Assembly (NCBI GenBank): GCA_013204585.1
Contig: JABMNL010000035.1
Location: 10,803 to 74,802, forward strand
Direction of reading: 5' to 3'
Source: SAR202 cluster bacterium
Lineage (GTDB): Bacteria; Chloroflexota; Dehalococcoidia; Lucifugimonadales; UBA3495
Length of the DNA: 64,000 nt
Shown: positions 1 through 64,000 of the stretch, piece by piece
How positions within the stretch are numbered: the first letter of the stretch is position 1
Layout of the letters: the number at the start of each line of letters is the position of its first letter
Position numbers and translations under genes: made by a program
The notes under the pieces: model-generated
What the model saw: the letters and a program-made list of their open reading frames with translations, nothing else
Databases searched by the model: none
Told to the model about the DNA's origin: nothing

Positions 1-272
1 CAGTTTAGCACAGGGTAGGCTTCAACAAGCCTGCTGACACTTGATTCCCACTCATGAAAAATAGTCCAGGTCCTCGAATCAACATATGAAAGTGTCTGGT
101 ATCACTCATTGCTGTACTGAATAGGGGACGACACTGCACAATCTCTAATGTCAGAATTCGGCGTCTTGGGGATATTGGCACTGTTTCGGGGAAATACGAA
201 GTTGCAAAAAAACTCGGCACCCCGCCGGTCAATCCGAAGTAGGCCAACGCCCCCCGAAGAACTATCTCGCTG

Positions 273-1001
273 TTACCGCCGGATAATCAGTAAGGAAAAG
301 TAGTCCAAGTCTTCCGCAGCTAATTTGGAAATGTCTTCCACTACGCTTTCCCCGGCCGTACTGGCCTGGCGAATATAGGTGGCCTTGCCAGCTAGGCCGA
401 GACTCTCAAGGTTGGCTAAGGCCTCTAGTAGATCGCGGTCAACTTCCATCAACACAGTGGTGTCTGAGTTGGTGATGGCCTCGCGCAGATGGTCGATTCC
501 GTAGACCTTGGGTAAGATGGTCAGCCGTTGGCCGTGGGTGACCAAAGGCATTCCCGTACTGGCGGCCGCTGCCATCACCGACGAGACGCCGGGCACAACC
601 TCAACGTCCACGTTTGGCACCACCGATTTAACGCTCTCCAACACATTGAAGAACTCACTGTAGAGCATGGGGTCGCCCTCGGTGATGAATGCAACGTCTT
701 TGCCTTGGCCCAAGTGAACCGCGATGTCCTTGGCAGCATCACTCCAGGTATCTGGGCTAACCGGCGTATTGTCATCTGACGGAATGGTGATGGCCAGAAA
801 CTCCGGTTTTGCCGCCTCCAACACTCCCCGCACCACACCAAGCGCATAACTCTCTTTACCGTCATCCAATTGGGTGAAGCAGATGACCGCAACACTCTGT
901 AGCATTCGTTGGGCCTTAATGGTTAATAGTTCTGGGTCGCCGGGCCCGACGCCGATGCCGTAGAGGCTACCGTGTTTGTTATTTCCGCCACTAGTTGTCA
1001 T
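273..1001 (-). CDS. cobI: Precorrin-2 C20-methyltransferase (CobI/CbiL)
   Basis: GSLYGIGVGPGDPELLTIKA N-terminus and FITEGDPMLYS, VVPGVSS tetrapyrrole methylase motifs. ATG at 1001 is preferred over the TTG at 1010. Confidence 0.85.
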   Translation of the reverse strand: MTTSGGNNKHGSLYGIGVGPGDPELLTIKAQRMLQSVAVICFTQLDDGKESYALGVVRGVLEAAKPEFLAITIPSDDNTPVSPDTWSDAAKDIAVHLGQGKDVAFITEGDPMLYSEFFNVLESVKSVVPNVDVEVVPGVSSVMAAAASTGMPLVTHGQRLTILPKVYGIDHLREAITNSDTTVLMEVDRDLLEALANLESLGLAGKATYIRQASTAGESVVEDISKLAAEDLDYFSLLIIRR

Positions 1002-1043
1002 TAAATTCAAACCTAAACTACGCGTTTCGCAGCAAATACCAAA

Positions 1044-1173
1044 TTAGTTCTGCTGGGCCATTACCCAGCCATAGATATGCATGGTAGCAAAACAATCGTC
1101 TTTTATTAGATTAGTTCTGCTGAGCCATAACCCAGTCATAGATATGCATGGTAGCAAAACAATCGTCTTTATT
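1044..1173 (-). repeat. Imperfect tandem duplication (period 67 bp) of the last ~63 nt of the TM0106-like gene
   Basis: 1044-1107 versus 1111-1173 differ by 3 substitutions and a 1-nt indel. Both copies include the TAA stop. Confidence 0.95.
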
Positions 1174-2601
1174 GTAGAGAACAATCTTGTCCTTGGCGGT
1201 CTGATTCGACCCACCGGACTCCACATAGTTCATGTAGAGCGTCATTGAACCGACACCCGTGACATCGTCTTGACTCCAACTGAAGCCCAACGACTTTGCG
1301 ATGGCTTTCAACCCTTCCCCGTATGCAGGAAAGGCATATCCTTTGGTGGCCCAGGGCGACAGGTCTTCCATACGGTCCAACACTCCCTCCGCCAACTCTC
1401 GGTCGACGCCGTATCGTTCGACCATTTTGTTGAGATGGGTGCGTTCGTAGTGGTGCCAATGATAGAAGACCGGGTCTTCCAACGAGTTGGCCCACGCCAA
1501 GAATTCTTTCAAGTTTTCGTCTTCCCGGTCAAAAGACTCAGCGAAGAATGGAATGTACTTGGCCTCGCTACCGGGGCTGCGGTAGACCGCGCCAATTAGG
1601 TAATTAACCAACTCCAAGCCGTCAATTTCTTCGCCTTCCGGAGCGCCTTCGAAATCGAAGAAAACCTCGGTTTTCCCACGGCGTAATTCTGCCAATTCCT
1701 CGCGCCGCAACGGTTTTTTCCCCAGTATGGCCTGAGCCGACACCACCATTTTTGTAGCCGTGGTTGGTCCGACGCGTTTAACACTGACCAGTTCTGTCTC
1801 GTTTGCCTTAGCGATGCTTTCCAATGTCGCAAACCCAGCTTCTACTAGGTTGCTACGGGTAGCCGCGCCGACACCCGATAACAAAGACACGTCGTTGGCT
1901 GCGACGGCGAGGCTGTCCACATAGGAGGTCCAAGGCCATTTGGCCGCACCGTGGCAGGGGTCTACTCCCTTGCCGAGCATGATTTCCCTAACCTCGGCCA
2001 GCACTTGGTCCAGTCGCTCTTCAAAGTCTGCCATAGCCACCGGAGTGATCTCCAAGTCCCGATTAATCATATGGAACTCGGGCGGTTCGTATTCCTGGAT
2101 CATTCCCAGTACTCGGTTGTATAGCGCTGCCTGTAGTATCTGAGACTCCCGCAATTTCCGGGAGGATTTAACCTCGATGACGCGGTAACTGAAATCGCCA
2201 AAAACCGACGGCACACCATCCACTCGCTCAAGAACATCGGGGCGTCCAGTGAGACCATGGGGCCAACACAGCAGGGGCATATCTTTTAGGTATTCCCCAC
2301 CCTCGGTCATCACTTCCAAAGTGCGGCGAAAACCTATTCGATCATCGATGTGGAATTCTTGAATGCCGCCGGGGTACATCTGTTCGTTGACCCGTTCTTG
2401 ATGAATTTTGCCAACGTCGAAGATGTACTGCTGATGGTCATTCATCGGGTCTTGCTCGCCTGGAGGGGCGTGAAGGCTGCACCAAAAGGTGATGGGCGAG
2501 TCGAGGTATTCGCCAACCCAAGTGGCCCTTACGGCGCCACTACGGCTGCCACTGGTGAACTGACGAAAGATTGCTTCTATTTTCATTTCCGCACCGTTCA
2601 T
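1111..2601 (-). CDS. TM0106-family RecB-like putative nuclease (PD-(D/E)xK + HhH + RNase H-like domain)
   Basis: GRPDVL...YRVIEVKSS nuclease motif, HhH-like LLSGVGAATRSNL and VKRVGPTTA, C-terminal FFDFEG...YHWHHYE...YNKDDCFAT. Start taken as ATG 2601 (2586 is the alternative). Confidence 0.8.
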   Translation of the reverse strand: MNGAEMKIEAIFRQFTSGSRSGAVRATWVGEYLDSPITFWCSLHAPPGEQDPMNDHQQYIFDVGKIHQERVNEQMYPGGIQEFHIDDRIGFRRTLEVMTEGGEYLKDMPLLCWPHGLTGRPDVLERVDGVPSVFGDFSYRVIEVKSSRKLRESQILQAALYNRVLGMIQEYEPPEFHMINRDLEITPVAMADFEERLDQVLAEVREIMLGKGVDPCHGAAKWPWTSYVDSLAVAANDVSLLSGVGAATRSNLVEAGFATLESIAKANETELVSVKRVGPTTATKMVVSAQAILGKKPLRREELAELRRGKTEVFFDFEGAPEGEEIDGLELVNYLIGAVYRSPGSEAKYIPFFAESFDREDENLKEFLAWANSLEDPVFYHWHHYERTHLNKMVERYGVDRELAEGVLDRMEDLSPWATKGYAFPAYGEGLKAIAKSLGFSWSQDDVTGVGSMTLYMNYVESGGSNQTAKDKIVLYNKDDCFATMHIYDWVMAQQN

Positions 2602-2629
2602 AACCGCACCGACCCACCCTCGATTAACC

Positions 2630-2654
2630 ACTGGTAACAACTGGTAACAACTGG
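2630..2654. repeat. 10-bp tandem repeat (actggtaaca x2.5)
   Basis: actggtaaca-actggtaaca-actgg read directly, between the leuS stop and the nuclease start. Confidence 0.85.
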
Positions 2655-2676
2655 CTGCGAAAACCCAGGCGCTAGA

Positions 2677-5154
2677 CTAGCTAAGCACCACGTTGACCAA
2701 GCGGCCAGGAACGTAGATTATTTTGGCCACCGACTTGTCCTCAATAAAGCTCTGTATCTTGGGGCTGGACAAGGCCAACTCCTTGGCTTCGGCCTCCTCA
2801 ATCCCCGCCGAGACCTCAATCTTGTCCCGCACCTTGCCGTTGACCTGCACCACAAGGGTGACAATGTCTTCGGCCGTCAGAACCTCGTCCCAACTGGGAA
2901 ACGACTGCTGATGGATGCTATAGGGATGACCGTTCATCTCCCAAAGCTCTTCGGTCATGTGTGGCGCTATGGGAGCGAGCATCAACAACAACTTCTCGGT
3001 GCATTCGCGCCATGTCTTCACATCAACGCTGCGATCGGCCCAGACCTTGTTCAGATGGTTGGTCAACTCCATCAGCGAGGCGATGGCGGTATTGAATTTG
3101 AACCGGTCCAAGTCGTTGTAGCACTTACGAATCGTTTGATGCAGCAGCCGATTGGTATCCCGAACTGCACCTTCATCATTTAGGCTGCCAGCCAATGAAC
3201 TTGAATCGCGGGCCGCAATATCCCAGACCCGGTTAAGCCAGCGGGCGGTGCCATTAATATTGTCGTCGCTCCAGGGGCCGCCCTGATCCCAAGGGCCGAT
3301 GAACATCAGGAAACAACGCACCGCGTCTGCGCCCAATTGGCCCACAACATCGTCTGGGTTCACCACGTTGCCCCGACTCTTGCTCATCTTTTCGTGGTCT
3401 TCGCCCAAGATTACGCCCTGGTTGAAGAGCCGAAGGAATGGCTCGTCGTAGTCCACCACGCCCATGTCATGCAAACTCTTGGTGAAAAAGCGGGAGTAGA
3501 GCAGGTGCATTACCGCGTGCTCGGCACCGCCGGTGTACTGGTCAACGGCCATCCAATGCCTGAGTAGCTTGGGGTCGGCCGGGCCGTCAGTGTAATGAGG
3601 GTTCAAGTAACGCATCATGTACCAAGACGAGTCCATAAATGTGTCCATGGTGTCGGTCTCGCGGCGGGCGTCCGTACCGCATTTGGGACACTTGGTATTA
3701 ACGAAGTCATGGTTGGCCGCCAGTGGAGACTCGCCAGTCGGCCTAAAGTCTGCATCTTGGGGCAACAATACCGGCAGGTCGGACTCGGGCACGGGCACAA
3801 TTCCACAGGCATCGCAGTAGACCATGGGAATGGGTGTGCCCCAGTACCGCTGCCTGGAAATCAGCCAATCCCTGATGCGGAACGATATGGTCCGCTTGCC
3901 CCAGCCCTTTTTCTCTAGGTCGTCGGCAATGGCCGATTTGCCCTCCACGTTGGTCATGCCGTCGTAGGGGCCGGAGTTCGTCATAAAGCCTTCGCCCAAA
4001 TAGGCGTCGGACAGCTCTTTCCCGTCCCACTCAATGGGGGCAACTACAACGCGAATGGACAATTTGTACTTCTGGGCGAACACGAAGTCCCTGGAATCGT
4101 GGGCCGGAACGCCCATCACGGCCCCGGTGCCATAGGTTGTCAGCACGTAGTCGCCGATATAGACCGGTACACGTTCGCCGTTCAATCGGTTCACCGCGTA
4201 ACTGCCAGTGAACACCCCAGTCTTTTCCTTATCGGTGGACAGCCGGTCAATTTCCGTCGCCTGGCGCGCGTCGCTGATGTAGTCGTCAACCGCTTGCTGA
4301 TTCTCAGGGGTCGTCAATTGGGGGACCAACGAGTGCTCGGGGGCCAACACGATAAACGTCACACCGAATATTGTGTCGATGCGGGTGGTGAAGGTGCGTA
4401 TCTCTTTGGCGTCGAGACTCGCCTCGGAAATATCGAAGGCTATCTCCACGCCCTCACTACGCCCAATCCAGTTGGTCTGCATAGTGAGGATTTTTTCTGG
4501 CCATTCTTCAAGGCCGCTGAAATCCAGCAGCCGGTCGGCGTAGTCGGTAATCTTGAAGAACCATTGCTCCAAATCACGGCGGGTAATCTCGGAATCACAA
4601 CGTTCGCAAGCCCCGTTCAGCACTTGCTCGTTGGCCAGCACAGTTTGACACGACGGGCACCAGACCACTGGCGCTTTGGCCCGGTAGGCCAAGCCCTTTT
4701 CAAAGAACTTTAGAAAGAACCATTGGTTCCATTGGTAATACTCGGGTAGGCAGCAGACTACTTCACGGTCCCAGTCGTAGATTGCGCCAAGAGAACGCAA
4801 CTGCCGTCGCATGTTTTCGATATTGCTGATGGTCCACTCGTATGGGTGGATACCACGGCTGATAGCGGCGTTCTCGGCAGGCAAGCCAAAGGCATCGAAA
4901 CCGATGGGATGGAGTACGTTATAGCCCTGCATTCTGCGGAAACGGGCGTGGCAGTCTGCCGGGGCCATAGCATACCAGTGGCCGATGTGGAGGTCGCCCG
5001 AGGGGTACGGGTACATGGTCATCTCGTACCACTTGGGGCGGGGGTCGTCGTCCGAGACTTTGTGCAGGCCGTCTTTTTCCCAACGTGCCTGCCATTTGGT
5101 GTCGATTGCAATGGGATCGAATGCTAGTTCGACCTGCCGGTGGCTCCTCGCCAT
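2677..5154 (-). CDS. leuS: Leucine--tRNA ligase
   Basis: PYPSGDLHIGH (HIGH), KMSKS, DWLISRQRYWG and VVQVNGKVR motifs. GAGGTGA SD upstream. Confidence 0.98.
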   Translation of the reverse strand: MARSHRQVELAFDPIAIDTKWQARWEKDGLHKVSDDDPRPKWYEMTMYPYPSGDLHIGHWYAMAPADCHARFRRMQGYNVLHPIGFDAFGLPAENAAISRGIHPYEWTISNIENMRRQLRSLGAIYDWDREVVCCLPEYYQWNQWFFLKFFEKGLAYRAKAPVVWCPSCQTVLANEQVLNGACERCDSEITRRDLEQWFFKITDYADRLLDFSGLEEWPEKILTMQTNWIGRSEGVEIAFDISEASLDAKEIRTFTTRIDTIFGVTFIVLAPEHSLVPQLTTPENQQAVDDYISDARQATEIDRLSTDKEKTGVFTGSYAVNRLNGERVPVYIGDYVLTTYGTGAVMGVPAHDSRDFVFAQKYKLSIRVVVAPIEWDGKELSDAYLGEGFMTNSGPYDGMTNVEGKSAIADDLEKKGWGKRTISFRIRDWLISRQRYWGTPIPMVYCDACGIVPVPESDLPVLLPQDADFRPTGESPLAANHDFVNTKCPKCGTDARRETDTMDTFMDSSWYMMRYLNPHYTDGPADPKLLRHWMAVDQYTGGAEHAVMHLLYSRFFTKSLHDMGVVDYDEPFLRLFNQGVILGEDHEKMSKSRGNVVNPDDVVGQLGADAVRCFLMFIGPWDQGGPWSDDNINGTARWLNRVWDIAARDSSSLAGSLNDEGAVRDTNRLLHQTIRKCYNDLDRFKFNTAIASLMELTNHLNKVWADRSVDVKTWRECTEKLLLMLAPIAPHMTEELWEMNGHPYSIHQQSFPSWDEVLTAEDIVTLVVQVNGKVRDKIEVSAGIEEAEAKELALSSPKIQSFIEDKSVAKIIYVPGRLVNVVLS

Positions 5155-5212
5155 CTATTGTCACCTCAAGACCGGGGCGCTGGCAGACTCTTATCTAAAG
5201 CCAGCTATACTT

Positions 5213-5278
5213 GCGCCAATTATCTTAGCCTGCGGACCATCGTCCGGAACCAAGTGTGTGCGCGCCAATTATCTTAGC
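5213..5278 (-). repeat. 17-bp direct repeat gcgccaattatcttagc upstream of leuS, containing a TAAGAT -10-like hexamer on the minus strand
   Basis: Exact copies at 5213-5229 and 5262-5278. Confidence 0.85.
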
Positions 5279-5352
5279 ATAGAAGCTAGTCTAGTCTCGA
5301 AAACACAGTAGCCGGTACCTACGTTTTCGGCACAAACGAACCACCGTGTTCA

Positions 5353-5381
5353 TTGACACAAGAAAGGGCAAATCCTAGAAT
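5353..5381 (+). promoter_or_regulatory. Sigma70-type promoter for trkH-trkA
   Basis: TTGACA (5353-5358), 17-nt spacer, TAGAAT (5376-5381). Confidence 0.75.
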
Positions 5382-5585
5382 CCAGATTGCCCTATATCTT
5401 CCGTTTGGATAACCGCTTTGGATGATCTTCTTCTCAAGAGGGTCCATTCAAAGTCACTCTCATGACTCTTCCTACGGATTTCTCCGCGTTGTGCAGATGC
5501 CAATAGCTTTTTCATATTTACCCGTTGCCCTTAACCAAGCCTCTCATCAGAGGCTAGATTTTGGGCGTCCTGAATACCAGTAAAC

Positions 5586-7043
5586 ATGGTTTCTAATCGG
5601 CGGCGTAGACCCATTCACAACATTATCCGGCTTAGAAGACGCCGTGAACTGTCACCAACAGTTACCGAATTCGAACCACCCAGGGCACCACGAAAAGTAT
5701 TTGGCACCAACACAATCCTTTTGATTGGGTTTGCCTTATTGATTTTGGGTGGAGGCAGCCTACTTACCCTGCCCGTGGCCCACAACGGTGAAGGCTTCAC
5801 ATCTATGGAGACTGCCTACTTCACCTCTGTATCTGCGGTAACCGTCACCGGCCATACGGTGGTTGACACCAGTACCTACTGGTCCGAGTTCGGCCAGGCG
5901 GTAATTTTTGTCTTGATGTTGGTCGGCGGATTGGGGTTCATGGTAATCAGCACGTTTATATTGTTGTTGATTGGACAGCGCTCGACTCTAGAAGAACGGC
6001 TTTTCTCCCGTGCGCTAATGCGCGACACCGTAGGCGTCGACCAACTGCGGGGATTGCGCCAAATGAGCCGATTAATAATTATCATGGTGTTCCTGCTCTA
6101 CGCCGCAGGAGCAATGATGATATTTTGGCAAATTCACAATATCGACGAATCCGGAACCCTTAAGGCCCTGTGGCACTCTCTCTTCCTATCAGTGGCTTCT
6201 TTCAACAACGCCGGGTTTAACATTATTCCAGAGTTGCCCGGCGGGAGCAGCGTCGCCCGGTTTATCTCCAAGCCCATATTGCTAATGACGATGACGGTGC
6301 TAACAATATTGGGTGGGCTGGGCTGGGTTTTGGTATTAGACGTTTGGCGCAAACGTCGGTTTGCCCGCTTCTCTTTAGAGACCAAACTCGTTCTTGTTAC
6401 TAGCATGTTGCTCTGGGCATCCGGCGCTGGCGTCTTGTATCTTGCCGAATTTGCTAACGCCGAAACCATGGGTGATTTCAGTTGGATGGACAAGATCGTG
6501 GGTGCTGTTTTCCAGTCGGTTAGTGTTCGAACCGCTGGTTTTTCGGTTATTGACTTCGGCCAGGTAAAAGACGTCACGAAATCAACATTTTCTGGGTTGA
6601 TGTTCATCGGCGGAGCTGCAGGTTCGGTGGCCGGAGGCATCAAGGTTGGCACGTTTGCCGTTTTAATGGCGGCGGTGATTTCTTCTCTTAGGGGCCGCGC
6701 GCACGCCGAGGCGTTTGGGCGTGAGATACATCAATCCCAACTACACCGAGCGTTAACCGTCGCGGTCCTTGGTCTGGCGACAATTGCCATTGCGGCAACG
6801 ATGCTAACCACCATGGAACCCACTATTCCATTTCTCGATATTTTATTCGATACAGTATCGGCATTTGCCACCAGCGGTACTTCCACCGGGATACTTCAGG
6901 AAACAGGATCGGGTGCCAAGTACGTCTTTATGGCGTTGATGTGCATCGGCAGGCTGGGGCCGGTGGTTTTAGCCCTCGCTTTAGTCCCTGAAGAAGACAC
7001 GGCTGTGTACCGTTTTGCACAAGAAAGAGTTAGAATAGGCTGA
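5586..7043 (+). CDS. trkH: Trk/Ktr potassium uptake membrane subunit
   Basis: Repeated pore-loop motifs SAVTVTG, ASFNNAGF, SVRTAGF and SAFATSG, and MCIGRLGP. Confidence 0.9.
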   Translation: MVSNRRRRPIHNIIRLRRRRELSPTVTEFEPPRAPRKVFGTNTILLIGFALLILGGGSLLTLPVAHNGEGFTSMETAYFTSVSAVTVTGHTVVDTSTYWSEFGQAVIFVLMLVGGLGFMVISTFILLLIGQRSTLEERLFSRALMRDTVGVDQLRGLRQMSRLIIIMVFLLYAAGAMMIFWQIHNIDESGTLKALWHSLFLSVASFNNAGFNIIPELPGGSSVARFISKPILLMTMTVLTILGGLGWVLVLDVWRKRRFARFSLETKLVLVTSMLLWASGAGVLYLAEFANAETMGDFSWMDKIVGAVFQSVSVRTAGFSVIDFGQVKDVTKSTFSGLMFIGGAAGSVAGGIKVGTFAVLMAAVISSLRGRAHAEAFGREIHQSQLHRALTVAVLGLATIAIAATMLTTMEPTIPFLDILFDTVSAFATSGTSTGILQETGSGAKYVFMALMCIGRLGPVVLALALVPEEDTAVYRFAQERVRIG

Positions 7044-7056
7044 CGAGAGTGATGCA

Positions 7057-7773
7057 TTGAAAAAACAAGTCTGTGTGATTGGACTCGGTCGGTTCGGGTC
7101 TACATTAGCCCAAGAGCTCTACCAGAGCGGTCACGATGTGCTGGCGATTGACGTTGATGAGGCCAAGGTCCAGGACCAACTTGGTAGCGCAACCTACTCC
7201 GTTCGAGCCGACGCCACCAGCGAGTCGATTTTGAAAGAACTCGACGTGGCCGCATACGATGTATGCATCGTGTCTCTAGGCAGTGACAACGTTCAGGCGA
7301 GCATATTGGTCTCCGTGCTTCTAAAAAGCCTGGGAGTCCCATTCATCATCGCCCGTGCCGCCAACGAACTTCACGGTGTCACACTCGAGAGGGTTGGCGT
7401 TGACCGAGTGGTCTACCCCGAAGCCGAGAGCGCCCGACGCACCGCCCACGTTGGTTTCGATACCGGCGTCATTGATTACATGCCAATCGTGCCTGACTTT
7501 GGAATCAGCAAGATCCGCCCCCCCGAAGAAATGCTGGGGCATACCCTCGAGGAAGCCGGACTGGCTGGCTCGACTGACCGTCACGGAATATCCGTGCTAG
7601 CAATTCGCAGAGGCCGCACCTCGTTCCTCCACCCGGCCAAGGACGAAGAAATTAAGGCTGGCGACGTTTTGATTGTAGCCGCCACCAACGAACAATTAGG
7701 CAAGATATCGGATCTAGCTCGCCACTTAGAACCGGCTTCCGCCGACACCCACACTCACCGCAACAGCGCATAA
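7057..7773 (+). CDS. trkA: TrkA/KtrA RCK regulatory subunit
   Basis: VIGLGRFG Rossmann motif and a C-terminal TrkA_C domain. Confidence 0.9.
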   Translation: MKKQVCVIGLGRFGSTLAQELYQSGHDVLAIDVDEAKVQDQLGSATYSVRADATSESILKELDVAAYDVCIVSLGSDNVQASILVSVLLKSLGVPFIIARAANELHGVTLERVGVDRVVYPEAESARRTAHVGFDTGVIDYMPIVPDFGISKIRPPEEMLGHTLEEAGLAGSTDRHGISVLAIRRGRTSFLHPAKDEEIKAGDVLIVAATNEQLGKISDLARHLEPASADTHTHRNSA

Positions 7774-7954
7774 ATTTAAGATGTCCTAATCTTTTATCCC
7801 ACCCACATTCCTCCCGAATCTCCCTTTATGCGTGGCTTGACCCAAATGACCCACAAACGCACACTAGGAGTCGTCTGGAGGACTCGAACCCAGACTGCGC
7901 CCCAAACCCGTAAATCCGGGATTTAGGTGCCGTCATAGATACACAAAAATCTTA

Positions 7955-7983
7955 TTGTGTTGAGTTAACGTTGCCCGTATAAT
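7955..7983 (+). promoter_or_regulatory. Probable sigma70 promoter for the USP-trkA-trkA-pheA unit
   Basis: TTGTGT (7955-7960), 17 nt, TATAAT (7978-7983). Confidence 0.55.
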
Positions 7984-8084
7984 CCGCCACTGACAATTGG
8001 TCACGGTATCTTAGCCGGTGCCCAGACTATCAGCTCGTTTGGTAGTGGCTCATCCTAGTTAGCTCAAACACGCGGTGTATTTAA

Positions 8085-8540
8085 ATGCGATTGGACGCGA
8101 AAAAACTCCTGGTGCCAGTAAACGGCACGGCCTATAGCGAACGGACCTTCCGATGGGCGTGTCAGATGGCGCGGGAGTCCAAAACAGAACTCCACGCGGT
8201 CTACGTGATTGAAGTCCCCCTTGAATTGTCGTTGGAGTCCGAAATCTCCGACGATATTAACCGGGGTGAAGAAATTTTGGCCCGTATTGAAGCCATAGCC
8301 CAAGAAGAGAAATACAAAGGCCTCCAGGCCCGGTTCTTAAGGGCCAGGCAGGCAGGCCCGGCGGTGGTCTTGGAATCCGAAGACCGGTTCATGGACTTGC
8401 TCATCGTAGGTGTGCCTTACGAGCGCCGGTTCGGCTCGTGCACCCTGGGAACCACGGCGTCGTATATCTTCCACAACGCCTCATGCCAGGTGATGTTCTG
8501 GCGGGAACAGGCCCCGTCCCCCATTTTCCCAAGAGACTAA
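8085..8540 (+). CDS. Universal stress protein
   Basis: LLVPVNGT...LHAVYVIE and DLLIVG...LGTTASYIFHNASCQV USP pattern. Confidence 0.88.
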   Translation: MRLDAKKLLVPVNGTAYSERTFRWACQMARESKTELHAVYVIEVPLELSLESEISDDINRGEEILARIEAIAQEEKYKGLQARFLRARQAGPAVVLESEDRFMDLLIVGVPYERRFGSCTLGTTASYIFHNASCQVMFWREQAPSPIFPRD

Positions 8541-8558
8541 ACCCGGAGAGACTAGACC

Positions 8559-8960
8559 ATGCGGGTCTTGATATACGGCTGTAACCGCCTCACGACCAGC
8601 TTGGTGCCCGACCTAACCGGGGAAGGCATCGAAATTACGGTGCTGGGCGCGGAGCGGGACTGCCTCGAAAGTGTGGCCACGCACCCAGGTGTCCGTGTCG
8701 TGCTTACTGCTGAACCCATGATGCAAGACTATCTTCAGGAAGGCGGCATCAACCACTCCGATGTTTTCCTGGCGATGTCCTCAGACGACCACCAAAACAT
8801 ATTGGTCGCCCAGATTGCCAAACACATCTACAACGTCCCCAAAGTGGTCTGCCATCTCGGCAATCCCCAATTACAGGTCCTGTATGCAGCCCTCGGTCTG
8901 GACGTGGTAGGCTACTCTTTTGGCATACTGCAGGATGTCCGTCAGGCCATAGAGGGGTAG
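8559..8960 (+). CDS. Stand-alone TrkA_N (RCK N-terminal) domain protein
   Basis: GGINHSDVFLAMSSDDHQNILVAQIAKHIYNVPKVV is typical of TrkA_N. There is no TrkA_C, and the GxGxxG motif is degenerate (YGCNRL). Confidence 0.75.
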   Translation: MRVLIYGCNRLTTSLVPDLTGEGIEITVLGAERDCLESVATHPGVRVVLTAEPMMQDYLQEGGINHSDVFLAMSSDDHQNILVAQIAKHIYNVPKVVCHLGNPQLQVLYAALGLDVVGYSFGILQDVRQAIEG

Positions 8961-8972
8961 GCGAAACTCCAG

Positions 8973-9632
8973 ATGTACGTAGTAATTGTTGGTTGTAGCG
9001 AGTCGGGTTACCACCTGTCCAAGGCGCTTATCGCCGGTGGGCATGAAGTGGTCGTCATCGAGAAAGACACCAAACGGTTCCAACTTCTCACCGAAGAATT
9101 GGGTAGCGTAGCCCTGCTGGGCGACGGCACCGACGAAGTTACTTTGAAACGCGCCGGGGTCTCCCGGGCCGACGTGGTCGTGAGCCTGACCGGGATAGAC
9201 GCTACCAACCTCGTAATTTCTCAGATGACCAAGCATATCTTCAAGGTTCCCCGGACCATGGCGCTCATCAAGGACCCCAAGAACGAACCCATTTTCCACG
9301 AAGTCGGCGTCGATTTGGTGGTGAACTCCACTCACTTAGCGTTGGCCAGCCTGGAAGAAGGCGTGCCAGGGCGTCCTTTGGTGCACCTGATGAACTTGCG
9401 AGTGCCCGGAATGGAGTTGGTGAGCGTTTCCATTCCGGCTGACTCCAACATCGTCGGCAAGCGCCTCAGTGAGATTGAGCTTCCGCCCAACAGCTTCATA
9501 TCACTGATGATTAAGAAAAGTGGCGCAACGTTGCCCACCGGGCGTTCTGTGGTGGAGGCTGAAGATGAGCTGGTAGCGGTAACTCCGGCCGGCGATGAAC
9601 AGATTCTCTACGACATCTTAACCGGAGTCTAG
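8973..9632 (+). CDS. TrkA-family potassium uptake protein
   Basis: GDGTDEVTLKRAGVSRADVVV and a TrkA_C domain. Confidence 0.85.
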   Translation: MYVVIVGCSESGYHLSKALIAGGHEVVVIEKDTKRFQLLTEELGSVALLGDGTDEVTLKRAGVSRADVVVSLTGIDATNLVISQMTKHIFKVPRTMALIKDPKNEPIFHEVGVDLVVNSTHLALASLEEGVPGRPLVHLMNLRVPGMELVSVSIPADSNIVGKRLSEIELPPNSFISLMIKKSGATLPTGRSVVEAEDELVAVTPAGDEQILYDILTGV

Positions 9633-9634
9633 TC

Positions 9635-10480
9635 ATGGCACGCACCATCGGATTTCTCGGCCCGGCAGGGACTTATTCGGAAGAAGCTGCCCTGCTTTAC
9701 GACCCCACCGCTGATTGCACTTTCCCAACCATCTCATCGGTGGGGGAAGCCGTGGCTTCGGGCGAAGTCGAAGAAGGCATCGTCCCAATAGAAAACAGCC
9801 TGGCTGGCTCGGTGATTCCCACGTTGGACCTGCTGCTTAGTCAGCCTTCGCTCTACATCCGGGGTGAAATAGATCTTCCAATCGAGCATTACTTGTTGAC
9901 CAAACCCGGGACCAATCCGGCTGATATCAAAGTGATTTACTCGCACCCTCAGGCCTTGTCCCAATGCATCAACTATCTTGAGAAAAACTACCCTCAGGCC
10001 GAGCAAATGGCGTCGCTCAGCACTGTGCTGTGCGTGTCGGATATGTTCGCCAGTTCAGTGCCAGCCGCAGCAATATCGCCACGCCGGGCATCGGAACTAT
10101 ACGATGTAGAAATCTTGGACAAGGGCATACAGGACGTGGCAAGCAACGTGACCCGATTTGCGGTGCTCGGCCTCTCGGATCACACACCCACGGGACGGGA
10201 CAAAACGTCGATGGCCTTTACCTTTGAGAAAGATTCTCCGGGGCTGCTCTACATGGTATTGGGGGAGTTCGCGCGGCGGGACATTAACCTATTCAAGGTT
10301 GAATCACGGCCCACCAAGCAATTGCTTGGCGAGTACATTTTCATGGTCGATTGTGCCGGTCACCGCGAAGAATCACCGATGAAAGAAGCCCTGGCTGCGC
10401 TGTCAGACCCAATCAGTATGCTGCGGGTCTTAGGTTCTTACCCACGCTGGAATCCCAATACTTCGACGCCAAAGGGCTAA
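9635..10480 (+). CDS. pheA: Prephenate dehydratase
   Basis: FLGPAGTYSE, VPIENS, SHPQALSQC, NVTRF, KTS and ESRP motifs, with an ACT domain. Confidence 0.95.
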   Translation: MARTIGFLGPAGTYSEEAALLYDPTADCTFPTISSVGEAVASGEVEEGIVPIENSLAGSVIPTLDLLLSQPSLYIRGEIDLPIEHYLLTKPGTNPADIKVIYSHPQALSQCINYLEKNYPQAEQMASLSTVLCVSDMFASSVPAAAISPRRASELYDVEILDKGIQDVASNVTRFAVLGLSDHTPTGRDKTSMAFTFEKDSPGLLYMVLGEFARRDINLFKVESRPTKQLLGEYIFMVDCAGHREESPMKEALAALSDPISMLRVLGSYPRWNPNTSTPKG

Positions 10481-10502
10481 GAAAAGTTTAAAACCTTGCC
10501 GG

Positions 10503-10812
10503 AAAAAGCGTTAGCCCTCCCCCAGCGGCTTCACTAAGAACACACAAACACCACAACACACACTTCTTAGATCATCTTCCGATTGGAGAAGGGCTAACCG
10601 GGACGGGCCCTATGCTGTCAGACCACCCGGTAAACGCCCTCCATGGCGGCTCTGACATTAAGGACACGGGGCCCATGCACCCGTCTTATTTATTGGCTTC
10701 TACTTTTATCTAAGCAGATGCCTCCTTTGGTTATCGGCGCAAAAACTACGCCTTGTTTAATCATTGATATTTTCTTTGTTTAAACATATGTCTAACAAAG
10801 TATTTAGAATAT
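10503..10812 (-). ncRNA. Candidate structured small RNA (unassigned)
   Basis: Minus-strand consensus promoter upstream, two multi-helix domains whose G-U pairs work only on the minus strand, and a 3' stem followed by a U-run. Confidence 0.4.
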
Positions 10813-10818
10813 TTTTAT

Positions 10819-10847
10819 ATTTTAACCAAAGAAAGTCTTTATGTCAA
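10819..10847 (-). promoter_or_regulatory. Near-consensus sigma70 promoter with no annotated gene downstream
   Basis: Minus strand TTGACA (10847-10842), 17 nt, TAAAAT (10824-10819), in an AT-rich context. Confidence 0.75.
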
Positions 10848-10926
10848 ATTCCGTGCTTTCCCTGCCTAAATACACCCACCAGACCTATTGACAAGCGCTT
10901 AAAGAACTTTCGAAGCGCCACTCTCG

Positions 10927-13900
10927 CTAATTCCGTTCGATGGCATAGATGGTAGTGCCAGCATTTTCGAACACCTTTTGGCCCAATTCATCGAACTTTT
11001 GCAAACCCTCAACGCCATAGGTGATGCGTTCCAAGTCTCCGACCACCACGTAACTCACCCTATATTTGTTCAGTAGGGCCAGGGTTCGCCCGACGTCAGT
11101 GGTCTTATACATTTCTTTAATATCCAGGGCCCGCTCTTGGATGGCCGAAGTATAGGCCTCCCGTTGCTGTGTCTGGTGCCAAGGCCAGCCCAGCACCGTG
11201 GGCAGTCCGGTGTAGCTGGCGAAACGCGCGCCCCAACGGTATTGCTCCAGATGGGCTTCCAATACCACCGGTGAACCCTCCACATTGTCCTGTAGCCACT
11301 CAATTGCCTCCAGGTCCCATTTCAGTTCAATGGGTTGTCCCTGCTCATGGTGAACCGCCGTTGCCATATATGCCGTGCCGTCCTGTGTCGACGGGCCATC
11401 GGTGAACCGGTCTGAAAGCCGGGCCCGGCTGCCCAAAACCGTGTAGACAAGACTGGAGCCAATGAGGACCGCCAGTATGACCAGCCAGGCCCCAGACCGC
11501 CAACCCAGAGTCGGCCTTAAGAATCCCAACGACCCCAGGTGCCAGAGCATGTAGGCCGAAACAATACTGAGCAGCACCCATATCTCCAAGTAATACTTGA
11601 AGAAGCTGTTCATCCGGCCAATGTCACCCTCCACCCGCACCAGATCCACACCGATGCCAAGGATTAGCGCCAATACCAGCAAGACCAAGGGAACAGTTAA
11701 GAAAGATCGCTCGCCATCGTCGGATGACAATATTCGCCAGCCAACTATGCCCGTCATCGTCAAGAAGAAAACCAGCATAACGGCGTTCCAATACCCGGCG
11801 GCCCCAAAGAAGACCGCGCTCAATAGACCGATTGCCACACATAATTTTAGCCACGGCATTCCCGGCACTGAGCTACTATACTCGCGAAGCCTGACGCTCC
11901 AGAACAATTCCCTCAAAGTACCCTTGGCCTGATAGATTAGGGAGGATGCGATGATGAACAAGAATAGTCCGTGAATCCCGAGGAAGCGGTCAACCGGAGT
12001 CCGCCATAGCGAAACATCCAAGCCGGTATTGAATGTTTCGTAGGCTTGATGAAACGGTAGGAACGCCAATAAGCTGAAACCAACCACTCCGAAAGCCAGC
12101 ACCAGAAACATCGCCAACCTTTCCGCTGCCGAGCCTTCGGTGAAATAGGCAGCCAACGCCAGCAGTCCAACCGTCAGAATGACGTAGGACGGAAAATCCC
12201 AGCTATTAACGGCCCATAACGCGCCCAGACCCAGTGCCAAGGCCGCTGCCGACACAATTGTCCACAGCCAACCGCCGTCCCTTAAACCAGCCACCACATT
12301 TAAGCCCAGTCCAATCACCAATAGCGTGAATGGAATGACCATCATGTGAGCGTGCAAATCGGCAAACAAGAAGGTGAAGAACGGAAACTCGGTGATATGG
12401 AATGAGACATCCGCGAAACCCGGTATTCGCTCCGGCACCCAAAAAGCCAGCGGGTTGGGGTCAAAGTTCTCCAGATTGGGTAACATGCGGCTGCTGCGCC
12501 AGAAATCGAAGGCGGGATATGGCACGCCACCAACAAATCGGTGCCAAGAGTTCTGGACTACCTGAACCATCCCGTCCAAGTTACCGATTACAGCAATAAA
12601 TAATCCGCCCGTAAGCCCCGCCGCAACCGGACTCCAGAGCCACTGCCGCCATAAAGGACGGCTATCGCCAAAGGGCAGCGGAGGCAGGGTACCTAAGCCT
12701 GGCAGCGTAATGACGTGGGATGCAGCCCGACGCTGTCGCACCCCTTCGGTCAAGTTGTAGACCAGCGAGTAGGCCCCGGTAACGGTGAGGGCAAAGAACA
12801 TGGGCACGGCCAGATTGAAGGCGGTGGTGGGCAATATCCCAGTGACCCGCACGATGCTGGAAATTACGAAATAGCCCCAGTAGTAATAGTTAAGATAACC
12901 ACCGGCGAACCAGGGGTCGAAAGGCGGCAAAGTGGTGGAGCGGACCACCGCCGTCAGGTAGGCTAACTCCATGGGCTTCTCGCCGCCACGGTACGGGTGC
13001 CACAGGTCCGGGTTGGCGTGACGAAGCAGGACGAATCCCAGGAAAGCGGTCAGGAATAAGACTTCCGCAAAGAGCAACAGCAGCCAATTTTCTTGCAAAA
13101 ATTCAATTATCTCTTCCCGGCGGAAGACTAGGGTAATTGCCGATAACCCGGCAACCACGCCCAGACCGACGTACACCGCGTACCGGGAGTAGTCCATCCA
13201 CCCCAACGACACCGACAGCCAAGCAACGTAGCTGACCGCCAACAGGCCCAGAATTCGTGCCAGGACGATTCCACGGTCGGGCAATGGCCGGAAGATAAAC
13301 ATGGCCAGGGGCAAGGCCGCCAGGTAAATGAGCTCCACCAAAAGCAGCCAGACCAAGACCGGCACGTCATTGGTCCAACTGTCTCGGTCCGCAATATCAG
13401 AGAAGGTGCCGCCTTCTTGTTGGGCAACTAGGTCTTCCCCGGACAGCATCAGCCCTTCTTGTTCCAATCCAGCAGCCAGAGGTGGGCTCCTGAGTTGGTA
13501 CCGAATATCAAGTTCCGTCAGATGGGCCACGTTCTTAAACAACATGACTTGGGGATGGTCGTAGCCAACGACGTTGTCATCGGCGTAACCCAGATTAAGT
13601 CCAATGAGTGAGCCATCTTCCGGGGCTAACGGGTCTGGCCGCTCTAGACCTGCTCGCCCAATCGCATCATCACGGAACGACACACCCAACAGCTCTGGGA
13701 AATTAGTAAAGGTACGGTCGAGTTCGTAGCCCAAATCGCCGGAGAATAGCTCTTGATAATACTGGTTGCTGAAAGGGAAACGCTCGGGGTCGCGGGCGGC
13801 GCTGGTGTAGGGCCGGCTGCTGTAGAAAACTAGGTACTCTGATGTAGCTAACTTCTCGGCCAGCGTTTCCATCTTTTCGAGTGTGTCAGCATCGTAGACC

Positions 13901-15396
13901 GGGTACTGCCAAACGTTGTAGGAGTACAGGTTGGGCACAAACTCGTCCCAGTGGTTGTCGCTAACGATGGCTGTACCTTTGGGTATGTTTTCGTTAATCC
14001 ACGCCGACGCCGTAACCGCCGGATGGTCATTCGAATAGACCTTCTGAAATGCCAACGCATAGAAAGCGGTCGCTCCGACTACAAAAACCACTACCGCCAA
14101 AGAGATTCCGGGCAGAAACCGCGCCGGGTCGCCCTTCTGCCACACCAGATGCGTCGACAACGGACGGTAGGCCTGCACCATCCAAACCAGCATCCGGGCG
14201 GCCATGATAATCATGACCGGAATCAATGGGAAAATGTATCGGAGGAAGTGGACCTCGAAGGTTTCTAGGAAGATGAACCCGGGAACCACCCAAGCCAACA
14301 AAAACAGGTCGGCCCTCCGGTTCCCTTTGCTAATCACAGCAAACATCGCCGTAAACGGGATGGCAAACCAGGCCGCGACCCCCAGCGGAATTCCCAGCCC
14401 CCAGACCGTTGACTGCTGTATCTGATAGAAGAAGGACGGTGTCCCAACATATTGGATGGTGAACGGCCATAGACCGGCGGTCCGAGCCATCCGAGTCTGG
14501 GCCGCCAGGTCGCCCACGAAAGCGCCGATGTCCAACAGGGCGTAGGGAGCAGTAATGAAGAACACTCCGGCTGCAATCGCACCGGCAAGGGCGGCATGGC
14601 CCAATATCCGTTGCACCATTTCCGGCGTGATGTCAGACCAATAGCCTTTGGCATCGTCCAACACCCGGTAGCCATAGACCAAGACCAAGGGGGCCAAGAT
14701 GGGGAGGATGCTCACTTTGGGGGCGAGAGCCAGCCCCAGCATCAACCCCAATAACGCCGAGTCCTGCAGCCGCTTACGTTCCACCATCCGCAACATGGCC
14801 CAGAAACTGGCCAGGGTGAAGAACACAGAAAATGTCTCGGGCCGGAAGAAGTGGCTGTTCTGGATGTTGATTACCGACAAAGCCGTCAGACCGGCCGCCA
14901 ACAGGCCCACTTCTTTGCCGTAAAGCTTCCTGCCCAATACGAACACCATGGCCACCGAACCGACATCGGCCAAAGCAGACAACGGCCGGCCGATGTAGCG
15001 CATGTCCAGGGCGCTGATATCGGTAAAGAGCTCTACTATCCACCGGAAGAACACCATCAAGTAAATGAGGATGCTGCCCAACGGAAACCAATGGGGATTT
15101 AGGGGGCTACGGTCCGCATCGAACAAAGTTACGATGCCCGGAAGTCCAGCTTGGGCGTCCGGCTCCCCGCGGAGATAGCCACAGTCTTGGGCGTTGAGCG
15201 CGTTGGTCAGCAGGTCGTACATGCAACCAGAACGCATGTAGATGTCCCGTTCGTCGGGGTGGAACCCGTAGCCCTGGTCCCAGTTGACGCCGTTCAGCCG
15301 CAGACCAAGGGCCACCACCAAAATGAACAGCAACAAATAGAACGACCAGGACACCCGGCCACCAAAGCTCAGAAAATGTTGCTCCCTAAACGCCAA
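10927..15396 (-). CDS. Large GT-C membrane protein: N-terminal PMT-like glycosyltransferase fused to a DUF2298/Chlor_Arch_YYY domain
   Basis: N-terminal GFHPDER and HFFRPET (PMT_2-like), then GGEKPME...FDPWFAGGYLNYYYWG...ITEFPFFTFLFADLHAH and YTGLPTVLGW. Confidence 0.8.
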   Translation of the reverse strand: MAFREQHFLSFGGRVSWSFYLLLFILVVALGLRLNGVNWDQGYGFHPDERDIYMRSGCMYDLLTNALNAQDCGYLRGEPDAQAGLPGIVTLFDADRSPLNPHWFPLGSILIYLMVFFRWIVELFTDISALDMRYIGRPLSALADVGSVAMVFVLGRKLYGKEVGLLAAGLTALSVINIQNSHFFRPETFSVFFTLASFWAMLRMVERKRLQDSALLGLMLGLALAPKVSILPILAPLVLVYGYRVLDDAKGYWSDITPEMVQRILGHAALAGAIAAGVFFITAPYALLDIGAFVGDLAAQTRMARTAGLWPFTIQYVGTPSFFYQIQQSTVWGLGIPLGVAAWFAIPFTAMFAVISKGNRRADLFLLAWVVPGFIFLETFEVHFLRYIFPLIPVMIIMAARMLVWMVQAYRPLSTHLVWQKGDPARFLPGISLAVVVFVVGATAFYALAFQKVYSNDHPAVTASAWINENIPKGTAIVSDNHWDEFVPNLYSYNVWQYPVYDADTLEKMETLAEKLATSEYLVFYSSRPYTSAARDPERFPFSNQYYQELFSGDLGYELDRTFTNFPELLGVSFRDDAIGRAGLERPDPLAPEDGSLIGLNLGYADDNVVGYDHPQVMLFKNVAHLTELDIRYQLRSPPLAAGLEQEGLMLSGEDLVAQQEGGTFSDIADRDSWTNDVPVLVWLLLVELIYLAALPLAMFIFRPLPDRGIVLARILGLLAVSYVAWLSVSLGWMDYSRYAVYVGLGVVAGLSAITLVFRREEIIEFLQENWLLLLFAEVLFLTAFLGFVLLRHANPDLWHPYRGGEKPMELAYLTAVVRSTTLPPFDPWFAGGYLNYYYWGYFVISSIVRVTGILPTTAFNLAVPMFFALTVTGAYSLVYNLTEGVRQRRAASHVITLPGLGTLPPLPFGDSRPLWRQWLWSPVAAGLTGGLFIAVIGNLDGMVQVVQNSWHRFVGGVPYPAFDFWRSSRMLPNLENFDPNPLAFWVPERIPGFADVSFHITEFPFFTFLFADLHAHMMVIPFTLLVIGLGLNVVAGLRDGGWLWTIVSAAALALGLGALWAVNSWDFPSYVILTVGLLALAAYFTEGSAAERLAMFLVLAFGVVGFSLLAFLPFHQAYETFNTGLDVSLWRTPVDRFLGIHGLFLFIIASSLIYQAKGTLRELFWSVRLREYSSSVPGMPWLKLCVAIGLLSAVFFGAAGYWNAVMLVFFLTMTGIVGWRILSSDDGERSFLTVPLVLLVLALILGIGVDLVRVEGDIGRMNSFFKYYLEIWVLLSIVSAYMLWHLGSLGFLRPTLGWRSGAWLVILAVLIGSSLVYTVLGSRARLSDRFTDGPSTQDGTAYMATAVHHEQGQPIELKWDLEAIEWLQDNVEGSPVVLEAHLEQYRWGARFASYTGLPTVLGWPWHQTQQREAYTSAIQERALDIKEMYKTTDVGRTLALLNKYRVSYVVVGDLERITYGVEGLQKFDELGQKVFENAGTTIYAIERN

Positions 15397-15496
15397 GACT
15401 AGTCATGCGCTCCAAATTGATTGACTGGGGATTGTAATCGAATCCAGGACAATGTTGCTTTGCATTATATTTGCCGGTGCCGAATACTCCGCGTAT

Positions 15497-15542
15497 AAAA
15501 AAGTCCCCCAGCTCTCCATTTTTCGGAGCCGGGGGACTTTTT
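15497..15542. terminator. Intrinsic terminator downstream of gap
   Basis: aaaaaagtccccc ... gggggacttttt inverted repeat with A/T tails on both sides. Confidence 0.85.
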
Positions 15543-15597
15543 AAAGCCTAACGGAGCTACCGAAAGCCCCGCTCTAGTTTACGGTTTAACCTGAAGT

Positions 15598-16614
<1,017 letters not shown>

Positions 16615-16805
16615 CTACCTCTCAATTATTCGCTATTTTATAGTAAGCACCGGGCAGAACCTGCAGCGGCGACGTGCCCAAATGCTCAATGTTGCCGGTA
16701 CATAATAACTGTCACCAAGGCGGTTGGAAAGCGCAGCTAGCCTCCATTAGGAGCATATACAGCAACGCACAAGAAAACGACGCCTAGATGGATCTGAAAA
16801 AGACC

Positions 16806-18125
16806 CTAGGAGCGGTGCAAATAATCGAAAGCCGACTCGCCAGCGTAATGGGCTTTATTGCCCAATTCAGCCTCAATCCTCAGGAGTCGATTATATTTGG
16901 CCACCCGTTCCGAGCGGGCAGGCGCGCCGGTCTTAATCTGCCGCACGTCCCAAGCCACCGCCAAGTCGGCGATGGTCGTGTCTTCGGTCTCGCCGGAACG
17001 GTGGCTCATAACGGCACCCCAACCAGCTTCCCGGGCCATTTTGTAGGCAGCGTGGGTCTCGGACAGGGTGCCGATTTGGTTGGGCTTGAGCAATACAGCA
17101 TTACTGGCTTTTTCGTCGATACCCTTCTTGATTCGGTCGATGTTGGTGACCAGTAAATCGTCGCCCAATATTTGGATCGAACCGCCGAGACGGTCATGCA
17201 AATCCGTCCAGCCTGCCCAGTCGTCCTCGAAAAGACCGTCTTCTATGGAAATAATGGGGTATTGGCGCGCCCACTCCTGGTACAACTTAACCAGGTCGGC
17301 GGAGGTTAGACTGGTTCCTTCACGCTCCAGCACGTACATGCCGTGACCTTTCTGGTATAGCTCGGAGGCGGCAACGTCCAAAGCGATGTAAACATCTTTA
17401 CCAGGAGTGTAGCCAGCTTTTTCCACGGCTTTCAGCACCATTTCCAGGGCGTCTCGATTGGACGGCAGACTGGGGGCGAACCCGCCCTCGTCACCAACGT
17501 TAGTATTATGACCGCCGCTGCTTAGCAGAATTTTCAGTGCCTGGTAAATTTCTGCCCCGGCGCGGAGGGCGTCACTAAACGTCTGCACTCCAACGGGCAT
17601 AACCATGAATTCTTGGATATCGGCCGAGTTTGAAGCGTGCTTCCCGCCGTTCAGAATATTAAACATGGGAACCGGCAGACTGACTTCAGCCCCGTTTGCC
17701 AAGTAATGCCACAGTGAGCCGTTCTTGCTATCGACGCCAGCAGCAGCCCTCGCTACCGCCAAGGACACTGCCAGTATCGCGTTAGCCCCCAGGTTGCTCT
17801 TATCGCTGGTGCCATCCAGTTCAATCAGTCCGGCGTCGATGGCTCCCTGGTCCAAGGGCGAGCGGCCCAGCAGCCATGGCCCAATAATGTCATTCACATT
17901 GGCAACAGCCTTAAGCACGCCGCCACCGTTAAACCTGGAGGGATCCCTGTCTCTTAATTCCAGGGCCTCGTGGCTGCCGGTGCTGGCGCCGGACGGCACG
18001 GCGACGTGAGCTTTCAGGCCGGTTGATAGGACAACCTCGGCTTCAACAGTTGGGTTGCCGCGTGAGTCCAGGGTTTCACGACCCCGGACAGCAGTAATGG
18101 TCACGTCGTTACTAGCGCTGCTCAT
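16806..18125 (-). CDS. eno: Enolase
   Basis: [34 protein letters not shown] and KYNRLLRIE. Confidence 0.98.
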
Positions 18126-18160
18126 AACACCCTTTTGTCTTGAAATCGATTTGCGGGGGA

Positions 18161-18664
18161 CTAACTATCTTTACGATGGTTGCTGCGTGCGGCCACGGCG
18201 GCTATAGCCTTCTCAACCGCGTCAACTGGATCCAAGGCCTGGATGATGGAGCCATTAATATCGACGCCGTCACCATTGGAGGTCAGGGGCCAAGTTTTGA
18301 GGCCAATCACCGGTATGCCGTCGCTCAAGGCGTGGCCAATCTCGGAAAGGGTACCAAAGGCCCCGCCAATCGCAATCACTGCTGCTCCGGTGTGAACGAC
18401 GATTACGTTTCTGGAATAACCCATGCTGGTCACAATCGGGATGTCCACGTAGCTATTGGCCTCGGCGGCGGCCCGGCCCGGCAGAATTCCGATGGTGGTC
18501 CCGCCTTCGGACTTGGCTCCCCGGCAGACAGCCTCCATGATTCCGCTGAGTCCACCGCAGACAACCTTGATATCTCTGCGAGCCAGTTCGCGGTCGACCT
18601 CTTCCGCCAATTCCACATGCTCACGGTTGGCGGGATTACTGCTGCCAATCACTGAAATTATCAT
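18161..18664 (-). CDS. TIGR00725 / LOG (SLOG) family protein
   Basis: [17 protein letters not shown]...TIGILPG, SRNVIVV and [10 protein letters not shown]. Confidence 0.85.
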
Positions 18665-18760
18665 CTAATAACAATAGCCTTTATAGGGGCAATTACGCCT
18701 CACAGATAGCCCAATGGGGAGCGGGACAAGTATATCAGACCGTACCATTTATCCATTAGA

Positions 18761-18792
18761 AGCCGAGCCAAAGGTAGCAGCCGAGCCAAAGG
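18761..18792. repeat. 14-bp direct repeat agccgagccaaagg (period 18) just downstream of nuoN
   Basis: Copies at 18761-18774 and 18779-18792. Confidence 0.8.
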
Positions 18793-18813
18793 CAAAGGTT
18801 ATCGAGCCTAGGT

Positions 18814-20313
18814 CTAAGGCAAGATGGCGCGGCTGGCAGCTTGAATGGTGTCAATCAGCGGCTTGGGATAAACGCCCAGCCAAATAATGGCCGCCATACC
18901 AGAACCCAACACCGTCAACAACGTAAGGGATGGCCGCTGCGTCAGGGCGGGGTGCGCTTGCAAGAGGTCTCCGCCGCCATCGGCGGCCGGGGCCGGCTCG
19001 ATGTACATCTGGCGAATAATCTGCAGGTAGTAATACAGGGAGATTAGGCTGCTAAAAATCGCCAAGCCAGCCAGCCAGAGCAAGCCCTCAGTCGCCACGG
19101 CGGTAAAGAGGTAAAACTTGATGGTGAACCCAGCGAAGATGGGCAAACCTGCCAGGGAGAACATGCCCATGGCCATTGACGCCGCCAAGAATGGCTGATG
19201 GTCTGCCAGGCCGCCCAGGTCGGCAATCATCTCTTTGCCAGTCATGTTAAAGAAAGAAATTATTGCCGCGAAGACCACCAGGTTGGTGATTGAGTAGCCG
19301 ACCAAATAGAACATCACACCGTTGGAGGCCAGGTCAGAACTTGATGAAAGCGCAGCGATACCGGCCAGAATAAAACCGACGTGGCCGATGCTGGAATAGG
19401 CCATTAACCGTTTCAGGTTTTTCTGGGCTAGGGCCACGAAATTACCCACTAGCATGGAAGCGCCAGCCAACACCGCGATAATTAGCTGCCACTGTTCCCA
19501 GCGGTCTCCAGCGGGGACAAACCCTTCCGCAACCAACCGCAAAATCAGGGCAAATGCCGCCGCCTTAGAGCCGATGGCCAGATAGGCGGTTACCGGATAG
19601 GGCGCTCCCTCATAAACGTCGGGGGCCCACATATGGAAGGGCACTGCGGAGACCTTGAACATTAGCCCCACCAGTATCAATGCCACGCCAACCCAGAGGG
19701 CCGGGCTAACCTCTGCGGCCAACGCCAGCGCAGAGGCGATGTCGTCGAATTTGGTCACGCCCACCGTGCTGTAAACCATGCTCACGCCGTAGAGCAATAT
19801 GGCCGAGGAAACCGCGCCGATGATGATGTACTTCAGTGCGCTTTCGTTGGATCTGGCATCGCCTTTGGCATATGCCGCTAGCACATAAAGGCTGAAGCTG
19901 AGCAGTTCCAAAGCGATGTAGGCCGTCAGCAGTTCCCGCGACTGGGCCATGATGTTCATACCCAGGATTGAGAACAGCAGAATTCCGTAGAACTCGCCCT
20001 GGTGGTCAAGTTTGTTCTTAACGAAATCCATGGAACTGAGGATGATGAACACGCCCAGACCCATGAAAAAGATTTTGAAGAAAAGGGCAAAAGCGTCCAC
20101 AGCCAACAGGCCGTCGTAGAGTAGCTCCTCCTCGTCCCACAACATGACCAGAGACCCAGCGATTAAGGCCAGGAGACCGGCGATGGAAAGCCACGGCAAG
20201 AATCCCTTCCGGTCTTTGGGTAGGAAAAGGTCAACTACAAAAACCAGAAACGCCAAGCCTGCCAGAGCAAATTCCGGCGTCAGTAATTCAAGATTGTCGG
20301 TGAGGTTATTCAA
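18814..20313 (-). CDS. nuoN: NADH-quinone oxidoreductase subunit N
   Basis: ALELLS, ALKYIIIG, FKVSAVPFHMWAPDVYEGAP and KRLMAYSSIGH. Confidence 0.95.
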   Translation of the reverse strand: MNNLTDNLELLTPEFALAGLAFLVFVVDLFLPKDRKGFLPWLSIAGLLALIAGSLVMLWDEEELLYDGLLAVDAFALFFKIFFMGLGVFIILSSMDFVKNKLDHQGEFYGILLFSILGMNIMAQSRELLTAYIALELLSFSLYVLAAYAKGDARSNESALKYIIIGAVSSAILLYGVSMVYSTVGVTKFDDIASALALAAEVSPALWVGVALILVGLMFKVSAVPFHMWAPDVYEGAPYPVTAYLAIGSKAAAFALILRLVAEGFVPAGDRWEQWQLIIAVLAGASMLVGNFVALAQKNLKRLMAYSSIGHVGFILAGIAALSSSSDLASNGVMFYLVGYSITNLVVFAAIISFFNMTGKEMIADLGGLADHQPFLAASMAMGMFSLAGLPIFAGFTIKFYLFTAVATEGLLWLAGLAIFSSLISLYYYLQIIRQMYIEPAPAADGGGDLLQAHPALTQRPSLTLLTVLGSGMAAIIWLGVYPKPLIDTIQAASRAILP

Positions 20314-20319
20314 TGGCGG

Positions 20320-21831
20320 CTACACCCCTGGAATCGTCTGGACGCCAACGTTGATGACTCGCATCAACGGTTCCGGCCAGACGCCGACAAAGATAATGAT
20401 TCCCACAAAGGCTGCGCCAACAGACATTTCGATGGGGCTGGCATCCTTAAGATCGGGCCACTGAGGGTCTGCCTCGCCCAAGAAAGTGCGCGCAAGTAGA
20501 CGCAGAATATAAACCGCAGTCAGCGCTGCGCCTATGACGGCAATAATAGCCAATGGCATATAGGTACGGAACGCGCCGACAAACACCATGAACTCGGCAA
20601 CGAACCCACTTAGCCCTGGCAAGCCCAAAGAAGCCAGACCGGCTATGGCGAAGAAGAAACTGTTGACCGGCATCCGGCCGACGAGACCTTTGAGTACCAT
20701 GATGTCTCTGGTGTGAGTCTGATGATAAATCGCTCCAACCAGTAGGAACATCAGGCCCGTCATGACGCCATGGGAGAACATCTGGAGCACCGCGCCGCCC
20801 ATGCCGACATTGTCCAGGGTGGCGATACCAATAATCACATAGCCCATATGGCTAACGCTGGAATATCCGATGATGTACTTCAGGTCCTTCTGAGACATGG
20901 CCGAAACCGCGCCATAGATGACGTTCACCGCGCCCAAGCTGACCAACACCGGCATCCAGTTGTCGGCGCCCTCGGGCAGCAGGAATATGCCAACCCGGAT
21001 GATGCCGTAGGCCCCCAGTTTCATCAGTACGCCAGCATGGAGCATGCTTACCGCAGTGGGTGCGGCCACGTGGCCGTCGGGCGACCAAGTATGGAAGGGC
21101 CAAAGGCCAGCCAGCACGCCAAAGCCCACCATGAACAGTGGGAACACCCAGGTCTGGAACGTAGGATCGAATTGGCCGGTCTGGGCGAGTACCCCCAAGC
21201 CCTGGAGCGAGAATGTCGCCGCGCCGTTGTTGGCAGCCTCGACGTACACCGCCAAGATGCCCACCCAAACTAGGATGCTACCTGCCACCAAGAACAATAT
21301 TAGCTTCATCGCCCCGTATTCTTTGGTGCGCAGGAAGGTCCCGAAATCGGTGCTGCTGCCCCAAACGCCAATCAACAGGTACATGGGCAGCACGGCCAGT
21401 TCGTAGAAGAAGAATAGGAAGAACAAGTCGCGAACGGCGAACACGCCATAGACTCCAGCGGACAAGGCCAAGAGCAGCACAAAGAAGTCCCGGGTGCGGT
21501 GCTTAATGGTCTGGGAAATCAGCACTCCGCCGAACAGAATGATGCCATTCAGCAGTACCAGCGGGGCCGAGATTCCGTCAATACCAAGGGACAGGTTGAT
21601 GTCCAGCGGGCCGGGCAGCCATTCGTAGGTTCTAATGAACTGGAACCCACCCAAGTCGTAGTCGTACCGGGCGAATATGATTAGCGACAGGGCCAGTGAA
21701 ATACCAGATACGAAGATGGCGAAATACCAGGCTTCTTTCTTATCTTCGCCCGGCATAAACATCATCAACAGCGACCCAGCAAGTGGCACCATTATCAGCA
21801 GCAGCAGCGCTACTTGATTGAAATCATTCAT
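20320..21831 (-). CDS. nuoM: NADH-quinone oxidoreductase subunit M
   Basis: FFFYELAVLP, PFHTWSPDGHVAAP, KLGAYG and SLGLPGLSGFVAEF. Confidence 0.95.
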   Translation of the reverse strand: MNDFNQVALLLLIMVPLAGSLLMMFMPGEDKKEAWYFAIFVSGISLALSLIIFARYDYDLGGFQFIRTYEWLPGPLDINLSLGIDGISAPLVLLNGIILFGGVLISQTIKHRTRDFFVLLLALSAGVYGVFAVRDLFFLFFFYELAVLPMYLLIGVWGSSTDFGTFLRTKEYGAMKLILFLVAGSILVWVGILAVYVEAANNGAATFSLQGLGVLAQTGQFDPTFQTWVFPLFMVGFGVLAGLWPFHTWSPDGHVAAPTAVSMLHAGVLMKLGAYGIIRVGIFLLPEGADNWMPVLVSLGAVNVIYGAVSAMSQKDLKYIIGYSSVSHMGYVIIGIATLDNVGMGGAVLQMFSHGVMTGLMFLLVGAIYHQTHTRDIMVLKGLVGRMPVNSFFFAIAGLASLGLPGLSGFVAEFMVFVGAFRTYMPLAIIAVIGAALTAVYILRLLARTFLGEADPQWPDLKDASPIEMSVGAAFVGIIIFVGVWPEPLMRVINVGVQTIPGV

Positions 21832-21899
21832 GATAGACAGTCCGTCACCAGATGCGCAGAGCCGAAGTTAGCAATTGTTATGAAGAGTTCAGCGCACAT

Positions 21900-23843
21900 T
21901 TACACTGTCCTCAACCAAACAAAAATGCTCAAGCCAATCGTCCCCAGGGCCATTCCCAGCACATAGGCATAAACGTGTCCGGTAATATGCAGCCGCATCT
22001 TGATGCCGACCTCTCGCGCCACATCGGCGGGGCCGTTCACGATAATGTCATTAACGATTGCCCGGTCGAAATACGCGATGAAGCCAGAGATACCTAACAC
22101 CACTCGGTCGATGGTCCACTGATAGACCTCATCGAAGTAATATTTGTTTTCGATAACGTTGAGAATCCAGGAAAAACGCGAACGCGCGTAGTCGAGATCT
22201 ATGCTCCGTTTGGCGTAGGTCAGATAAGCGAAGATGAAGGCACCAACGGCCAGGACAATGGAAACCGCGCCCAGCCAGACCTCGAAGTGGAACTCTTCCC
22301 CGTGGCCAAAGAACACGAAGGTGCCTATTCCGCCGAAATCGCCGGGCCAGTTGAAACTGATGAGACCGAACCCTAAGGCGAGCACTCCCAACAACGCCAT
22401 CGGCATGGTCATTCCGATGGGCGATTCGTGGGCGTGGTTGTTCTTTTCCTTCAAGTCACCGAAGAACACGATGAACATCGCCCGCCCCATGTAGAGCGCG
22501 CTCAGCAGGGCGGTGAATAAGGCCATTACCAAGAACGCGGTGTTCCGATTGTCACTCACTGCCAGCAATATCTCATCCTTGCTCCAGAAGCCGGCCAAGA
22601 TGGGAATACCGCCAAGGGACAATGCGCCAATGGAGAAGACCAGGGCAGTCAAGGGCATGACCTTCCTGAGTCCGCCCATTTCGCCAGTGTCTTGAAATTC
22701 AGTGCTGTGTAGGACGCTGCCTGCTCCCAGGAACAACAGCGCCTTGGAGAACCCGTGGGCCATCAGATGGAATATGGCAGCGGTGTAGCCGAACGCTCCC
22801 AAGGACAGCATCATCAAACCCAGGTGGCTAATGGTGGAGTAGGCCAGTATCCGCTTTAGGTCGGTGGAAACCAGGGCGATGGAAGCGGCCATCAGCGCAG
22901 TAACCAAGCCAACGATAGCCACAATCAGTAACGGGTCGGCGTCGTAGGCCGAGAAGATGGGGTAGGTGCGGGCCACCAGGTAAACTCCCGCCACCACCAT
23001 CGTCGCAGCATGAATCAGCGCGCTAACCGGGGTCGGGCCTTCCATGGCGTCGGGCAACCAAACGTGGAACGGTACTTGGGCCGACTTTCCCATTGCGCCC
23101 AAGAACAGCAGCAGCGCAGCTGCGGTGGCCACTCCTTGACTCATACCTTCTTGTCCATGGGTCATTACCCCAACACGTACGGCCTCGAAGGCGTCCGTCA
23201 TGCCAAAGCTACCCACGTCCCGCCAGATGAGCAAAATGCCAATCAACAGCCCAACATCGCCTATTCTGGTGACGATAAATGCTTTCTTGGCCGCTTCCCT
23301 CGGCTCGGGCCGTTCGTGCCAGAACCCAATCAACAGATACGAGCAGATTCCCACCAGCTCCCAGGCGATGTAGAGCAGCAGGAAGTTGTCGGCCAGCACC
23401 AGGGTCAACATGGCGGCGGCAAACATGGAATGGACGGCGAAATACCAGCCAAAACGAGGGTCGCCTTCCATGTAGACCATGGAGTAAATCTGGACCATCA
23501 GGGCTACAAAGGTCACCAAGCCCAGCATCACGATGGTCAGCGGATCAATTAGTATTCCCCAGTGCAGACTGACGCTGCCGACCGCCCCGATTACTCCGGC
23601 GTTGAACCAACTCCGGTCATAATCGCAGGTCAGCATTCCGGAGTTTTCGCTGATGAAACAACCCATGGTGGCGACATCGGCATTCAGCCAAGAATTGAGC
23701 ACGAACCAGAAGACGACAAACCCACCGGCGATGGCCAAAATTGACAGCCACGAGCCACGCTCGGGCAGATATCTGCCAAAGACCACAATCACCGGCGCGG
23801 CGGCGAAGCAGAACACTGGTATCAGCCAAGCCCATTGCATCAA
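21900..23843 (-). CDS. nuoL: NADH-quinone oxidoreductase subunit L
   Basis: GKSAQVPFHVWLPDAMEGPTPVSALIHAATMV and GFWSKDEIL. Confidence 0.96.
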   Translation of the reverse strand: MMQWAWLIPVFCFAAAPVIVVFGRYLPERGSWLSILAIAGGFVVFWFVLNSWLNADVATMGCFISENSGMLTCDYDRSWFNAGVIGAVGSVSLHWGILIDPLTIVMLGLVTFVALMVQIYSMVYMEGDPRFGWYFAVHSMFAAAMLTLVLADNFLLLYIAWELVGICSYLLIGFWHERPEPREAAKKAFIVTRIGDVGLLIGILLIWRDVGSFGMTDAFEAVRVGVMTHGQEGMSQGVATAAALLLFLGAMGKSAQVPFHVWLPDAMEGPTPVSALIHAATMVVAGVYLVARTYPIFSAYDADPLLIVAIVGLVTALMAASIALVSTDLKRILAYSTISHLGLMMLSLGAFGYTAAIFHLMAHGFSKALLFLGAGSVLHSTEFQDTGEMGGLRKVMPLTALVFSIGALSLGGIPILAGFWSKDEILLAVSDNRNTAFLVMALFTALLSALYMGRAMFIVFFGDLKEKNNHAHESPIGMTMPMALLGVLALGFGLISFNWPGDFGGIGTFVFFGHGEEFHFEVWLGAVSIVLAVGAFIFAYLTYAKRSIDLDYARSRFSWILNVIENKYYFDEVYQWTIDRVVLGISGFIAYFDRAIVNDIIVNGPADVAREVGIKMRLHITGHVYAYVLGMALGTIGLSIFVWLRTV

Positions 23844-23868
23844 ACGGTCACCCTATGTGCTTGGGCAT

Positions 23869-24189
23869 TTACCATTTCATCAAATCAATCTCATCGACGT
23901 TGACCGTCGACTTGTTACGGAACATTCGCAGAATTATGGCCAACGCCAAGCCGACCTCGGCCGCAGCCACGGTGATGATAAAAATCGCAATTAACTGACC
24001 ATCGAAGTTGGCAAAGCTGCCGATACCTTCCATGTGGGAGGCGGCGGCAATGAGGTTGATGTTCACCGCGTTCAGCATTAGCTCGATGGACATCACAATG
24101 AGCACTGCGGAGCGTCGGGCCATGACGCCGTAGATGCCGATGGCGAATAGGGCGGCGCTGAGGAGTTGGAACCAGACCAAATCAACCAT
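23869..24189 (-). CDS. nuoK: NADH-quinone oxidoreductase subunit K
   Basis: MSIELMLNAVNINL and VAAAEVGLALAI. Confidence 0.95.
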   Translation of the reverse strand: MVDLVWFQLLSAALFAIGIYGVMARRSAVLIVMSIELMLNAVNINLIAAASHMEGIGSFANFDGQLIAIFIITVAAAEVGLALAIILRMFRNKSTVNVDEIDLMKW

Positions 24190-24192
24190 CGT

Positions 24193-24717
24193 CTAGTTAT
24201 CTCCGTCGTCTGGGCTGGCCGCGTCGTCGGAACGCGCCCCGTCATCGGAACGCGCAATAATAATCGCCCCAATTAAGGCCACCAAGAGAACCAAGGACGC
24301 AATTTCAAAGGGGACGGCCCAAGTGGTGAAAAGTGCTTCGCCAATGCCGGTCAAAGAAGCGCTCTGGGAATGAGTTCCCTCAACTGAGTTGATGGCGAAG
24401 GCCGGGACAAGGATCCCCATTAGCGCCAATGCGGCGATTGCGGCCAAGGGCCACTGTTTGTTGTCGGTGATGCGGGGATACTCGTCGTTCCGGGTCATCA
24501 TGATGGCAAACAGAAGGACGATGATTATCGCCCCGCCGTAAATCAATACTTGCACCAGAGCGAGGAACTCGGCGAACAGCACCAAATAGATGCCGGCCAC
24601 TGCCACCAAAGAGACCAATAGGGACAACGCTGCGTGCACTACATTACGGGTAGCGACTACACCCAGCCCGCCGCCAATGGTCAATACGGCCAATAATATG
24701 AAAACGAACCAAGCCAT
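24193..24717 (-). CDS. nuoJ: NADH-quinone oxidoreductase subunit J
   Basis: AEFLALVQVLIYGGAI and PFEIASLVLLVALIGAI. Confidence 0.93.
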   Translation of the reverse strand: MAWFVFILLAVLTIGGGLGVVATRNVVHAALSLLVSLVAVAGIYLVLFAEFLALVQVLIYGGAIIIVLLFAIMMTRNDEYPRITDNKQWPLAAIAALALMGILVPAFAINSVEGTHSQSASLTGIGEALFTTWAVPFEIASLVLLVALIGAIIIARSDDGARSDDAASPDDGDN

Positions 24718-25284
24718 CTACTTGGACTCAGCCTCGGCAGCCGCTGGCCCGGTGCCCGTGTCACCGCCCGTTACTGCTTTCACCCGTTTGGTCGGCGGTA
24801 TCCAGTCCGTTGCCTTCTGATGCTTCTGTCCAATTTCCAGCAAAGCCGACAAGTCGACACGGTCTCCGTTGCGGTTGTAAGTGCTCATTTCGTGTTCATG
24901 GGTCATCACGATTGCATCGAAATTACACACCTCGACGCAAATCCCGCAAAGTATACACCGGTTGAGATTGATCTCGAACGTATCAACGATCTTTCTACGG
25001 GTACTTTTTTCCTCTATGAAGAGAGGATTATCTTTCATCACCGCCGACATGCATTGGGTCGGGCAACCCCGTATACAGACCATGCAACTGGTGCAGTAGG
25101 GTTCACCCACAGTCTCATCCCAAGTCAGCGCCGGAAAGCCCATGAACCGGTCTTTCACCGGGGTTGGCTCGTCATGACGTTTCAGCAGATTGCCGGTGGA
25201 CGGATATTGGCGCGTCACCGGCGCCCGCAACCCATGCATGGTCGACACCAGAGTCACAACCAACCCTTTCAGGCTGTTAAACAT
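24718..25284 (-). CDS. nuoI: NADH-quinone oxidoreductase subunit I
   Basis: Two CxxCxxCxxxC motifs (CTSCMVCIRGCP and CILCGICVEVC). Confidence 0.92.
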   Translation of the reverse strand: MFNSLKGLVVTLVSTMHGLRAPVTRQYPSTGNLLKRHDEPTPVKDRFMGFPALTWDETVGEPYCTSCMVCIRGCPTQCMSAVMKDNPLFIEEKSTRRKIVDTFEINLNRCILCGICVEVCNFDAIVMTHEHEMSTYNRNGDRVDLSALLEIGQKHQKATDWIPPTKRVKAVTGGDTGTGPAAAEAESK

Positions 25285-25287
25285 CTG

Positions 25288-26448
25288 TTAGTCTCCTCCT
25301 GCCGGGGCATTCGCCGCTGCTTTGCGTTGGGCTTGCAACGCCTCCTGCCTGCTCCGAACCTGAGCCACCAACCGTGTGGAGCCGGTCATCCGCTTGTATA
25401 TCAAGTAGCCAACCACTAATAGAGCTGTTGACGACATGGCGGTGAGAGACCAGGCTGGCCATTCGTAGAACTGGTACACGGCGGTCATCACCACTGACAG
25501 GAAGGACATTGGCACCATTACTTTCCAGGCAAAGGCCATTAATTGGTCGATACGCAGCCGTGGGAAGGTACCCCGAATCCAGAAGATGACCATGATGACC
25601 ATGTAGACCTTGAACAGGAACCAGATGATTTCCCAGTTGCCAGACAGTCCAGGCCCGGACCAGCCACCGAAGAACAGGATTACGGTGAGCGCGGCAACGG
25701 CAAAGGTATTGATGTATTCAGCCAGGAAGAAGACCGACCAGTGGGCACCGCTGTATTCGACGAAAGGCCCGCCGACAATTTCAGACTCGGCGAAGTAAAT
25801 ATCAAAGGGTGTCCGGCCTACTTCCGCCAGCCCGGCGATGAAGAACAGTACCAGTCCCAAAGGCTGCACCAGCAAGAAAATGTATTCGTCTTGCGCGCTG
25901 ACTATCTCTCTTAAGTCCAGCGACTGGGCCAGCATGGCCACCGAGACTGCCACCATGATGATAGGTATCTCGTAGCTGATTAGTTGGGCCGCTGCCCTCA
26001 GTCCGCCCAGGGTTCCATATTTGTTGGCCGAACCCCAGCCCGCCAACACTAGGCCCAGAATGCCCACCACCGAGAAGGCGATGATGTAGAACAGCCCCAT
26101 ATTCAGGTTCTGTATCACCGCGCTCTGAGTGCCGGGGATGGTCACCCAAATCATGAACGCCGAAACAACAACTATGATGGGCGCAGCCCAGAAGATGGCC
26201 TTGTCCGACGAGGCCGGGATGATGTCTTCTTTGAGGATAAGTTTCAGGGCGTCGGCCACCGGCTGCATCAAGCCCATGGGGCCGGTGCGAGTGGGCCCCA
26301 AACGCAGTTGAAGCCGCCCCAGTACCTTGCGCTCCAGCCAGGTCAATGACAGCACCACAATGGACAGAGTGGTGAACATGACCAGCAGACCAACCACTAT
26401 CCAGATGAAATCAGACAGGGCTATTGTTAAGAGAATGGTGGCCGGCAT
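25288..26448 (-). CDS. nuoH: NADH-quinone oxidoreductase subunit H
   Basis: WLERKVLGRLQLRLGP, QPVADALKL, SYEIP and RGTFPRLRIDQL. The ATG at 26448 overlaps the nuoD stop, so the track's 26514 start is an overextension. Confidence 0.95.
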   Translation of the reverse strand: MPATILLTIALSDFIWIVVGLLVMFTTLSIVVLSLTWLERKVLGRLQLRLGPTRTGPMGLMQPVADALKLILKEDIIPASSDKAIFWAAPIIVVVSAFMIWVTIPGTQSAVIQNLNMGLFYIIAFSVVGILGLVLAGWGSANKYGTLGGLRAAAQLISYEIPIIMVAVSVAMLAQSLDLREIVSAQDEYIFLLVQPLGLVLFFIAGLAEVGRTPFDIYFAESEIVGGPFVEYSGAHWSVFFLAEYINTFAVAALTVILFFGGWSGPGLSGNWEIIWFLFKVYMVIMVIFWIRGTFPRLRIDQLMAFAWKVMVPMSFLSVVMTAVYQFYEWPAWSLTAMSSTALLVVGYLIYKRMTGSTRLVAQVRSRQEALQAQRKAAANAPAGGD

Positions 26449-27578
26449 TAGCGGTCCACCTCGCCCAGCACGATGTCCAACGCGCCGAGAATCACCACGC
26501 AATCGGCGATCCAACAGTCTTTCAACATGTGCTTCAACGCCGAAAGGTTGCAGAAAGAGGGTGGTCGCACTTTGACCCTATAGGGCTTGTCGCTGCCATC
26601 GCTAATCAGGTAAACGCCAATCTCCCCCCTCGGGTTCTCAGCCCGCACGTAGACCTCGCCAGCGGGTGGGCGGAGTAGTCGCCGTCCCAGGGATGACTCC
26701 ACGCTGCCTTCCGGCAATTGGTCCAGCGCTTGCTCGACGATTCGGATCGACTGGTAAATCTCTTGAACACGCAGGTAATACCGGTCCCAGCAATCGCCAT
26801 CTAAGCCTATCGGCACGTCAAAGTCGAGCCGGTCATAGACCGAGTACGGGGCGGCTTTTCTGACGTCGTAGTCCACGCCAGAAGCACGAAGACAAGGCCC
26901 GGTTAGCCCGTAGTCAATTGCGTCCTCAGCCGTCATTACTGCGATGCCCTTCAAACGGGCCAGGAATATTTCATTGAAACTGAGGAGTTTGTCCGACTCA
27001 TCGGTGTCCGCTTTTACCAGCTCTAATAATTCTCTAACCTGCGGGACGAAGTCGTCTGGCACATCTTCTTTCAAACCGCCGAACCGGAAGTAATTGTGCA
27101 TCATCCGGGCGCCGGAAACGGCCTCGAACAGGCCTTGGATGCGCTCCCTGCCCCGGAAACAAAACATGGAAGGAGTCATTGCGCCAGCGTCCAATCCCAT
27201 GGTGGCAATGAACAGCATGTGGCTGGCAATTCGGTTTAATTCGCAGAGGATGACTCGGATGTACTCGGAGCGTTCCGAGACCTCCAGTCCCATGAGCTTC
27301 TCAACCGCGCGACAGTAAATTTGCTCGTTGTTGAAGTTGGCAATGTAGTCCATGCGGTCAAACAGGGTGATGACCTGGTTGTACTGTTCGCCTTCGCACA
27401 GTTTTTCCGAACCCCGATGGAGATAGCCGATGTGAGGTTCCACATCCACTATCTTTTCCCCGTCCACCCACAGCACCATTCGAAAGACGCCATGAGTCGA
27501 GGGGTGCTGCGGTCCCATATTCAGCAGCATCTCGATTGGTTCGCCGTTACGGTTTGTTGTTTTTGAAACCTGGGCCAT
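26448..27578 (-). CDS. nuoD: NADH-quinone oxidoreductase subunit D
   Basis: NMGPQHPSTHGVFR, GYLHRG, DRMDY and DIVLGEVDR. Confidence 0.97.
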   Translation of the reverse strand: MAQVSKTTNRNGEPIEMLLNMGPQHPSTHGVFRMVLWVDGEKIVDVEPHIGYLHRGSEKLCEGEQYNQVITLFDRMDYIANFNNEQIYCRAVEKLMGLEVSERSEYIRVILCELNRIASHMLFIATMGLDAGAMTPSMFCFRGRERIQGLFEAVSGARMMHNYFRFGGLKEDVPDDFVPQVRELLELVKADTDESDKLLSFNEIFLARLKGIAVMTAEDAIDYGLTGPCLRASGVDYDVRKAAPYSVYDRLDFDVPIGLDGDCWDRYYLRVQEIYQSIRIVEQALDQLPEGSVESSLGRRLLRPPAGEVYVRAENPRGEIGVYLISDGSDKPYRVKVRPPSFCNLSALKHMLKDCWIADCVVILGALDIVLGEVDR

Positions 27579-27580
27579 TT

Positions 27581-27913
27581 TTATTCCGGTTGGCTGTCGA
27601 TTGGACGACCGATAAACCTGATTTTCGGCTCCTGGGGCGGCTCAACTTCACTACTCATCCAGACCTCGTCGTTGAAGTAAAAACCGGCATCAATCAGGGT
27701 CGCTTCCAAAACCCCCATCTTTTCGCAATCTTCTAGATATTCCGATACCTGGCGGCGCAGCGAATTTTTTGCATCTTCAGCCGTGTCGCCAAACCCGGTA
27801 ATTACCAACTCAGGACAAACCGCCTGGTAGCCAGTCCCGGCCTTGGACTCTTCAATCTGATAAACAATCCGGTCGAAAGGCGCTTTCTTCCCGCGCTTGG
27901 GTTTATTGGCCAC
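27581..27913 (-). CDS. HicB-like fold protein (orphan, inside the nuo operon)
   Basis: GYQAVCPELVITGFGDTAEDAKNSLRRQVSEYLE matches the HicB N-terminal pattern (Y-x-A-x-x-P-x-L...G-x-T-x-E-x-A). Confidence 0.6.
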   Translation of the reverse strand: MANKPKRGKKAPFDRIVYQIEESKAGTGYQAVCPELVITGFGDTAEDAKNSLRRQVSEYLEDCEKMGVLEATLIDAGFYFNDEVWMSSEVEPPQEPKIRFIGRPIDSQPE

Positions 27914-27925
27914 GTGCAGTTGCCT

Positions 27926-28207
27926 TTATTCGCCTTCGCCTTCAAACGATACGGCGGCTTCCATGAACTCCAATTGGACTTCAGTCTCTTCGTCAACGCC
28001 CAAATACCCGGCGTCGGCTAGGACTGCGGCCAACGTATCAGTGCCGTCGTGGGACTCAATCCAGGCCCGCATGATTTGTATCAGTTCATCCTGGGCGGCT
28101 TCCAGTGTTTCGCCTTCCCCTTCCAGGTTCAGGTCGTCGATACGAGCGACAACCCGGGCCTCATCACGGTCTATCTTGGCGGTCAAGACCACTGTCTCCA
28201 TAATCAT
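27926..28207 (-). CDS. HicB-like fold protein, paralog of the neighbouring gene
   Basis: VVARIDDLNLEGEGETLEAAQDELIQIMRAWIE. AGGAGG SD upstream. Shares an L-x-DAG-[YF] motif with 27581-27913. Confidence 0.55.
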   Translation of the reverse strand: MIMETVVLTAKIDRDEARVVARIDDLNLEGEGETLEAAQDELIQIMRAWIESHDGTDTLAAVLADAGYLGVDEETEVQLEFMEAAVSFEGEGE

Positions 28208-28219
28208 CTAGCCTCCTGG

Positions 28220-28831
28220 CTAAAACTCTTCATATTCATTGAACGGAAATTCCTTGCGCCCTGGGTACCCTTCGAACCCTTCATAGAGCAGCAGCGGCGA
28301 AAGGTCAGGATGGCCGTCGAAGCTAACGCCAAACAGGTCGTGGGCCTCGCGCTCATACCAATCTGCCGCCCGCCACACGGCAGTCACAGACGGAACGATG
28401 GCATCGGAGTATGGCACATTAGTCCGAAGAGCAAAGGTGCGCTCGGGCTCTAGGGACTGAAAAACGTAGACCATTTCAAAATATTCGGAATAGTCCACGC
28501 AGGACATACAAAGCAGCATTTTGGCCGCAATGCGCGGGTCGTCTTTGATTAGTTGACAGACTTGCCGGGTGTTTTGCTTCGCAACGCTGACCTGGGGGAT
28601 GTCGTCTAAAGCGCCAGCTTGAGGATCAAATTCTTTGAGAACCTCTAGCGAAACGTCCAGCAATTCTCGCCCTGCCGGGGTCAGTGCTGCCAGCGGGTCA
28701 GCGGGGGGGCCGTCGTCAGCATGGCCGTGGCCAGCAGCTGCCGGTTTTGCCGGGGCGTCCATTATAGGCTCCGGCGGGGCATCTTTTATAGGCTCCGCCG
28801 GGGCTTCGTGATTCTCTTCTTGCTCGGCCAT
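28220..28831 (-). CDS. nuoC: NADH-quinone oxidoreductase subunit C
   Basis: ADWYEREAHDLFGVSFDGHPDL and GYPGRKEFP, with an acidic/Pro-rich N-terminal extension. Confidence 0.92.
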   Translation of the reverse strand: MAEQEENHEAPAEPIKDAPPEPIMDAPAKPAAAGHGHADDGPPADPLAALTPAGRELLDVSLEVLKEFDPQAGALDDIPQVSVAKQNTRQVCQLIKDDPRIAAKMLLCMSCVDYSEYFEMVYVFQSLEPERTFALRTNVPYSDAIVPSVTAVWRAADWYEREAHDLFGVSFDGHPDLSPLLLYEGFEGYPGRKEFPFNEYEEF

Positions 28832-29370
28832 TATTTTTTGGCGTCGCGCATGATTTTTTCTTGGAGCTTTAGTATGCCAAACATCAGCGCTTCTGGCCGT
28901 GGTGGACAGCCCGGCACATAGACGTCAACGGGCACGATGTGGTCTACGCCCATCACCACCGAATACGAGCGGTAATAGGGACCGCCGTTGGTGGCGCAGC
29001 TTCCCATGGCAATAACCCACTTGGGCTCTGGCATTTGTTCGTAGAGCAGGCGAATGGGGTCGGCCATTTTCTTGACCACCGTGCCCGCCACAATCATCAC
29101 GTCCGACTGACGCGGCGACGGCCAAGTGACCACACCGAAGCGATCAAAATCGTAGTGGGCCATGTAGGTCGAAATCATCTCGATGGCGCAGCAGGCAAGG
29201 CCAAACGACAGGGTCCAAAGGGACGACTTACGTGCCATGGCAAATAATTGGTCGGTGGAGGTGGTAATAACCCCAGGCACTTTTCCAGCGGTGGCCTGGT
29301 CAAACAAACTGGAACCTGGAACGTTGCCCCGCCCGTCTGGCATCCCCGGCCCTACTATTATTTCTGCCAT
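28831..29370 (-). CDS. nuoB: NADH-quinone oxidoreductase subunit B
   Basis: [20 protein letters not shown] and [13 protein letters not shown]. Confidence 0.97.
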
Positions 29371-29780
29371 TCAAGGACCCCTTTCTTCCAGGCGTAAACA
29401 ATGGCGAAAAATAGCACTCCCAAGAACATCATCATAGCGTAGAAGGGAAGTGCGTTGGCCTCGTTTATCTTTTCTTGCATGAAAATCACCGCCCAAGGAA
29501 ACAAGAACACTGCTTCAACGTCAAAAATTAGGAACAAAATCGCGAAGATATAGAACCGTACGTTAATGTTGGACCAGGCATAAGGAGTGGGCGGGATACC
29601 ACATTCGTAAGTGGTGAATTTAGCTTCGGAGTAACGCCTGGCGGAGAGGACGCGCGAAGCGGAGAACATGCCACCAATTGCCAATGTGGCGACCACCGCG
29701 GAAATTGCAACCGCGGTCCAGTTCTCCGTGAACAGTTCTGGGTTAAATGCTTGAAGTATTATCGTGGGGAAAAAAGACAT
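29358..29780 (-). CDS. nuoA: NADH-quinone oxidoreductase subunit A
   Basis: [27 protein letters not shown] and [10 protein letters not shown]. Confidence 0.95.
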
Positions 29781-29820
29781 ACCACCGCAGTGTCCGAAGG
29801 GCGTCGGTGGACAGGTTGAC

Positions 29821-29871
29821 TTACACTCGAATTACGCTCGAAATATATCACTGGCCGCAGAGGGGTGTCAA
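29821..29871 (-). promoter_or_regulatory. nuo operon promoter with an adjacent 11-bp tandem repeat
   Basis: Minus strand TTGACA (29871-29866), 18 nt, TG-n-TATATT (29847-29842), followed by ttacactcgaa/ttacgctcgaa (29821-29842, plus-strand letters). Confidence 0.6.
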
Positions 29872-29950
29872 CGAAATTCGACGCCCGCCCGCAGGAGAAA
29901 TCAGTCGTCAAAATTCAGGTTCCCTTACTTGATAGACCGGTCAACATATG

Positions 29951-31099
29951 TCAGTTACCTTCGGCGGCCCTAAGTTGGGTTGATGAGACATCTTCCCTAA
30001 ACAGACTCTCGGGCACATCGCTGAACAGCGATTCGAATGCCGGGGGAATCAATACATCGCTCAACGTCTTGAAGGTGCCCTGGTCTTCTCTACCAGCAAC
30101 CAGGAACCTAGTTCCTCCGGCCCACATCTCCGCCAGAGCGGCCAACATGGCGACTTGGTTGTCTTCGAAACCGTCTCCGTAATACCTGGGGGCGACAATC
30201 CGAACGGCGGTGTCCCATCCGACAACAAAAGTCCGACCCGAGAAGAGTCTGGCTTTCTTGAAGAAAGTCTCAGCCCTGGTTAACACCACGGTCTCTTCTG
30301 GGGTGAACTGCGCCAGTCTTTTCAGTATCTCCGCCTCTTCCAGCGCTGGCTTATCAACGTTGGTTACCGATAGCTCAAAGCCTACTTCGGTACCCAACAC
30401 TTCCCTCGCCGCCTGTGCCAGACCTCGGTGCCCTTGATGCACTGGACTGAATGAGCCAGGCAGTAAAGCTCCGGGCGCAGTTCCTTCGACTTCCAAAACC
30501 CCAGCACGGGCAACAATCCAAGCGGCCTCGCCGGAGAGCAGTTGGGCTAATGGCGAGGGGTGTTCTGTCCGGTCAATCTCCAAAGAGTCGCCAGGAGTCA
30601 GGCCCAGTTCTACATCTGAATCCAGGCTCGACAGCAGCATCAGGGCATGGACCAAGAGTCGGCTGACCAACTCTTCTTCACCGGCCCGGTCTCGCAAACC
30701 TTTGTGCAGAATCAGCGAGTAGGTGGTACTGGAGTCTTGGTCCCAAGCGGATACAAAGGCCCGGTGCTCGCCGCGTTTGGGCCGGTCGGTGGCGATGGTG
30801 GCGGCACAGGCTAGGCCAACAGCAGGGGAGTCGTCTTCAAGTTGGGACTTGGCTTTGCGGTAGGCCGCTCTGGCCATGTCTTTGGCCGTCTGGGCCGACG
30901 CCGATTGTTCTGGCTCGAACCCCAGGAACGAGTTCATCGATTCCCGACCGTAGGGCACCAAAGCCTCCAACACGGTACGGGAAGCACCGGCAACTCCCAG
31001 CAGCCAAGCCACGGCTTGAGTGCCTGCGCCCGACACAGCAACCACCGCCTTGTGGGGCGTGGCGTGAATTTTTTCTATATGTGGTCGCATCTCTTCCAT
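29951..31099 (-). CDS. CinA-like domain fused to an HxGH nucleotidyltransferase (NMN adenylyltransferase-like)
   Basis: VSGAG...GASRTVLEALVPY...TDRPKRGEHR N-terminal domain, then PGSFSPVHQGH, NVDKP, VVGWDT and VSSTQLR. Confidence 0.7.
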   Translation of the reverse strand: MEEMRPHIEKIHATPHKAVVAVSGAGTQAVAWLLGVAGASRTVLEALVPYGRESMNSFLGFEPEQSASAQTAKDMARAAYRKAKSQLEDDSPAVGLACAATIATDRPKRGEHRAFVSAWDQDSSTTYSLILHKGLRDRAGEEELVSRLLVHALMLLSSLDSDVELGLTPGDSLEIDRTEHPSPLAQLLSGEAAWIVARAGVLEVEGTAPGALLPGSFSPVHQGHRGLAQAAREVLGTEVGFELSVTNVDKPALEEAEILKRLAQFTPEETVVLTRAETFFKKARLFSGRTFVVGWDTAVRIVAPRYYGDGFEDNQVAMLAALAEMWAGGTRFLVAGREDQGTFKTLSDVLIPPAFESLFSDVPESLFREDVSSTQLRAAEGN

Positions 31100-31128
31100 G
31101 TAGTAATTGGTCGGCGTTAAAGAAACGC

Positions 31129-31163
31129 CCCCATCCTAACCTTCCCCCTTGCGAGGGGGAAGG
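31129..31163. repeat. REP-like palindromic element
   Basis: cccatcctaa followed by ccttccccct-tgcg-agggggaagg, a perfect 10-bp stem. Confidence 0.55.
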
Positions 31164-31168
31164 AACTT

Positions 31169-31747
31169 CTAGCTTGGCTGCCAGACTGTACGGTTAATAT
31201 TGTCCATGGTGGCGCGGGAAGTTTCTACCTCGGTCGATTGTTTTTGATCCCAGCGGGTCATCCATTCGGTTGGCAGTTTGCGGCGAGCGTCCCGCCACCA
31301 GAGCGGATTACCTTTAGCCAGCGTCTTGCCATCTAACACATCGGCAAGGAAGCAGGTCATGTCGCCGCCGTCCATGGCGTTAATCACCCGGCAGTCCAGG
31401 TAGCCAAAGCAATCGGTCAACAGTGGGCTGCCAGATGTTCCAGCAGCCTTGTCCACCTCAGCTAGCTTGTCTTTTTCACGCCCGGATACCAGGCCGAAAT
31501 CGCCAATCAAATCCAATTGGTCTGACTTCAAGAAGTTTAGGGCAAACGCCCCGCTGGCGAGGACCATATCGTGGCTGAGATTGGTTTTATAAAGTTGGAG
31601 GGCCACCCTGGGGCGGTCCGGAACTATCGACGCCGCTGCAATTGCCACCGCTATTTGCACATTGTCACGGCCCTGCCACTGGCTGGTGACCGCCGCTAAG
31701 GGTGACCAAAGCGTACCCATCATTGGGGCAATTTCGGCATAGTCCAT
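31169..31747 (-). CDS. Flavin reductase-like family protein
   Basis: FALNFL...FGLVSGREKDK...GSPLLTDCFGYLDCRV. The MDYAE start is preferred over the track's upstream start. Confidence 0.8.
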   Translation of the reverse strand: MDYAEIAPMMGTLWSPLAAVTSQWQGRDNVQIAVAIAAASIVPDRPRVALQLYKTNLSHDMVLASGAFALNFLKSDQLDLIGDFGLVSGREKDKLAEVDKAAGTSGSPLLTDCFGYLDCRVINAMDGGDMTCFLADVLDGKTLAKGNPLWWRDARRKLPTEWMTRWDQKQSTEVETSRATMDNINRTVWQPS

Positions 31748-31830
31748 GCTAATCGTCCAGCATTTAAGCGGCCCAACTCTGGTATACGGCCCCATTCCAG
31801 CGCGGAGAGTGTAGCACCGCCGACCGGTGG

Positions 31831-32871
31831 CTACCAGTCAGGAGAATGGTCCTCTGCGTCGTTGGTCGTCAAGCGGCGTTGGTTAGCCCCGTCGTCATCC
31901 ATAACGAATATCTCGCCCTGTCCGTACAGGTGAGAAACAAAGGCCATCTGGCGGCCGTCGGGAGACCAGACCGGATCCAGGTCATCGGCCTCGTTGGTGG
32001 TCAAGCGAAGCTGCTTGGAGCCGTCGTCGTCCATAACAAATATCTCGCCGTTGCCGAACCGATCAGAAACAAAGGCAATGGTTTTGCTATCAGGAGACCA
32101 AGCTGGCGCAATATCGTAACTCGGGTGTTGGGTCAGCTGCGTCTGCTCTACTTCATCCTGCCAAGTGCCGTCCTTCAAGCGACTAATCAAAAACAGGTCC
32201 GAGTTCCCATCGGTCTGTCGAACAAAGACTATGTGATCGCCGTTGGGCGACCAGGCCGGGTCGGAATCCTCTTCTTGGGTCAGGTGGACCAGGTTCACGC
32301 CGTCTGGGTTGCGCAACCAGAGGCCTCGTTCTTCAGCCGAGCCGGTCCGGACAAATGCCAGCCACTCCCCATTGGGAGACCAGTCGCCCATGCTGTCATC
32401 GGCCGACTTGGCGGTAATCCGGGTCGGTTGGCTGCCTTCGAGGTCCAACAAATAGACTTCGGAGTTGCCGTCCTGGTTGGAAATGAAAGCCAAGTTCTTT
32501 CCGTTGGGAGACCAAAGCGGAGATTCATCGTTGCCTGCGATGTGGGTTAAGCGGATAATGGTCTCGCCTTTGCGATCGACCAGGTTAATCTCCAAATCTC
32601 CCGATTCGTCGGAAACATAGGCAATCTCTTTGCCGTCGGGAGACCAGACTGGGTTGTAATCCTTACTGCGGTTGTCAGTGAGAGGCCGGGCTTTGCCTGA
32701 CTTAGGGTCAATAACGTAAATCTCGGCATCGCCATCCACTTCGGACACGAAGACAATCTCATCGCCGCTGGACGAACCGCAGCCGACGAGCAATGCCATC
32801 AGACCTACCAAAGCCAAGGCAAGGCCCAAGGTAAAGATTTTTGCCGGAAGGTTATTTTTCAATCCGCCCAT
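31831..32871 (-). CDS. TolB-like PD40 beta-propeller lipoprotein
   Basis: LLVGC lipobox and repeated P-x-WSPDG-x-x-IA[FY]VS units. Confidence 0.85.
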   Translation of the reverse strand: MGGLKNNLPAKIFTLGLALALVGLMALLVGCGSSSGDEIVFVSEVDGDAEIYVIDPKSGKARPLTDNRSKDYNPVWSPDGKEIAYVSDESGDLEINLVDRKGETIIRLTHIAGNDESPLWSPNGKNLAFISNQDGNSEVYLLDLEGSQPTRITAKSADDSMGDWSPNGEWLAFVRTGSAEERGLWLRNPDGVNLVHLTQEEDSDPAWSPNGDHIVFVRQTDGNSDLFLISRLKDGTWQDEVEQTQLTQHPSYDIAPAWSPDSKTIAFVSDRFGNGEIFVMDDDGSKQLRLTTNEADDLDPVWSPDGRQMAFVSHLYGQGEIFVMDDDGANQRRLTTNDAEDHSPDW

Positions 32872-33051
32872 TCCCCAAGACCATTATCGTTCCTGCCGGA
32901 ATGACAGGCCTGCCTGGATGACATGGCTCGAACACCTGTCCCACACTCGGCTGATTATAGTCAAAATTAGACATTTGTTGGTCTGGTAGAAAGTGCCGGA
33001 TTAGGGCAAAGTTTTTGCATCGCCACGGGACGTCCGAACTGGCAGCAACTC

Positions 33052-33080
33052 TTGACACTGGGACAGGGCTTGTCTAGCAT
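33052..33080 (+). promoter_or_regulatory. Probable sigma70 promoter of the amidohydrolase
   Basis: TTGACA, 17 nt, TAGCAT. Confidence 0.6.
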
Positions 33081-33162
33081 CTGCCCAACCTGCGGAGACG
33101 CCGCACTTCCATCCAACAGACACCGCTAACAAACAGCAACCTAACAAATAGCGAGGTAGGCC

Positions 33163-34419
33163 ATGAAAGTTCTACTCGGGGCCGACTTAATTGACGGCAA
33201 CGGCGGCCCAGTGTTGAAAGACTCGGCCATCTTGATAGACGGCGAGCGTATCAAAGAGGTTGGCCCACGGGCTGCGGTCACCTTGCCGCCGGGCACGGAA
33301 GAAATTGACCTAACCGGCTTGACCCTGCTTCCCGGCCTGATTGACACCCACGACCACCTGGCCCACAAAAACTACAGCCTGGTTAGCCGCTGGGAAATTG
33401 AAGACCCAGCCTCGCTAAACACTCTAAAAACAGCCAAGGCCATCGAAGCTTCCCTGGCCGCGGGTTACACCTGTATCCGCGACGCTGGAGGCTTGGACGC
33501 CGGATTCAAGTTCGCGGTCGAAGAGGGTTTGCTAGATGGCCCCAGGCTACTCACCGCTGTCAGCATCGTCTCCCCCACGGGAGGTATCGGTGACCGAGTC
33601 GCCCCATCAGGCCACCGAAACACTTTCAACCACGACCCCATGCACCCGTCTGGAGTAGCCAACGGCCCCGACGCCGTACGGGCCCTCGTCCGGGAATTGG
33701 TGCGCGTGGGGGCCGACGTTATTAAGTTCGCCACCACCGGCGGGGCCAGTTCCCGCTCCGGCCACGGCCCCAAAGACATCGCCTTTGGCCCCGACGAAGT
33801 CAAAGCCCTAATTGACGAGGCCCGTTCCCAAGAGAAACTCACCATGTGCCACGCCGTCGGCGGCCCCGGGCTGCGCATGTGCATCGAAGCCGGTGTCGGC
33901 TCGGTGGAACACGGCTGTTACCTGGCCGAAGACCCAGACCTAGTCAAGATAATGGCCGACAAGGGCACCTATTTCGCGCCAACCTTCGACGTTTACGAGT
34001 TCCATTCCACCGTCAGCGCACCCCATGTGATTGCGCGCACCAAACAATTGATGCAGATACACCAAGAAAGCATGCACCAGGCCATTAGCGCCGGGGTCAA
34101 GGTGGTCTCGGGCACCGATGCTGGCGGGTTCGTCCACGGCGACAACGCCAGGGAGATTGAATTGATGGTCGAGCGTGGTCTGTCCAACATGCAGGCAATC
34201 CAGACCGGCACCATCTGGGCGGCGGAGTGCGTCGGCCAAGAAAAGCACATTGGCAGCGTCCAGGCTGGCAAGTACGCCGACTTCCTAGTGGTGGACGGCG
34301 ACCCTCTTAAGGACATCGGCGTCCTTCGGGGCGAAGGACGAATTAAGATGGTGATGAAGGGTGGCAAGACCTACATTGACAATCTGCCCGTTGGTCGCCC
34401 CCAGGCTGTGGGGGATTAG
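33163..34419 (+). CDS. Metal-dependent amidohydrolase (Xaa-Pro dipeptidase-like subgroup)
   Basis: PGLIDTHDH, GADVIKFATTGG, CHA, SVEHG, GTDAG and ADFLVVDGDP. Confidence 0.9.
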   Translation: MKVLLGADLIDGNGGPVLKDSAILIDGERIKEVGPRAAVTLPPGTEEIDLTGLTLLPGLIDTHDHLAHKNYSLVSRWEIEDPASLNTLKTAKAIEASLAAGYTCIRDAGGLDAGFKFAVEEGLLDGPRLLTAVSIVSPTGGIGDRVAPSGHRNTFNHDPMHPSGVANGPDAVRALVRELVRVGADVIKFATTGGASSRSGHGPKDIAFGPDEVKALIDEARSQEKLTMCHAVGGPGLRMCIEAGVGSVEHGCYLAEDPDLVKIMADKGTYFAPTFDVYEFHSTVSAPHVIARTKQLMQIHQESMHQAISAGVKVVSGTDAGGFVHGDNAREIELMVERGLSNMQAIQTGTIWAAECVGQEKHIGSVQAGKYADFLVVDGDPLKDIGVLRGEGRIKMVMKGGKTYIDNLPVGRPQAVGD

Positions 34420-34467
34420 CCAACAGGAATAAAAAGTTAGATCAACGACCGCGAAGGGGAATAGAAT

Positions 34468-35181
34468 TTATCTCGATTGGTTTTTTGCTCCAAACATATT
34501 GGCTATCTGACCAATCAGCTCCGTTTTTACCAAGTCCGGGGATAGGAAATACACCAAGAGAATCAGACTGTTTCCACGTTTGCCCACGAGAATTTTCTCG
34601 TCGAATTCTGGCTTGAAATCGACGCCGTAAAAAATTTCCTTGTAATACCGCCAGTTGCCTTTGCCGTAACAGATCACGAAGGGTGGCTGGAACTTGGACA
34701 TCTCCGAGCGTAGCCATTCGATGCGGTTTGGACGCACTTCTGCGATGTACTCGGCTTTTGTCGGATAAATCGCGTCATAAGGCCATTCGTTCAGCCTAGG
34801 GCATGGCAGCGGCATTAAATCTGTAAGGAAGGTGTCCCCGCCAAAACGTCCCAAATTCTTAGCCTGATACCGTTTGGCGCGATCTTTCTCCTGCCACTCG
34901 GCCACTCCATCCATTGCCAATACCAACTTTGACATAACACGCCAAGTCGGAACGTAAATATCGATATCAAAGCCAAGCTTTATAATCGCCGATTCAAGCT
35001 CTTCAACAGGGTCGAATGAACAAACCCTTTTCCTCAACTGGTCCATTGACCCGCCGCCCTCTTCCATCCCAAGAAACCAATAACGCCCAGATTTGTTTCC
35101 GTATCCTTTGAATTTAAGAACGCGTTCTATATCTTCCTTGGATAACCTCGGTTCTTCCACGTATTCAAGCTTCCTTTGCAC
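34468..35181 (-). CDS. Hypothetical protein, possibly uracil-DNA-glycosylase superfamily fold; low GC
   Basis: KGYGN...YWFLGMEEGGG, TDLMPLPCP and PPFVICYGK resemble the UDG-superfamily motif order. Confidence 0.45.
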   Translation of the reverse strand: MQRKLEYVEEPRLSKEDIERVLKFKGYGNKSGRYWFLGMEEGGGSMDQLRKRVCSFDPVEELESAIIKLGFDIDIYVPTWRVMSKLVLAMDGVAEWQEKDRAKRYQAKNLGRFGGDTFLTDLMPLPCPRLNEWPYDAIYPTKAEYIAEVRPNRIEWLRSEMSKFQPPFVICYGKGNWRYYKEIFYGVDFKPEFDEKILVGKRGNSLILLVYFLSPDLVKTELIGQIANMFGAKNQSR

Positions 35182-35290
35182 ATCGCGGTGCTCAATATAA
35201 GTATCGACCCGTGGGTATTATAGCTAACCTCCAGCCAACCTATGCCAGTGGATGCACTGCCTTGAACAAGTTTTCTAGTATCATTGACCA

Positions 35291-36049
35291 ATGCGCTTTC
35301 ACGTCCTAACCCTGTTCCCGGACGCGTTCCGGGAGCCCCTTGAATACAGCATGTTGGCCCTGGCCCTAAAACGGGGCCTGGTGTCGATTGATGTCACCGA
35401 CATCCGCGATTATTCCCACGACCTGCACCACACGGCCGACGACTACCAGTTCGGCGGCGGTCACGGCATGGTGCTGAAACCCGAGCCAGTGTTCGAAGCC
35501 TCCGAGGCCGCACTATCCGGCTACACCGATGCCGAGCGGGCCGCCATTCCCATCATTTTGTTCACTCCCCAAGGAGAAATACTGACTCAAAAATTGGTTG
35601 AGGAGTTGGCACAAGCCCCCGCAGTGGCCATGATTTGCGCCCACTACGCGGGCATCGACAACCGCGTGCCCGAACACTTGGCCACCCGAGAAATAAGCCT
35701 GGGCGATTTCGTTCTGACCGGCGGCGAACTACCGGCAATGGCCCTGATCGACTCCATGTCGCGCCTGGTGCCGGGGGTGATTGGCTCGCCGGAGAATGTG
35801 GCCGAAGACTCAATTTCTTCTGGCCTGCTACAACACCCGCTCTACACTCGCCCGGCAGAATTTAACGGCATGGAAGTGCCGGAAATCCTGCTATCCGGCC
35901 ACCACGCCAACATCGACAAGTGGCGTCGGGAGCAATCACTGCGCCGCACCTTAGAACGCCGCCCCGACATGCTTTTGACCGCCGAACTTAGCCCTGCCGA
36001 CTTCAAATACCTGGAATCCTTAGGCTATATACCGCCGGAGCAGCGCTAG
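35291..36049 (+). CDS. trmD: tRNA (guanine37-N1)-methyltransferase
   Basis: LTLFPD, DDYQFGGGHGMVLKPEP, SLGDFVLTGGEL, YTRP and LLSGHH. Confidence 0.96.
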   Translation: MRFHVLTLFPDAFREPLEYSMLALALKRGLVSIDVTDIRDYSHDLHHTADDYQFGGGHGMVLKPEPVFEASEAALSGYTDAERAAIPIILFTPQGEILTQKLVEELAQAPAVAMICAHYAGIDNRVPEHLATREISLGDFVLTGGELPAMALIDSMSRLVPGVIGSPENVAEDSISSGLLQHPLYTRPAEFNGMEVPEILLSGHHANIDKWRREQSLRRTLERRPDMLLTAELSPADFKYLESLGYIPPEQR

Positions 36050-36061
36050 CATTGAGGACTA

Positions 36062-36553
36062 ATGGCTAAAGCCGACTTCAAGTTCAAAACCTCGGTACGC
36101 GTCCGCTGGATGGAGTGCGACGCCCAGGGAATCGTCTACAACGGTGCCTACTTGGGCTATTTGGAGATTGGACAGTCGGAGTATTACCGAAACCTGGGCT
36201 TCGCCATCTATGTCATCCCCCAAAGCGGATACTTCGACTTCGCCGTGGTGAAGAGTACTTTGGAATTCAAAGCGCCCGCCAGGGTAGACCAAATCATCGA
36301 ACTCCACGTCCGGGTGTCCAACATCGGAAACGCCAGCCTGACGTTGAACATGGAAATCTACCCCGCAGGCAGCGACCGTTTGCTGAGTTCCGTCGAGGCC
36401 ATCTACGTGGGTTATGACGCCGTCACCGAAACCAGCAAACGAGTGCCGGATGACATCCGCCAACTGGTCAACCACTTCGAGGAAACGGGTGAGGTGTTGC
36501 CCATCGCGCAGTTCCCAGACCTAGCCAAAGCAACCGCGTACCGGCAAGAGTAA
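36062..36553 (+). CDS. Acyl-CoA thioesterase (YbgC/4HBT hot-dog fold)
   Basis: VRWMECDAQGIVYNGAYLGYLE and FKAPARVD. Confidence 0.85.
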   Translation: MAKADFKFKTSVRVRWMECDAQGIVYNGAYLGYLEIGQSEYYRNLGFAIYVIPQSGYFDFAVVKSTLEFKAPARVDQIIELHVRVSNIGNASLTLNMEIYPAGSDRLLSSVEAIYVGYDAVTETSKRVPDDIRQLVNHFEETGEVLPIAQFPDLAKATAYRQE

Positions 36554-36566
36554 CCACCCCAAAGCG

Positions 36567-36595
36567 TTGACGATAATCGTAACCCTGACTAGACT
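36567..36595 (+). promoter_or_regulatory. Probable promoter of the PHP gene
   Basis: TTGACG, 17 nt, TAGACT. Confidence 0.5.
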
Positions 36596-36652
36596 GGAAA
36601 CACCCCATTTGCCGCCAAGCGGCGGCTGACCGCTGAGAGCTTACCTCTATTT

Positions 36653-37351
36653 ATGGCCAAGTTATTTGACCTCCATATCCATACCACCAAAGGCAGCAGC
36701 GATAGCAGCCTGACCCCGGAAGACCTGATTCTGGAAGCCGACCGCCTGGGTCTACGCGGCCTCTGCCTTACTGAACACTCCGGCCCCTGGGATCGACACG
36801 AATTCAAGAAGTTCGCCAGCCTGCACAACGTCGTGTTAATACGCGCCATGGAAGTGGAAACCGACATGGGCCACATGCTGGCCTTCGGTATGGACAGCTA
36901 CCAGGCCGGATACAACAAGGCGGCGCAACTGCGCAAGGCCGCCACCGCCGCCGGTGGGTTCGTGGTTTCCGCCCATCCATTTCGGGGTGTGCTCAGTAAT
37001 GGAAGCAGTCGCAGTCGGGCGCTCATTTACCAATCAATCCCCGACCCGCTACCCGAGGTGCCTGAGGATGCCCTGGACCATCCGCTATTCAAACTGGCCG
37101 ACGCGGTAGAAGTTGCCAACGGCGGCACCGTTGACCGGGAAAACGACTTCGCGATGCAAGTCGCCGGACTCCTAAAGCTGCCGGTGACCGGTGGCAGCGA
37201 CGCCCATTCGGTCCACGGCCTGGGCAAATTCCTAACCGAGTTTCACGACGAAGTTACAAACGAAACCGAGTTCTTAAAGGCCCTCCATTCGAAGCAGTTC
37301 CACCCAATGAAGGGGCTCCGCACTGGCAATCTAAAGCAATACACCGCCTAG
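36653..37351 (+). CDS. PHP domain metallophosphoesterase
   Basis: DLHIHT, LTEH, SAHPFR and GGSDAH. Confidence 0.9.
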   Translation: MAKLFDLHIHTTKGSSDSSLTPEDLILEADRLGLRGLCLTEHSGPWDRHEFKKFASLHNVVLIRAMEVETDMGHMLAFGMDSYQAGYNKAAQLRKAATAAGGFVVSAHPFRGVLSNGSSRSRALIYQSIPDPLPEVPEDALDHPLFKLADAVEVANGGTVDRENDFAMQVAGLLKLPVTGGSDAHSVHGLGKFLTEFHDEVTNETEFLKALHSKQFHPMKGLRTGNLKQYTA

Positions 37352-37421
37352 CCAATCAGTTCCATCCGGTAACTGGCTACAAACCGGAAACGTCAATGCT
37401 TACTCAAATGAGCGATACGAC

Positions 37422-37449
37422 TCTTCAGAAGTTAATTTCCTTCTGAAGA
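37422..37449. promoter_or_regulatory. Perfect 10-bp inverted repeat (terminator or operator)
   Basis: tcttcagaag-N8-cttctgaaga followed by acgcttttt. Confidence 0.5.
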
Positions 37450-37495
37450 ACGCTTTTTCAGACCAACTAGCCCAAAAGGGAGACACGAAGTAACT

Positions 37496-37933
37496 ATGAG
37501 CGAATACATTCCTAGCCCCACAGATTGGGTCGCAGAACAGGTAGAACTATATGAAGGAAGCCAGGGAACCAAGGGTTTCACGTTGCGCGACACCGGTCTC
37601 CCCGTCGTCATCGTGACTAATCGAGGGGTGAAAACTGGTGCGGTCCGTAAGACGCCTTTGATGCGAGTGGTCGACGGAGACAATTACATCCTCGTCGGAT
37701 CTCAGGGCGGGTCGCCAAAGCATCCCCATTGGGTTCACAACCTAAAGGCGGATTCAAAGGTTGAAATTCGCGATGAGGCAGCCGTTTATTCGATGAAGGT
37801 TCGCGAGGTAGTGGACTCAGTAGAGCGACAGCGCCTCTGGGATATCGCCGTCGCAACATTTCCTAATTACAAGTTGTACCAGGAGAAAACTGACCGCGTC
37901 ATCCCAGTCTTCCTCGCAGAACCAACCCACTAA
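37496..37933 (+). CDS. Deazaflavin (F420)-dependent nitroreductase family protein
   Basis: RGVKTGAVRKTPL, VGSQGGSPKHPHWVHNL and YQEKTDRVIPV. Confidence 0.9.
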   Translation: MSEYIPSPTDWVAEQVELYEGSQGTKGFTLRDTGLPVVIVTNRGVKTGAVRKTPLMRVVDGDNYILVGSQGGSPKHPHWVHNLKADSKVEIRDEAAVYSMKVREVVDSVERQRLWDIAVATFPNYKLYQEKTDRVIPVFLAEPTH

Positions 37934-38076
37934 GTCGGACACTGCCCAATTCACGCCTTAAAACTGTAACTCTCAGGTCGAACCAGCGTCCCTGCTCGTG
38001 CTAAACTGCCCCAGTCATAACCCAGCCATAACTACGGGTTATGACAATCAACGTGTGAGGTTGTGACGGGAAATAC

Positions 38077-40896
38077 ATGGCCCTTTTTGACATCGACATC
38101 TCCCCATTTGACCAGGTCAACGTCGCCCTAGATTTGGAGACAACTGGCCTCGACTCATCCCGCCACGCAATCATGGAAATCGGCGCCGTGCGGTTTCGCG
38201 GCGACGAGGTCATCGAGACCTATCAGACCCTGGTCAACCCCGGCCAACCCATACCCGAGTTCATCCAGCGCCTCACCCATATCTCCCCCCAGCAGGTAAA
38301 GCGCGCGCCATTTTTCTCGTCAGTCGCTTCGGAGATTGAGGAATTTCTCGGGGCGGATCCCATAATCGGCCACAATATTTCCTTCGACATCGGATTTTTG
38401 GCCAACAACGGAGTTCCCCTCAACAACCCCTCCTATGACACCTGGGACTTGGCCTCGATTTTCTTGCCCAATTCCCGGCAGTACTCCCTCAAGTACCTGA
38501 CCAGCTACTTTGAGGTCGAGCATGCCGACGCCCACCGGGCCTTGGCCGATGCAATGGCTACCAAGAACGTCTACATCAAGTTGTTACGGCTGGCCGCGGA
38601 GCAGGACTCTGGCCTGTTGAACTATATATCCAACCTGGCCGCCCGTAGCCGGTGGTCCATCAGCGGCATCTTGGCCGGTCTTGAGGGCGCAAGTGGCAGC
38701 ACAACCTCCACCGTGGGGCTTACAGGCCTCGACTTGCAGCAAATGGCCGCACGGCTGGGAGCGCCAGAAAAACGCCGGGCCGACCCGTCCCTCAGCGACC
38801 TAAGCGAGGAAAAAGTCGCTGGGTTGCTGGCCACCAACGGCCCCTTTGCCAAGGTCTTTTCCGGGTTTGAACACCGGGCCGAACAAGAACAGATGCTGGC
38901 CGGCGTCACCAAAGCCTTCTACCACAACGAACATTTGGTGGTCGAAGGCGGCACTGGCGTCGGTAAATCCATGGCCTACCTGCTGCCAGCGGCGCTCTTC
39001 GCCATCTCCAAGGGACAGCGGGTGGTCATCTCCACCAACACCATCAACCTGCAAGAACAGTTGATGAACAAGGACATTCCCGCGCTAACCGAGGTGCTGG
39101 AAGAATCGGGACTGGTGCAGAAGGGAGTCCTCAAGGCCGCGCTGCTCAAGGGCCGCTCCAACTACCTATGCCTGCGACGGTGGAACCATCTGGCCCGCAG
39201 CGAATCGCCGACGGTGGACGACGCTCGACTCCTATCCAAGACCTCAGTCTGGATGCAATACACCCTCAGCGGCGACCGGGCAGAGATAAATCTTTCGGGA
39301 CGCGACTTCGGCACATGGAACCACGTTTCCGCTGGCGAAAAGGGGTTCTGCCCCGGATTGCGGGACGGCTCGCCGTGTTTCCTCCGGGCCTCCAGAGAGC
39401 GCGCGGAGCAGGCGCATATTGTTGTTGTCAACCACGCGTTGCTCCTGTCCGACCTAGCCCGAGGCGGCGGTCTCATCCCCGATTACCAACATCTGGTCAT
39501 CGACGAGGCCCACAACCTGGAAGATGAAGCAACCAGACAATTTGGCTTTAAGGTCGCTCAAGACAAACTGGACGAAATCTGGGAGCCCCAAACCCGATTG
39601 ACCACCCAAGTGCGGCAGGCCATGGCTGCCGAAGGCATGGACTCGGCAGTTCGCGGCGAGGCTGAGAAGGCGGTATCCGATGTTGAGGGCGAAGGCGCGC
39701 GAATTCGACAGATTTGGGGCCGTCTCTGGGGCGAAGTAGAGCGATTCCAAGCCAACCAGAAGTCCGGCTCCCAAGACAACGGCAACCAACTGCTGGTGAC
39801 ACCCCAGATTAGGAGCACTCCCAGTTGGGCAGAGTTGCATCTAGGTTGGGAGAACCTGGATGTTGGCCTGCAACAGGCAGCCCAGAACGTGGGCCGTTTG
39901 CATCGCTTTTTGGATTCGACCAAACTCCCTGGGGCCAACGACCAGCCAGCACTGGTGATGGAAGCCGCCAACCTGATGGACGACGTGGAATCCCTAAGGG
40001 GGCAGTTCGACTCCATCTTGGGCAACCCGCTGGACGACAACATTCACTGGATCAGCAACGACCAGGTGCGGGGCAACTTCACTGTCTCTCTAAATTCTGC
40101 GCCCCTGGACATCAGCGGCACCCTGTCCGCCAATCTGTTCCAGCACAAAGACAGCGTGGTTCTGACCAGCGCCACCCTCAGCGCCGAGAGCAGCTTTGAG
40201 TACTTCAAGAACCGCGTCGGGGTGGGCAGCGATGCCACAGAACTGCTGGTCGGTTCGCCGTTTGATTATCAGAAAGCGGCCCTCCTGTTGATACCCGAGG
40301 ACATGCCGCCGCCCAACTCAGACCAATATGTCGATGCCATGGTCCGAGTCTTGACCGACTTGGGCACAAGCATGAAAGGCCACACAATGGCCCTGTTCAC
40401 CTCCTACGCTTCGCTGAGGGCAGTGGCCCAACGGCTCCGTGCGCCACTGATGGGTGAGGGCATCCAGGTGCTGGCCCAGAGTGTTGACGGTTCGCCCCAA
40501 CAGTTGATGACCCGGTTCACCGAAGAACCTAACAGTGTGCTCTTGGGAACCGCCAGTTTCTGGGAGGGAGTCGACCTGCCATCGGGGGTACTAAAGGCCT
40601 TGGTCTTGACCAGACTGCCCTTCCAGGTACCCACCGACCCAGTGGTTAAGGCGCGGTCGGAGCAATATGACGATGCCTTTAGCCAGTACTCCATACCCCA
40701 GGCCGTGCTGCGATTCCGCCAGGGATTTGGCCGACTCATTCGCAACAAAGAAGACCGCGGAACCGTCGTCATAATGGACAACCGCATTACGGCGCGCGGC
40801 TACGGGAAGTCCTTCATACGATCCATTCCCCCCTGCACCCTGCAACCCAGCAGATTGGCCGATGTCGGCCAACTAGCCGCCAAGTGGATTGCCTAG
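38077..40896 (+). CDS. dinG: DinG-family helicase with an N-terminal DEDDh 3'-5' exonuclease
   Basis: ALDLETTG...GHNISFD...HRALADA, EGGTGVGKS, LKGRSNYLC, VIDEAH and QGFGRLIR. Confidence 0.9.
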   Translation: MALFDIDISPFDQVNVALDLETTGLDSSRHAIMEIGAVRFRGDEVIETYQTLVNPGQPIPEFIQRLTHISPQQVKRAPFFSSVASEIEEFLGADPIIGHNISFDIGFLANNGVPLNNPSYDTWDLASIFLPNSRQYSLKYLTSYFEVEHADAHRALADAMATKNVYIKLLRLAAEQDSGLLNYISNLAARSRWSISGILAGLEGASGSTTSTVGLTGLDLQQMAARLGAPEKRRADPSLSDLSEEKVAGLLATNGPFAKVFSGFEHRAEQEQMLAGVTKAFYHNEHLVVEGGTGVGKSMAYLLPAALFAISKGQRVVISTNTINLQEQLMNKDIPALTEVLEESGLVQKGVLKAALLKGRSNYLCLRRWNHLARSESPTVDDARLLSKTSVWMQYTLSGDRAEINLSGRDFGTWNHVSAGEKGFCPGLRDGSPCFLRASRERAEQAHIVVVNHALLLSDLARGGGLIPDYQHLVIDEAHNLEDEATRQFGFKVAQDKLDEIWEPQTRLTTQVRQAMAAEGMDSAVRGEAEKAVSDVEGEGARIRQIWGRLWGEVERFQANQKSGSQDNGNQLLVTPQIRSTPSWAELHLGWENLDVGLQQAAQNVGRLHRFLDSTKLPGANDQPALVMEAANLMDDVESLRGQFDSILGNPLDDNIHWISNDQVRGNFTVSLNSAPLDISGTLSANLFQHKDSVVLTSATLSAESSFEYFKNRVGVGSDATELLVGSPFDYQKAALLLIPEDMPPPNSDQYVDAMVRVLTDLGTSMKGHTMALFTSYASLRAVAQRLRAPLMGEGIQVLAQSVDGSPQQLMTRFTEEPNSVLLGTASFWEGVDLPSGVLKALVLTRLPFQVPTDPVVKARSEQYDDAFSQYSIPQAVLRFRQGFGRLIRNKEDRGTVVIMDNRITARGYGKSFIRSIPPCTLQPSRLADVGQLAAKWIA

Positions 40897-41791
40897 CCAG
40901 CTTTTATCAAACGACTTTAGCGACTTTGAGGTGGAGAAAACCTTGGAACTGACCATCGACCAGCCATTTGACTTGGGATCCAGCCTGGAAAGCGGCCAAG
41001 CCCACCGGTGGAAAAAGTTGGACGACTGGTATTCCGGAGTGGTTCGAGGCGAATTTATTCAGATTCGCCAGAAGGGCCAAGTGGTGGAGTTTTCCTCTGG
41101 GCCTTCCCCTGAAGCGTCAGCCGCCGCCATGCTGCGCGACTACTTCCGGTTGGACGACGATATTGATGCCATCTACTCGGACATCAACCGAGACGACCGA
41201 GTAGCGGCGATGGTCAGCAAGTATCCGGGCCTGCGTATCCTGCGCACCGAACCTTGGGAATGCTTAGTGGCGTTTATCTGTTCGGCCAACAACAACATCG
41301 CCCGCATCCACCAAATCATGGAACGCATGTCCGAGGAGTTTGGCCGCCCGCTCTCCCTCAACGGCCAAACACGGTACACCTTCCCCACTCCGGCCGACCT
41401 TGCCGAGGCTGGTGAAGGAGAACTGAGGCGGTTAGGGTTAGGGTTTCGCGCGCCCTACGTGGACCTGGCTGCGCGGGCCGTATTGGATGGCGTTTTGGAC
41501 CTGCCAGCCCTGGTTCGGATGCCCTACTTGGAAGCCAAGGCGGCATTAATGGAGCGCAAGGGAATCGGATCCAAGATTGCTGACTGCGTCGCAGTGTTCT
41601 CCCTGGAAAAATTAGAAGCGTTCCCCATCGACGTGTGGATTCGTCGGGCACTGGGGGAATGGTATTTCCCCGACCAAAAAGTCCCGCCCGATCGAGTGCT
41701 GCTGGAGTGGGCGATGGACCACTTTGGCCGTTACGGCGGCTACGCCCAGCAATACCTGTTCCACGGCCAAAGGCTCAGAAACAAAAGCTGA
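40889..41791 (+). CDS. 8-oxoguanine DNA glycosylase (OGG1-like)
   Basis: SLESGQAHRW, FICSANNNIARI, LGLGFRA and the HhH motif KGIGSKIADCV...FPIDVW. Confidence 0.88.
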   Translation: MPSQLLSNDFSDFEVEKTLELTIDQPFDLGSSLESGQAHRWKKLDDWYSGVVRGEFIQIRQKGQVVEFSSGPSPEASAAAMLRDYFRLDDDIDAIYSDINRDDRVAAMVSKYPGLRILRTEPWECLVAFICSANNNIARIHQIMERMSEEFGRPLSLNGQTRYTFPTPADLAEAGEGELRRLGLGFRAPYVDLAARAVLDGVLDLPALVRMPYLEAKAALMERKGIGSKIADCVAVFSLEKLEAFPIDVWIRRALGEWYFPDQKVPPDRVLLEWAMDHFGRYGGYAQQYLFHGQRLRNKS

Positions 41792-41812
41792 CCGCCATCG
41801 ACCATCAGCTTT
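41784..41812. terminator. Inverted repeat joining two convergent stop codons
   Basis: aaagctga-N13-tcagcttt. Confidence 0.45.
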
Positions 41813-42848
41813 ATTGGGTCAGAATTAACTTTCCGAAGAAGCTAGTCGCTTCCATTGCTGCATGGGCGGCAGCAGCTTCGGCCAGCGGGAATGTTCGGTC
41901 AACCACCGGCTTAACGATGCCCCGATTCAACATCTCTACAATTTCCCGCATATCCTCTTTCGTTCCCATAAACGCGCCGTAAATCTCTTTCTGCTGACTA
42001 AAGAGCAGGCCCAAATGTAACTCGGTCCGCAGACCGGTGGTGGCCCCGCAGATGCCGTACCGCCCGCCAGTGCGCAACGAAGCGAACGCCGGAGCAAAAA
42101 AGTCGGCTCCTACGTGGTCGACCACACAGTCGACACCCGCGCCGCCGGTAATCTCCCGCACCCGCTCCCGAATATCCTCGTCCGTGTAGTTAATCACCAC
42201 GTCGGCGCCCAGGGCTGTGGCCTTGGCGGCTTTCTCAGGGCTGCTGGTGGTGGCGATAACCGTGGCTCCGATAACATCTTTGGCCACCTGGATGGCGGCG
42301 GTTCCCACACCGGCGGAAGCCGACAGCACCAAGACCGTCTGCCAAGCTTTTAACTGGAGTCGCCGAACCAACATGTTCCAAACTGGGAGATAGGTGGTGG
42401 GAGCCGCAGCAGCCTGTTCAAAGGACACACTGTCTGCCAACAGATGGGCGTTGGCCGCTGGGACAGAAATGAATTCCGCGTAGCTGCCATCAATGGCGCT
42501 ACCCAGGAAACGAGACCGGCGGCAAAGGTCGTCTTGACCTGCCAAGCACGGTGCGCACTGCATGCAACTGAGCCGAGGGTTGACCACGACTCGGTCGCCG
42601 GGTTTGAATCCCGCCACGCCATCGGCGCATTCCACTACCTCTCCGGCACAATCTCCGCCGAGAATCAACGGCGGTGGAAATTCCTTTTCCAGGCCGCGAC
42701 CGCCTTCTCTGGTGTAGAGATCGAGGCGGTTAAGGGCCGTCGCCTTCACCCTAATCTTGACCTCGCCTGCTTGCACTTCAGGCTCGGGCCGCTCTCCGTA
42801 GGTCAGTACCTCGGGGCCGCCGTGGGCTTCGATATACACCGCTTTCAT
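41811..42848 (-). CDS. Zinc-binding (MDR) dehydrogenase/reductase
   Basis: MKAVYIEAHGGPEVL, structural Zn motif CMQCAPC...C, and ASAGVGTAAIQVAK. Confidence 0.88.
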   Translation of the reverse strand: MKAVYIEAHGGPEVLTYGERPEPEVQAGEVKIRVKATALNRLDLYTREGGRGLEKEFPPPLILGGDCAGEVVECADGVAGFKPGDRVVVNPRLSCMQCAPCLAGQDDLCRRSRFLGSAIDGSYAEFISVPAANAHLLADSVSFEQAAAAPTTYLPVWNMLVRRLQLKAWQTVLVLSASAGVGTAAIQVAKDVIGATVIATTSSPEKAAKATALGADVVINYTDEDIRERVREITGGAGVDCVVDHVGADFFAPAFASLRTGGRYGICGATTGLRTELHLGLLFSQQKEIYGAFMGTKEDMREIVEMLNRGIVKPVVDRTFPLAEAAAAHAAMEATSFFGKLILTQ

Positions 42849-42939
42849 GGCCGCGTTCTCCTTGGGCATTAGCTTTCAGCCATCAGCTGTCAGCATTTAG
42901 AATTTCAGGGAATAGAAAACCGGGGGTCGATTGAATCGC

Positions 42940-43185
42940 TTAGGGTCGGCGACCATAGTAGCAGTCGTCGCAGAGGAACACTATTGCCAGGGCGTCCTCA
43001 TGACTGCCGATGCGGCCGCATTGGGGTATAACGCTGTCCTGGCTCCACGGCTGATGAAACTTCCCACCGCACATCTGGCAAGAAGTCTCTTGGACGCCGT
43101 CCAAGGCTTCGCCGCAGATAACGCAGGACTCCAATTCGTTTTCAGGAGTTTCCAGATTCTCGGGGATGCCGGTCTGTTCTGCCAT
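42940..43185 (-). CDS. Small Cys/His-rich zinc-finger protein (PHD-like C4HC3 pattern)
   Basis: CVIC-x11-CQMC-x4-H-x11-C-x15-CDDC. The ATG at 43185 lies just after the cca stop. Confidence 0.65.
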   Translation of the reverse strand: MAEQTGIPENLETPENELESCVICGEALDGVQETSCQMCGGKFHQPWSQDSVIPQCGRIGSHEDALAIVFLCDDCYYGRRP

Positions 43186-43195
43186 GTGTTGGGGA

Positions 43196-44446
43196 TTAAC
43201 TCCCTCGCGAGATAATCTGATTGACCAAGGCCCGCTCTTCGTCTTCATTGCCGACCAGGCCATCTTGTTTCGCTGTGTTTAGTTCCCTAAGGACCTCGCC
43301 AATTTTAGGCCCCGCTGGCACGCCCATCGCCAGCAAATCGTCGCCGGTTAATATCGGCCCAATCAGCCGCCATTCATCCAAATACTGTTGCAGCCGCGCG
43401 GCAACCTGATCGTCCTGGGAGAGCCGAACTGACGCTGCGATGGCATCCGAATCCAACCCATCCAGCACTCGGCAAATGGCCGATGGACGGACGGACGAGC
43501 CAGAAATAGCCGGTGCCAAATCTGCCAAAGCAATAGTATCACGTACCACCCGCGCCCAGGCAGCGGGCAGGTTCAGGCGGCTGGTCACCGAGTTGCCATC
43601 CGCAGCAGATAAAGACACAACCAAAGCAGCCAAATAGTCGACGGAGCCAAGATTCAGCTCAGCGGCAAGTCTGGCCAACCCTTGGCTGTCCGAGAGAGAG
43701 GGATGCACTGCCGCCAGAATTCCCAGTTCCACAGCGCGGACCAGCATACCAACTGCACGGTCTTCATCAAAGATTTTTTGAAGCTCTTGCCGCCAACGGT
43801 CGCCAGTGACCGCCGCTACGTGCCCTCCGGTTAAAGCTTCTTTCAATTCGGCTAACGTGCTGTCGGCGATTTGAAAACCCAGCCGTTGCTCGTACCGAAC
43901 GGCCCTGAGCATCCTAGTTGGGTCGTCAGGGAAACTACCTGTATGGAGGGTGCGGACCGACTTGCTGTATAAATCTTGGATACCACCCTGCGGGTCGATA
44001 ACTGCGGGCGAATCACCAGACAACGGGAGGGCCAAGCTGTTAATCGAAAAGTCCCGCCGGGCCAAATCATCCTCAAGGCCGCTGGCCGAGACCTCTGGCA
44101 GAGAACCGGAGAAGGGATAGACCTCTTTTCGGGCAGTGACCACGTCCACACGGTCGCCCTCAATCTCCACCGTCGCAGTGCCGAATCGGGGATGAACGGT
44201 TACCTCGCCACCAAGTTCTTTCGCCAAGTCCTCGGCCAAAGCAGGGGCGTCGCCCAACAGAACAAAGTCCAGGTCCTTTACCGGCATACCGAGCAGGAAA
44301 TCTCTGACTGGGCCTCCCACTAAGTAGACCGCAAGTCCGTCGTTGGTCGCCCGTCGGCGCAGGGCCTGAAAAACCGCCAACTGGCCTCCGCTGACACCGG
44401 CGGCGACTTGGTCTAATGAGATACTAATTGAAGATGAATCTGGCGT
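43196..44446 (-). CDS. cca: CCA-adding enzyme / tRNA nucleotidyltransferase
   Basis: YLVGGPVRD, KDLDF, RFGTA, DLARRDFSIN and DDPTRMLRAVR. The start is uncertain: ACG 44446 after an SD, or TTG 44380. Confidence 0.9.
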   Translation of the reverse strand, partial: TPDSSSISISLDQVAAGVSGGQLAVFQALRRRATNDGLAVYLVGGPVRDFLLGMPVKDLDFVLLGDAPALAEDLAKELGGEVTVHPRFGTATVEIEGDRVDVVTARKEVYPFSGSLPEVSASGLEDDLARRDFSINSLALPLSGDSPAVIDPQGGIQDLYSKSVRTLHTGSFPDDPTRMLRAVRYEQRLGFQIADSTLAELKEALTGGHVAAVTGDRWRQELQKIFDEDRAVGMLVRAVELGILAAVHPSLSDSQGLARLAAELNLGSVDYLAALVVSLSAADGNSVTSRLNLPAAWARVVRDTIALADLAPAISGSSVRPSAICRVLDGLDSDAIAASVRLSQDDQVAARLQQYLDEWRLIGPILTGDDLLAMGVPAGPKIGEVLRELNTAKQDGLVGNEDEERALVNQIISRGS

Positions 44447-44569
44447 TGAGTGCCTCCTGGAAATGGGGAGTCCAGAGTCAAAATTATAGCACCGCGACTC
44501 CTTACGTCGGGCGCGTACTTAGTGCAGAAAACCTGAGTCCAAAGCCGAGTAAAATCTGTCTGGTGCGCT

Positions 44570-44598
44570 TTGACAACATGTAGGCCGGTCGATACAAT
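44570..44598 (+). promoter_or_regulatory. Sigma70 promoter for the DsbA-like/rnc/ftsY unit
   Basis: TTGACA (44570-44575), 17 nt, TACAAT (44593-44598). Confidence 0.75.
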
Positions 44599-44649
44599 CC
44601 AGACGTGCACAGGCGTAAGACGCGCCCAGCCGATTTGGGAGGTAACACC

Positions 44650-45282
44650 ATGGCCGATGCCCAGTTCACCACCTTTTACGACTTCCGTTGACCCTTCGTC
44701 TATAACGCAGCCGTGTGGCTGTCGAAAGTAGAAGAGTCCACCGGAGAGAAGATTCAAGTCGATTGGCAACCCTTTTCCTTGGCCCAGGTCAACAGCGACA
44801 AAGAGCAAGACATCAAGCTCTGGGACCAACCTGGGGTTAAAGACGGCTCCGACCACACCTTCTTGGCCCATATGTCCGGTTTGGCCGCCAAACGCCAGGG
44901 CGATGAGGCCTTCCGGTCATTCTTCATGACCTTGCTTCGGGCCCGTCACGAAGACAAGAAGGACCTGCTCGACCCGGCTGTCATGGAAGAAGCCGCCGTT
45001 GCCGCTGGTCTGGACATGGCCCGCTTCCGTGAGGACCAAGCAGACCCTGAATTGCTAAAAGATATCGGCGAGTCCCATACCATCGCCGTGGAAGAGCACG
45101 GGGCCTTCGGTGTGCCGACATTTGTTTTTGGCGAGGGCAAAGCCGCCTTCTTGAAAATGTTTATACCCCCAGATGAACAGGCCGCCGAAATTTACGAGAC
45201 GATGACAAAGTCCATGAGCCAGTTCGACCACGTCGGCGAGTTCAAGCGGCCTCAGCCCCCTTGGCCTCATGGGGTTATCTAA
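44650..45282 (+). CDS. DsbA/FrnE-like thioredoxin-fold protein, probable selenoprotein (TGA at 44689-44691)
   Basis: GGGAGG SD, then ATG 44650 reads MADAQFTTFYDFR-U-PFVYNAAVWL in frame with the track ORF 44713. Cis-Pro loop GAFGVPTF is present, with a SECIS-like hairpin at 44707-44722. Confidence 0.82.
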
Positions 45283-45988
45283 AGCAAACAATGCCTCGAT
45301 TAAGGCTCTCGAATCTGTGCTGGGGTTTCCATTCAAGGACCCCAGCCTGCTTCGTCTCGCCCTAGTCCACGCCTCCTACTGCAACGAAAACGGCCTCGAT
45401 CCGTCCGAGTCCTACGAGCGACTCGAGTTCTTGGGCGATGCTGTCTTGGAACTGGCCATCTCCACCGAGCTTTACCGCCGCTTCCCGGACGCTGACGAAG
45501 GCGAACTAACCAAGACTCGCTCGTCCCTGGTTCGCCGCGAAACCCTCGCCCAGATAGCCCGCCGCATTGACTTGGGCTCTTTTTTGATCGTGGGCAAGGG
45601 CGTCGAGGTCACCAACGGGCACCAACAGGACTCGGTCTTGGCGGCAGCATTCGAGTCCCTGGTCGCTGCAATCTACCTGGACCAAGGCAACGAATTCACC
45701 CGACAATTCATACTCAACCTGATGGACGCCGAACTCAACCAGGCCGAACAAGCCGGTGGGCCTCCGGAGAACCCCAAGTCCCGCCTTCAAGAGGTGGTGC
45801 AAGGACAGGGACTTAATCCGCCCACGTACCGTCTCGTAAGCAGTGATGGGCCCGACCACGACCCGGTGTTTACTGTCGAGGTTTTGGTGAACGACCTGGT
45901 CGTTGGCACCGGGACGGGAGGCAAGAAGTCCGATGCTGAAGGCGCCGCCGCACGGGCCGCCTTGGCCGCGCTGTCCGGCAACGTGTAG
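45269..45988 (+). CDS. rnc: Ribonuclease III
   Basis: ERLEFLGDAVL signature and a dsRBD (NPKSRLQE...GPDHDPVF). Confidence 0.96.
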   Translation: MGLSKANNASIKALESVLGFPFKDPSLLRLALVHASYCNENGLDPSESYERLEFLGDAVLELAISTELYRRFPDADEGELTKTRSSLVRRETLAQIARRIDLGSFLIVGKGVEVTNGHQQDSVLAAAFESLVAAIYLDQGNEFTRQFILNLMDAELNQAEQAGGPPENPKSRLQEVVQGQGLNPPTYRLVSSDGPDHDPVFTVEVLVNDLVVGTGTGGKKSDAEGAAARAALAALSGNV

Positions 45989-46047
45989 CCCAACCAATTA
46001 ATTCCGGTTGATTCCCCCTAGCTCCCGATTCGCCCACAGGACCATAA

Positions 46048-47004
46048 ATGCTCAAATTCTTCAAACGGAACCGCCAAGAGAACATTGAACACACCAAAGA
46101 CGCGGTGAAACCCAGCCGCGAGCGGTGGTTTGGGCGGATTCTTAGTGTGCTCCGGACATCCAAGCTTGACGATTCCGTCTGGGAAGAACTAGAAGAAATT
46201 CTGATTTCCTCGGACGTTGGCGTGGAAACATCGATGCGCATAATTGAAGAATTGAAGGCCAAGGTAAAGGAAGGGGGACTGGAATCAGGCGAAGAGATAT
46301 TCGAGTCGCTAAAAGAGTCTCTGGTCGCCGGGATAGAGTCTGAAAACGCCGAATCTCTATGGATGGACGATACTGAGGTCACCGGTCCGTATGTGATACT
46401 GATGGTGGGCGTCAACGGCGTGGGCAAAACCACTAGCATCGCCAAGTTGGCCTACCATTTCACACAAGAGGGCAAGAAGGTGATTTTGGGCGCGGCGGAC
46501 ACCTTTAGGGCCGCTGCCGCCGAGCAACTGGAAATCCTCGGAAAGCAGATTGGCGTCGAAGTAATACGCCACGAATCCGGGGCCGACCCTGGCGCGGTGG
46601 CCTATGACGCCTACCAAGCAGCCAAAGCGCGGGGCGCCGACGTGTTAATCGTCGATACCGCTGGCAGGCTGCACACCAAGTCCAACTTGATGGAGGAACT
46701 GCGTAAGGTACACCGGGTATTGGCCCGGTTGGAACCCAAAGCCCCCCACCAAGTTATTCTGACCCTCGACGCCACCACCGGCCACAACGGCCTGGCCCAA
46801 GCCAAGTCATTCAAGGAAGCAGTGGATTGTACCGGCATATTCTTGGCCAAATTGGACGGCACAGCCCGGGGCGGCATAGTTCTTGCCATCAATCAGGAAC
46901 TACAGGTGCCCATTTTGTTTATCGGCACCGGCGAAGGTGTTACGGACTTGGCCCCCTTCGACACCCGAGACTTCGTGGAATCACTACTGGCACCCGTCTC
47001 CTGA
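46048..47004 (+). CDS. ftsY: Signal recognition particle receptor
   Basis: [21 protein letters not shown] and [10 protein letters not shown]. Confidence 0.97.
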
Positions 47005-47042
47005 CTCTGACCAACTATTCCTCGGCCGTCGGCGAATAACCC

Positions 47043-49442
47043 ATGCTAGAGGCCCTTAGCTGGTTCATCGCCATCGAGGCCCTGGGCATCTTGGCCCTTC
47101 CTGCGGCCTTCGTGTTATTCAAGCGGCTGCCCGACCGGGGATTCACCCTGGCCAAACCGGCGGCCATGGTCTTCTTCTCCTACGTCCTCTGGGTTCTTGG
47201 CCTGTCTCATATCGCACCCAACACGCAGCTGACCGTTGTCCTAATCCTCTTGGTGGCCGCCATCCCCAGCGCCTACTTATTCCGCCGAGTCTTGCCCGAG
47301 TTCAAGGACTTCGTCAAAGACCATTGGCCCGCGCTGGTGTTGGCCGAGGTGTTGTTCATCGGGTTCTTCCTGATGTGGCTGGGCATCATCTCCGAGGCCG
47401 CAGCCATCAACCACACCGAAAAACCCATGGACTTTGGGTTCATGAACGCCGTGCTCCAGAGTCGGTTCTTCCCGCCGGAGGATCCTTGGCTCTCAGGAAA
47501 TTCCATCAGCTACTACTACTTCGGCCATTTCATGATGGCCTTCTTGGCCCAGTTGACCGGCGTAACGTCCAGTGTGGGCTACAACCTAAGCGTGGCCCTG
47601 GTTCCCGCGCTGGTGGCCATGGGAGCTTTCGGCCTGGTCTACAACCTGGTGCGGCTTTCGGGGGGAACCCGCATGTCCGGCATGGTCTTTGGCGGCGCAG
47701 CCCCGGCGTTGATACTCCTGGCTGGCAACCTGGAGGGAGCCATGGAGTTCGTGCATCTCCAGGGCTGGGGTAGCAGCGGATTCTGGGAGTGGGTCGGCAT
47801 CAAGGAACTAACGGGAGCCGAAACAGGCTCAGGAGGGTTCCCTGACGGGCATTTGTGGTGGTTTAGGGCTAGCCGGGTCATCGACACCCTGTCGGGCGGC
47901 CAAAGCCTGGATTACACGATTACCGAGTTCCCCATCTTCAGCTTCATCCTGGGCGACCTGCACCCCCATGTGATGAACCTGCCCTTCGTAATCTTGGGCC
48001 TAGGCCTATGTCTCAATCTGTTCCAGTCGCCAGAGCGATTGGGGCTGAGTTGGTTAAAGGCCCATCCAGTGGAGGCAGCGGCCATCGCTCTGTTCATTGG
48101 GTCGTTGGCCTTCATCAACCTCTGGGACTTCCCAGTAATAGCGGCAATGCTGGCGGCCGTGGCGCTGGTGAAAGCCTACGGAGACCATGACGGCAGAATG
48201 ACATTGGCAGCGCGAGATGCCGCCGTGATAGTAGTTCCCGTTCTGGTCTTGGCTGTGATTCTGTTCCTGCCGTTCTATAACGGGTTCGATGCTCCGACGT
48301 CGGGCATCCTACCCCTACGGGACGTGAACACCCGACCTTTCTTGTTGTTCTTGGTGCTGGGGCTGTTCATCTTGCTGGCTGTTTCATTCCTATTCCGGCA
48401 GCTAACAAGTCTCAAGCGGCCGTCCGATGACGATAGCTCGGCAGCGGTTTTGATAATGGTGGTCGCATTGACGCCGTTCTTGGCCTGGGTTGGCCTGGCG
48501 TTCTTTATGACCTGGATTGACGATGGCACCCAGGCGGCGTTCAGCGAGATCGGCGGTCGTACGATTCTGGTCGTTCCGGGGCTGGCTCTGGTCGCATTAG
48601 CGGGGTTCAGCGCCATGCAGCGGGCCAGGCTCAAACTAGAGCCCGTGACCGCGTTTCCGCTCCTGCTCGCTGGATTGGCCTTTTACCTAATCGTCGGGGC
48701 CGAACTCTTTTATATCGTCGACCAGTTCGGCGGCGGGTTCCGGAGGATGAACACGGTTTTCAAAACCTACTACCAGGCCTGGCTGCTATTGGGCATTGTC
48801 AGTTCTTACGGGCTGTATTACCTATGGTCGGCCCGCTCCACGCTCAAGACCTCCGCCCAAATCTCGCGGGTATTGCGCGGTGGCCGGTACCTGTGGGCCG
48901 GAGCCGTAGCGGTGCTGCTGGTGGCGTCTTTTTACTACCCGGTTGGCGCAGTCCAAGACCGCACCGGAATCCTTGATGACAGTCACACTGTGGCTGACAA
49001 CACGCTGAACGGACTGGCCTTTTTACAACAGCCAGCGCCCGGAGAATACGCGGCGATTGAGTGGCTGCGGGACGCTGCCCCCTGGGGCCGGATGGTCGAG
49101 GCCGTTGGCGACGATTACTCCGACTATGGCCGTATATCTTCTAGCACTGGATTGCCGACTATCCTGGGCTGGAAGGGGCATGAACTACAGTGGCGTAGTT
49201 CTGCCGCGTCGTTCCAGGGCCGGGAGGAAGACGTCGAGGCAATCTACACAAGTAACGATTCCCAGGAAGTGCGCCGGTTGCTGAACAACTACGATGTGCG
49301 CTACGTTTACCTGGGTTCGCGTGAGCGTCAAAGTTACGGAGGCGAGAACCTGGCAAACTTCGGCGAATTTCTTAAAACCGCCTTCGAGCAAGACGGCGTA
49401 ATAATCTACGAGATGTTCCAACCAACGGCTGACAACAAATGA
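47043..49442 (+). CDS. DUF2298 / Chlor_Arch_YYY membrane protein (GT-C-like)
   Basis: TEKPMDFGF, DPWLSGNSISYYYFGH, ITEFPIFSFILGDLHPH, NTVFK and TGLPTILGW. Confidence 0.85.
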   Translation: MLEALSWFIAIEALGILALPAAFVLFKRLPDRGFTLAKPAAMVFFSYVLWVLGLSHIAPNTQLTVVLILLVAAIPSAYLFRRVLPEFKDFVKDHWPALVLAEVLFIGFFLMWLGIISEAAAINHTEKPMDFGFMNAVLQSRFFPPEDPWLSGNSISYYYFGHFMMAFLAQLTGVTSSVGYNLSVALVPALVAMGAFGLVYNLVRLSGGTRMSGMVFGGAAPALILLAGNLEGAMEFVHLQGWGSSGFWEWVGIKELTGAETGSGGFPDGHLWWFRASRVIDTLSGGQSLDYTITEFPIFSFILGDLHPHVMNLPFVILGLGLCLNLFQSPERLGLSWLKAHPVEAAAIALFIGSLAFINLWDFPVIAAMLAAVALVKAYGDHDGRMTLAARDAAVIVVPVLVLAVILFLPFYNGFDAPTSGILPLRDVNTRPFLLFLVLGLFILLAVSFLFRQLTSLKRPSDDDSSAAVLIMVVALTPFLAWVGLAFFMTWIDDGTQAAFSEIGGRTILVVPGLALVALAGFSAMQRARLKLEPVTAFPLLLAGLAFYLIVGAELFYIVDQFGGGFRRMNTVFKTYYQAWLLLGIVSSYGLYYLWSARSTLKTSAQISRVLRGGRYLWAGAVAVLLVASFYYPVGAVQDRTGILDDSHTVADNTLNGLAFLQQPAPGEYAAIEWLRDAAPWGRMVEAVGDDYSDYGRISSSTGLPTILGWKGHELQWRSSAASFQGREEDVEAIYTSNDSQEVRRLLNNYDVRYVYLGSRERQSYGGENLANFGEFLKTAFEQDGVIIYEMFQPTADNK

Positions 49443-52141
49443 GCCCGGAAAGAGCAGCGGCCCGGCTCCAAACGACTCTCTCTCCTAAAACCTTAATTCC
49501 CCGACTTTGGGCTGGCCGCACCTTCGGCCCTTTGGAAGCGGGGTTCTTGGCCGTGGTCATCTTGGCTTTGGTCATGCGCCTTTGGGAACTGGGTGGCCGC
49601 ACCATGCACTACGACGAGGCCATCCACCTCCACTTTGCCTGGCGTTTGGCCGAAAGCAGCGGCGGCTTTCTCGGCTGGCCCTGGGTGTTCGGCACCGACT
49701 ACATCCACTCGCCCTGGATGCACGGCCCGTTCCAAATCGAGTTCACGGCCCTGATATTCCGCATCTTCGGCGACACTGATTTCACCGCCCGGCTGGGTTA
49801 CGTACTCTTTGGCACGGCGTTGGTGGCCGTGCCCTACTTCTTCCGCGACTACCTGGGTCGCTCTGGCGCGTTCCTGGCGGCGGTGATGCTGGCCCTTTCG
49901 CCAACCCTCCTTTACTTCAGTCGGTTCGGGCGCAACGACATCATCATGGCCTTCTTCGCCGCATCCTTATTGGTGTTGATGTGGCGGTACGTAAACGAGG
50001 GACACCGCCGCTACCTCTATTTGGCGTCAGCCATTTTGGCTTTCATGTTCGCCACCAAAGAGACCGCCTACCTAGTGGTCGCCGTGTTCGGACTGCTGCT
50101 CTTTGTCCTCTCCATCAGTGACCTGGTGCCCTGGGCGTTGGGCCGCATAAAGCTCTCCCAAGTTGGCCTGCCAACCGGGTTTTTCTTACTGCTGGTAACA
50201 ATCAGCCTGCCCCAATGGTCGGCTCTATCTGGGATGTTCCAGAACGTTCTGGGTCTGACCCTGACCAATCCCGACCCGCAGACGGGCAATAACATTGCCA
50301 ATGTTGACGGCGCCATCGGGCTGGTTGGCGCTCCGGCTTGGGCGGGTAAAACCTTGCTGCTCCCCGTGCAAGACTTTCCACTTGGCGTGCATATCGCAGT
50401 TGTTGTCCTGGGCCTGGCGTTGTTGGCTTGGCTGCTCCGCCGAGGGCCTTTAACGCCCCAGCGTATTGCCTGCATAGTTGGAGCGCCACTGGCGGCAACT
50501 GCCGGGGTTGCCCTATTGCTCTTCCGACCGTTAGCCGACCTAATCAGCACCGGTGGAGTGCCAGCCCTTGATTTATCGCTGGCTATTATTCTCCTCGTCG
50601 GAGGAGTTACTACCCTGTTCTACCACCGTTATCCCGCCCAGCGCAGCGCCTTGCTACTATTCCTGCCGGCCTTGGTGACGGCCCTTTACGCAATCCTGTT
50701 CACTCCGGCACTCGACCTCCAAGCGGTGGTGGACGCAATTCTGCCCAGGGAGGTGACCATCGGAGCGGCGTCCAATGGGCTACCCGCCAACTACGTGGTT
50801 GCCTTGGGCATCTTGTCCGGCACAATCATCGTATCCATCGTCATCGGGGTGCGCTGGCTCGGCGGAGCTTGGTTGGTCTGCGCGGGTATTTTTTATTTCA
50901 TTTGGGCCGCCCTCTATACGACTCTGTTCACCAACTTATCTGGGTTGTTCAGCGGGTCTTGGCAGGGCATGGGCTACTGGGTTGCCCAGCAGGATGTGGC
51001 AAGGGGAAACCAACCTTGGTACTACTACTTCGTGGGCCTGCCGGTGTACGAGTTGCTGCCAGTGGTCTTTGGCATCGCCGGGGCCGTTTATTTCATCAAA
51101 CGCGGCGACATCCTAGGGCTGGCCCTCACCATGTGGGCCGGTGTGACTTTCCTCGCCTACTCCATGGCCAGCGAGAAGATGCCCTGGTTGCTGGTCAACA
51201 TCACCTTGCCGATGATTTTCCTGTCGGCCAAATTCTTGGGCGAGTTGGTTGAGTCCGTCCGCTGGAACCGGGCCGTGCGTCTGGAAGCTGCGGGCCTGTT
51301 TATTCTGTTTATTCTGACGCCATTGGCGCTTCTTGGAGGACTCTATTTCCTGTACACCTATACCGGAGGTGGCGGCAGCATATCCGCCCAACATTGGATA
51401 GTCCTGGCTGGCTCGGTCATGGTTTTGGCAACGGCAGCCTACCTGGCCCGAGTAACCACTCCCGCACGGGGCGGGGCAGTGGCAGCCCTGGGTCTAGCGG
51501 CCCTACTTTTGGGATTCGGAACGTGGAGCGCCCTACGCGCCAGCTACACCTATGACGACTCCAACCCCGAGATTTTGGTTTACGCCCAAGGAGGCTCCGA
51601 CCTGCGCGAGACCTTTGCATCTATGGAGGAGCAGGTTTTTTCCGCAGAACTCGATGTGGCAGGAAACATTATCGAAGCTCGGCGGGCGGTGGAGGTGGAC
51701 TATGACGTTTGGTACCCCTTCCAGTGGTACGTCCGGAACGTCGAACGGGACGGGCTACTACGGTTTACTTGCTTCAAGCAAAAGGACGACGAAGGCTGGA
51801 ATGACGGCTGTAATTCCTTGGAAGAACCACGTGGAGAAGATGAATTCACACCGACCACATTAATGCTGACCTCGTCCCACGCCAACCGGAATGGGGCCGA
51901 GCTGCAGGCATACGAGAAGAGCGAACAGCTCCATAGCCTGCTGTGGTTTCCCGAGACCTACCGCAGACCGTCGGAAGCCAGACTCGATGAAGCGTGGCAG
52001 GACGAACTCGCTTATGACCTGGGGTTCTTCAAAGACGTGGCGGCCAGCCGAGAAGCATGGCGTAGCATCCTGGACTATTGGATCTTCCGCGAACTGGAAC
52101 AAACCTGGTTCACTGGCGACTATTATCTATTCAAGCGATGA
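49439..52141 (+). CDS. TIGR03663-family (Agl23-like) GT-C membrane protein
   Basis: MHYDEAIH, MHGPFQ, YFSRFGRND, FATKETAY, QQDVARGNQPWYYY and EKMPWL. Confidence 0.82.
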   Translation: MSPERAAARLQTTLSPKTLIPRLWAGRTFGPLEAGFLAVVILALVMRLWELGGRTMHYDEAIHLHFAWRLAESSGGFLGWPWVFGTDYIHSPWMHGPFQIEFTALIFRIFGDTDFTARLGYVLFGTALVAVPYFFRDYLGRSGAFLAAVMLALSPTLLYFSRFGRNDIIMAFFAASLLVLMWRYVNEGHRRYLYLASAILAFMFATKETAYLVVAVFGLLLFVLSISDLVPWALGRIKLSQVGLPTGFFLLLVTISLPQWSALSGMFQNVLGLTLTNPDPQTGNNIANVDGAIGLVGAPAWAGKTLLLPVQDFPLGVHIAVVVLGLALLAWLLRRGPLTPQRIACIVGAPLAATAGVALLLFRPLADLISTGGVPALDLSLAIILLVGGVTTLFYHRYPAQRSALLLFLPALVTALYAILFTPALDLQAVVDAILPREVTIGAASNGLPANYVVALGILSGTIIVSIVIGVRWLGGAWLVCAGIFYFIWAALYTTLFTNLSGLFSGSWQGMGYWVAQQDVARGNQPWYYYFVGLPVYELLPVVFGIAGAVYFIKRGDILGLALTMWAGVTFLAYSMASEKMPWLLVNITLPMIFLSAKFLGELVESVRWNRAVRLEAAGLFILFILTPLALLGGLYFLYTYTGGGGSISAQHWIVLAGSVMVLATAAYLARVTTPARGGAVAALGLAALLLGFGTWSALRASYTYDDSNPEILVYAQGGSDLRETFASMEEQVFSAELDVAGNIIEARRAVEVDYDVWYPFQWYVRNVERDGLLRFTCFKQKDDEGWNDGCNSLEEPRGEDEFTPTTLMLTSSHANRNGAELQAYEKSEQLHSLLWFPETYRRPSEARLDEAWQDELAYDLGFFKDVAASREAWRSILDYWIFRELEQTWFTGDYYLFKR

Positions 52142-52158
52142 CCGGTTCAAGCGATGAC
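52130..52158 (+). repeat. 13-bp duplication of the gene's final codons and stop (ttcaagcgatgac)
   Basis: Copies at 52130-52142 and 52146-52158. Confidence 0.85.
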
Positions 52159-52228
52159 TGGCGACCGGGCTAGCTGGTTGTCCGGGCGGGTATACTGGTT
52201 CCCAGCCCAAGAACAAGGATCAGGTTAG

Positions 52229-53320
52229 TTGAAATCCAATAAATGGCAGTTCTGGCTGGGCGCAGGTGTCAGCCTGTCATTGCTGCTCATCCTGCTGTAC
52301 CAGGTGGACCTGGGCGAACTTAAAGACGTCCTCCGGGACGCCAATTACACCCTGCTTGCCCCGTCGATAGCAATCTACTTCGTGGCTGTGTTTTTCCGCG
52401 CCGCCCGCTGGCGTTACCTACTATCCCCAATGGCTTCGATTCCAGTCCGCCGCCTCTACCCCGTGGTGGTAATCGGCTACATGGCGAACAACCTGCTGCC
52501 GGTGCGCCTGGGCGAGGTTGTCCGTTCCTACTACCTGGCCCGCCAAGAGAACCTGAACACCAGCTCGGCCCTGGCGACCATCGTCGTAGAGCGAGTCTAC
52601 GACGGTGTCACCCTGCTGGCCTTTGCCGCCCTATCGGCGCCCTGGTTGCTGTTGCTGGGCGAATTTGACGGGGCAGCCAACGTTTCCCGAACCACCGGAA
52701 TCATCTTTCTAATCGCAACCGTCTCGGCATTCTCGGTCTTGCTGACATTCTTCACACTCCTGGGCAGTTCGGCGTCCTTCGCCAACCGCATGGAGAATTG
52801 GCTGAACATCTTTCCCCCTGGCCCTCGGCCGAAAATTAAGGGAATATTCCGAACCTTCGTCACCGGTCTAGCAGTGCTAAACTCCCCAGCCAAGCACCTT
52901 GGGTTATTCATCTACTCGCTGCCGGTGTGGTTGTTGGAAGGGTCCATGTATTTCCTGCTGGCCTACTCCTTTGGCATCGACGACCACTTCAGTTCTGTGT
53001 GGGTTCTGCTGCTGGTGGTGATGCTGCTAACCGCCACGTCCAACCTGGCAACTTCGGTGCCCAGCGCCATTGGCGGAATCGGCCCCTTCGAAGTCGTGGC
53101 CCAGCAGACATTGATGGCCCTGGGCGTGGGGGCTTCCCTGGCGGGAGCCTACAGCGGGTTCGTCCATTTGATCGCGCTCTGGTTGCCAGTCAACATAGCC
53201 GGGCTAATCCTCTTATGGAAGAGCAACCTGTCGCTACGAGAAATCACCCAGTCCCCGCGATCCGACAGCTTGGAAATAGCCCCAGGACTGGCCGGGGACA
53301 CCGTTGGAGATGGCAGCTGA
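52229..53320 (+). CDS. Lysylphosphatidylglycerol-synthase-TM / flippase-like (UPF0104) membrane protein
   Basis: RAARWRYLL, GYMANNLLPVRLGEVVR, VERVYD and PSAIGGIGPFE. Confidence 0.85.
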   Translation: MKSNKWQFWLGAGVSLSLLLILLYQVDLGELKDVLRDANYTLLAPSIAIYFVAVFFRAARWRYLLSPMASIPVRRLYPVVVIGYMANNLLPVRLGEVVRSYYLARQENLNTSSALATIVVERVYDGVTLLAFAALSAPWLLLLGEFDGAANVSRTTGIIFLIATVSAFSVLLTFFTLLGSSASFANRMENWLNIFPPGPRPKIKGIFRTFVTGLAVLNSPAKHLGLFIYSLPVWLLEGSMYFLLAYSFGIDDHFSSVWVLLLVVMLLTATSNLATSVPSAIGGIGPFEVVAQQTLMALGVGASLAGAYSGFVHLIALWLPVNIAGLILLWKSNLSLREITQSPRSDSLEIAPGLAGDTVGDGS

Positions 53321-54651
53321 TGCGAGTGGGCATCATCGGCGGGGGCGTGGCCGGACTGGCCGCCGCCTACCAATTAACCAAGCAAGGACACTTCGTAGAG
53401 GTGTTCGAGCAAGCGCCTTTCCTCGGCGGCCAAGCGTCAACTTTCGACGTGTTTGGTGGCCGCTTGGAGCGGGGCTACCATCACCTTTTCGTCAGCGACA
53501 CCGACATCACCGAGTTAATCCACGAGCTGGGTCTGGGCGACAGGTTGGCCTGGTTGGAATCCAGTGTCGGGTTTTATTACGGCGGCAAGATTTGGGACTT
53601 CGCCACACCCATGGACCTGCTCCGGTTCAAACCACTGTCCATCTTCCAGCGCGTCAGAGTCGGCCTTTGGACTCTGTTATTGCAGAAGACCCAAAACTAC
53701 CGCAAGTTCGAGAATATTACCGCCAAAGACTGGCTGAGCCGCAGAATGGGCCAGAATGCCTACAAGGTAATCTGGGAGCCAATGCTCCGGGGAAAGTTCG
53801 GCGAATTTTACGACCGCATCAGCATGACCTGGATTTGGGGCAAGGTGCGACTCCGGGTGGCCTCCCGAAGCAAGGGAGGCCAGCGCGAACGGCTGGGCTA
53901 CCCTATGGGCAGCTTTGGGGAGGTGATTGACGTTCTCGCCCAGCGGATAACTGAACAAGGCGGACAAATTCAATCCTCCGCCACCGTGACCCAGATAGTG
54001 CAATCTGGCGGAGCGGCAACCGCGCTGGACGTGCAATTAGAGGACTCCCAAAGCGAACGCCGGGAGTATGACGCTGTCATCGCCACCACCCCGTCCTACG
54101 TGTTCACCAAACTAGCACCGCCCATGCCCAAGGAGTACCAGGACAAGCTGGAAGGCACCAACTACTTATCGGCGGTGCTGATGGTGCTGGTGATGGACCG
54201 GCCTTTCACCAACAAGTACTGGCTGAATATCGCCGACTCGGACATGCCATTTGTCGCTTTAATTGAGCACACCAACTTGATTGACCGAAATTTGTACGGC
54301 GGCAAGCACATCCTCTACATCAGTAACTACCCCAGCCGTGACAGTGAGCTGTACCGGAAATCGGCGGAAGAACTGATGGAGTTGTTCGTGCCTCACTTAC
54401 AGAAAATCAACCCCGACTTTGACCGGTCTTGGGTGATTGAACACCATCATCACCGGGTCGACGGTGCCCAGCCGATAGTGGGCATAAACTACGGTGCAGG
54501 CATTCCCGACCACCGCACGCCGCATAAGGGCCTGTACCTAGCCAACACCACCCAGATATATCCCGAAGACCGGGGCACCAACTATTCGGTGCGCATGGGC
54601 AAGCAGGTGGCCCAGATGGTGATGGACGATGCCGAGTCCAAGACTCCTTAA
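53320..54651 (+). CDS. NAD(P)/FAD-dependent oxidoreductase (amine oxidase/HemY-like fold)
   Basis: MRVGIIGGGVAGLAAA, LERGYHHLF and IYPEDRGTNYSV. The ATG overlaps the upstream TGA, so the track start at 52927 is spurious. Confidence 0.85.
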   Translation: MRVGIIGGGVAGLAAAYQLTKQGHFVEVFEQAPFLGGQASTFDVFGGRLERGYHHLFVSDTDITELIHELGLGDRLAWLESSVGFYYGGKIWDFATPMDLLRFKPLSIFQRVRVGLWTLLLQKTQNYRKFENITAKDWLSRRMGQNAYKVIWEPMLRGKFGEFYDRISMTWIWGKVRLRVASRSKGGQRERLGYPMGSFGEVIDVLAQRITEQGGQIQSSATVTQIVQSGGAATALDVQLEDSQSERREYDAVIATTPSYVFTKLAPPMPKEYQDKLEGTNYLSAVLMVLVMDRPFTNKYWLNIADSDMPFVALIEHTNLIDRNLYGGKHILYISNYPSRDSELYRKSAEELMELFVPHLQKINPDFDRSWVIEHHHHRVDGAQPIVGINYGAGIPDHRTPHKGLYLANTTQIYPEDRGTNYSVRMGKQVAQMVMDDAESKTP

Positions 54652-54752
54652 TTCGGTCTGGATTCCAGTGTTGCAAATCCCGGCCGGTCTTGTACAATCT
54701 ATCTGAACGCGGCAAAACCGCGCCCACGAGGGGCGGACCACAGGAGAATACC

Positions 54753-54989
54753 TTGGCCAACGAGATTGAAAATACAAACAAATCCGGGAAGTCCGGCGAG
54801 TCCCGCCGTAGCTTTCTAGGGAAAATGGGCTTGGGCGTAGCCGCCTTGGCAATTGCAGGCGGACCGTTGGGTATGCTGGGCCGTTTCCGCAGCAAGCAGG
54901 AAACCGCCGCCTCCCAGGACTTCGCTAGTGAAGACTCCATCTTCCGTCCGGCCTCGGACCCCCGAAAAGACCCCCGCCGCAACGCGTAA
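54753..54989 (+). CDS. Small twin-arginine (Tat) signal-containing protein
   Basis: AGGAG SD before TTG 54753, then SRRSFL followed by a hydrophobic stretch and a short polar C-terminus. Confidence 0.65.
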   Translation: MANEIENTNKSGKSGESRRSFLGKMGLGVAALAIAGGPLGMLGRFRSKQETAASQDFASEDSIFRPASDPRKDPRRNA

Positions 54990-55024
54990 ACTTCGGTCTT
55001 AGCCTTGCGGGGAAGCAATGTCCC

Positions 55025-55118
55025 CCTAGCGGCGGCCAAACTCCCTTTCCATCTAAAACACTCGCATATTACGCGTTCTTCTGGAAACTACCTAGCGGCG
55101 GCCAAACTCCCTTTCCAT
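55025..55118 (-). repeat. Exact 28-bp direct repeat of the mutL 3' end, separated by 38 bp
   Basis: cctagcggcggccaaactccctttccat at 55025-55052 and 55091-55118. Confidence 0.95.
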
Positions 55119-56810
55119 GTGAAATGAACTGAAATGCACCATGGTGGGACGGCCATGGGGGCAAGTGTGGGGATTGGGCGTAGCCTCCAATTGCTCTAGC
55201 AGCGCAACCATCTCCGGTTCAGTCAACGACTTCCCCGCCCGTATCGCTCCGTGACAGGCTATCGATGCCGCCATCACGTCTTCTTTCTGCCGCACCAACC
55301 CCTCAAAGGCCGTCATATCCAGCACGTCCAACAACGCCTTGGCTGGGTCGCCCTCGCCGAATATTGCAGGAACCGCTCGTAGCAGGTAGCTGCCATCTCC
55401 GAAGGGCTCCAATTGAAACCCATAATTCTCCAACGCTTCTAGATTGGTCCTGAGGGTGTCTCCCTGGCCCGGAGTTAGTTCAACGGACACCGGCTCCAAC
55501 AGCGGTTGAGACTGCGGTTCTTGTTCTGAGGTCTTCTGGCAGATGCGGTCGAACAGTACTCGCTCGTGGGCCGCGTGCTGGTCCACGAGGAACATTCCTT
55601 CCGACCCCTCAGCCACGATATAAGTAAGCTTAAGCTGTCCCACCACTTTCAATGGCGGGGCTGGTTGACGAGACACGGCTGCATCCGCCGGTGCGCTTCC
55701 CGAGAAGTCGGACATACCGCCGCCGTGTCGAACGCCGCCAAAGGCGCTACGCGGGAAGAACGACGATGCTGCTGGCTCGGCGTAGTCTGGGGACGGCGAA
55801 GCAAGTGACGGCACCGGAGAATCGGCCACCAATACGGCTCTAACAGCGCGCTGCACCGTGGAGAACACCCGGCTTTCGTCCCTAAACCGCACTTCCCGTT
55901 TTGCCGGGTGGGCGTTAACGTCCACGTCCTCGTAGGGGATGCTAATGTTCAGCGAGGCCAGCGGGTAGCGTCGCACTTGCAGCAGGCCCGTGTAGGCTTC
56001 TTCCACGGCGAAGGAAAGCATTCGACTCTGTACCCACCGGCGGTTTACGAAGAAGGTCATGTAGGTGCGGTTGGCCCGGGTCAGACTGGGTGCACTGGCA
56101 AAGCCGTCCACTTGGTAACCGCTCGCCGAGTCCTCACTGTGGACCTCCAACATGCCAGTGGCCGCCTGGGGCCCGTAGACCGCCAGCAGTGCTTCTCTGG
56201 GGACGCCGTTGCCGGGGCTGGTGAACGATGTGCGACCGTCCACAACCAACTGAAAGCGTATACCAGGAAAGACCAAGGCGTAACGGCTGACCAGTTCTTG
56301 GATGCGGGAGGTTTCTGCCGATGCGGAACGCAGGAACTTACGCCGGGCGGGTAGATTGCCAAAGAGGTCGAAGACCTCAACGGTGGTGCCTGGAGGACTA
56401 CCCTGACTACCCGATGACACCAGTTCACCCCAAAGCAGTTCCATGCGGAACCCACCGGGCTCAAGGGGTTGGCGGGTGGTCAAAACGGTGCGAGAGACGG
56501 CGGCGATGCTGGGCAGGGCCTCGCCCCTGAATCCCATGGTGGCGATGGCGTCCAGCTGCTCTTGGCTGTCTATCTTACTGGTGGCGTGCCGTTGGAAAGC
56601 TACCGCCACTTCTTCGGGAGGGATGCCGTGACCGTCGTCAATAACCTTGAGCAGTTCCACCCCACCGGACTTAATCTCGACGGTAATCTGGCTGGCCCCG
56701 GCATCAATGGAATTCTCGACCAATTCCTTAATCACCGAAGCAGGCCGTTCCACCACTTCGCCAGCGGCAATCTTAGCGGCCAAGTCTGGAGATAAGACTT
56801 TAATTGGCAT
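55092..56810 (-). CDS. mutL: DNA mismatch repair endonuclease MutL
   Basis: AAGEVVERPASVIKELVENSIDAGA, GFRGEAL, DQHAAHER, ACH and CPHGRP. Confidence 0.97.
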   Translation of the reverse strand: MPIKVLSPDLAAKIAAGEVVERPASVIKELVENSIDAGASQITVEIKSGGVELLKVIDDGHGIPPEEVAVAFQRHATSKIDSQEQLDAIATMGFRGEALPSIAAVSRTVLTTRQPLEPGGFRMELLWGELVSSGSQGSPPGTTVEVFDLFGNLPARRKFLRSASAETSRIQELVSRYALVFPGIRFQLVVDGRTSFTSPGNGVPREALLAVYGPQAATGMLEVHSEDSASGYQVDGFASAPSLTRANRTYMTFFVNRRWVQSRMLSFAVEEAYTGLLQVRRYPLASLNISIPYEDVDVNAHPAKREVRFRDESRVFSTVQRAVRAVLVADSPVPSLASPSPDYAEPAASSFFPRSAFGGVRHGGGMSDFSGSAPADAAVSRQPAPPLKVVGQLKLTYIVAEGSEGMFLVDQHAAHERVLFDRICQKTSEQEPQSQPLLEPVSVELTPGQGDTLRTNLEALENYGFQLEPFGDGSYLLRAVPAIFGEGDPAKALLDVLDMTAFEGLVRQKEDVMAASIACHGAIRAGKSLTEPEMVALLEQLEATPNPHTCPHGRPTMVHFSSFHMEREFGRR

Positions 56811-56862
56811 TATTTAGGCCCCGTCGGAAGAAAGCCACCAAATGTAATTAGTGGAAAGCTGG

Positions 56863-57300
56863 TCAGAAGAGGGGAACGACGGTACCCTTCTTGCGGTACT
56901 GTTTGTCTTCGGACGTGCCGGTGGCGGCAAAGTCGCAGACGATGCGGTAAATGCGCTCCATCTCTTTGTCCACAGACCGTTTGAAGAAGTAGGGCGGAAC
57001 CCATACGCCGCCGAAGGCTGCAACAACCTCGGGATAGTCGTCGATGACAAAATCCGGTTCAAAGGGCACGCCCAGCTCTTCCAGTCGTTCGTGGAAGTGG
57101 TGAGTGGGCTTTTCGTAGACACCGCTCACAAAGGGGTTCAATTCGAATTTGTTGACGACTTCCCAACGCTCACCCATTCCGGACCAGATATAAATCTCGT
57201 GCTTTTCGTCCAACAGCGCTTGAAAGGTTTCTTTAGTTTCCGGCCTCAGGCTATTGTCCAAACCGAGGATGGTGTAGTCCACATCGAAGAATATCTTCAT
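56863..57300 (-). CDS. Small HAD-superfamily-like protein
   Basis: FFDVDYTI (DxDxT), IWSG, KP and VIDD motifs in HAD order. Confidence 0.65.
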   Translation of the reverse strand: MKIFFDVDYTILGLDNSLRPETKETFQALLDEKHEIYIWSGMGERWEVVNKFELNPFVSGVYEKPTHHFHERLEELGVPFEPDFVIDDYPEVVAAFGGVWVPPYFFKRSVDKEMERIYRIVCDFAATGTSEDKQYRKKGTVVPLF

Positions 57301-57424
57301 GGGCAGGTATTGGGCCTTCTTTGTCTAGATTTTCTAGAAGAAAGATGATTACGATTCTGGATTATAGAGCAGACGGGTCGCAGATTCATTGTTGAAACAT
57401 ATCAATTATGTCAAATAATCAGTG

Positions 57425-57438
57425 CTGGACCGGTCCAG
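57425..57438. other. Perfect 14-bp palindrome ctggaccggtccag just after the ArsC-like stop
   Basis: Read directly from the sequence; function unknown. Confidence 0.5.
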
Positions 57439-57439
57439 G

Positions 57440-57799
57440 CTAACTAGCCTCGGCGATGGCCTCTTCGACTACGGCGTTCCCGGCTCCGACCATCAATTTA
57501 TTCCCTACTTTAATCAGCGGCCGACGCACTAATTTGGGTTCTTCCAGCATCAGCTTGACCATTTCGTCATCCGACAGTGCTTGGTCGGCAAGTCCCATTT
57601 TCTTTAGGCTGGGACTGCGTCGGGCGAAGATATTTTCCGTTCCAACCATGGCCGCCAATTCCCTAACCTCAGCCTCGCTGAAGATTTCTTTGAAGAAATC
57701 CCGGTCAGTGACCTCAAGTCCTTTCTGTAAGAGTAACTCCCTTACTTTGCGGCAGGTCGATCAACGGGGCCACCAGTAAAATTCGACGGTCTGGGCCAA
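57440..57799 (-). CDS. ArsC/Spx-family protein, probable selenoprotein (U-S-T-C; TGA at 57763-57761)
   Basis: AGGAGG SD, then TTG 57799 reads MAQTVEFYWWPR-U-STCRKVRELL, in frame with the track ORF 57440-57658 (RRSPSL, PKLVRRPL). SECIS-like hairpin at 57727-57745. Confidence 0.85.
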
Positions 57800-57889
57800 C
57801 GAGGCCTCCTAGGGTAACTTCCCCAATCGGGATTAAAAATCCCCGGCGTATTCTATACCCAAGGCGAGCCAGAGGAAAGAGGGGCGAGT

Positions 57890-60484
57890 TTAACCACCTT
57901 CCTGGGCTTCTTTTTGCAACTCGTAAAGCTTATTTATCGCCTCGATGGGCGTCAAGTTTGGAACATCCAGGTCTTGAAGCAATTTCTGCAATTTCTGGTC
58001 GCTGCTAAACAATGCCATCTGCTGCGAAGGCTGACCCTTTGTCCGGTTGCTCGGCCTGACGCTGCCAGCGCTTTGGGCCTCCAGTTCGGCCAGCACCTCC
58101 CAGGCCCGGTTGATTACTCCCTGGGGCAGCCCGGCCAATTGGGCCACATGCACGCCGTAGCTCTTGTCCGCGCCGCCGGGAACTATCTTATGCAAGAAGA
58201 CCACGCTATTGCCTTCTTCTGTCACCGCCACGCTTTGGTTCCGCACGCCGGGCAAGCTCGCTGCCAGCCGGGTTAGCTCATGGTAGTGGGTGGCAAAAAG
58301 GGTCTTGCAGCCCAACCTGGGGTCGTTGTGAATGTGTTCAATCACCGAGCGGGCAATGGACAATCCGTCGTAGGTGCTGGTTCCCCGGCCAATTTCGTCC
58401 AAAATCACCAGGGAGCGGGGAGTGGCCTGGTTTAATATGGCCGCCGTCTCCACCATCTCGACCATAAACGTGGACTGGCCAGTAGCCAAGTCGTCCTGCA
58501 AACCGACTCGAGTGAAAATACGGTCAACCAACCCAATCGTAGCCTCTGACGCTGGAACGAAGCTGCCAATCTGGGCCATTAGGGTGATGATGGCTACCTG
58601 CCGGATGTAGGTGGACTTGCCGGCCATGTTGGGCCCAGTCAGCACCACTACTCGGGTTTCGTCGTTGGACAGGTCCACGTCATTGGGGACATATATCCCA
58701 GCGCCCAACACCCGCTCCACCACCGGATGGCGGCCATTAGTAATCTTGATGGCGTTGCCCATATCCAGCACAGGACGGACGTAGCCATTCTCCACAGCGA
58801 CGTCGGCCAGGCCAGAGAAAACGTCAGCCCTGGCAATGGCAGTGGCAACGCGAGTGATTGCACTGGCGGATTCAGCCAGTTGGGCGCAGACCCGGTGGTA
58901 GACGGCCCGCTCTGCCTCTTCAAGACGCTCTCGGGCGTTCAGCACCAGGGACTCGTACTCCTTCAATTCAGGGACGATATACCGCTCGGCATTGGTCAGG
59001 GTCTGGCGGCGTATGTAGTCCTCGGGAACTTGGTCTGAGTAAAGCTTGCTGACCTCGATGTAGTAGCCAAAGACCTGGTTATAGCCAACTTTCAGACCCT
59101 TAATCGACGTGCGCTTCCGTTCCCGTTGCTCCAGTCCGGCAATGAACTGCCGGGCGTTGGACGATGCGCTCTTCAGCTCGTCCATCTCCGGCGCAAACCC
59201 AGGCTTGATTACATTGCCATCACCCACGTTACCCACCGGGTCCGGGGAAATGGACTCTTCGATAAGAGAACAGATGTCGGCCAATGGGGTGAGTTGGGCG
59301 TTAAGCCAGTCCAACTTGGGGCCGTCCAGTAATTCCCGCAGGCCGGGCACAGCAGCCAAGCCGTCCTTCAAGGCAATTAACTCCCTGGGGGCAACTGTTC
59401 CAGAGACGACACGCCCGACGATGCGTTCCAAGTCTGAGACTTTGCCCAGAGCCGAAATGGCAGTTGTGCGCTTGAGGCCGTCCTGATAGAAGTGGTCCAC
59501 CGCGTCGAGCCGCTGCTGTAGCCCAGGCAGGTCAAGCAGCGGTTGGCCCAGCCATTGCCGCAACAACCGACCGCCCATGGGGGTCTTGGTGCGGTCCAGC
59601 GCCGCCAGCAGTGACAGTGCTTTGCTCTCGTTACGCCCGGCAGCAAATAGTTCCAGGTTGCGGCGCGTTTGGGAGTCCAGGGCCATAAAGCTGGCGGTGG
59701 AATAAATGGCCAGGTTGGAAAGCTTAAGTTTGGCAGCCTTCTGGGTTCTGGCCAGGTAATCGACGATGGCCCCAGCGGCCCCAACGGCCAGGTTCATGCC
59801 CTCGCAGCCAAAGGACTCCAAGGTCAAGATACCGAAGTGGGATAGCAACGCCTGTCGGGCTTCGTCTGGATGGAAGGCGCTCGGTTCTACGGTGGTTAGT
59901 TCATAACCCGGCCCAGCCCCGTTAATCGCCCCACCCGCCCACGACAGCGAGTCGTCCGAACGAGCGATTAGCACCTCGGCGGCGGCGATGCGCTCTAGCT
60001 CTAGGAGAAGTTCAACCTGGCCCAGTTCGGTGGCCGAGAACTCGCCAGTGCTAATGTCCACGTAGGCCAAACCCACCCGACCGTCATTGTTGGAACCCTC
60101 GGCTACGGCGGCCAGGTAGTTGTTGGTCTTCTGGTCGAGTATTGAAGATTCGAGCACGGTGCCAGGGGTGATTACTCGGACCACGCCTCGGTCAACCAAC
60201 CCTTTGGAGGCAGCTGGGTCGGTCAACTGCTCGCAGATGGCGACTTTGTGGCCTTTTTTGACCAGCCGGGCCAGATAGTTGTCCAGGGAATGGGCAGGCA
60301 CTCCGGCCAATGGCACTCGCAGGTCTTTGCCCATGCTGCGGGAGGTAAGAGTAATCTCAAGCTCTTTGGCAAAGAGCTTGGCGTCCTCATCGAAGGTCTC
60401 GTAAAAATCGCCCATTCGGAACAGCAAAATAGCGTCCGGATGGGCGTTCTTAATCTTGAGATATTGGCGGCGTATCGGCGTCAC
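57890..60484 (-). CDS. mutS: DNA mismatch repair protein MutS
   Basis: FRMGDFYE, TGPNMAGKST, GQSTFMVEM, DEIGRGTST and SYGVHVA. Confidence 0.98.
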   Translation of the reverse strand: MTPIRRQYLKIKNAHPDAILLFRMGDFYETFDEDAKLFAKELEITLTSRSMGKDLRVPLAGVPAHSLDNYLARLVKKGHKVAICEQLTDPAASKGLVDRGVVRVITPGTVLESSILDQKTNNYLAAVAEGSNNDGRVGLAYVDISTGEFSATELGQVELLLELERIAAAEVLIARSDDSLSWAGGAINGAGPGYELTTVEPSAFHPDEARQALLSHFGILTLESFGCEGMNLAVGAAGAIVDYLARTQKAAKLKLSNLAIYSTASFMALDSQTRRNLELFAAGRNESKALSLLAALDRTKTPMGGRLLRQWLGQPLLDLPGLQQRLDAVDHFYQDGLKRTTAISALGKVSDLERIVGRVVSGTVAPRELIALKDGLAAVPGLRELLDGPKLDWLNAQLTPLADICSLIEESISPDPVGNVGDGNVIKPGFAPEMDELKSASSNARQFIAGLEQRERKRTSIKGLKVGYNQVFGYYIEVSKLYSDQVPEDYIRRQTLTNAERYIVPELKEYESLVLNARERLEEAERAVYHRVCAQLAESASAITRVATAIARADVFSGLADVAVENGYVRPVLDMGNAIKITNGRHPVVERVLGAGIYVPNDVDLSNDETRVVVLTGPNMAGKSTYIRQVAIITLMAQIGSFVPASEATIGLVDRIFTRVGLQDDLATGQSTFMVEMVETAAILNQATPRSLVILDEIGRGTSTYDGLSIARSVIEHIHNDPRLGCKTLFATHYHELTRLAASLPGVRNQSVAVTEEGNSVVFLHKIVPGGADKSYGVHVAQLAGLPQGVINRAWEVLAELEAQSAGSVRPSNRTKGQPSQQMALFSSDQKLQKLLQDLDVPNLTPIEAINKLYELQKEAQEGG

Positions 60485-60563
60485 TACCCAACCCTGCCCT
60501 GTGGATTACACCGGCCATTCTACTCCCAATTGTTATCCGATGGGAGCAATCGCTAACTGGAAA

Positions 60564-61331
60564 TTAGGGTTTCCAGAAACGTTCTTCGATAAAATTCCAG
60601 CCCTTGGGCAGGAGTTTCCCTTTCATCTCTTCAATCATCCCAGGGTGACCGCAGGCGTAGACCTTGGTGTCGTCCTTGGGAAGGTTGAACTTCGCCAAGT
60701 ATTCCTCCGCAATGGCATTGACCCGTCCGGTTACGCCTTTCCAACCGGCGTTTCTGGACTCGGTGGGACGGCTGACCGTGGGCACGAATTTGACCGTCTC
60801 AGGATACTTGGCAGCCAATTCGTAGAGTTCTTTGTCGAAGGCGAATTCATCGACGTAGCTGGCGCCGTACATGATGTAGAAAACGTGCCCTTCATCCACA
60901 CCGTCATGAAGGTACTGGCGGAGCATACTGACCGAAGGCGCCAAACCGGTGACGGTGGACAGCATGAAGTGGTGGTGGAACTTCGGGTCCAGGGTGAAAA
61001 TGCCCTTGGCCCTGGGCCGGACGGACATTTGGTCGCCAATCTTCAGGGCGAACATCTTGGGAGTTAGTTCACCGTCGGGCACCAACTCGACAAAAATCTC
61101 CAAGTCCTTTTCGTAGGGCGCGGAGACGATGGAATAGGCCCGTTCGATTTTGCCCAGGCCCAGCGTGCAATATTGGCCAGGCTTAAACGAGAAATCTTCG
61201 GACGGTCTCAGCTTGATGACCATCAGGTCATCTGTCACGTCCCGACGCTCCACCAATGTCGCCGTGGGAAACGCTGGGTTGGGGGTCAGGTCCGGTCCAC
61301 CGGCCTGGTCCGTTGTGGTTACCTCTGCCAT
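60564..61331 (-). CDS. fpr: Ferredoxin--NADP(+) reductase (bacterial FPR type)
   Basis: FKPGQY, RAYSIVS, TVTGLAP, PTVSRP and YACGHPGMI...EERFW. The AAGGAG SD favours ATG 61331. Confidence 0.85.
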   Translation of the reverse strand: MAEVTTTDQAGGPDLTPNPAFPTATLVERRDVTDDLMVIKLRPSEDFSFKPGQYCTLGLGKIERAYSIVSAPYEKDLEIFVELVPDGELTPKMFALKIGDQMSVRPRAKGIFTLDPKFHHHFMLSTVTGLAPSVSMLRQYLHDGVDEGHVFYIMYGASYVDEFAFDKELYELAAKYPETVKFVPTVSRPTESRNAGWKGVTGRVNAIAEEYLAKFNLPKDDTKVYACGHPGMIEEMKGKLLPKGWNFIEERFWKP

Positions 61332-61356
61332 TGTTACTCCTTGGTCCTGTGCCATT

Positions 61357-61386
61357 GATTAACGCTACTCGGATTAACGCCACTCG
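61357..61386. repeat. 15-bp tandem repeat upstream of fpr
   Basis: gattaacgctactcg / gattaacgccactcg (one mismatch). Confidence 0.8.
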
Positions 61387-61452
61387 GCTCGGAGGCCAAG
61401 ATTCGATCTATCAAATTCTAGTTATTTTTCGCTGCTTTCTTCTGGGCCACGT

Positions 61453-64000
61453 CTAGTCTATTTTGTTAATACGCGCCCTGCAGATATTAAGTCCCGGCAC
61501 CCGTGATGCGGGCTCCATGTCTTCGCTGTTTTGCAGGTCTATCGCCAACTGTCCGAAGAGCGAAGTGGAGGCGACAACCCCGATTGGAACGGACTCGTTA
61601 ATCCGGGCCAAACCGGCTAGCCTACCCGTGCCAATATTCATCGACATTTCAACCTGCACCTTGCCGCCATCCTCAATTGACCATGAGGCGGCGTCGGCGG
61701 GGTTCATCTCAACAAATTCATCTCGTTGGATGGTATTGCGGCGTCCTTTGACGATTTTAATTTCTCTTTCTTGCTGCAAGAGCACCCGTCCCGGCACGAA
61801 CCAGAGCGGGAAGTCGGCATTCGCCGCTTCTTCAACCACCGCAAAGGCCGGGGTAATGGGCTCGGCTCTGCGCTCTTTGAACCCGCCTTCGTAGAGAATT
61901 GGCGAACCCTTGCCGTCGCTCTGTATCGGCCATTGCAGTCCCCGTTCTTCTCGGCTGGCGTACAGCACCTGAGTCGGCTGGGGACTCTCCATTTGAGTTT
62001 TTAAAACAAGTCCGCCTTGACCCGCCAGTTTCCGGTAGGAAACCTCGGCGTAAATAGGCGCCACACGGGCTATCTCATCCATTGTCTCAGAGGGTGATGT
62101 TAGTAGAAAGCCTGGCGCTCCCATCTTGCGGGCCACCTCACAAATCACCCGCAACTCAGGGCGCGCGCCTCCCTCGGGTAGGCTCTTGCCAGGCTTGATC
62201 CGCTGAATACGCCGTTCGAGGTTGGTGTAGGTGCCGTCTTTTTCCGCGAAGGTCGCCCTGGGGAATACCACGTCGGCCCGTTGGGCTGTGGCGCTCAAGA
62301 AAGAGTCGCTGACCGCCAAGAATTCCAGGTTGTCCAGGGCGGCTAGTCCATCACCCAGCTTGCCATTACTGAAATTGGGGCTATCCCCAATAACGAATGC
62401 GGCCTTAACCCGACCGTTTGCGGCCCCTTCGATAATCTCGGCCAACCCTAATCCTGGAGCATCGGGGATAGATGAGTCCCAGATGGCTTCGACTTCTTGC
62501 CGATCTTTCGCGTTCGACACACTCCGGTATCCCGGCAATCGGTCGGGCACGCAGCCCACGTCCCAAGCGCCCTGCTCGTTGGCTCCGGCCCTCATGGGGT
62601 AGATACCCGCGCCTTCTTTGCCCAGGTTGCCGGTAACCAATGCCAGGTTAGTCAGGGATAAGACACAGCCTCGGGCCATTTCCGGCAGTATGTTGTCCAA
62701 AGCGTAGACCAGCGCTCCGGTTTCAGCTTCACCATACAGGCGTGCCGCTTCGGCGATGTCGGCAGCGGGAACCTGGGTCGCCACGGAGACTTCGTCCAAG
62801 TCGAGGGCGTTGAGGGCGTATTGAAGGGTAGCCGGGCTTTCGCAGTTCTCATTTAGCCAATCGTCGTCTTGGAATCCCTGGTCGATGACCGACTTGAGCA
62901 ACCCGCCCAGCAACAGCCGTTCGGTGCCCGGAGCGGGCCGCAGCCAAACATGGGCGTAGCGAGTCAGCTCCACTTCCCTGGAGTCAATGACTACCAACTT
63001 GGTGTTCTTACGGGCTGCTCGCTTGATTGGCACGCCCACCACGTTGTGTTCTTCAGTGACATTGCTACTGAATACTATGATGCAGCCGGCTTCTTCCAGG
63101 TCCCAGATGGGATTGGTGGCCCCGGCGTAACCCAATGACTGCTCCAGACCCCGGGTAAGTTCTGGCTGGGTGTTGGAGGTCTGGTCTACGTTGTTGGACT
63201 TCATGGCCGTTCGGGCAAACTTCTGGGCCAGGTAATGCTCTTCGTTGGTACTGTTCGGGGAGGTCAGGAAGGCGAAAGACTCGCCGGAATATTCAGCGAA
63301 ACGATTGGCCACGACTTCCAATGCTTCGTCCCAAGTCGCTGCCACTAATTCGCCGTCGCGACGCACCAGAGGAGTCTGCAACCTGCTGGCGTCGTTCACA
63401 AATTGCAGGCCAAATTTGCCCTTGAAGCAGGCTTGGCCGTGATTAGCCGGAGAATTGAACTCGGGAACGGCCCGGATTAGGACACCGTCATCATTGTACT
63501 CCACATTCATCTGGCAGCCGACGGGGCAGAGGGGACAGATAGTGCGCTCGACCTTGCGGGGTTTTTCCCACTTGTTGTCCCGCTCGACCAACGCGCCCAC
63601 GGGGCAAACGTCGATGCAGGCACCACAAAACTCGCAGCCCGACTCGAGAAGGGAGGTGCCAAACGAGGTGCCAACCAACGCTTGTCCGCTGCGCATGACG
63701 AACCCGATGGCATCGTCGCCCCGCAGTTCTTCGCAGGCGCGAACACAACGTCCGCAGACAATACAGAGGTTGTAGTCGCGGTCATAAAAGGGGTCGGCCA
63801 CTTCCAGGGGAATCTCCCGGTACTTGTAGTTCAGTGGCGATTCCAGGTTCATACCCAAATAGCGGACGGTGTCTTTTAGCTCACAACGCTCGTTCTTGGG
63901 ACAGGTGACGCAGCGGTCGTTGACCGAGACATGGCGCAGGCATACGTCGGTGGGGCCGCAGATGTCGATTCGGTGACAGGTGAGGCAGCCGCTGGGATGC
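61453..64000 (-). CDS. NuoG/FdhA-like Fe-S molybdopterin-fold protein (5' end beyond the window)
   Basis: The frame is open to the window edge (HPSGCLTCHR...CVTCPKNERCEL). It has CIVCGRCVRAC, CEFCGACIDVCP and CPLCPVGC...C motifs and a MopB-fold body. Confidence 0.85.
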   Translation of the reverse strand, partial: HPSGCLTCHRIDICGPTDVCLRHVSVNDRCVTCPKNERCELKDTVRYLGMNLESPLNYKYREIPLEVADPFYDRDYNLCIVCGRCVRACEELRGDDAIGFVMRSGQALVGTSFGTSLLESGCEFCGACIDVCPVGALVERDNKWEKPRKVERTICPLCPVGCQMNVEYNDDGVLIRAVPEFNSPANHGQACFKGKFGLQFVNDASRLQTPLVRRDGELVAATWDEALEVVANRFAEYSGESFAFLTSPNSTNEEHYLAQKFARTAMKSNNVDQTSNTQPELTRGLEQSLGYAGATNPIWDLEEAGCIIVFSSNVTEEHNVVGVPIKRAARKNTKLVVIDSREVELTRYAHVWLRPAPGTERLLLGGLLKSVIDQGFQDDDWLNENCESPATLQYALNALDLDEVSVATQVPAADIAEAARLYGEAETGALVYALDNILPEMARGCVLSLTNLALVTGNLGKEGAGIYPMRAGANEQGAWDVGCVPDRLPGYRSVSNAKDRQEVEAIWDSSIPDAPGLGLAEIIEGAANGRVKAAFVIGDSPNFSNGKLGDGLAALDNLEFLAVSDSFLSATAQRADVVFPRATFAEKDGTYTNLERRIQRIKPGKSLPEGGARPELRVICEVARKMGAPGFLLTSPSETMDEIARVAPIYAEVSYRKLAGQGGLVLKTQMESPQPTQVLYASREERGLQWPIQSDGKGSPILYEGGFKERRAEPITPAFAVVEEAANADFPLWFVPGRVLLQQEREIKIVKGRRNTIQRDEFVEMNPADAASWSIEDGGKVQVEMSMNIGTGRLAGLARINESVPIGVVASTSLFGQLAIDLQNSEDMEPASRVPGLNICRARINKID

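Follow-up and report, generated by a model that had tools for sequence, protein, structure and literature searches.

A minus-strand gene located between pheA and a membrane protein gene of this SAR202 genome very probably encodes a genuine, functional non-coding RNA. It belongs to a well-supported, previously undescribed and lineage-specific sRNA family of one SAR202 (Dehalococcoidia) family. In kind the sRNA family is ordinary, consisting of a promoter, hairpins and an intrinsic terminator. With its promoter, a structure backed by covariation and a clear phylogenetic range, the locus represents a well-defined candidate sRNA in SAR202, a group that is abundant in the dark ocean and uncultured; a full-text literature search revealed no paper describing a regulatory sRNA in these bacteria. 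As to its function, the reading that we prefer, with a probability of about 0.4, is a base-pairing riboregulator that would act through a G/U loop independently of Hfq. It is followed, roughly in this order, by a cis role linked to pheA, by protein binding and by an inert remnant.

The first-pass annotation of the window (the whole stretch of 64,000 nt that was analysed) had proposed an undescribed, independently promoted and structured minus-strand RNA at this place. The proposal was borne out: the RNA has no match in Rfam, shows conservation extending from the -35 box as far as the terminator, and contains helices that covary. The minus-strand promoter, the helices, the G/U loop and the U5 run were all present where they had been placed. 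The host is an uncultured SAR202-cluster bacterium (Dehalococcoidia) represented by a 3.1-Mb MAG with a completeness of 92%, and all genomes compared with it are MAGs as well.

Upstream of the RNA gene and on the same strand lies the gene of a GT-C-type membrane protein of 1489 aa (DUF2298/PMT_2; 10927..15396, minus strand), whose end is separated from the -35 box by 80 nt. On the other side the RNA converges with pheA (9635..10480, plus strand), encoding prephenate dehydratase with an ACT domain (PF00800, 3e-54; PF01842). The sigma-70-type promoter TTGACA-17-TAAAAT (10847-10819, minus strand; -35 box at 10847-10842, -10 box TAAAAT at 10824-10819) is identical to the consensus at 11 of 12 positions. 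Only three TTGACA-N17-TAWAAT sites were found across the 3.1-Mb genome, the promoter of the RNA gene being one of them. The other two are located on contigs C46 (minus strand, 36821) and C66 (minus strand, 12655) and may belong to further genes or RNAs with high expression. With the start of transcription placed near 10812 from the position of the -10 box, the predicted transcript should run on the minus strand from ~10812 to 10503 (~310 nt); its ends, like its abundance, are predicted values.

The promoter 9-mer TTGACATAA is kept family-wide, in every genus-level homologue. Together with the downstream part (TTGGTTAnnAT) it is intact in each of the 23 metagenome contigs whose sequence reaches back to it, and the 9-mer TT[GA]ACATAA precedes hairpin H3 (described below) in all 45 loci compared, at a distance of 66-693 nt. 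It should be mentioned that a genome-wide role of TTGACATAA as a promoter motif was also considered and rejected, as the 9-mer is not over-represented (24 occurrences versus 24 expected).

The 318-nt transcript folds with an energy of -111.9 kcal/mol, compared with -89.2 +/- 5.1 for dinucleotide shuffles (z = -4.5); none of 100 shuffles was as stable. It is modelled as a leader helix (P1/P1a) and a hairpin P2, followed by two adjacent long hairpins, H2 and H3. The A/U-rich 5' leader (10765..10812, minus strand, as are all elements of the RNA), seen in per-sequence folds starting from ~10812, contains helix P1, in which AUAUUCU (10812-10806) pairs with AGAAAAUAU (10775-10767) and encloses hairpin P1a (10800-10774), variable in sequence and retained as a hairpin. 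The leader was misaligned by MAFFT, and the evidence for P1 comes from single-sequence folds. In these the conserved 5' AUAUUCU pairs with AGAAUAU around the variable hairpin, and compensatory variants were found (AUAUUCUC/GAGAAUAU, ACAUUCU/AGAAUGU and UCUUCU/AGAAGA). An optional hairpin P1b (GGCGU...GCGCC; 10736..10752) is missing from several species of the genus.

Hairpin P2 (GGAGGCAUCUGCUUAG...AGUAGAAGCC; 10695..10725) is preceded on its 5' side by a Shine-Dalgarno-like AAGGAGG. The long hairpin H2 (10599..10683) carries a conserved apical loop, GGAGGGCGUUUA, and joins H3 without a linker; its helix UGUCAGAGCCGCC (10657-10645) with GGGUGGUCUGACA (10628-10616) is closed by AUGGGCCC/GGGCCCGU. 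RNAalifold predicted P2, H2 and H3 from 13 species, with eight compensatory pairs. We also wrote the P2/H2/H3 structure by hand and scored it on 25 distinct sequences, comprising the 13 species of the genus and metagenome contigs. In total 96% of cells were paired and 11 pairs had both sides changed, compared with 34-47% of cells paired in slid controls. The score was 87% for P2 (helix 1), misplacement of gaps by MAFFT notwithstanding, and 95-98% for H2 (helices 2-4), where both sides had changed in six pairs.

Several local variants of the H2 region were also seen. The metagenome contig Ga0315339_1004692 (L036) contains four tandem copies of CACGGGC(C) within the 5' strand of H2, which may stem from slippage or be an assembly artefact. 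One genome (G010; L011/L082) has lost the 3' strand of the lower H2 stem through a 9-nt deletion; an alternative local hairpin, GGUCCUUGUGACA-GAAG-UGUCAGGACC, is possible there.

Hairpin H3 (89 nt; 10510..10598) is the core conserved family-wide. It consists of a G+C-rich basal stem of ~15 bp (10598-10585 with 10523-10510), a middle stem CGG/CCG, an inner stem CUAAGAA (10570-10564)/UUCUUAG (10540-10534) and a 23-nt apical loop, GUGUGUGUUGUGGUGUUUGUGUG (10541..10563), made exclusively of G and U. The basal stem is followed by GC-UUUUU, the U5 run (10503..10507) completing an intrinsic terminator, and U-rich tails are present in all 45 homologues. A simple terminator scanner missed H3 only because the enclosed "loop" is longer than 8 nt. 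Over 45 sequences from 14 genera, 92.5% of cells in H3 are paired and both sides have changed in 16 of 21 pairs, values that none of 500 shuffles equalled; this alignment was fitted to the model and leans toward the structure. GU/UG cells number 97 versus 10 for AC/CA. This excess of G-U pairs, together with the promoter and the U run, both of which exist only on the minus strand, places the RNA on that strand.

The H3 loop is 22-30 nt long in the 45 genomes; G makes up 49% of it and U 32% (together 81%), A 13% and C 6%. The hexamer GUGUGG is found in the loop in 12 of the 14 genera. When each genus is represented by a single sequence, the count is 9 of 14, the best hexamer of shuffled loops reaching 4.6 on average, and one shuffle in 1000 gave a match as good. 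Apart from GUGUGG the loop sequence differs from genus to genus. Within the genus the 3' half of the loop, GGUGUUUGGG, is conserved at 90% or more, in contrast to the leader hairpins, which vary freely. Across genera, the two strands of the inner stem (GCUAAG/CUUAGC) and the loop motif are kept in the sequence itself, beyond pairing. The signal exceeds mere composition, and we consider the loop to be under selection, judging from these alignments.

The distribution of the RNA is narrow. By BLASTN the intergenic region was recovered from 14 of the genus's 19 genomes, with identity levels of 72-83%, and from no other genus. In the genomes of the genus the alignable block extends from the -35 box through the terminator, and the flanks beyond are unalignable. 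A pattern built on the H2/H3 junction and applied to 185,579 GTDB genomes gave the same 13 species, and 27 genuine marine metagenome contigs contained it as well; a further metagenome match (L046) was a chance match within a coding region and was dropped.

Two covariance models were built, R1 for the 3' part of the RNA and R2 for H3 alone. The RNAalifold structure underlying R1 includes a spurious outer helix and lacks P2; it served for searching only and not as evidence. R1 picked up divergent copies in further genera of the family, with mainly H3 in common, and the long model gave one match order-wide under strict filters. With R2, 62 of the 201 genomes of the family, belonging to 14 of 27 genera, each gave exactly one copy. 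Among 400 other genomes of the class only chance-level matches were obtained (E about 0.007, E-values of such short-calibrated models being rough). Diverged H3 copies with G/U-rich loops could be recognised by eye in two of the genomes missed by R2 (G135 and G022). Both models are usable for mining metatranscriptomes.

P2 and H2 are not conserved beyond a few genera; in the genus of this genome both P2 and the long H2 are conserved in addition to the family-wide parts. Related genomes revealed no conserved ORF or start codon in the transcript, and the small ORFs of the leader are not conserved. From sequence comparison, the parts conserved and selected family-wide are the promoter, the leader and H3. 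The data firmly indicate that these three are under purifying selection as a minus-strand RNA, both in lineages with ORFs between promoter and H3 and in lineages without them.

At first reading the RNA could not be matched to tmRNA, RNase P, SRP or 6S, and the searches for known RNAs agree. Rfam 15 gave no match at the gathering score in the window and none at E<=10 in the region 10400-11000. ARAGORN was negative, so that tRNA and tmRNA can be set aside, and SRP RNA (RF00169) is encoded on a different contig of this genome (C76:8207-8306, 72 bits). As for 6S RNA (RF00013), which is likewise single-copy, strongly promoted and a few hundred nucleotides long, the window contains no match. The SAR202 RNA lacks a closing 5'-3' stem and a two-stranded central bubble, its consensus fold being a row of hairpins and not a 6S-like rod. 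6S RNA is near-universal, whereas the SAR202 RNA is restricted to one family. No match to the 6S model was found in 13 genomes of the genus. With just 5 of 14 control genomes detected by the same model, this negative carries little weight, and the clade's own 6S RNA has simply escaped it.

To account for these features we propose the following scheme. The near-consensus promoter would drive the ~310-nt minus-strand RNA; H3 and the U run would terminate it and display a C-depleted, G/U-rich loop with GUGUGG. The exposed loop would then pair with C/A-rich (CCACAC-like) sites in other RNAs, Hfq not being required. One partner would be guaranteed by geometry, namely the 3' UTR of the convergent pheA mRNA, which should read into H3 in antisense. 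The module would serve either as a stand-alone sRNA or as the 3' UTR of an mRNA. That the loop works by base pairing is in itself a tentative proposition, to be held with less than even confidence.

The closest precedent is the enterobacterial sRNA GcvB, whose G/U-rich seed binds C/A-rich elements of mRNAs, together with DapZ, an sRNA derived from the dapB 3' UTR that has a GcvB-like seed. Like GcvB (RF00022), the SAR202 RNA exposes a G/U-rich stretch free of C that could pair with C/A-rich RNA, and its 3' end is an intrinsic terminator; in common with DapZ, it has a promoter of its own and a relationship to the 3' end of an mRNA. However, the GcvB covariance model does not match it, it comes from a different phylum, and its G/U stretch is located in the apical loop of a terminator hairpin, while GcvB and DapZ use a linear single-stranded G/U region. 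A search with E. coli and B. subtilis Hfq (tblastn, E<=1) revealed no hfq gene in the 92%-complete MAG, where absence is not proof. If the G/U loop is a seed, the RNA would represent the GcvB/DapZ strategy in a form independent of Hfq and in a distant phylum.

The trans-acting role of GcvB type put forward in the first-pass annotation thus found no backing, given that the hfq gene was not found and that loop pairing, unlike that of GcvB, is not enriched at translation start regions. These target negatives, for which RNAduplex, exact complements of 8-14 nt and the positional profile of CCACAC were used, are weak, since gene starts came from a crude script: RNAduplex energies of the loop were no better at start regions (mean -18.2) than inside genes (-19.0); 8-mer complements of the loop were only 1.5-fold enriched at start regions, in genes that form no coherent set; those of the best matches in the translation initiation regions that were translated belong to genes of functionally unrelated proteins; and CCACAC showed no positional preference for start codons. 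Complements of the P2, H2-loop, linker and leader motifs occur in the genome at chance level. Several further points count against the riboregulator. With no hfq gene found, it would work without a known chaperone; a seed inside the loop of a terminator hairpin is unusual; the loop sequence outside GUGUGG is variable among genera; and the adjacency to pheA may be mere synteny.

It should be mentioned that the longest complements of the loop beyond the locus (CACCACAAC..., 11-13 nt) are located on contig C1 at about 8295 and 10536. From the flanking translation, read by eye, we take them to lie in the codons for the E-H-H-N motif of a putative luciferase-like monooxygenase. This family is greatly expanded in SAR202, and the match to monooxygenase codons is probably a coincidence.

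The earlier suggestion that the RNA is possibly antisense to the 3' end of pheA agrees with the geometry in one part only. The coding sequence is not overlapped, the U run ending 22 nt short of the pheA stop codon; the 3' UTR of the pheA mRNA, on the other hand, must enter antisense to the RNA. pheA is convergent with H3 in 45 of 45 loci from 14 genera. DUF2298 is located upstream in 33 of the 45, that is, in all those whose fetched sequence extends so far, and in both locus contexts. The distance from the 3' end of H3 to pheA ranges from a 1-nt overlap (two loci) to 88 nt (one locus); all but one of the 45 loci have it at 41 nt or less, and 41 of them at 8-41 nt. This short gap leaves in most loci no room for a terminator of pheA itself, so the pheA mRNA should be complementary to the sRNA. 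A comparable arrangement is known from E. coli, where the cis-antisense sRNA GadY overlaps the 3' UTR of gadX. In both cases the sRNA gene is convergent with and abuts a protein gene whose mRNA 3' UTR is fully complementary to the sRNA, the overlap being deduced in SAR202 from the short gap (<=41 nt in 44 of 45 loci). Unlike GadY, the SAR202 sRNA has extra conserved domains, and family members lacking H3 keep the gene order.

Such data could also be read as a cis element linked to pheA, which we consider rather unlikely, although it ranks next after the riboregulator. H3 would be a strand-asymmetric end-of-gene module that is shared by the two genes and tunes pheA. On the minus strand it would act as an intrinsic terminator, and on the plus strand as a weakened hairpin with a G-poor, C/A-rich loop just after the pheA stop codon. 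The plus-strand complement could be a Rho loading (rut) site or a stabiliser of the pheA 3' end, while convergent transcription or pairing of the sRNA with the pheA 3' UTR, in the manner of GadY and gadX, would tune pheA. The invariable convergence with pheA and the lack of room for its own terminator in most loci agree with this reading. So does the composition of the plus strand, which over the 100 nt that follow the pheA stop codon is C-rich and G-poor (C/G 2.1-2.7 in 78-nt windows), and the genome contains a full-length Rho gene (52% identity to E. coli Rho). The G-U pairs of H3 become C-A mismatches on the pheA strand, which would keep the element folded on the minus strand while opening it on the plus strand. 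Finally, short units exist that contain little beyond the promoter and H3 (66-172 nt from motif to H3).

Against a cis element stands the gene order of family members without H3, which converge on pheA in the same way and have ordinary terminators. At two such loci (L128 and L132, genomes G220 and G430) a YtxH operon closes with plain short terminators while still facing pheA. The gene order is thus older than the H3 element, and the adjacency can be inherited synteny. Besides, a rut site or terminator needs no conserved strong promoter, leader, P2 and H2, and composition alone would suffice for it without the conserved GUGUGG; a loop of 23-30 nt is also short for a rut site. In a more specific variant, H3 would be a regulated terminator: a factor bound to the GUGUGG or G/U loop, the candidates being a protein and an uncharged tRNA with its CACCA-3' end, would set the read-through into pheA antisense, giving a convergent "antisense attenuator" of aromatic amino-acid synthesis, with the G-poor plus strand as a Rho loading site. 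We regard this variant as very improbable.

A third possibility, less likely again than the cis element, is that the RNA works by binding a protein, which would recognise the GUGUGG loop and possibly also the motifs resembling GGAGG in P2 and H2. The abundant RNA would titrate or deliver this protein, and the 3' UTR hairpin of the small-protein mRNAs would recruit the same factor. The conservation of the inner stem strands and the loop motif in sequence across genera is what would be expected of a protein-binding site, a strong promoter fits a stoichiometric binder, and the missing target signal for base pairing points in the same direction. In some relatives, moreover, the 5' half of P2 is present three times over, which can be counted in favour of protein binding; however, this half-site is the only element to recur, and repeated motifs of the CsrB/RsmZ kind are otherwise absent. 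P2 and H2 are also not conserved beyond a few genera, and there is no candidate protein; neither the csrA nor the hfq gene was found. The protein sponge raised in the first-pass annotation, taken as one of CsrA type, found no backing, tblastn revealing no csrA gene in this genome. The SAR202 RNA resembles CsrB/RsmZ in having multiple hairpins, a strong promoter (expression being predicted here) and GGA motifs in P2 and the H2 loop. It differs in having only two or three GGA sites, a conserved motif that is GUGUGG and not A(N)GGA, and no csrA partner gene found in its genome.

The triplication itself was seen on three metagenome contigs (L034, L041 and L055), where three tandem copies of GAGGCNYCUGCUUAAAC, corresponding to the 5' half of P2, are located upstream of P2. 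It suggests that the P2 5' half serves for recognition or offers an alternative partner for pairing.

Comparison of the 45 loci revealed that the distance between the promoter and H3 varies with what lies between them. Where the motif and H3 are 66-172 nt apart, there is almost nothing in between; at about 200-290 nt there are non-coding hairpins, as in this genome; at about 440 nt a single ORF of a small TM protein is present, and at about 600-690 nt a TM-protein ORF is accompanied by a YtxH-like ORF (PF12732). ORF-less forms were found in several genera. In ORF-bearing genera the leader following the promoter (AUAAAAAUACUUCU... and a hairpin) resembles the leader of this genome. The promoter, leader and H3 being common to both kinds of loci, the RNA is akin to an mRNA 3' UTR. 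Comparison of the loci thus shows the transcription unit as an mRNA whose 3' UTR is structured in one set of genera and as a non-coding RNA in another. One unit found in two states across sister genera provides a useful natural series for the origin of sRNAs from mRNAs.

This kinship suggests one more reading, the least probable of the main four: the RNA might be the leftover untranslated shell of a former mRNA of two small membrane proteins (promoter, 5' UTR and a stabilising 3' hairpin/terminator), whose ORFs were deleted in the genus and which has no function of its own; the same promoter motif, leader and H3 do flank TM and YtxH ORFs in sister genera (g152, g154, g161 and g162), and this genome has no homologue of these ORFs, but a shell should decay, while here 72-83% identity and compensatory changes are found over 13 species and 27 metagenome contigs, ORF-less forms exist in several genera, and the genus-specific helices P2 and long H2 have been added and conserved. 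The conserved promoter, leader and H3 together with the added helices make a functionless remnant unlikely. Neither copies nor remnants of the TM and YtxH genes were found in this genome, nor any coding remnant in the RNA region, and the RNA is not a decayed gene, though it is kin to an mRNA 3' UTR.

The small-gene pair itself, which is conserved in sister genera, consists of a TM protein of ~85 aa, which has an LYRSxRR motif and belongs to no Pfam family, and a YtxH-like protein. It was found at loci L091-L093, L095, L099, L101, L102, L104, L105, L107-L109, L113, L115, L116, L121 and L122.

What the first reader, a model, noticed from the sequence alone, without database searches (positions are those of the whole stretch)
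27581..28207. Two toxin-less HicB-fold paralogs embedded in the complex I operon
Seen: two small acidic ORFs (93 and 110 aa) sit between nuoC and nuoD with gaps of only 12, 12 and 2 nt, and the first has a strong SD. I see no terminal repeats, transposase or marked composition shift. Both show a HicB-like beta-beta-alpha pattern (A-x-x-x-x-L-x-x-x-G-x-G-[DE]-T-x-E-x-A) followed by a shared L-x-x-x-L-x-DAG-[YF] motif. Known: HicB antitoxins normally pair with a HicA RNase, and nuoC and nuoD are normally adjacent or fused. No HicA-like ORF is present in this window, and neither protein has an obvious C-terminal HTH/RHH. Inference: these may be domesticated HicB-fold proteins acting as a heterodimeric accessory, assembly or regulatory factor of this NuoEFG-less complex I, rather than a TA module. 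This is the best candidate for an undescribed system in the window.
Basis: partly seen in the sequence, partly recalled or inferred. Interest (0 to 1): 0.75.

Follow-up and report, generated by a model that had tools for sequence, protein, structure and literature searches.

The report
Toxin-less HicB antitoxin pair in nuo operon
Two small acidic genes between nuoC and nuoD are leftovers of a toxin-antitoxin cassette: the toxin is gone, but both antidote-type genes have been kept under selection across several SAR202-type Dehalococcoidia families, so they probably have a new, still unknown job.

Summary
XA (27926-28207, 93 aa) and XB (27581-27913, 110 aa) lie on the minus strand between nuoC and nuoD, with gaps of 12, 12 and 2 nt and an AGGAGG before XA.

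Both have a short HicB/UPF0150-type fold and no DNA-binding domain. Their origin can be traced. In sister families of the same order, an XB-like gene (Xh) sits at this same junction, followed by a HicA toxin gene. The Xh-HicA pair also occurs outside nuo operons in many other phyla.

In the window's clade (5 families) no locus has HicA. XA is present in 36 of 38 genomes and in all 73 metagenome loci, always directly after nuoC. XB is found only in the window's family. Within the genus, dN/dS is about 0.10-0.15, similar to nuoC. The 81 family genomes sampled hold no cognate HicA elsewhere.

This is therefore a domesticated antitoxin pair, not a working toxin-antitoxin module. A role with complex I is plausible but unproven. 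Two lineages lost the pair and kept the operon, so it is dispensable. The "NuoEFG-less" claim is true only of the operon: a nuoE/F/G-like cluster lies about 33 kb away, and the genome has a second nuo operon.

The parts
29842..29871 (-). promoter-like site upstream of nuoA (TTGACA-18-TATATT with TG, 11 of 12 matches)
   Evidence: This is a consensus match only. It is the only strong site in 26300-30100, which fits one transcript covering nuoA to nuoD.
29358..29780 (-). nuoA
   Evidence: conserved synteny.
28831..29370 (-). nuoB
28220..28831 (-). nuoC (Complex1_30kDa, E 1.5e-35)
28208..28219 (-). 12-nt spacer between nuoC and XA holding the AGGAGG Shine-Dalgarno site
   Evidence: The gap between the nuoC stop and the XA start is 3-12 nt in most related loci.
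27926..28207 (-). XA: 93 aa, net charge -20, pI 4.05, short HicB/UPF0150-fold protein arranged b-b-b-a-a-b
   Evidence: Pfam UPF0150 E 0.012, below cut-off. AlphaFold2 model with pLDDT 81. Best PDB fold matches are 3k6q (putative antitoxin), 6g26/6g1c (HicB) and 2yzt. hhalign to the HicA-linked Xh: probability 97.9. Forms one clade with 99% support. dN/dS 0.10-0.135.
27581..27913 (-). XB: 110 aa, ortholog-like relative of the Xh antitoxin, with invariant C33 and C63 and a conserved C-terminal tail (W85, S87, P92, P96) that is modelled with low confidence
   Evidence: hhalign to Xh: probability 99.4, E 1e-21, 36% identity. Model pLDDT 73; local fit to 2yzt and 3k6q at rmsd 1.4-2.1 A. Invariant columns. 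dN/dS 0.13-0.15. Forms one clade with 100% support.
26448..27578 (-). nuoD (Complex1_49kDa, E 1.6e-96); its start lies 2 nt after the XB stop
61453..64000 (-). nuoG-like gene, cut by the window end; nuoF-like and nuoE-like genes follow on the contig. Not part of the finding, but relevant to the 'NuoEFG-less' claim.
   Evidence: C24 72255-77384.

Best explanation
XA and XB descend from the antitoxin of a short-HicB/HicA toxin-antitoxin cassette (called Xh-HicA here). That cassette lodged between nuoC and nuoD of one of the two nuo operons in SAR202-type Dehalococcoidia. In the window's clade the HicA toxin gene is gone. XA became fixed in the ancestor of about five families, and XB, the closer relative of Xh, was added in the window's family. 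Both genes appear to be transcribed with nuoA-D and are probably translationally coupled: the gaps are 12, 12 and 2 nt here, and 4-nt overlaps occur in relatives. Each encodes only the toxin-binding HicB N-domain fold, without a DNA-binding domain, and both are very acidic. Each lineage shows a long stem branch followed by strong purifying selection, which is the pattern expected when a gene shifts to a new function. My inference is that they now act as small binding proteins with a new partner, possibly as an XA-XB pair, produced together with the Q-module subunits NuoB/C/D. A dispensable accessory, assembly or regulatory role for this complex I is the leading candidate. Shown: TA origin, loss of the toxin, fold, synteny, selection and dispensability. 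Inferred: the heterodimer, the new partner and any link to complex I. My confidence in the origin and domestication is about 0.85-0.9; in the link to complex I, about 0.35-0.4.
For: Origin. An XB-like Xh sits between nuoC and nuoD and is followed by a HicA_toxin gene (PF07927, E 3e-8 to 2e-5) in families f55, f23, f12, f21, f32 and f39. The same Xh-HicA pair occurs outside nuo operons in Nitrospirota, Brocadiales, ANME-1, Bacillota and others and in other orders of the class. Free Xh proteins give weak hits to UPF0150 and HicB_lk_antitox. The family comprises 3,732 clusters. Homology. Fold. Fixation. On the NuoB+NuoC tree, clade I (support 100) has XA in 36 of 38 genomes, and XB appears only within f1. 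All 73 metagenome loci read nuoC-XA(-XB)-nuoD, without HicA. There is one copy per genome. Selection. dN/dS is 0.10-0.135 for XA and 0.13-0.15 for XB, against 0.11-0.12 for nuoC. Stem branches are long, 0.92 and 0.89. No toxin. All six HicA genes in the genome have their own adjacent HicB. The best match to the nuo-type HicA is 34% identical. In 81 family genomes the best hit scores 36.9 bits, and 49 genomes have no hit. Operon. Tight junctions and no internal promoter or terminator signals. The invariant XB tail is modelled with low confidence, as expected for a partner-binding segment.
Against: Nothing shows a physical or functional link to complex I apart from gene position. Of 40 orthologous operons from families without an X hit, 35 have nuoC and nuoD directly adjacent. 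G023 (f1, 1.5-Mb genome) and G096 (f61) lost XA/XB yet kept the operon, so the pair is not needed for the enzyme. This junction is a general landing site for cargo: TumE/TumA, an IS630-like transposase and other ORFs are also found there. Position alone is therefore weak evidence. dS is near saturation (1.1-1.5), so the dN/dS values are rough. The fold-search E-values are not significant on their own: 0.035 for XA and above 0.27 for XB. No expression data were found.
Confidence: 0.5

Rival explanations
1. Orphan-antitoxin immunity (anti-addiction). XA and XB still bind HicA-type toxins. They protect the cell from Xh-HicA cassettes that circulate at this junction among relatives, or from phage or plasmid HicA. 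Placement in the nuo operon simply gives them steady expression.
For: Intact Xh-HicA cassettes are patchily distributed at the same junction in sister families, needing 10-14 state changes on the host tree. Duplicated nuoC 3' ends between cargo units suggest exchange anchored on nuo flanks. XB keeps the family's core residues, including both Cys. XA and XB are acidic while HicA is basic: net charge -20 and -6 against +11. Orphan antitoxins are a recognised category (papers listed).
Against: No HicA was seen at this junction in any of 111 clade-I loci. Of 81 family genomes, 49 have no HicA detectable with the cognate profile. Long stems followed by housekeeping-like conservation, near-universal single-copy retention and no copies at other loci are not typical of episodic defence selection. 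There are no PADLOC hits.
Confidence: 0.2
2. Exapted for a function unrelated to complex I. For example, XA/XB could sequester another basic RNA-binding protein or RNase, or bind RNA, with output tied to nuo transcription only because of where the genes happen to sit.
For: The HicB N-domain is an RNase H/dsRBD-like fold whose ancestral partner is an RNA-binding toxin. The XB model gives weak local matches to dsRBDs and to YfiA. The pair is strongly acidic. It is dispensable for the operon.
Against: The structural matches are not significant. XA has never been found anywhere except directly after nuoC. No candidate partner has been identified.
Confidence: 0.17
3. Functionless remnant or purely cis-acting spacer. 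The ORFs persist only because deleting them would disturb translational coupling of nuoC and nuoD.
For: The junctions are tight or overlapping. In clade II, Xh without HicA shows decay, for example the truncated L055 and the altered C-terminus in L049.
Against: Amino-acid-level purifying selection matches that on nuoC. Columns are invariant across families. Clean deletions that leave nuoC and nuoD adjacent do occur (G023, G096), so removal is possible.
Confidence: 0.08
4. Still a toxin-antitoxin module, with an unrecognised toxin: either XB itself or a distant gene.
For: It is a two-gene cassette of TA ancestry. In L053 and L055, Xh is followed not by HicA but by a homologous unknown ORF of 153-171 aa, so partner swaps do happen.
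Against: Both proteins have the antitoxin fold. No toxin-family hit was found. XA occurs alone in three families. No cognate HicA exists in trans.
Confidence: 0.05

Closest known systems
Short, single-domain HicB antitoxins of HicAB type II toxin-antitoxin systems (Pfam UPF0150 PF21748 and HicB_lk_antitox PF15919; structures 2yzt, 3k6q and the HicB N-domain 6g1c/6g26)
   Same: The same b-b-b-a core with the G-x-G-[DE]-T-x-E-x-A turn and helix. XB is 36% identical at profile level to Xh proteins that sit directly upstream of HicA. The proteins are acidic, like an antitoxin facing a basic toxin.
   Different: No HicA in cis, and no cognate HicA in trans. No DNA-binding domain. Two diverged copies lie in tandem. 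Inheritance inside a respiratory operon has been vertical across families, and selection is at housekeeping level. The Pfam scores fall below the curated cut-offs.
Orphan (solitary) antitoxins and the anti-addiction idea
   Same: An antitoxin homolog retained without its toxin (papers listed; the anti-addiction concept is from my own knowledge).
   Different: Orphan antitoxins are usually strain-variable. Here the genes are fixed, single-copy, syntenic across about five families and evolve as slowly as nuoC.
Extra ORFs and lineage-specific subunits of complex I (URFs in the nqo/nuo clusters of Paracoccus and Rhodobacter; Nqo15/16 of Thermus; NuoX/NuoY of Campylobacter; the small Ndh subunits of cyanobacteria). 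These comparisons are from my own knowledge and were not tested here.
   Same: Small, lineage-specific genes embedded in or associated with a nuo operon.
   Different: None of these is known to derive from a toxin-antitoxin antitoxin. For XA and XB, association with the enzyme has not been shown, and the operon exists without them in close relatives.

Membership tests
HicB antitoxin (HicAB type II TA) | HicB/UPF0150 N-domain fold (three-stranded sheet plus helix, partial RNase H-like) | tested here: met
   The models show b-b-b-a-a-b, with pLDDT 81 for XA and 73 for XB. The best PDB matches for XA are 3k6q, 6g26/6g1c and 2yzt. The XB core fits 2yzt and 3k6q at rmsd 1.4-2.1 A. E-values are weak, so the case rests on fold and profile homology together.
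HicB antitoxin (HicAB type II TA) | Score above the curated cut-off of a HicB-type family model | tested here: not met
   XA scores 16 bits on PF21748 against a cut-off of 27.3. XB has no hit. There are no NCBIfam hits. Free Xh relatives score 19-22 bits on PF21748 and PF15919.
HicB antitoxin (HicAB type II TA) | Adjacent cognate HicA toxin gene | tested here: not met
   No HicA in the window or in any of 111 clade-I loci. The feature is met by the homologous Xh in sister families and in other phyla.
HicB antitoxin (HicAB type II TA) | C-terminal RHH/HTH DNA-binding domain for autoregulation (present in long HicB, absent in short forms) | tested here: not met
   After helix 1 there is only a short helix and one or two strands.
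HicB antitoxin (HicAB type II TA) | Neutralises HicA | not testable with these tools
   This needs co-expression of XA or XB with the clade-II HicA.
Complex I subunit or assembly factor | Encoded within and co-expressed with the nuo operon | tested here: met
   The genes lie between nuoC and nuoD, with tight junctions and no internal signals. Co-expression is inferred from this layout; no RNA data were found.
Complex I subunit or assembly factor | Present wherever the orthologous enzyme is present | tested here: not met
   Absent from 35 of the 40 orthologous operons sampled from families without an X hit, and lost in G023 and G096 within clade I.
Complex I subunit or assembly factor | Physical association with Nuo subunits | not testable with these tools
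Complexome profiling or pull-downs are needed.
Orphan antitoxin (anti-addiction) | Antitoxin homolog without a cognate toxin in the genome | tested here: met
Orphan antitoxin (anti-addiction) | Cross-neutralises incoming toxins of the family | not testable with these tools
   Requires an experiment.

The most novel reading that the evidence does not exclude
XA and XB are true lineage-specific partners of the SAR202 type-1 complex I, either supernumerary subunits or assembly chaperones of the NuoB/C/D/I Q-module. They would be descended from a toxin-antitoxin antitoxin whose toxin-binding surface was re-used to bind a respiratory subunit. To my knowledge this would be the first case of an antitoxin recruited into a respiratory enzyme.
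Probability: 0.25. Interest if true: 0.8.

Novelty: new variant of a known kind. Interest (0 to 1): 0.55.

Why it matters
This case follows a selfish toxin-antitoxin cassette through to a fixed host gene pair, and the intermediate stages are still visible in living relatives: the free Xh-HicA module, Xh-HicA inside the nuo operon, Xh alone and decaying, and XA/XB fixed and conserved. SAR202 bacteria are abundant in the deep ocean and have only recently been cultured (PMC10444878), so the question can now be tested. If the pair acts on complex I, it would add a new kind of accessory factor to a heavily studied enzyme. If it acts as anti-HicA immunity, it would be an unusually stable example of an anti-addiction gene. 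In either case, annotation pipelines should not label these genes as a toxin-antitoxin system.

Tried and rejected
1. Direct family searches gave little. Pfam returned only a weak UPF0150 hit for XA and nothing for XB. NCBIfam and PADLOC returned nothing. A PDB sequence-profile search with the XB alignment returned nothing.

2. XB as a recent duplicate of XA was rejected. XB is far closer to the HicA-linked Xh than to XA, and XA and XB form separate long-stem clades.

3. A cognate HicA elsewhere in the genome was rejected.

4. A sporadic insertion was rejected for clade I, but the description does fit the Xh +/- HicA state in clade II.

5. The insertion as an order-wide feature was rejected. 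Most families without an X hit have nuoC and nuoD adjacent.

6. Xh on known plasmids or phages: no tblastn match. Mobility is therefore inferred only from the patchy distribution across phyla.

7. Expression evidence: no RNA runs hold the region. The only full holder is a freshwater metagenome DNA run, probably the source sample.

8. The search for related loci failed with the mixed XB+Xh alignment because no stretch was conserved enough. I repeated it with Xh alone.

9. Literature searches for HicB or antitoxin genes in nuo operons, or in SAR202, found nothing relevant.

Full report
**Observation**

The minus strand of the window carries nuoA (29358-29780), nuoB (28831-29370), nuoC (28220-28831), XA (27926-28207, 93 aa), XB (27581-27913, 110 aa, GTG start), nuoD (26448-27578) and then nuoH, I, J and K. 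The gaps are 12, 12 and 2 nt, and AGGAGG lies five nt before the XA start. XA and XB are homologous: BLASTP E 1e-5 and hhalign probability 96.7. GC content is 55% for XA and 52% for XB, against 55-56% in the flanking genes. The only strong promoter-like site lies upstream of nuoA, and no internal promoter or terminator exceeds chance.

**Fold**

The AlphaFold2 model of XA (pLDDT 81) has strands at 5-14, 19-23 and 28-32, helices at 35-54 and 59-65, and a strand at 76-83. Its best PDB matches are the putative antitoxin 3k6q (probability 0.99, E 0.035), HicB of Burkholderia pseudomallei (6g26, 6g1c) and the UPF0150 protein 2yzt.

The XB model (pLDDT 73) has the same core. It fits 2yzt and 3k6q locally at rmsd 1.4-2.1 A, but its E-values are above 0.27. 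Neither protein has an RHH or HTH domain. Pfam sees only a sub-threshold UPF0150 hit for XA and nothing for XB.

**Distribution and the key result**

XA is a single-copy gene in 16 of 19 other genomes of the genus (the three genomes without a hit are 62-78% complete) and in 16 of 17 other genera of the family. In every hit locus whose flanks were fetched, it lies in the order nuoA-B-C-XA-XB-D-H-I.

A profile search of 301 genomes of the order gave strong hits in five families and weak hits in several others. The weak hits also lie between nuoC and nuoD. In families f55, f23, f12 and f21, the single 88-aa gene there (called Xh here) is XB-like, with the same two cysteines. It is followed by an ORF of about 82 aa that matches HicA_toxin PF07927 (E 3e-8 to 2e-5; three of four are above the cut-off) and has an invariant G-D-H motif.

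A scan of 185,579 species genomes with the Xh profile found the Xh-HicA pair in Nitrospirota, Brocadiales, ANME-1, Methanosarcinales, Bacillota, Acidobacteriota and other groups. There it is not next to nuo genes. In Dehalococcoidia, SAR202 and Chloroflexota MAGs it sits between nuoC and nuoD, with or without HicA. In other orders of the class, Xh-HicA is again outside nuo operons.

Free Xh proteins give weak hits to both UPF0150 and HicB_lk_antitox. The XB/Xh profile finds 3,732 clusters at 50% identity. hhalign gives XB-Xh probability 99.4, E 1e-21, 36% identity, and XA-Xh probability 97.9, E 6e-13, 23% identity.

XA and XB therefore descend from the antitoxin of a real, widespread short-HicB/HicA module.

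**History**

A NuoB+NuoC tree of 102 loci splits the order's type-1 operons into two clades.
- Clade I (support 100; families f1, f5, f14, f51 and f61) has XA in 36 of 38 genomes. XB occurs only within f1, in 27 genomes. The exceptions are G023, a 1.5-Mb genome in f1, and G096 in f61, where nuoC and nuoD are 28 and 5 nt apart.
- Clade II has Xh-HicA in 16 loci, Xh alone in 15 and no insert in 33. The pattern is patchy even within a genus and needs 10-14 state changes.

In the tree of X proteins, XA forms one clade (support 99) and XB forms one clade (support 100). Each sits on a long stem, 0.92 and 0.89. The nuo-embedded Xh sequences are not monophyletic.

All 73 metagenome contigs that encode an XA-type protein read nuoC-XA(-XB)-nuoD. 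None has HicA, and none is in a non-nuo context.

**Selection and the missing toxin**

Within the genus, NG86 dN/dS is 0.10-0.135 for XA and 0.13-0.15 for XB, against 0.11-0.12 for nuoC and 0.06 for nuoD. dS is 1.1-1.5, so these values are approximate.

The genome has six HicA genes, each with its own adjacent HicB. None resembles the nuo-type HicA by more than 34% identity. In 81 genomes of the family, the nuo-type HicA profile scores at most 36.9 bits, and 49 genomes have no hit.

**Interpretation**

The following points are shown by the data:
- TA ancestry;
- loss of the toxin;
- tandem retention of two diverged antitoxin-fold genes inside the operon;
- tight coupling to nuoC and nuoD;
- purifying selection as strong as on nuoC;
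- dispensability in two lineages.

The long stems followed by conservation, and the invariant XB tail (W85, S87, P92, P96) that is modelled with low confidence, point to a changed binding partner.

I consider a dispensable accessory, assembly or regulatory role at complex I the most likely single function, at about 0.35-0.4. The main rivals are anti-HicA immunity (0.2) and a function unrelated to complex I (0.17). Gene position is weak evidence, because this junction is a general cargo site:
- TumE/TumA cassettes (PF20126, NF045776);
- an IS630-like transposase;
- a lipoprotein gene;
- an unknown 153-171-aa ORF that replaces HicA after Xh;
- 61-68-nt duplicates of the nuoC 3' end between cargo units.

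The genome is not NuoEFG-less. A nuoE/F/G-like cluster lies at C24 72255-77384, and its nuoG-like gene covers window 61453-64000. A second nuoABCDHIJKLMN operon without any insert lies on contig C30.

**Earlier notes of this scan**

Earlier notes describe the same pair in three other genomes and also read it as a domesticated HicB pair. I treated those notes as leads. My survey agrees on domestication. It adds the HicA-bearing intermediates, the losses and the cargo-hotspot context, which weaken the claim that the pair is found "in every related locus".

**Novelty**

I found no paper that describes HicB-type genes in nuo operons. Orphan antitoxins as a category are already known. I rate this a new variant of a known kind.

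Noticed in passing
L052:3372-4033; also L055:4251-4944 and L062:3078-3846: A TumE toxin gene (PF20126, E 4e-17) and a TumA-like partner (NF045776, E 1e-6) are inserted in the same nuoC-nuoD gap, next to Xh, in three clade-II genomes. The junction collects TA cassettes.
   Followed up: partly
L053:4419-4880 and L055:3518-4033: Two homologous unknown ORFs of 153 and 171 aa (36% identity, E 3e-25; no Pfam or NCBIfam hit) follow Xh in the position where HicA normally sits. This may be a swapped toxin partner.
   Followed up: partly
L049:3880-3948 and L062:3916-3976: Copies of the nuoC 3' end, 61-68 nt long and 90-98% identical to the resident end, lie between successive cargo units. This would be expected if cassettes enter by recombination anchored on nuo flanks.
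   Followed up: partly
L053:4877-6101: IS630-like transposase ORFs lie between Xh and nuoD, inside the operon.
   Followed up: no
own genome, contig C30 7678-18648 (minus strand): A second nuoABCDHIJKLMN operon (NuoD 49% identical to the window's) has a 212-nt nuoC-nuoD gap and no X gene. Most genomes of the order have both operon types.
   Followed up: partly
window 61453-64000 and beyond (C24 72255-77384): A nuoG-like gene (960 aa), a nuoF-like gene (580 aa, Complex1_51K E 1e-40) and a nuoE-like gene (159 aa) form a cluster on the same strand, about 33 kb upstream of nuoA.
   Followed up: partly
own genome C26, C27, C30, C31, C46: Six canonical hicA genes, each paired with its own hicB, in both gene orders.
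   Followed up: yes
L057:4341-4742: A 133-aa ORF with a predicted membrane segment lies between XA and nuoD in an f14 genome.
   Followed up: no
L046 (G300, family f7, 3.1-kb contig): An XA-XB locus that is nearly identical in XB to an f1 genome (L028) appears in a genome assigned to another family and rated 7% contaminated. The contig is probably mis-binned.
   Followed up: no
window 27914-27928: XA and XB share a reading frame and are separated only by TAA plus four codons, so read-through of the stop would produce a 208-aa fusion. In relatives the two genes more often overlap by 4 nt.
   Followed up: no

Follow-up and report, generated by a model that had tools for sequence, protein, structure and literature searches.

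Does the TGA codon that interrupts a DsbA-like gene in a SAR202 cluster bacterium end translation, or does it specify selenocysteine (Sec) at the active site of a redox protein encoded at the head of a probable operon with rnc and ftsY? The gene occupies positions 44650–45282 of the window, the 64,000-nt stretch of contig JABMNL010000035.1 that we analysed; all coordinates given here are on its + strand. Translated with TGA as Sec (U), the frame comprises 211 codons from ATG 44650 to the stop codon TAA at 45280–45282 with no further stop, and would encode 210 residues with Sec at residue 14. The Shine–Dalgarno sequence GGGAGG is read directly at 44637–44642, leaving a 7-nt spacer to the ATG, and a GGAGG-type motif precedes the start codon in almost all of 41 orthologous loci. 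Further upstream, a sigma-70-type promoter-like site (TTGACA-17-TACAAT, 44570–44598) agrees with the consensus at 11 of 12 positions, as a consensus match only. The TGA is codon 14 (44689–44691) in the context FYDFR-TGA-PFVY, giving the motif D-F-R-U-P-F-V with Cys at this column in homologs, and in the predicted product the tryptic peptide upstream of the UGA is ADAQFTTFYDFR and that across the UGA is U-PFVYNAAVWLSK. ORF calling begins the gene at GTG 44713 and yields 189 amino acids, and the frame from ATG 44650 merges with that ORF. An earlier sequence-only reading had built its case for a hidden DsbA-like selenoprotein on the Shine–Dalgarno sequence, the ATG, the in-frame TGA and the frame continuing into the called ORF, all beneath a consensus promoter, and each of these elements is present in the sequence.

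Our analysis favours, with a probability of about 0.93, a single gene at this locus that is predicted to encode a cytoplasmic DsbA-like protein whose one redox residue is a UGA-encoded Sec, decoded by means of a selenocysteine insertion (SECIS) hairpin, and that probably heads an operon. A Cys-aligned TGA fixed across species, a covarying hairpin, and selA, selB, selC and selD in the same genome all support the selenoprotein that had been proposed.

The TGA is fixed across species and aligns with cysteine

A homolog search covering 5.8 billion proteins returned two length classes, with close relatives of 189–196 amino acids that are cut right after the TGA and others of 210 amino acids. Eight 210-amino-acid homologs, which align with 65–70% identity and 100% coverage, read MAD..F.IFYDFR-C-PFVYNA, the Cys falling precisely in the TGA column; these and further Cys-type loci answer a check that the sequence-only reading had set for itself. 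In the species-level GTDB loci, which come without exception from SAR202/Dehalococcoidia metagenome-assembled genomes, TGA occupies the same codon in 41 of 41 (41–91% identity), and it does so in all 15 metagenome contigs that cover the site. The 13 codons upstream of the TGA are open and conserved in these 41 genome and 15 metagenome loci, where Y-D-F changes are synonymous only. Across the class, a homolog occurs in 57 of 401 evenly sampled Dehalococcoidia genomes, with one TGA in about 50 of 58 matches, and distant TGA-carrying members from other families (38–58% identity) place the TGA at the [FY]-D-[FY]-x-U-P-[FYWH]-V position in 15 of 15 fetched cases. A Cys-aligned UGA with conserved flanks on both sides, the mark of a bacterial selenoprotein gene, is found at more than 70 loci. 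With the TGA fixed at this codon in more than 70 genomes and carried at a word depth of 15 by a contig of the probable source sample, neither a sequencing error nor a nonsense mutation private to one strain can account for it.

The same conservation bears on whether the TGA is a true stop, either in a pseudogene or behind a 13-codon leader to a real product of 189 amino acids that starts at GTG 44713. Gene callers and public records, which give a 189–194-amino-acid 'DsbA family protein' or 'hypothetical protein', agree with such a stop, as do the possible start codon GTG 44713 and the use of TGA as a stop elsewhere in the genome. More than 70 genomes that span 31–91% protein identity, however, would not all have fixed a nonsense mutation at the same codon. 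Nor would the 13 upstream codons be expected to stay open and conserved behind a Shine–Dalgarno sequence and a start codon, with Y-D-F changing at synonymous sites alone. Codon 22, at which the shorter product would begin, is a non-start codon in distant relatives (GTT, GTC, GGG or ATC) and has no Shine–Dalgarno sequence in front of it. We also rejected the 189-amino-acid product on structural grounds: it would start inside helix 1 and lose strand 1 and the whole active-site motif, including the invariant D11, U14, P15 and V17. A true stop is therefore very unlikely, and the TGA at 44689–44691 almost certainly specifies selenocysteine in a small DsbA-like redox protein of the cytoplasm.

A hairpin follows the UGA

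Immediately 3′ of the UGA, the predicted mRNA forms a hairpin of 7 bp with one bulged U (CGCAGCC/GUGU/GGCUG(U)CG, 44706–44724) whose loop, at 44713–44716, begins at the 22nd nucleotide after the UGA. This element, noted earlier as gcagcc-GTGT-ggctgt and taken there as a SECIS, is present as described, and its assignment is strengthened by covariation, by stability beyond that of recoded sequences and by its degradation in Cys forms. A 71-nt region folds at −22.4 kcal/mol (z = −2.3 versus shuffles). To separate RNA from protein constraint, ten codons were recoded synonymously 500 times; the native window hairpin has a minimum free energy of −9.9 kcal/mol versus −5.1 ± 1.6 kcal/mol for the recodings, 0.4% of which are as stable, and the hairpin is more stable than its own recoded mean in 30 of 30 diverse orthologs. 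Within 41 distinct close sequences the closing pair covaries, being C-G in 27 and U-A in 13, and the upper pairs are nearly invariant. This closing pair joins the third base of an Asn codon (AAC or AAT) to the third base of a Ser, Ala or Thr codon, with TCG, GCG and ACG on the 3′ side set against GCA and ACA.

Folded one sequence at a time, every Sec-type gene forms the hairpin over codons +5 to +11, and in other clades it occupies the same place with a different stem sequence and bulge register, as in UUGCAGC-AGUCUG-GCUGCAA. RNAalifold, applied to a gapless codon alignment of 30 diverse Sec-type orthologs, missed the hairpin and produced nothing but a spurious 3-bp helix, as the bulge is in a different register from clade to clade; support for the structure thus comes from folds of single sequences and from base pairs that we specified ourselves. 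An Rfam scan of 44550–44850 at E ≤ 10 likewise matched no family, bacterial SECIS elements being too short and too diverse for such a scan. Contig depth in marine metagenome runs is far greater over the segment 44664–44715 than over the remainder of the gene, which shows that its DNA is most strongly conserved between the UGA and the hairpin; within the hairpin, this conservation is partly confounded with that of the peptide N-A-A-V-W-L.

Cys-type genes offer a comparison, limited to seven DNA sequences gathered protein by protein, in which the hairpin is weaker and in a different register (−5.6 ± 1.1 kcal/mol versus −9.7 ± 0.9 kcal/mol, Mann–Whitney p = 6e-5). The Cys-type peptide N-A-T-M-W-L-E differs from the Sec-type N-A-A-V-W-L-S/A exactly where the stem needs it. 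A metagenome scan seeded with a Cys-type query recovered the 15 site-covering contigs described above, all of them Sec-type and none Cys-type.

Two finer features of the element hold in part. The earlier reading placed a G first in the apical loop, which is true of the window, whereas many orthologs have A at that position; the loop bases conserved in the alignment of close sequences are U-G-U, which puts the conserved G third in the loop within the window's clade. The hairpin immediately 3′ of the UGA carries the conserved G-U in its apical loop that is typical of a SECIS. The lower stem that had also been suggested, CUUC at 44694–44697 with GAAG at 44731–44734 (44694–44734 in all), encloses the upper hairpin and is paired in 87.8% of cells across the 41 sequences versus 33–70% when the 3′ partner is slid, but its changes are almost all one-sided G-U wobbles and it does not show in more distant relatives. 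It is possible that this lower stem belongs to the SECIS.

The genome encodes selenocysteine machinery and further Sec candidates

The sequence-only reading had named selA, selB, selC and selD elsewhere in the genome as a check, and all four are found in the 3.1-Mb source genome. The selA match scores 458 bits and the selB match 262 bits, above the NCBIfam cut-off; selD carries an in-frame TGA of its own; and the tRNA-Sec (selC) is 97 nt long with anticodon UCA and a long extra arm. In the genome's contigs, selB lies at C12:26921–28615 and the tRNA-Sec gene at C27:79215–79311. TGA ends 219 of 1467 long open frames in this genome, and we accordingly rejected genome-wide reassignment of the codon. 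Three other DsbA-family genes and an ArsC-like gene in the same genome have TGA at the position of an active-site Cys, the DsbA-family paralogs with UPWC, UPYC and UPHS sites. Together with the window gene and selD these make at least six Sec-candidate genes (four DsbA-family, one ArsC-like, and selD), a number in one genome that suggests that SAR202 selenoproteomes have been under-counted. In a 2016 survey, the only SAR202 single-cell genome available at the time had been scored as without the Sec trait, and our literature search found no paper on SAR202 selenoproteins.

These genes also weigh on a second way of decoding the codon, in which the UGA is read through without Sec, by near-cognate Trp, Cys or Arg suppression or by a lineage-specific reassignment, and the hairpin acts only as a stimulator. 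Downstream structure can stimulate stop-codon read-through, and such read-through is known in general. Yet the genome holds a complete and evidently used Sec system, including the Sec-encoded selD; TGA is not reassigned genome-wide; and the same codon recurs at active-site Cys positions in the three other DsbA-family genes and the ArsC-like gene. At the window locus itself, the codon aligns only with Cys, the standard counterpart of Sec, at a redox active site, and the hairpin is placed and sized like a bacterial SECIS element. Read-through without Sec is thus extremely unlikely. Under the selenocysteine reading, the hairpin at 44706–44724 in the mRNA would recruit SelB with Sec-tRNA(Sec), and Sec would be inserted at UGA 44689–44691 in place of termination.

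A predicted DsbA fold with a single redox residue

The full protein matches the Pfam DSBA profile (PF01323) with 57.4 bits and an E value of 2e-15 (cut-off 25.6) and the Rv2466c-like profile PF22234 with 34 bits (cut-off 27); an NCBIfam scan of all 210 residues assigned no family. An AlphaFold2 model based on a 26-sequence alignment (pLDDT 89.7, pTM 0.86) shows a thioredoxin fold with a helical insert, in the order strand–helix–strand, helical insert, strand–strand–helix. This fold and the above-cut-off PF01323 score place the protein in the DsbA-like domain family. The top 50 PDB matches found with Foldseek are all DsbA-fold proteins, comprising DsbA-like oxidoreductases, YjbH, kappa-class GSTs and HCCA isomerases. 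Strand 1 spans residues 5–10, and in the model Sec14 lies at the N terminus of helix 1, facing a conserved G-V-P-T loop. Residues D11, U/C14, P15, V17, Q46, N48 and W58 are invariant in the 26-sequence alignment, as are F153-G154 and P156-T157 of the cis-Pro-type loop, and R99-H100 and H143 are nearly so.

The window protein contains no cysteine, and the position +3 after Sec is Val17, invariant in 26 of 26 aligned family members; Cys forms also have Val there (CPFV or CPWV). Sec would therefore be the sole redox residue, and the same applies to the single Cys of the Cys forms, in keeping with the earlier proposal of a U-P-F-V site without a resolving Cys. With strand 1 beginning at residue 5 there is no room for a signal peptide, and the protein is thus predicted to be cytoplasmic. 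A periplasmic DsbA role was rejected, as the protein has neither a signal peptide nor a CxxC motif.

Lacking a resolving Cys, the enzyme would have to use one-selenol (monothiol-type) chemistry. Sec14 may attack a disulfide, sulfenate or S-thiolated substrate to form a selenenylsulfide, which an external thiol or a thioredoxin-like partner would then resolve. Genes for OsmC and glutaredoxin adjoin some Cys-type homologs, and these neighbours hint at an antioxidant role.

Relation to known families and structures

Two catalogued families fit the window protein. 'DsbA 3' of the Global Ocean Sampling selenoproteome is a pfam01323 family with a UxxV motif, for which Zhang & Gladyshev (2008, PMC2398784) list 5 Sec sequences along with 72 Cys homologs; a 2026 catalogue of prokaryotic selenoproteins (PMC13188914) has 'DsbA-like protein form 2', a PF01323 family with a DxxUP motif and MDP6049977.1 as its representative. 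D-F-R-U-P-F-V fits both UxxV and DxxUP, the Pfam domain is the same, and both families are of marine or aquatic metagenomic origin with Cys-containing homologs. On domain and motif only, the window gene matches the catalogued 'DsbA 3 (UxxV)'/'DsbA-like form 2 (DxxUP)' as a probable member. Neither publication places the family in SAR202/Dehalococcoidia or mentions a link to rnc.

The closest structure belongs to a cytoplasmic DsbA-like protein with one Cys, DR2335 of Deinococcus radiodurans (PDB 7DK9; C24S mutant 7DKA), which matches with a phmmer E value of 3e-22 over residues 3–203 and a Foldseek E value of 1e-12 (TM 0.79). Both proteins have an F-D-F-x-C-P-[YF]-type motif and a single redox residue without a resolving Cys, but DR2335 has Cys rather than Sec, is only 26–29% identical and has an insertion following strand 2. 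According to a review from 2022 (PMC8945050), functional data on DR2335 do not exist, and there is therefore no function to transfer; a literature search on PDB 7DK9 found no paper.

The window protein also shares a DsbA-like fold, a Sec or Cys at the N terminus of helix 1 and a cytoplasmic location with the DsbA-like selenoproteins 'form 1' or 'DsbA 1', described with a UxxC motif from the Sargasso Sea in 2005 (PMC1088965), and with FrnE/Rv2466c-type reductases (Foldseek TM 0.71–0.73 to Rv2466c and about 0.6 to FrnE). These types use a dithiol or selenol–thiol U/CxxC site, whereas the window protein has an invariant Val as the fourth residue; this Val and the UPWC, UPYC and UPHS paralogs in the same genome argue that the window gene represents a separate subfamily. 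It stands apart from the classical DsbA/FrnE dithiol proteins (C/U-x-x-C) in having U-P-F-V, no Cys and no signal peptide, and from the Rv2466c-like mycothiol-dependent reductases (PF22234) in lacking the second Cys and matching DR2335 much more strongly. Kappa-class GSTs and 2-hydroxychromene-2-carboxylate isomerases have the same DsbA-like fold and match more weakly (TM 0.57–0.59); we take their catalytic residue to be a Ser at the same position, in a D-x-x-S-P-[FY]-S-[YW]-type motif.

A conserved junction with rnc

The DsbA-like gene would come first in a probable operon, DsbA-like–rnc–ftsY–DUF2298, behind the near-consensus promoter. The rnc open reading frame (45269–45988), for RNase III, has orthologs with the Pfam domains Ribonuclease_3 and dsrm in loci L055 and L077; the ftsY open reading frame (46048–47004), for the SRP receptor, starts 59 nt after rnc and has an ortholog with SRP54_N and SRP54 in L055. 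The rnc ATG at 45269 falls within the His-Gly codons of the DsbA-like C terminus, creating a 14-nt overlap that the sequence-only reading had pointed out and that belongs to a tight arrangement conserved class-wide. The order cca (− strand), DsbA-like, rnc, ftsY, DUF2298 is kept in 39 of 41 species loci, ftsY keeps its place in nearly all those SAR202 loci that extend far enough to show it, and rnc lies directly downstream of the DsbA-like gene in 11 of 20 loci from other Dehalococcoidia families. In 57 of the 62 loci compared, no more than 25 nt separate the inferred rnc start from the DsbA-like stop codon, and in 42 the two overlap; the tight junction persists in orthologs down to 31–45% identity. 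An overlapping start is usually the same ATG, in the C-AUG-GGG of a conserved ...W-P-H-G-V-I end. In the window sequence no GGAGG-like motif or Shine–Dalgarno sequence precedes the rnc ATG, and on the + strand no terminator-like site lies between the operon genes. The tight or overlapping junction, with no Shine–Dalgarno sequence before the window's rnc ATG, makes co-transcription and translational coupling plausible. A search for RNA sequencing runs that might bear on this returned DNA runs only.

Such coupling could in principle make the operon depend on selenium, as had been proposed: ribosomes would reach rnc, and perhaps ftsY, mainly by finishing the Sec-dependent frame, and when selenium or SelB is limiting they would stop at UGA-14, leave about 590 nt untranslated and lower RNase III and FtsY synthesis through lost translational coupling or Rho polarity. 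The single near-consensus promoter ahead of the DsbA-like gene, the run of genes free of terminator-like sites, the overlap without a GGAGG and the class-wide tightness of the junction are all compatible with such a gate. The arrangement itself, however, neither requires nor follows Sec use, for three Cys-type genes have the same rnc junction (L055 and L077, both of which share the ATG overlap, as well as L099); it is therefore old and independent of Sec. The overlapping ATG has moreover been lost in 14 of 39 close relatives, which have His CAC instead of CAT, and in many of these a TAGGAG embedding the stop codon, which would serve rnc as its own ribosome-binding site, precedes a start codon TTG or GTG. 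A second, weak promoter-like site lies inside ftsY, a gene that is normally essential and that would be risky to tie to a trace element. We regard a selenium gate on this operon as improbable. Of the sequence-only reading as a whole, the selenoprotein, the SECIS and the operon layout stand, and the selenium link to RNase III and FtsY is left unsupported by the shared arrangement of the Cys-type loci.

The pairing of the DsbA-like gene with rnc might nevertheless be more than inherited gene order, acting either as a selenium- or SelB-dependent throttle on RNase III or through a DsbA-like protein that serves as a redox partner or adaptor of RNase III or FtsY, in the way that YjbH, another protein of the DsbA fold, acts as an adaptor for Spx. 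We hold this, too, to be a long shot.

Implications for SAR202 and the family

The window gene is a real and well-supported predicted selenoprotein gene and probably a further member of a catalogued family, of an already known kind. Its significance lies mainly in annotation. SAR202 and other Dehalococcoidia are abundant ocean bacteria, and across them public records store this gene as 189–194 residues without the active site; redox inventories of their genomes therefore miss it. With only one reactive residue, the family offers a clean, naturally occurring Sec/Cys pair, which makes it convenient for asking what selenium buys a monothiol-type enzyme of the DsbA fold. The conserved coupling to rnc is the only part of the finding that could lead to new biology.

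Candidate selenoprotein genes in the SAR202 genome

The genome (G000) of the DsbA-like selenoprotein gene (window positions 44650–45282, plus strand) has four matches to PF01323 (DSBA), and in all of them an in-frame TGA occupies the active-site position. Three paralogues (loci L100–L102) map to G000:C30:148010–148573 (minus strand), G000:C29:51333–51908 (minus strand) and G000:C27:31580–32155 (plus strand), and each has a hairpin 3′ of the UGA. Their active-site motifs read VWYDYV-U-PWC, IWHDYT-U-PYC and VWFDYT-U-PHS. A further candidate Sec open reading frame, resembling ArsC/Spx, occupies window positions 57440–57799 on the minus strand, with a TTG start and a TGA at codon 13. Translation with readthrough of this TGA leaves 119 residues open and places the codon in a UxxC motif (EFYWWPR-U-STC-RKV). 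Together with selD, which has an in-frame TGA of its own, the four DSBA genes and the ArsC-like gene bring the Sec candidates in this single SAR202 genome to at least six.

Conservation of the SECIS region

In two marine metagenome runs (X2 and X6), short contig fragments belonging to other organisms of the community matched only window positions 44664–44715, the segment from UGA to hairpin. Their summed depth reached up to 354 there, versus about 5 across the remaining gene. Within the DsbA-like gene family, the SECIS region is thus the stretch with the strongest conservation of DNA sequence.

Cys-type homologues and habitat

Two Cys-type homologues from other Dehalococcoidia genomes (loci L095 and L096; G066:C4:36907–37512 and G249:C22:9346–9942) were each reported with one in-frame TAG, rather than a TGA, somewhere within the match, and retain an intact Cys site (GDFT-C-PWVYQ). 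Some Cys-type homologues with 67–68% identity (L075, 982–1799; L076, 1049–1498) are not adjacent to rnc. An OsmC-family gene follows in both loci, as does a glutaredoxin gene in L075; these neighbours hint at a link between the DsbA-like family and peroxide or thiol stress. The sequencing run containing 99% of the window's words (X1) is labelled freshwater metagenome, and close relatives were found in assemblies of marine and Caspian Sea origin. This SAR202 genome may thus come from a brackish or freshwater habitat rather than the open ocean.

Follow-up and report, generated by a model that had tools for sequence, protein, structure and literature searches.

A UGA-containing ArsC/Spx-like gene between mutS and mutL of a SAR202 genome very probably encodes a selenoprotein

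The window analyzed here is a 64,000-nucleotide stretch from a 3.1-Mb, 76-contig SAR202-type Dehalococcoidia MAG, the relatives of which are labelled SAR202 or Dehalococcoidia. Four genes of interest are located side by side on its minus strand. The most upstream of them is mutS (57890..60484), which scored 1038 bits with the NCBIfam MutS model and contains all five MutS Pfam domains, and it is followed after a 90-nt gap by the gene under study (57440..57799). A further gap of 139 nt leads to a gene for a cap-less, phosphatase-like protein of the HAD type (56863..57300; 145 aa) with a DxDxT motif, and then, 52 nt further on, to mutL (55092..56810), which was recognized by NCBIfam TIGR00585 (513 bits) and carries the MutL_C and DNA_mis_repair domains. 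The HAD-like protein gave a weak match to Pfam Hydrolase_3 over residues 3-41 only, and its AlphaFold2 (AF2) model (pLDDT 81) was matched by Foldseek to MDP-1, KDN-9-P phosphatase and the 3'-phosphatase of T4 Pnkp. A match of the same protein to the Vsr mismatch endonuclease (E-value 0.39) was rejected as a chance hit, as both the motifs and the predicted fold are of the HAD type.

The gene under study starts with a TTG codon (57799-57797) and is preceded by the Shine-Dalgarno sequence AGGAGG (57810-57805), which was read directly from the sequence together with its 5-nt spacer, CCTCG. From this start the frame reads L/M-AQTVEFYWWPR, an in-frame TGA at codon 13 (57761..57763) and STCRKVRELL, and is then open through to a TAG stop codon (57442-57440). 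A single TGA interrupts the frame and no further disruption was seen; the product has 119 residues when this codon is counted as selenocysteine (Sec). The TGA represents the first position of a UxxC motif, in which a TGC codon (57752..57754) provides the resolving cysteine, Cys16. When open reading frames were called with translation table 11, only the final 72 codons (57440-57658) were reported, and these correspond to the 72-aa fragment that the initial annotation had joined, in frame, to an upstream part. All the elements on which that annotation was built (AGGAGG, 5 nt, TTG, TGA, STC-RK, the 119-aa frame and a hairpin at +23) were recovered from the sequence. The codon-usage score of the frame was far above that of the other five frames and was positive on both sides of the TGA.

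When the full-length product was compared with protein family models, Pfam ArsC (PF03960) was matched with an E-value of 2.2e-18 (66.8 bits against a gathering threshold of 24). The nearest solved structures by sequence were the Bacillus subtilis Spx entries in the PDB (E-value 3e-11). The ArsC/Spx assignment proposed at the outset was retained. In the alignment with Spx, U13 is placed on Cys10 and C16 on Cys13, and an RRP motif is common to both proteins. The earlier suggestion that the TGA replaces the first cysteine of a CxxC-RK motif was examined by aligning homologues, and the column in question holds Cys. Among the NCBIfam models, the best was TIGR01617 (Spx/MgsR) with 67.3 bits, which is under its curated cut-off of 75.05; the scores for TIGR00014 (ArsC; 52.3 bits, cut-off 106.05) and NF041106 (ArsC family (seleno)protein; 37 bits, cut-off 85) were under the respective cut-offs as well. 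Three of the eight Dehalococcoidia relatives scanned passed the TIGR01617 cut-off (82.9, 92.4 and 76.4 bits), and all eight scored 37 bits or less, or had no match, with NF041106.

An AF2 model of the protein was built from a family alignment of 25 sequences (pLDDT 86.8). In this alignment the invariant columns are U/C13, C16, R33, E44 and the R-P of RRP. The model predicts a thioredoxin-like fold with an inserted helical domain, which was borne out by Foldseek (TM 0.78-0.85 to Spx, YffB and ArsC-like structures), and it places U13 and C16 at the N-terminus of the predicted helix 1 (residues 14-25). As structures of the Spx, YffB and ArsC types scored equally high, the Foldseek comparison does not separate a regulator from a reductase.

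A SECIS-type hairpin (57727..57745, minus strand) was observed downstream of the TGA by minimum-energy folding and comparative pairing, where a SECIS was defined as a stem-loop just 3' of the UGA with its apical loop about 16-37 nt away and with G at one of the first two positions of this loop. The hairpin has a 7-bp stem, GUAAGGG/CUCUUAC, and the loop AGUUA (GTAAGGG at 57745-57739, AGTTA at 57738-57734 and CTCTTAC at 57733-57727); the loop starts 23 nt after the UGA and has G at its second position. It forms the core of the minimum-energy fold for both a 67-nt and a 151-nt stretch. The stem is short and includes several A-U and G-U pairs, and the single-sequence fold energy of the region was no better than that of shuffled sequences (z = 0.31 and -0.09). 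Thus, the support for the hairpin is comparative and not thermodynamic. No SECIS and no other match of note was obtained from Rfam, whether at gathering or at permissive thresholds.

Each of the 105 pair cells of the stem in 15 distinct close sequences was a standard pair, none being broken, and when the 3' arm was shifted by 1-3 columns the pairing fell to 34-62 %. The changes in these stems comprise one switch between UA and CG (8:7) and three pairs with wobble-compatible changes only. Because this single compensatory pair among the closest relatives may represent one evolutionary event, the test was widened to 69 distinct homologues of the Sec form, with a perfect stem of at least 6 bp and a G within the first two loop positions as the criterion. 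A hairpin was found at the same spot in 65 of the 69, compared with 13 % of codon-shuffled controls, and in 57 of these 65 the loop starts at +22 or +23. The stems are represented by more than 40 distinct sequences across the order and the class (for example GUAAGGG/CUCUUAC, GCGAAAGC/GCUUUCGC and GCGCGGGA/UCUCGCGC), and the loops are mostly GUU, GUC, GUG or AGUU(A/G), with G-U predominating. The remaining four have the same stem with bulges. In the four old Cys forms (L043-45 and L049) no hairpin was found, and the Cys orthologue L037/P0004, which has a TGC codon, has kept it. With compensatory changes in the stem, the hairpin postulated from the window alone thus proved to be conserved across relatives, and its pattern is, as far as comparison of sequences can tell, that expected of a bacterial SECIS.

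The TGA itself was found at the same codon in all 15 close related loci, and in-frame TGA was also present in 76 of the 79 genomes of the order that have a homologue and, at the class level, in 50 of 57 such genomes. This conservation across related MAGs had been proposed as a check of the initial annotation. Cys takes the place of the TGA in a minority, namely in P0004/L037 (TGC), L043-45 and L049, and the same column also holds Cys in dozens of CxxC representatives of full length. GGAGG is located at the same spacing in 15 of the 15 loci, and the start codon is TTG in all but L033, which has ATG. The N-terminal peptide upstream of the TGA is nearly invariant in the 15 loci, and the variable sites within upstream codons 2-12 are distributed 2/2/7 over codon positions 1, 2 and 3. 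From this distribution, the upstream codons appear to be translated.

The genome also carries the full set of sel genes presupposed by a Sec reading, all of them over curated cut-offs: selA (571 bits), selB (262 bits), selD (371 bits, with one in-frame TGA of its own) and selC, the tRNA-Sec gene (66 bits, TCA anticodon, confirmed by ARAGORN). TGA is at the same time a working stop codon, which ends 219 of the 1467 ORFs of at least 300 codons (15 %), and the orthologues L020 and L023 have their own gene terminated by TGA. These observations indicate that TGA has not been reassigned.

A crude six-frame census of the genome was carried out for stop codons that are flanked on either side by an open frame scoring positive for coding, that are accompanied by a hairpin at the distance of a SECIS and that have a Cys no more than three residues away; the coding-score threshold was lowered, as stricter settings missed the gene studied here. 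The census yielded 14 TGA sites, compared with no TAG and two TAA sites. Besides SelD and the gene studied here, three to four genes of the UGSC type are among these sites, as are DsbA-like and Trx-like genes with UxxC and two genes with CxxU. The proposal that the genome is rich in Sec is thus roughly supported by about 14 candidates, an approximate number. A further DsbA-like gene in the window (44650-45282) reads FYDFR-U-PFVY and has a hairpin; it is outside the 14 because it lacks a Cys at such close range. The finding of about 14 candidates in a genome of 3.1 Mb adds to a picture in which the abundant Chloroflexota of the deep ocean depend on selenium.

Explanations of the TGA other than Sec were weighed against these data. 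If the TGA were a genuine stop, the real gene would be a shorter ORF (72 aa here, 96-101 aa in databases) beginning at an internal TTG, GTG or ATG. Most database entries do have 96-101 aa and begin with MLLQKG or MRELLLQKG, and TGA does serve as a stop in this genome. However, such a product would be without strand 1 and the whole U/CxxC centre, both positions of which are invariant in the family, and it would leave aside 12 upstream codons that are conserved, with synonymous-type variation, along with the Shine-Dalgarno sequence and the start. Full-length Cys homologues exist, moreover, and the hairpin tracks the TGA state, so that we regard a shorter gene as very improbable. It was also considered that the locus is a pseudogene, or that the TGA results from an error in sequencing or assembly, the true codon being TGC or TGT for Cys. 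L037/P0004, with TGC and the hairpin kept, can be cited for this explanation, as it implies that a one-base difference separates the Sec and Cys states. The same TGA, however, occurs independently in 15 close MAGs, in 76 order-level genomes and in unrelated metagenome contigs, and the frame is otherwise undisturbed; the chance of an error or a pseudogene is therefore minute. The UGA could finally be read as an amino acid other than Sec, either as Trp or Gly by reassignment or as Cys by near-cognate or thiophosphate-derived insertion, and a few public calls (P0002, P0003 and P0005) do give W at this site, apparently from table 4. This is highly unlikely in view of the 15 % of long ORFs that end in TGA, the aligned residue of the homologues (Cys, never Trp or Gly), the complete Sec machinery and the SelB-type hairpin at the canonical distance. 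In our judgment, the in-frame TGA almost certainly encodes Sec, as far as can be told from conservation and decoding genes. It is very likely that 57440-57799 represents a single intact gene, in which UGA codon 13 is decoded as Sec and which encodes a cytoplasmic member of the ArsC/Spx superfamily with a thioredoxin fold and 119 residues, and the comparisons support the view that a Sec-containing ArsC/Spx-like UxxC protein was concealed by the ORF caller.

An exhaustive, profile-free search retrieved 908 relatives at E-values of 1e-3 or lower. The full-length relatives have CxxC; of the clusters with less than 50 % identity, many are truncated at the N-terminus. Three representatives of this shortened kind (38-46 % identity) were followed back to the contigs that encode them, and in each case an upstream in-frame TGA extended the protein to a UxxC form; these three metagenomic homologues stand in unrelated gene contexts. 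Homologues were found in 57 of the 201 sampled genomes of the class and in 79 of the 121 genomes of the order. Given the TGA counts above, Sec appears to be the normal state of this ArsC/Spx-like protein in the lineage, and Cys the exception.

The public entries of the family are mostly 96-101-aa fragments that start with MLLQKG or MRELLLQKG. In addition, there are a few 124-aa forms with W at the Sec site (P0002, P0003 and P0005, apparently table-4 calls) and the orthologue P0004 with Cys at the Sec position (FYWWPRCSSCRK), the locus of which has the same 145-aa gene downstream. As the clade is below the NF041106 cut-off, the NCBI records read "hypothetical" or describe a truncated ArsC/Spx/MgsR protein. 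The present analysis corrects a systematic annotation error, namely public records of the SAR202 order and Dehalococcoidia that are without the active site or give a table-4 "W" translation. The curated NCBIfam selenoprotein model misses the clade, so automatic pipelines keep overlooking the gene, and a new or widened model would mend hundreds of records.

The gene order around the Sec gene was compared among relatives. The order FNR-like gene, mutS, Sec gene, HAD-like gene and mutL was observed in each of the 14 close loci that have a flank long enough to show it. At the order level, mutS-Sec gene-HAD-mutL was found in 12 of 29 loci from five families, in which the Sec protein shares 44-60 % identity and MutS 59-73 %; in two genomes of another family, the Sec gene is directly upstream of mutL. 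No mutS or mutL neighbour of the Sec gene was found in 16 of the 29 order-level loci or in any of the other orders of the class. Twelve of those genomes have HAD-mutL without the Sec gene, five of them as mutS-HAD-mutL, and in all the order-level genomes checked mutL is immediately preceded by the HAD-like gene. This persistence of HAD-mutL without the Sec gene identifies the HAD-like gene as the stable partner of the repair genes, and the Sec gene looks like a lineage-specific occupant of the spacer between mutS and the HAD-like gene. When the neighbours of class- and order-level homologues were clustered, no recurrent partner was observed besides antisense shadow ORFs. A scan for promoters and terminators between 54.9 and 60.7 kb gave site counts at shuffle expectation, by which an operon is neither supported nor excluded. 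The consensus scan placed two weak terminator-like sites at the mutS/Sec-gene and HAD/mutL junctions and none in the 139 nt that follow the Sec gene. The sequencing runs containing the stretch are DNA runs only.

With respect to function, it was asked how far the neighbourhood speaks for an action of the selenoprotein with mismatch repair, in which the product of a mutS-X-HAD-mutL operon would keep MutL/MutS cysteines reduced or sense oxidative stress. The four-gene order in all 14 close loci points in this direction, as do its occurrence in five families at the order level (12 of 29 loci) despite only 44-60 % identity of the ArsC-like protein, the two genomes of another family with the Sec gene next to mutL, the common strand of the four genes and a 139-nt gap free of terminator-like sites. 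Against it stand the 16 order-level loci and all other orders of the class in which the gene has no such neighbour, the 12 genomes that have retained HAD-mutL without it (five as mutS-HAD-mutL) and the lack of a recurrent neighbour elsewhere. The gaps of 90 and 139 nt, together with the strong Shine-Dalgarno sequence of the Sec gene, would also permit independent expression. A joint action with mismatch repair is thus unlikely. Of the redox link to mismatch repair raised by the initial annotation, what stood is the gene order in five families, and the occurrence of the Sec gene elsewhere in others speaks against the link itself. We conclude that the position between mutS and the HAD-like gene and mutL is a lineage-specific gene order and is not evidence of a mismatch-repair role.

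A role as a Spx-type regulator, in which a selenium redox switch would bind the C-terminal domain of the RNA polymerase alpha subunit, was also taken into account. By sequence, no solved structure is closer than that of Spx, and the redox pairs of the two proteins align; among the NCBIfam models TIGR01617 scores best, and its cut-off is passed by three of the eight relatives that were scanned; and the window protein has a Gly aligned with Gly52 and an Arg aligned with Arg60 of Spx. The window protein itself, however, is under the TIGR01617 cut-off and lacks the C-terminal tail of Spx (119 compared with 131 aa). The column equivalent to Gly52, although Gly in the window protein and its close relatives, is not conserved in the family alignment, and YffB and ArsC-like reductase folds were equally high in Foldseek. 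To our knowledge, the function of Spx is documented in Firmicutes only. A Spx-type regulator therefore seems improbable here. It is quite unlikely that the SAR202 Spx-like protein is a selenium redox sensor or reductase functionally tied to mutS-HAD-mutL, in which case it might shield the cysteines by which the MutL endonuclease binds metal, or modulate mismatch repair when the cell is under oxidative stress. If true, this would be the first link between a selenoprotein and DNA repair, or the first Spx-type switch to depend on Sec.

For the Sec reading preferred here, a mechanism can be proposed from the established SelB pathway. SelB·GTP·Sec-tRNA(Sec) would bind the mRNA hairpin formed by codons 19-25, with its conserved G-U in the loop, and Sec would be delivered to UGA codon 13, 23 nt before the loop. 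In the product, a U13-S-T-C16 centre would then be located at the N-terminal end of helix 1, the site of the Cys10-x-x-Cys13 redox switch in Spx. By homology with Spx and with thioredoxin-fold CxxC proteins, the most likely chemistry is a cycle of U13 and C16 between the selenol/thiol and the selenenylsulfide states, and the outcome would be a fast thiol/selenol oxidoreductase or a redox sensor. No new mechanism is revealed by the gene.

Compared with known systems, the protein resembles ArsC (TIGR00014; the glutaredoxin-coupled E. coli R773 type) and the UxxS forms in Pfam family, fold and position of the N-terminal nucleophile. Unlike these, it has a UxxC-RK motif instead of C/UxxS and has no equivalent of Arg107, one of the catalytic triad Arg60/Arg94/Arg107 of such reductases, reading MVGAGN at that place (compare QVGYNE in Spx). 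No ars genes were found near the Sec gene, the neighbours being mutS, the HAD-like gene and mutL. As both the Arg at the ArsC Arg107 position and an ars context are missing, the protein is probably not an arsenate reductase in the strict sense. With the Spx/MgsR group (TIGR01617; RNA-polymerase-binding thiol-stress regulators of Firmicutes), it shares CxxC, here UxxC, followed by RK, as well as RRP and a TM score of 0.83, but it differs in having Sec at the position of Cys10, no C-terminal tail and another phylum as its source. NF041106 (ArsC_rel_Se_1), the model used by PGAP for such genes, likewise describes an ArsC-fold selenoprotein with UxxC; however, the window protein and its eight relatives are under the cut-off, and the clade is outside the model.

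Selenoproteins of this kind have been described from marine data. The GOS selenoproteome includes "Arsenate reductase 2" (cd03032 ArsC_Spx, UxxC), with 42 selenoprotein sequences and 238 Cys homologues (Zhang & Gladyshev 2008, PMC2398784), which was kept apart from the UxxS "Arsenate reductase (ArsC) 1" in the same study (PMC2398784). The "arsenate reductase" selenoproteins of the 2005 Sargasso Sea paper are of the UxxS form (PMC1088965), and reviews of 2022 and 2026 list an "Arsenate reductase-like protein" (COG1393 / NF041106, UxxC; PMC9312934, PMC13188914). ArsC-like selenoproteins have also been noted in Deltaproteobacteria. The window family and GOS "Arsenate reductase 2" are alike in the ArsC/Spx-type domain, the Sec-first UxxC, the marine source and the many Cys homologues; the likeness was drawn from descriptors, with Spx as the nearest relative and marine SAR202/Dehalococcoidia MAGs as the source of relatives, and by these descriptors the family would match that clade. 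The GOS paper and the reviews do not refer to Chloroflexota or SAR202. The kind of selenoprotein is thus already known and has been catalogued since 2008, so the present result is an annotation fix rather than a discovery. The literature searched did not mention the dominance of the Sec form in SAR202/Dehalococcoidia or a mutS/HAD/mutL neighbourhood of such a Sec gene, and did not show that the clade falls under the NF041106 cut-off. Within that literature, what is new here is the near-universal Sec form in the order, the position of the clade under the cut-off and the neighbourhood of mutS, the HAD-like gene and mutL.

In addition to the ArsC/Spx-like gene, a second gene with an in-frame TGA was observed at 44650-45282 (+) of the window. 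When TGA was read as U, read-through translation gave a product of 210 residues (MADAQFTTFYDFR-U-PFVY...) with a predicted Sec at position 14. The TGA is accompanied by a hairpin at SECIS distance, and the gene matches the other UGA and SECIS case that the initial annotation had counted within 64 kb. It was picked up by the genome census; with no Cys within three residues, it lies outside the 14 sites.

An orthologue of the ArsC/Spx-like gene on a Logan contig (L037, bases 365-736) carries TGC (Cys) at the Sec codon. The complete SECIS-type hairpin is nevertheless retained and the HAD-like gene lies downstream, as at the window locus. Either L037 switched from Sec to Cys, apparently very recently, or it is a variant within the population.

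The selB match (L001) was located on contig C12 of the same genome (26921-28615) and spans model positions 55-580 only. The start of the GTPase domain (its N-terminal part) falls outside the reported open frame, perhaps due to a start-site or frame issue.

Although the genome has a G+C content of 56 %, TGA is the rarest stop codon of its long ORFs (TAA 658, TAG 590 and TGA 219). A genome that uses Sec may avoid ending its genes with TGA, although simple codon bias may equally account for this scarcity.

The HAD-like gene (window 56863-57300 (-), 145 aa; also loci L100-L111) encodes a cap-less HAD-fold phosphatase-like protein, for which no Pfam family scored above threshold. Close relatives share 91-95 % identity in this protein, which exceeds the conservation of MutS and MutL. 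In all genomes of the order that were checked, mutL is directly downstream, and mutS-HAD-mutL is a frequent arrangement among them. Its predicted fold neighbours include MDP-1, KDN-9-P phosphatase and the T4 Pnkp 3'-phosphatase domain (TM ~0.5). The protein may be an uncharacterised mismatch-repair accessory in SAR202.

The genome census also revealed 3-4 paralogous genes with the motif G-[IL]-[GA]-D-U-G-S-C-[TS] around an in-frame TGA, on contigs C11, C20 and C24, the last located just past the window end (approximately window coordinate 67123). Their hairpins are 7-9 bp. These paralogues look like members of the 'UGSC-containing' family, a group of selenoproteins from marine metagenomes.
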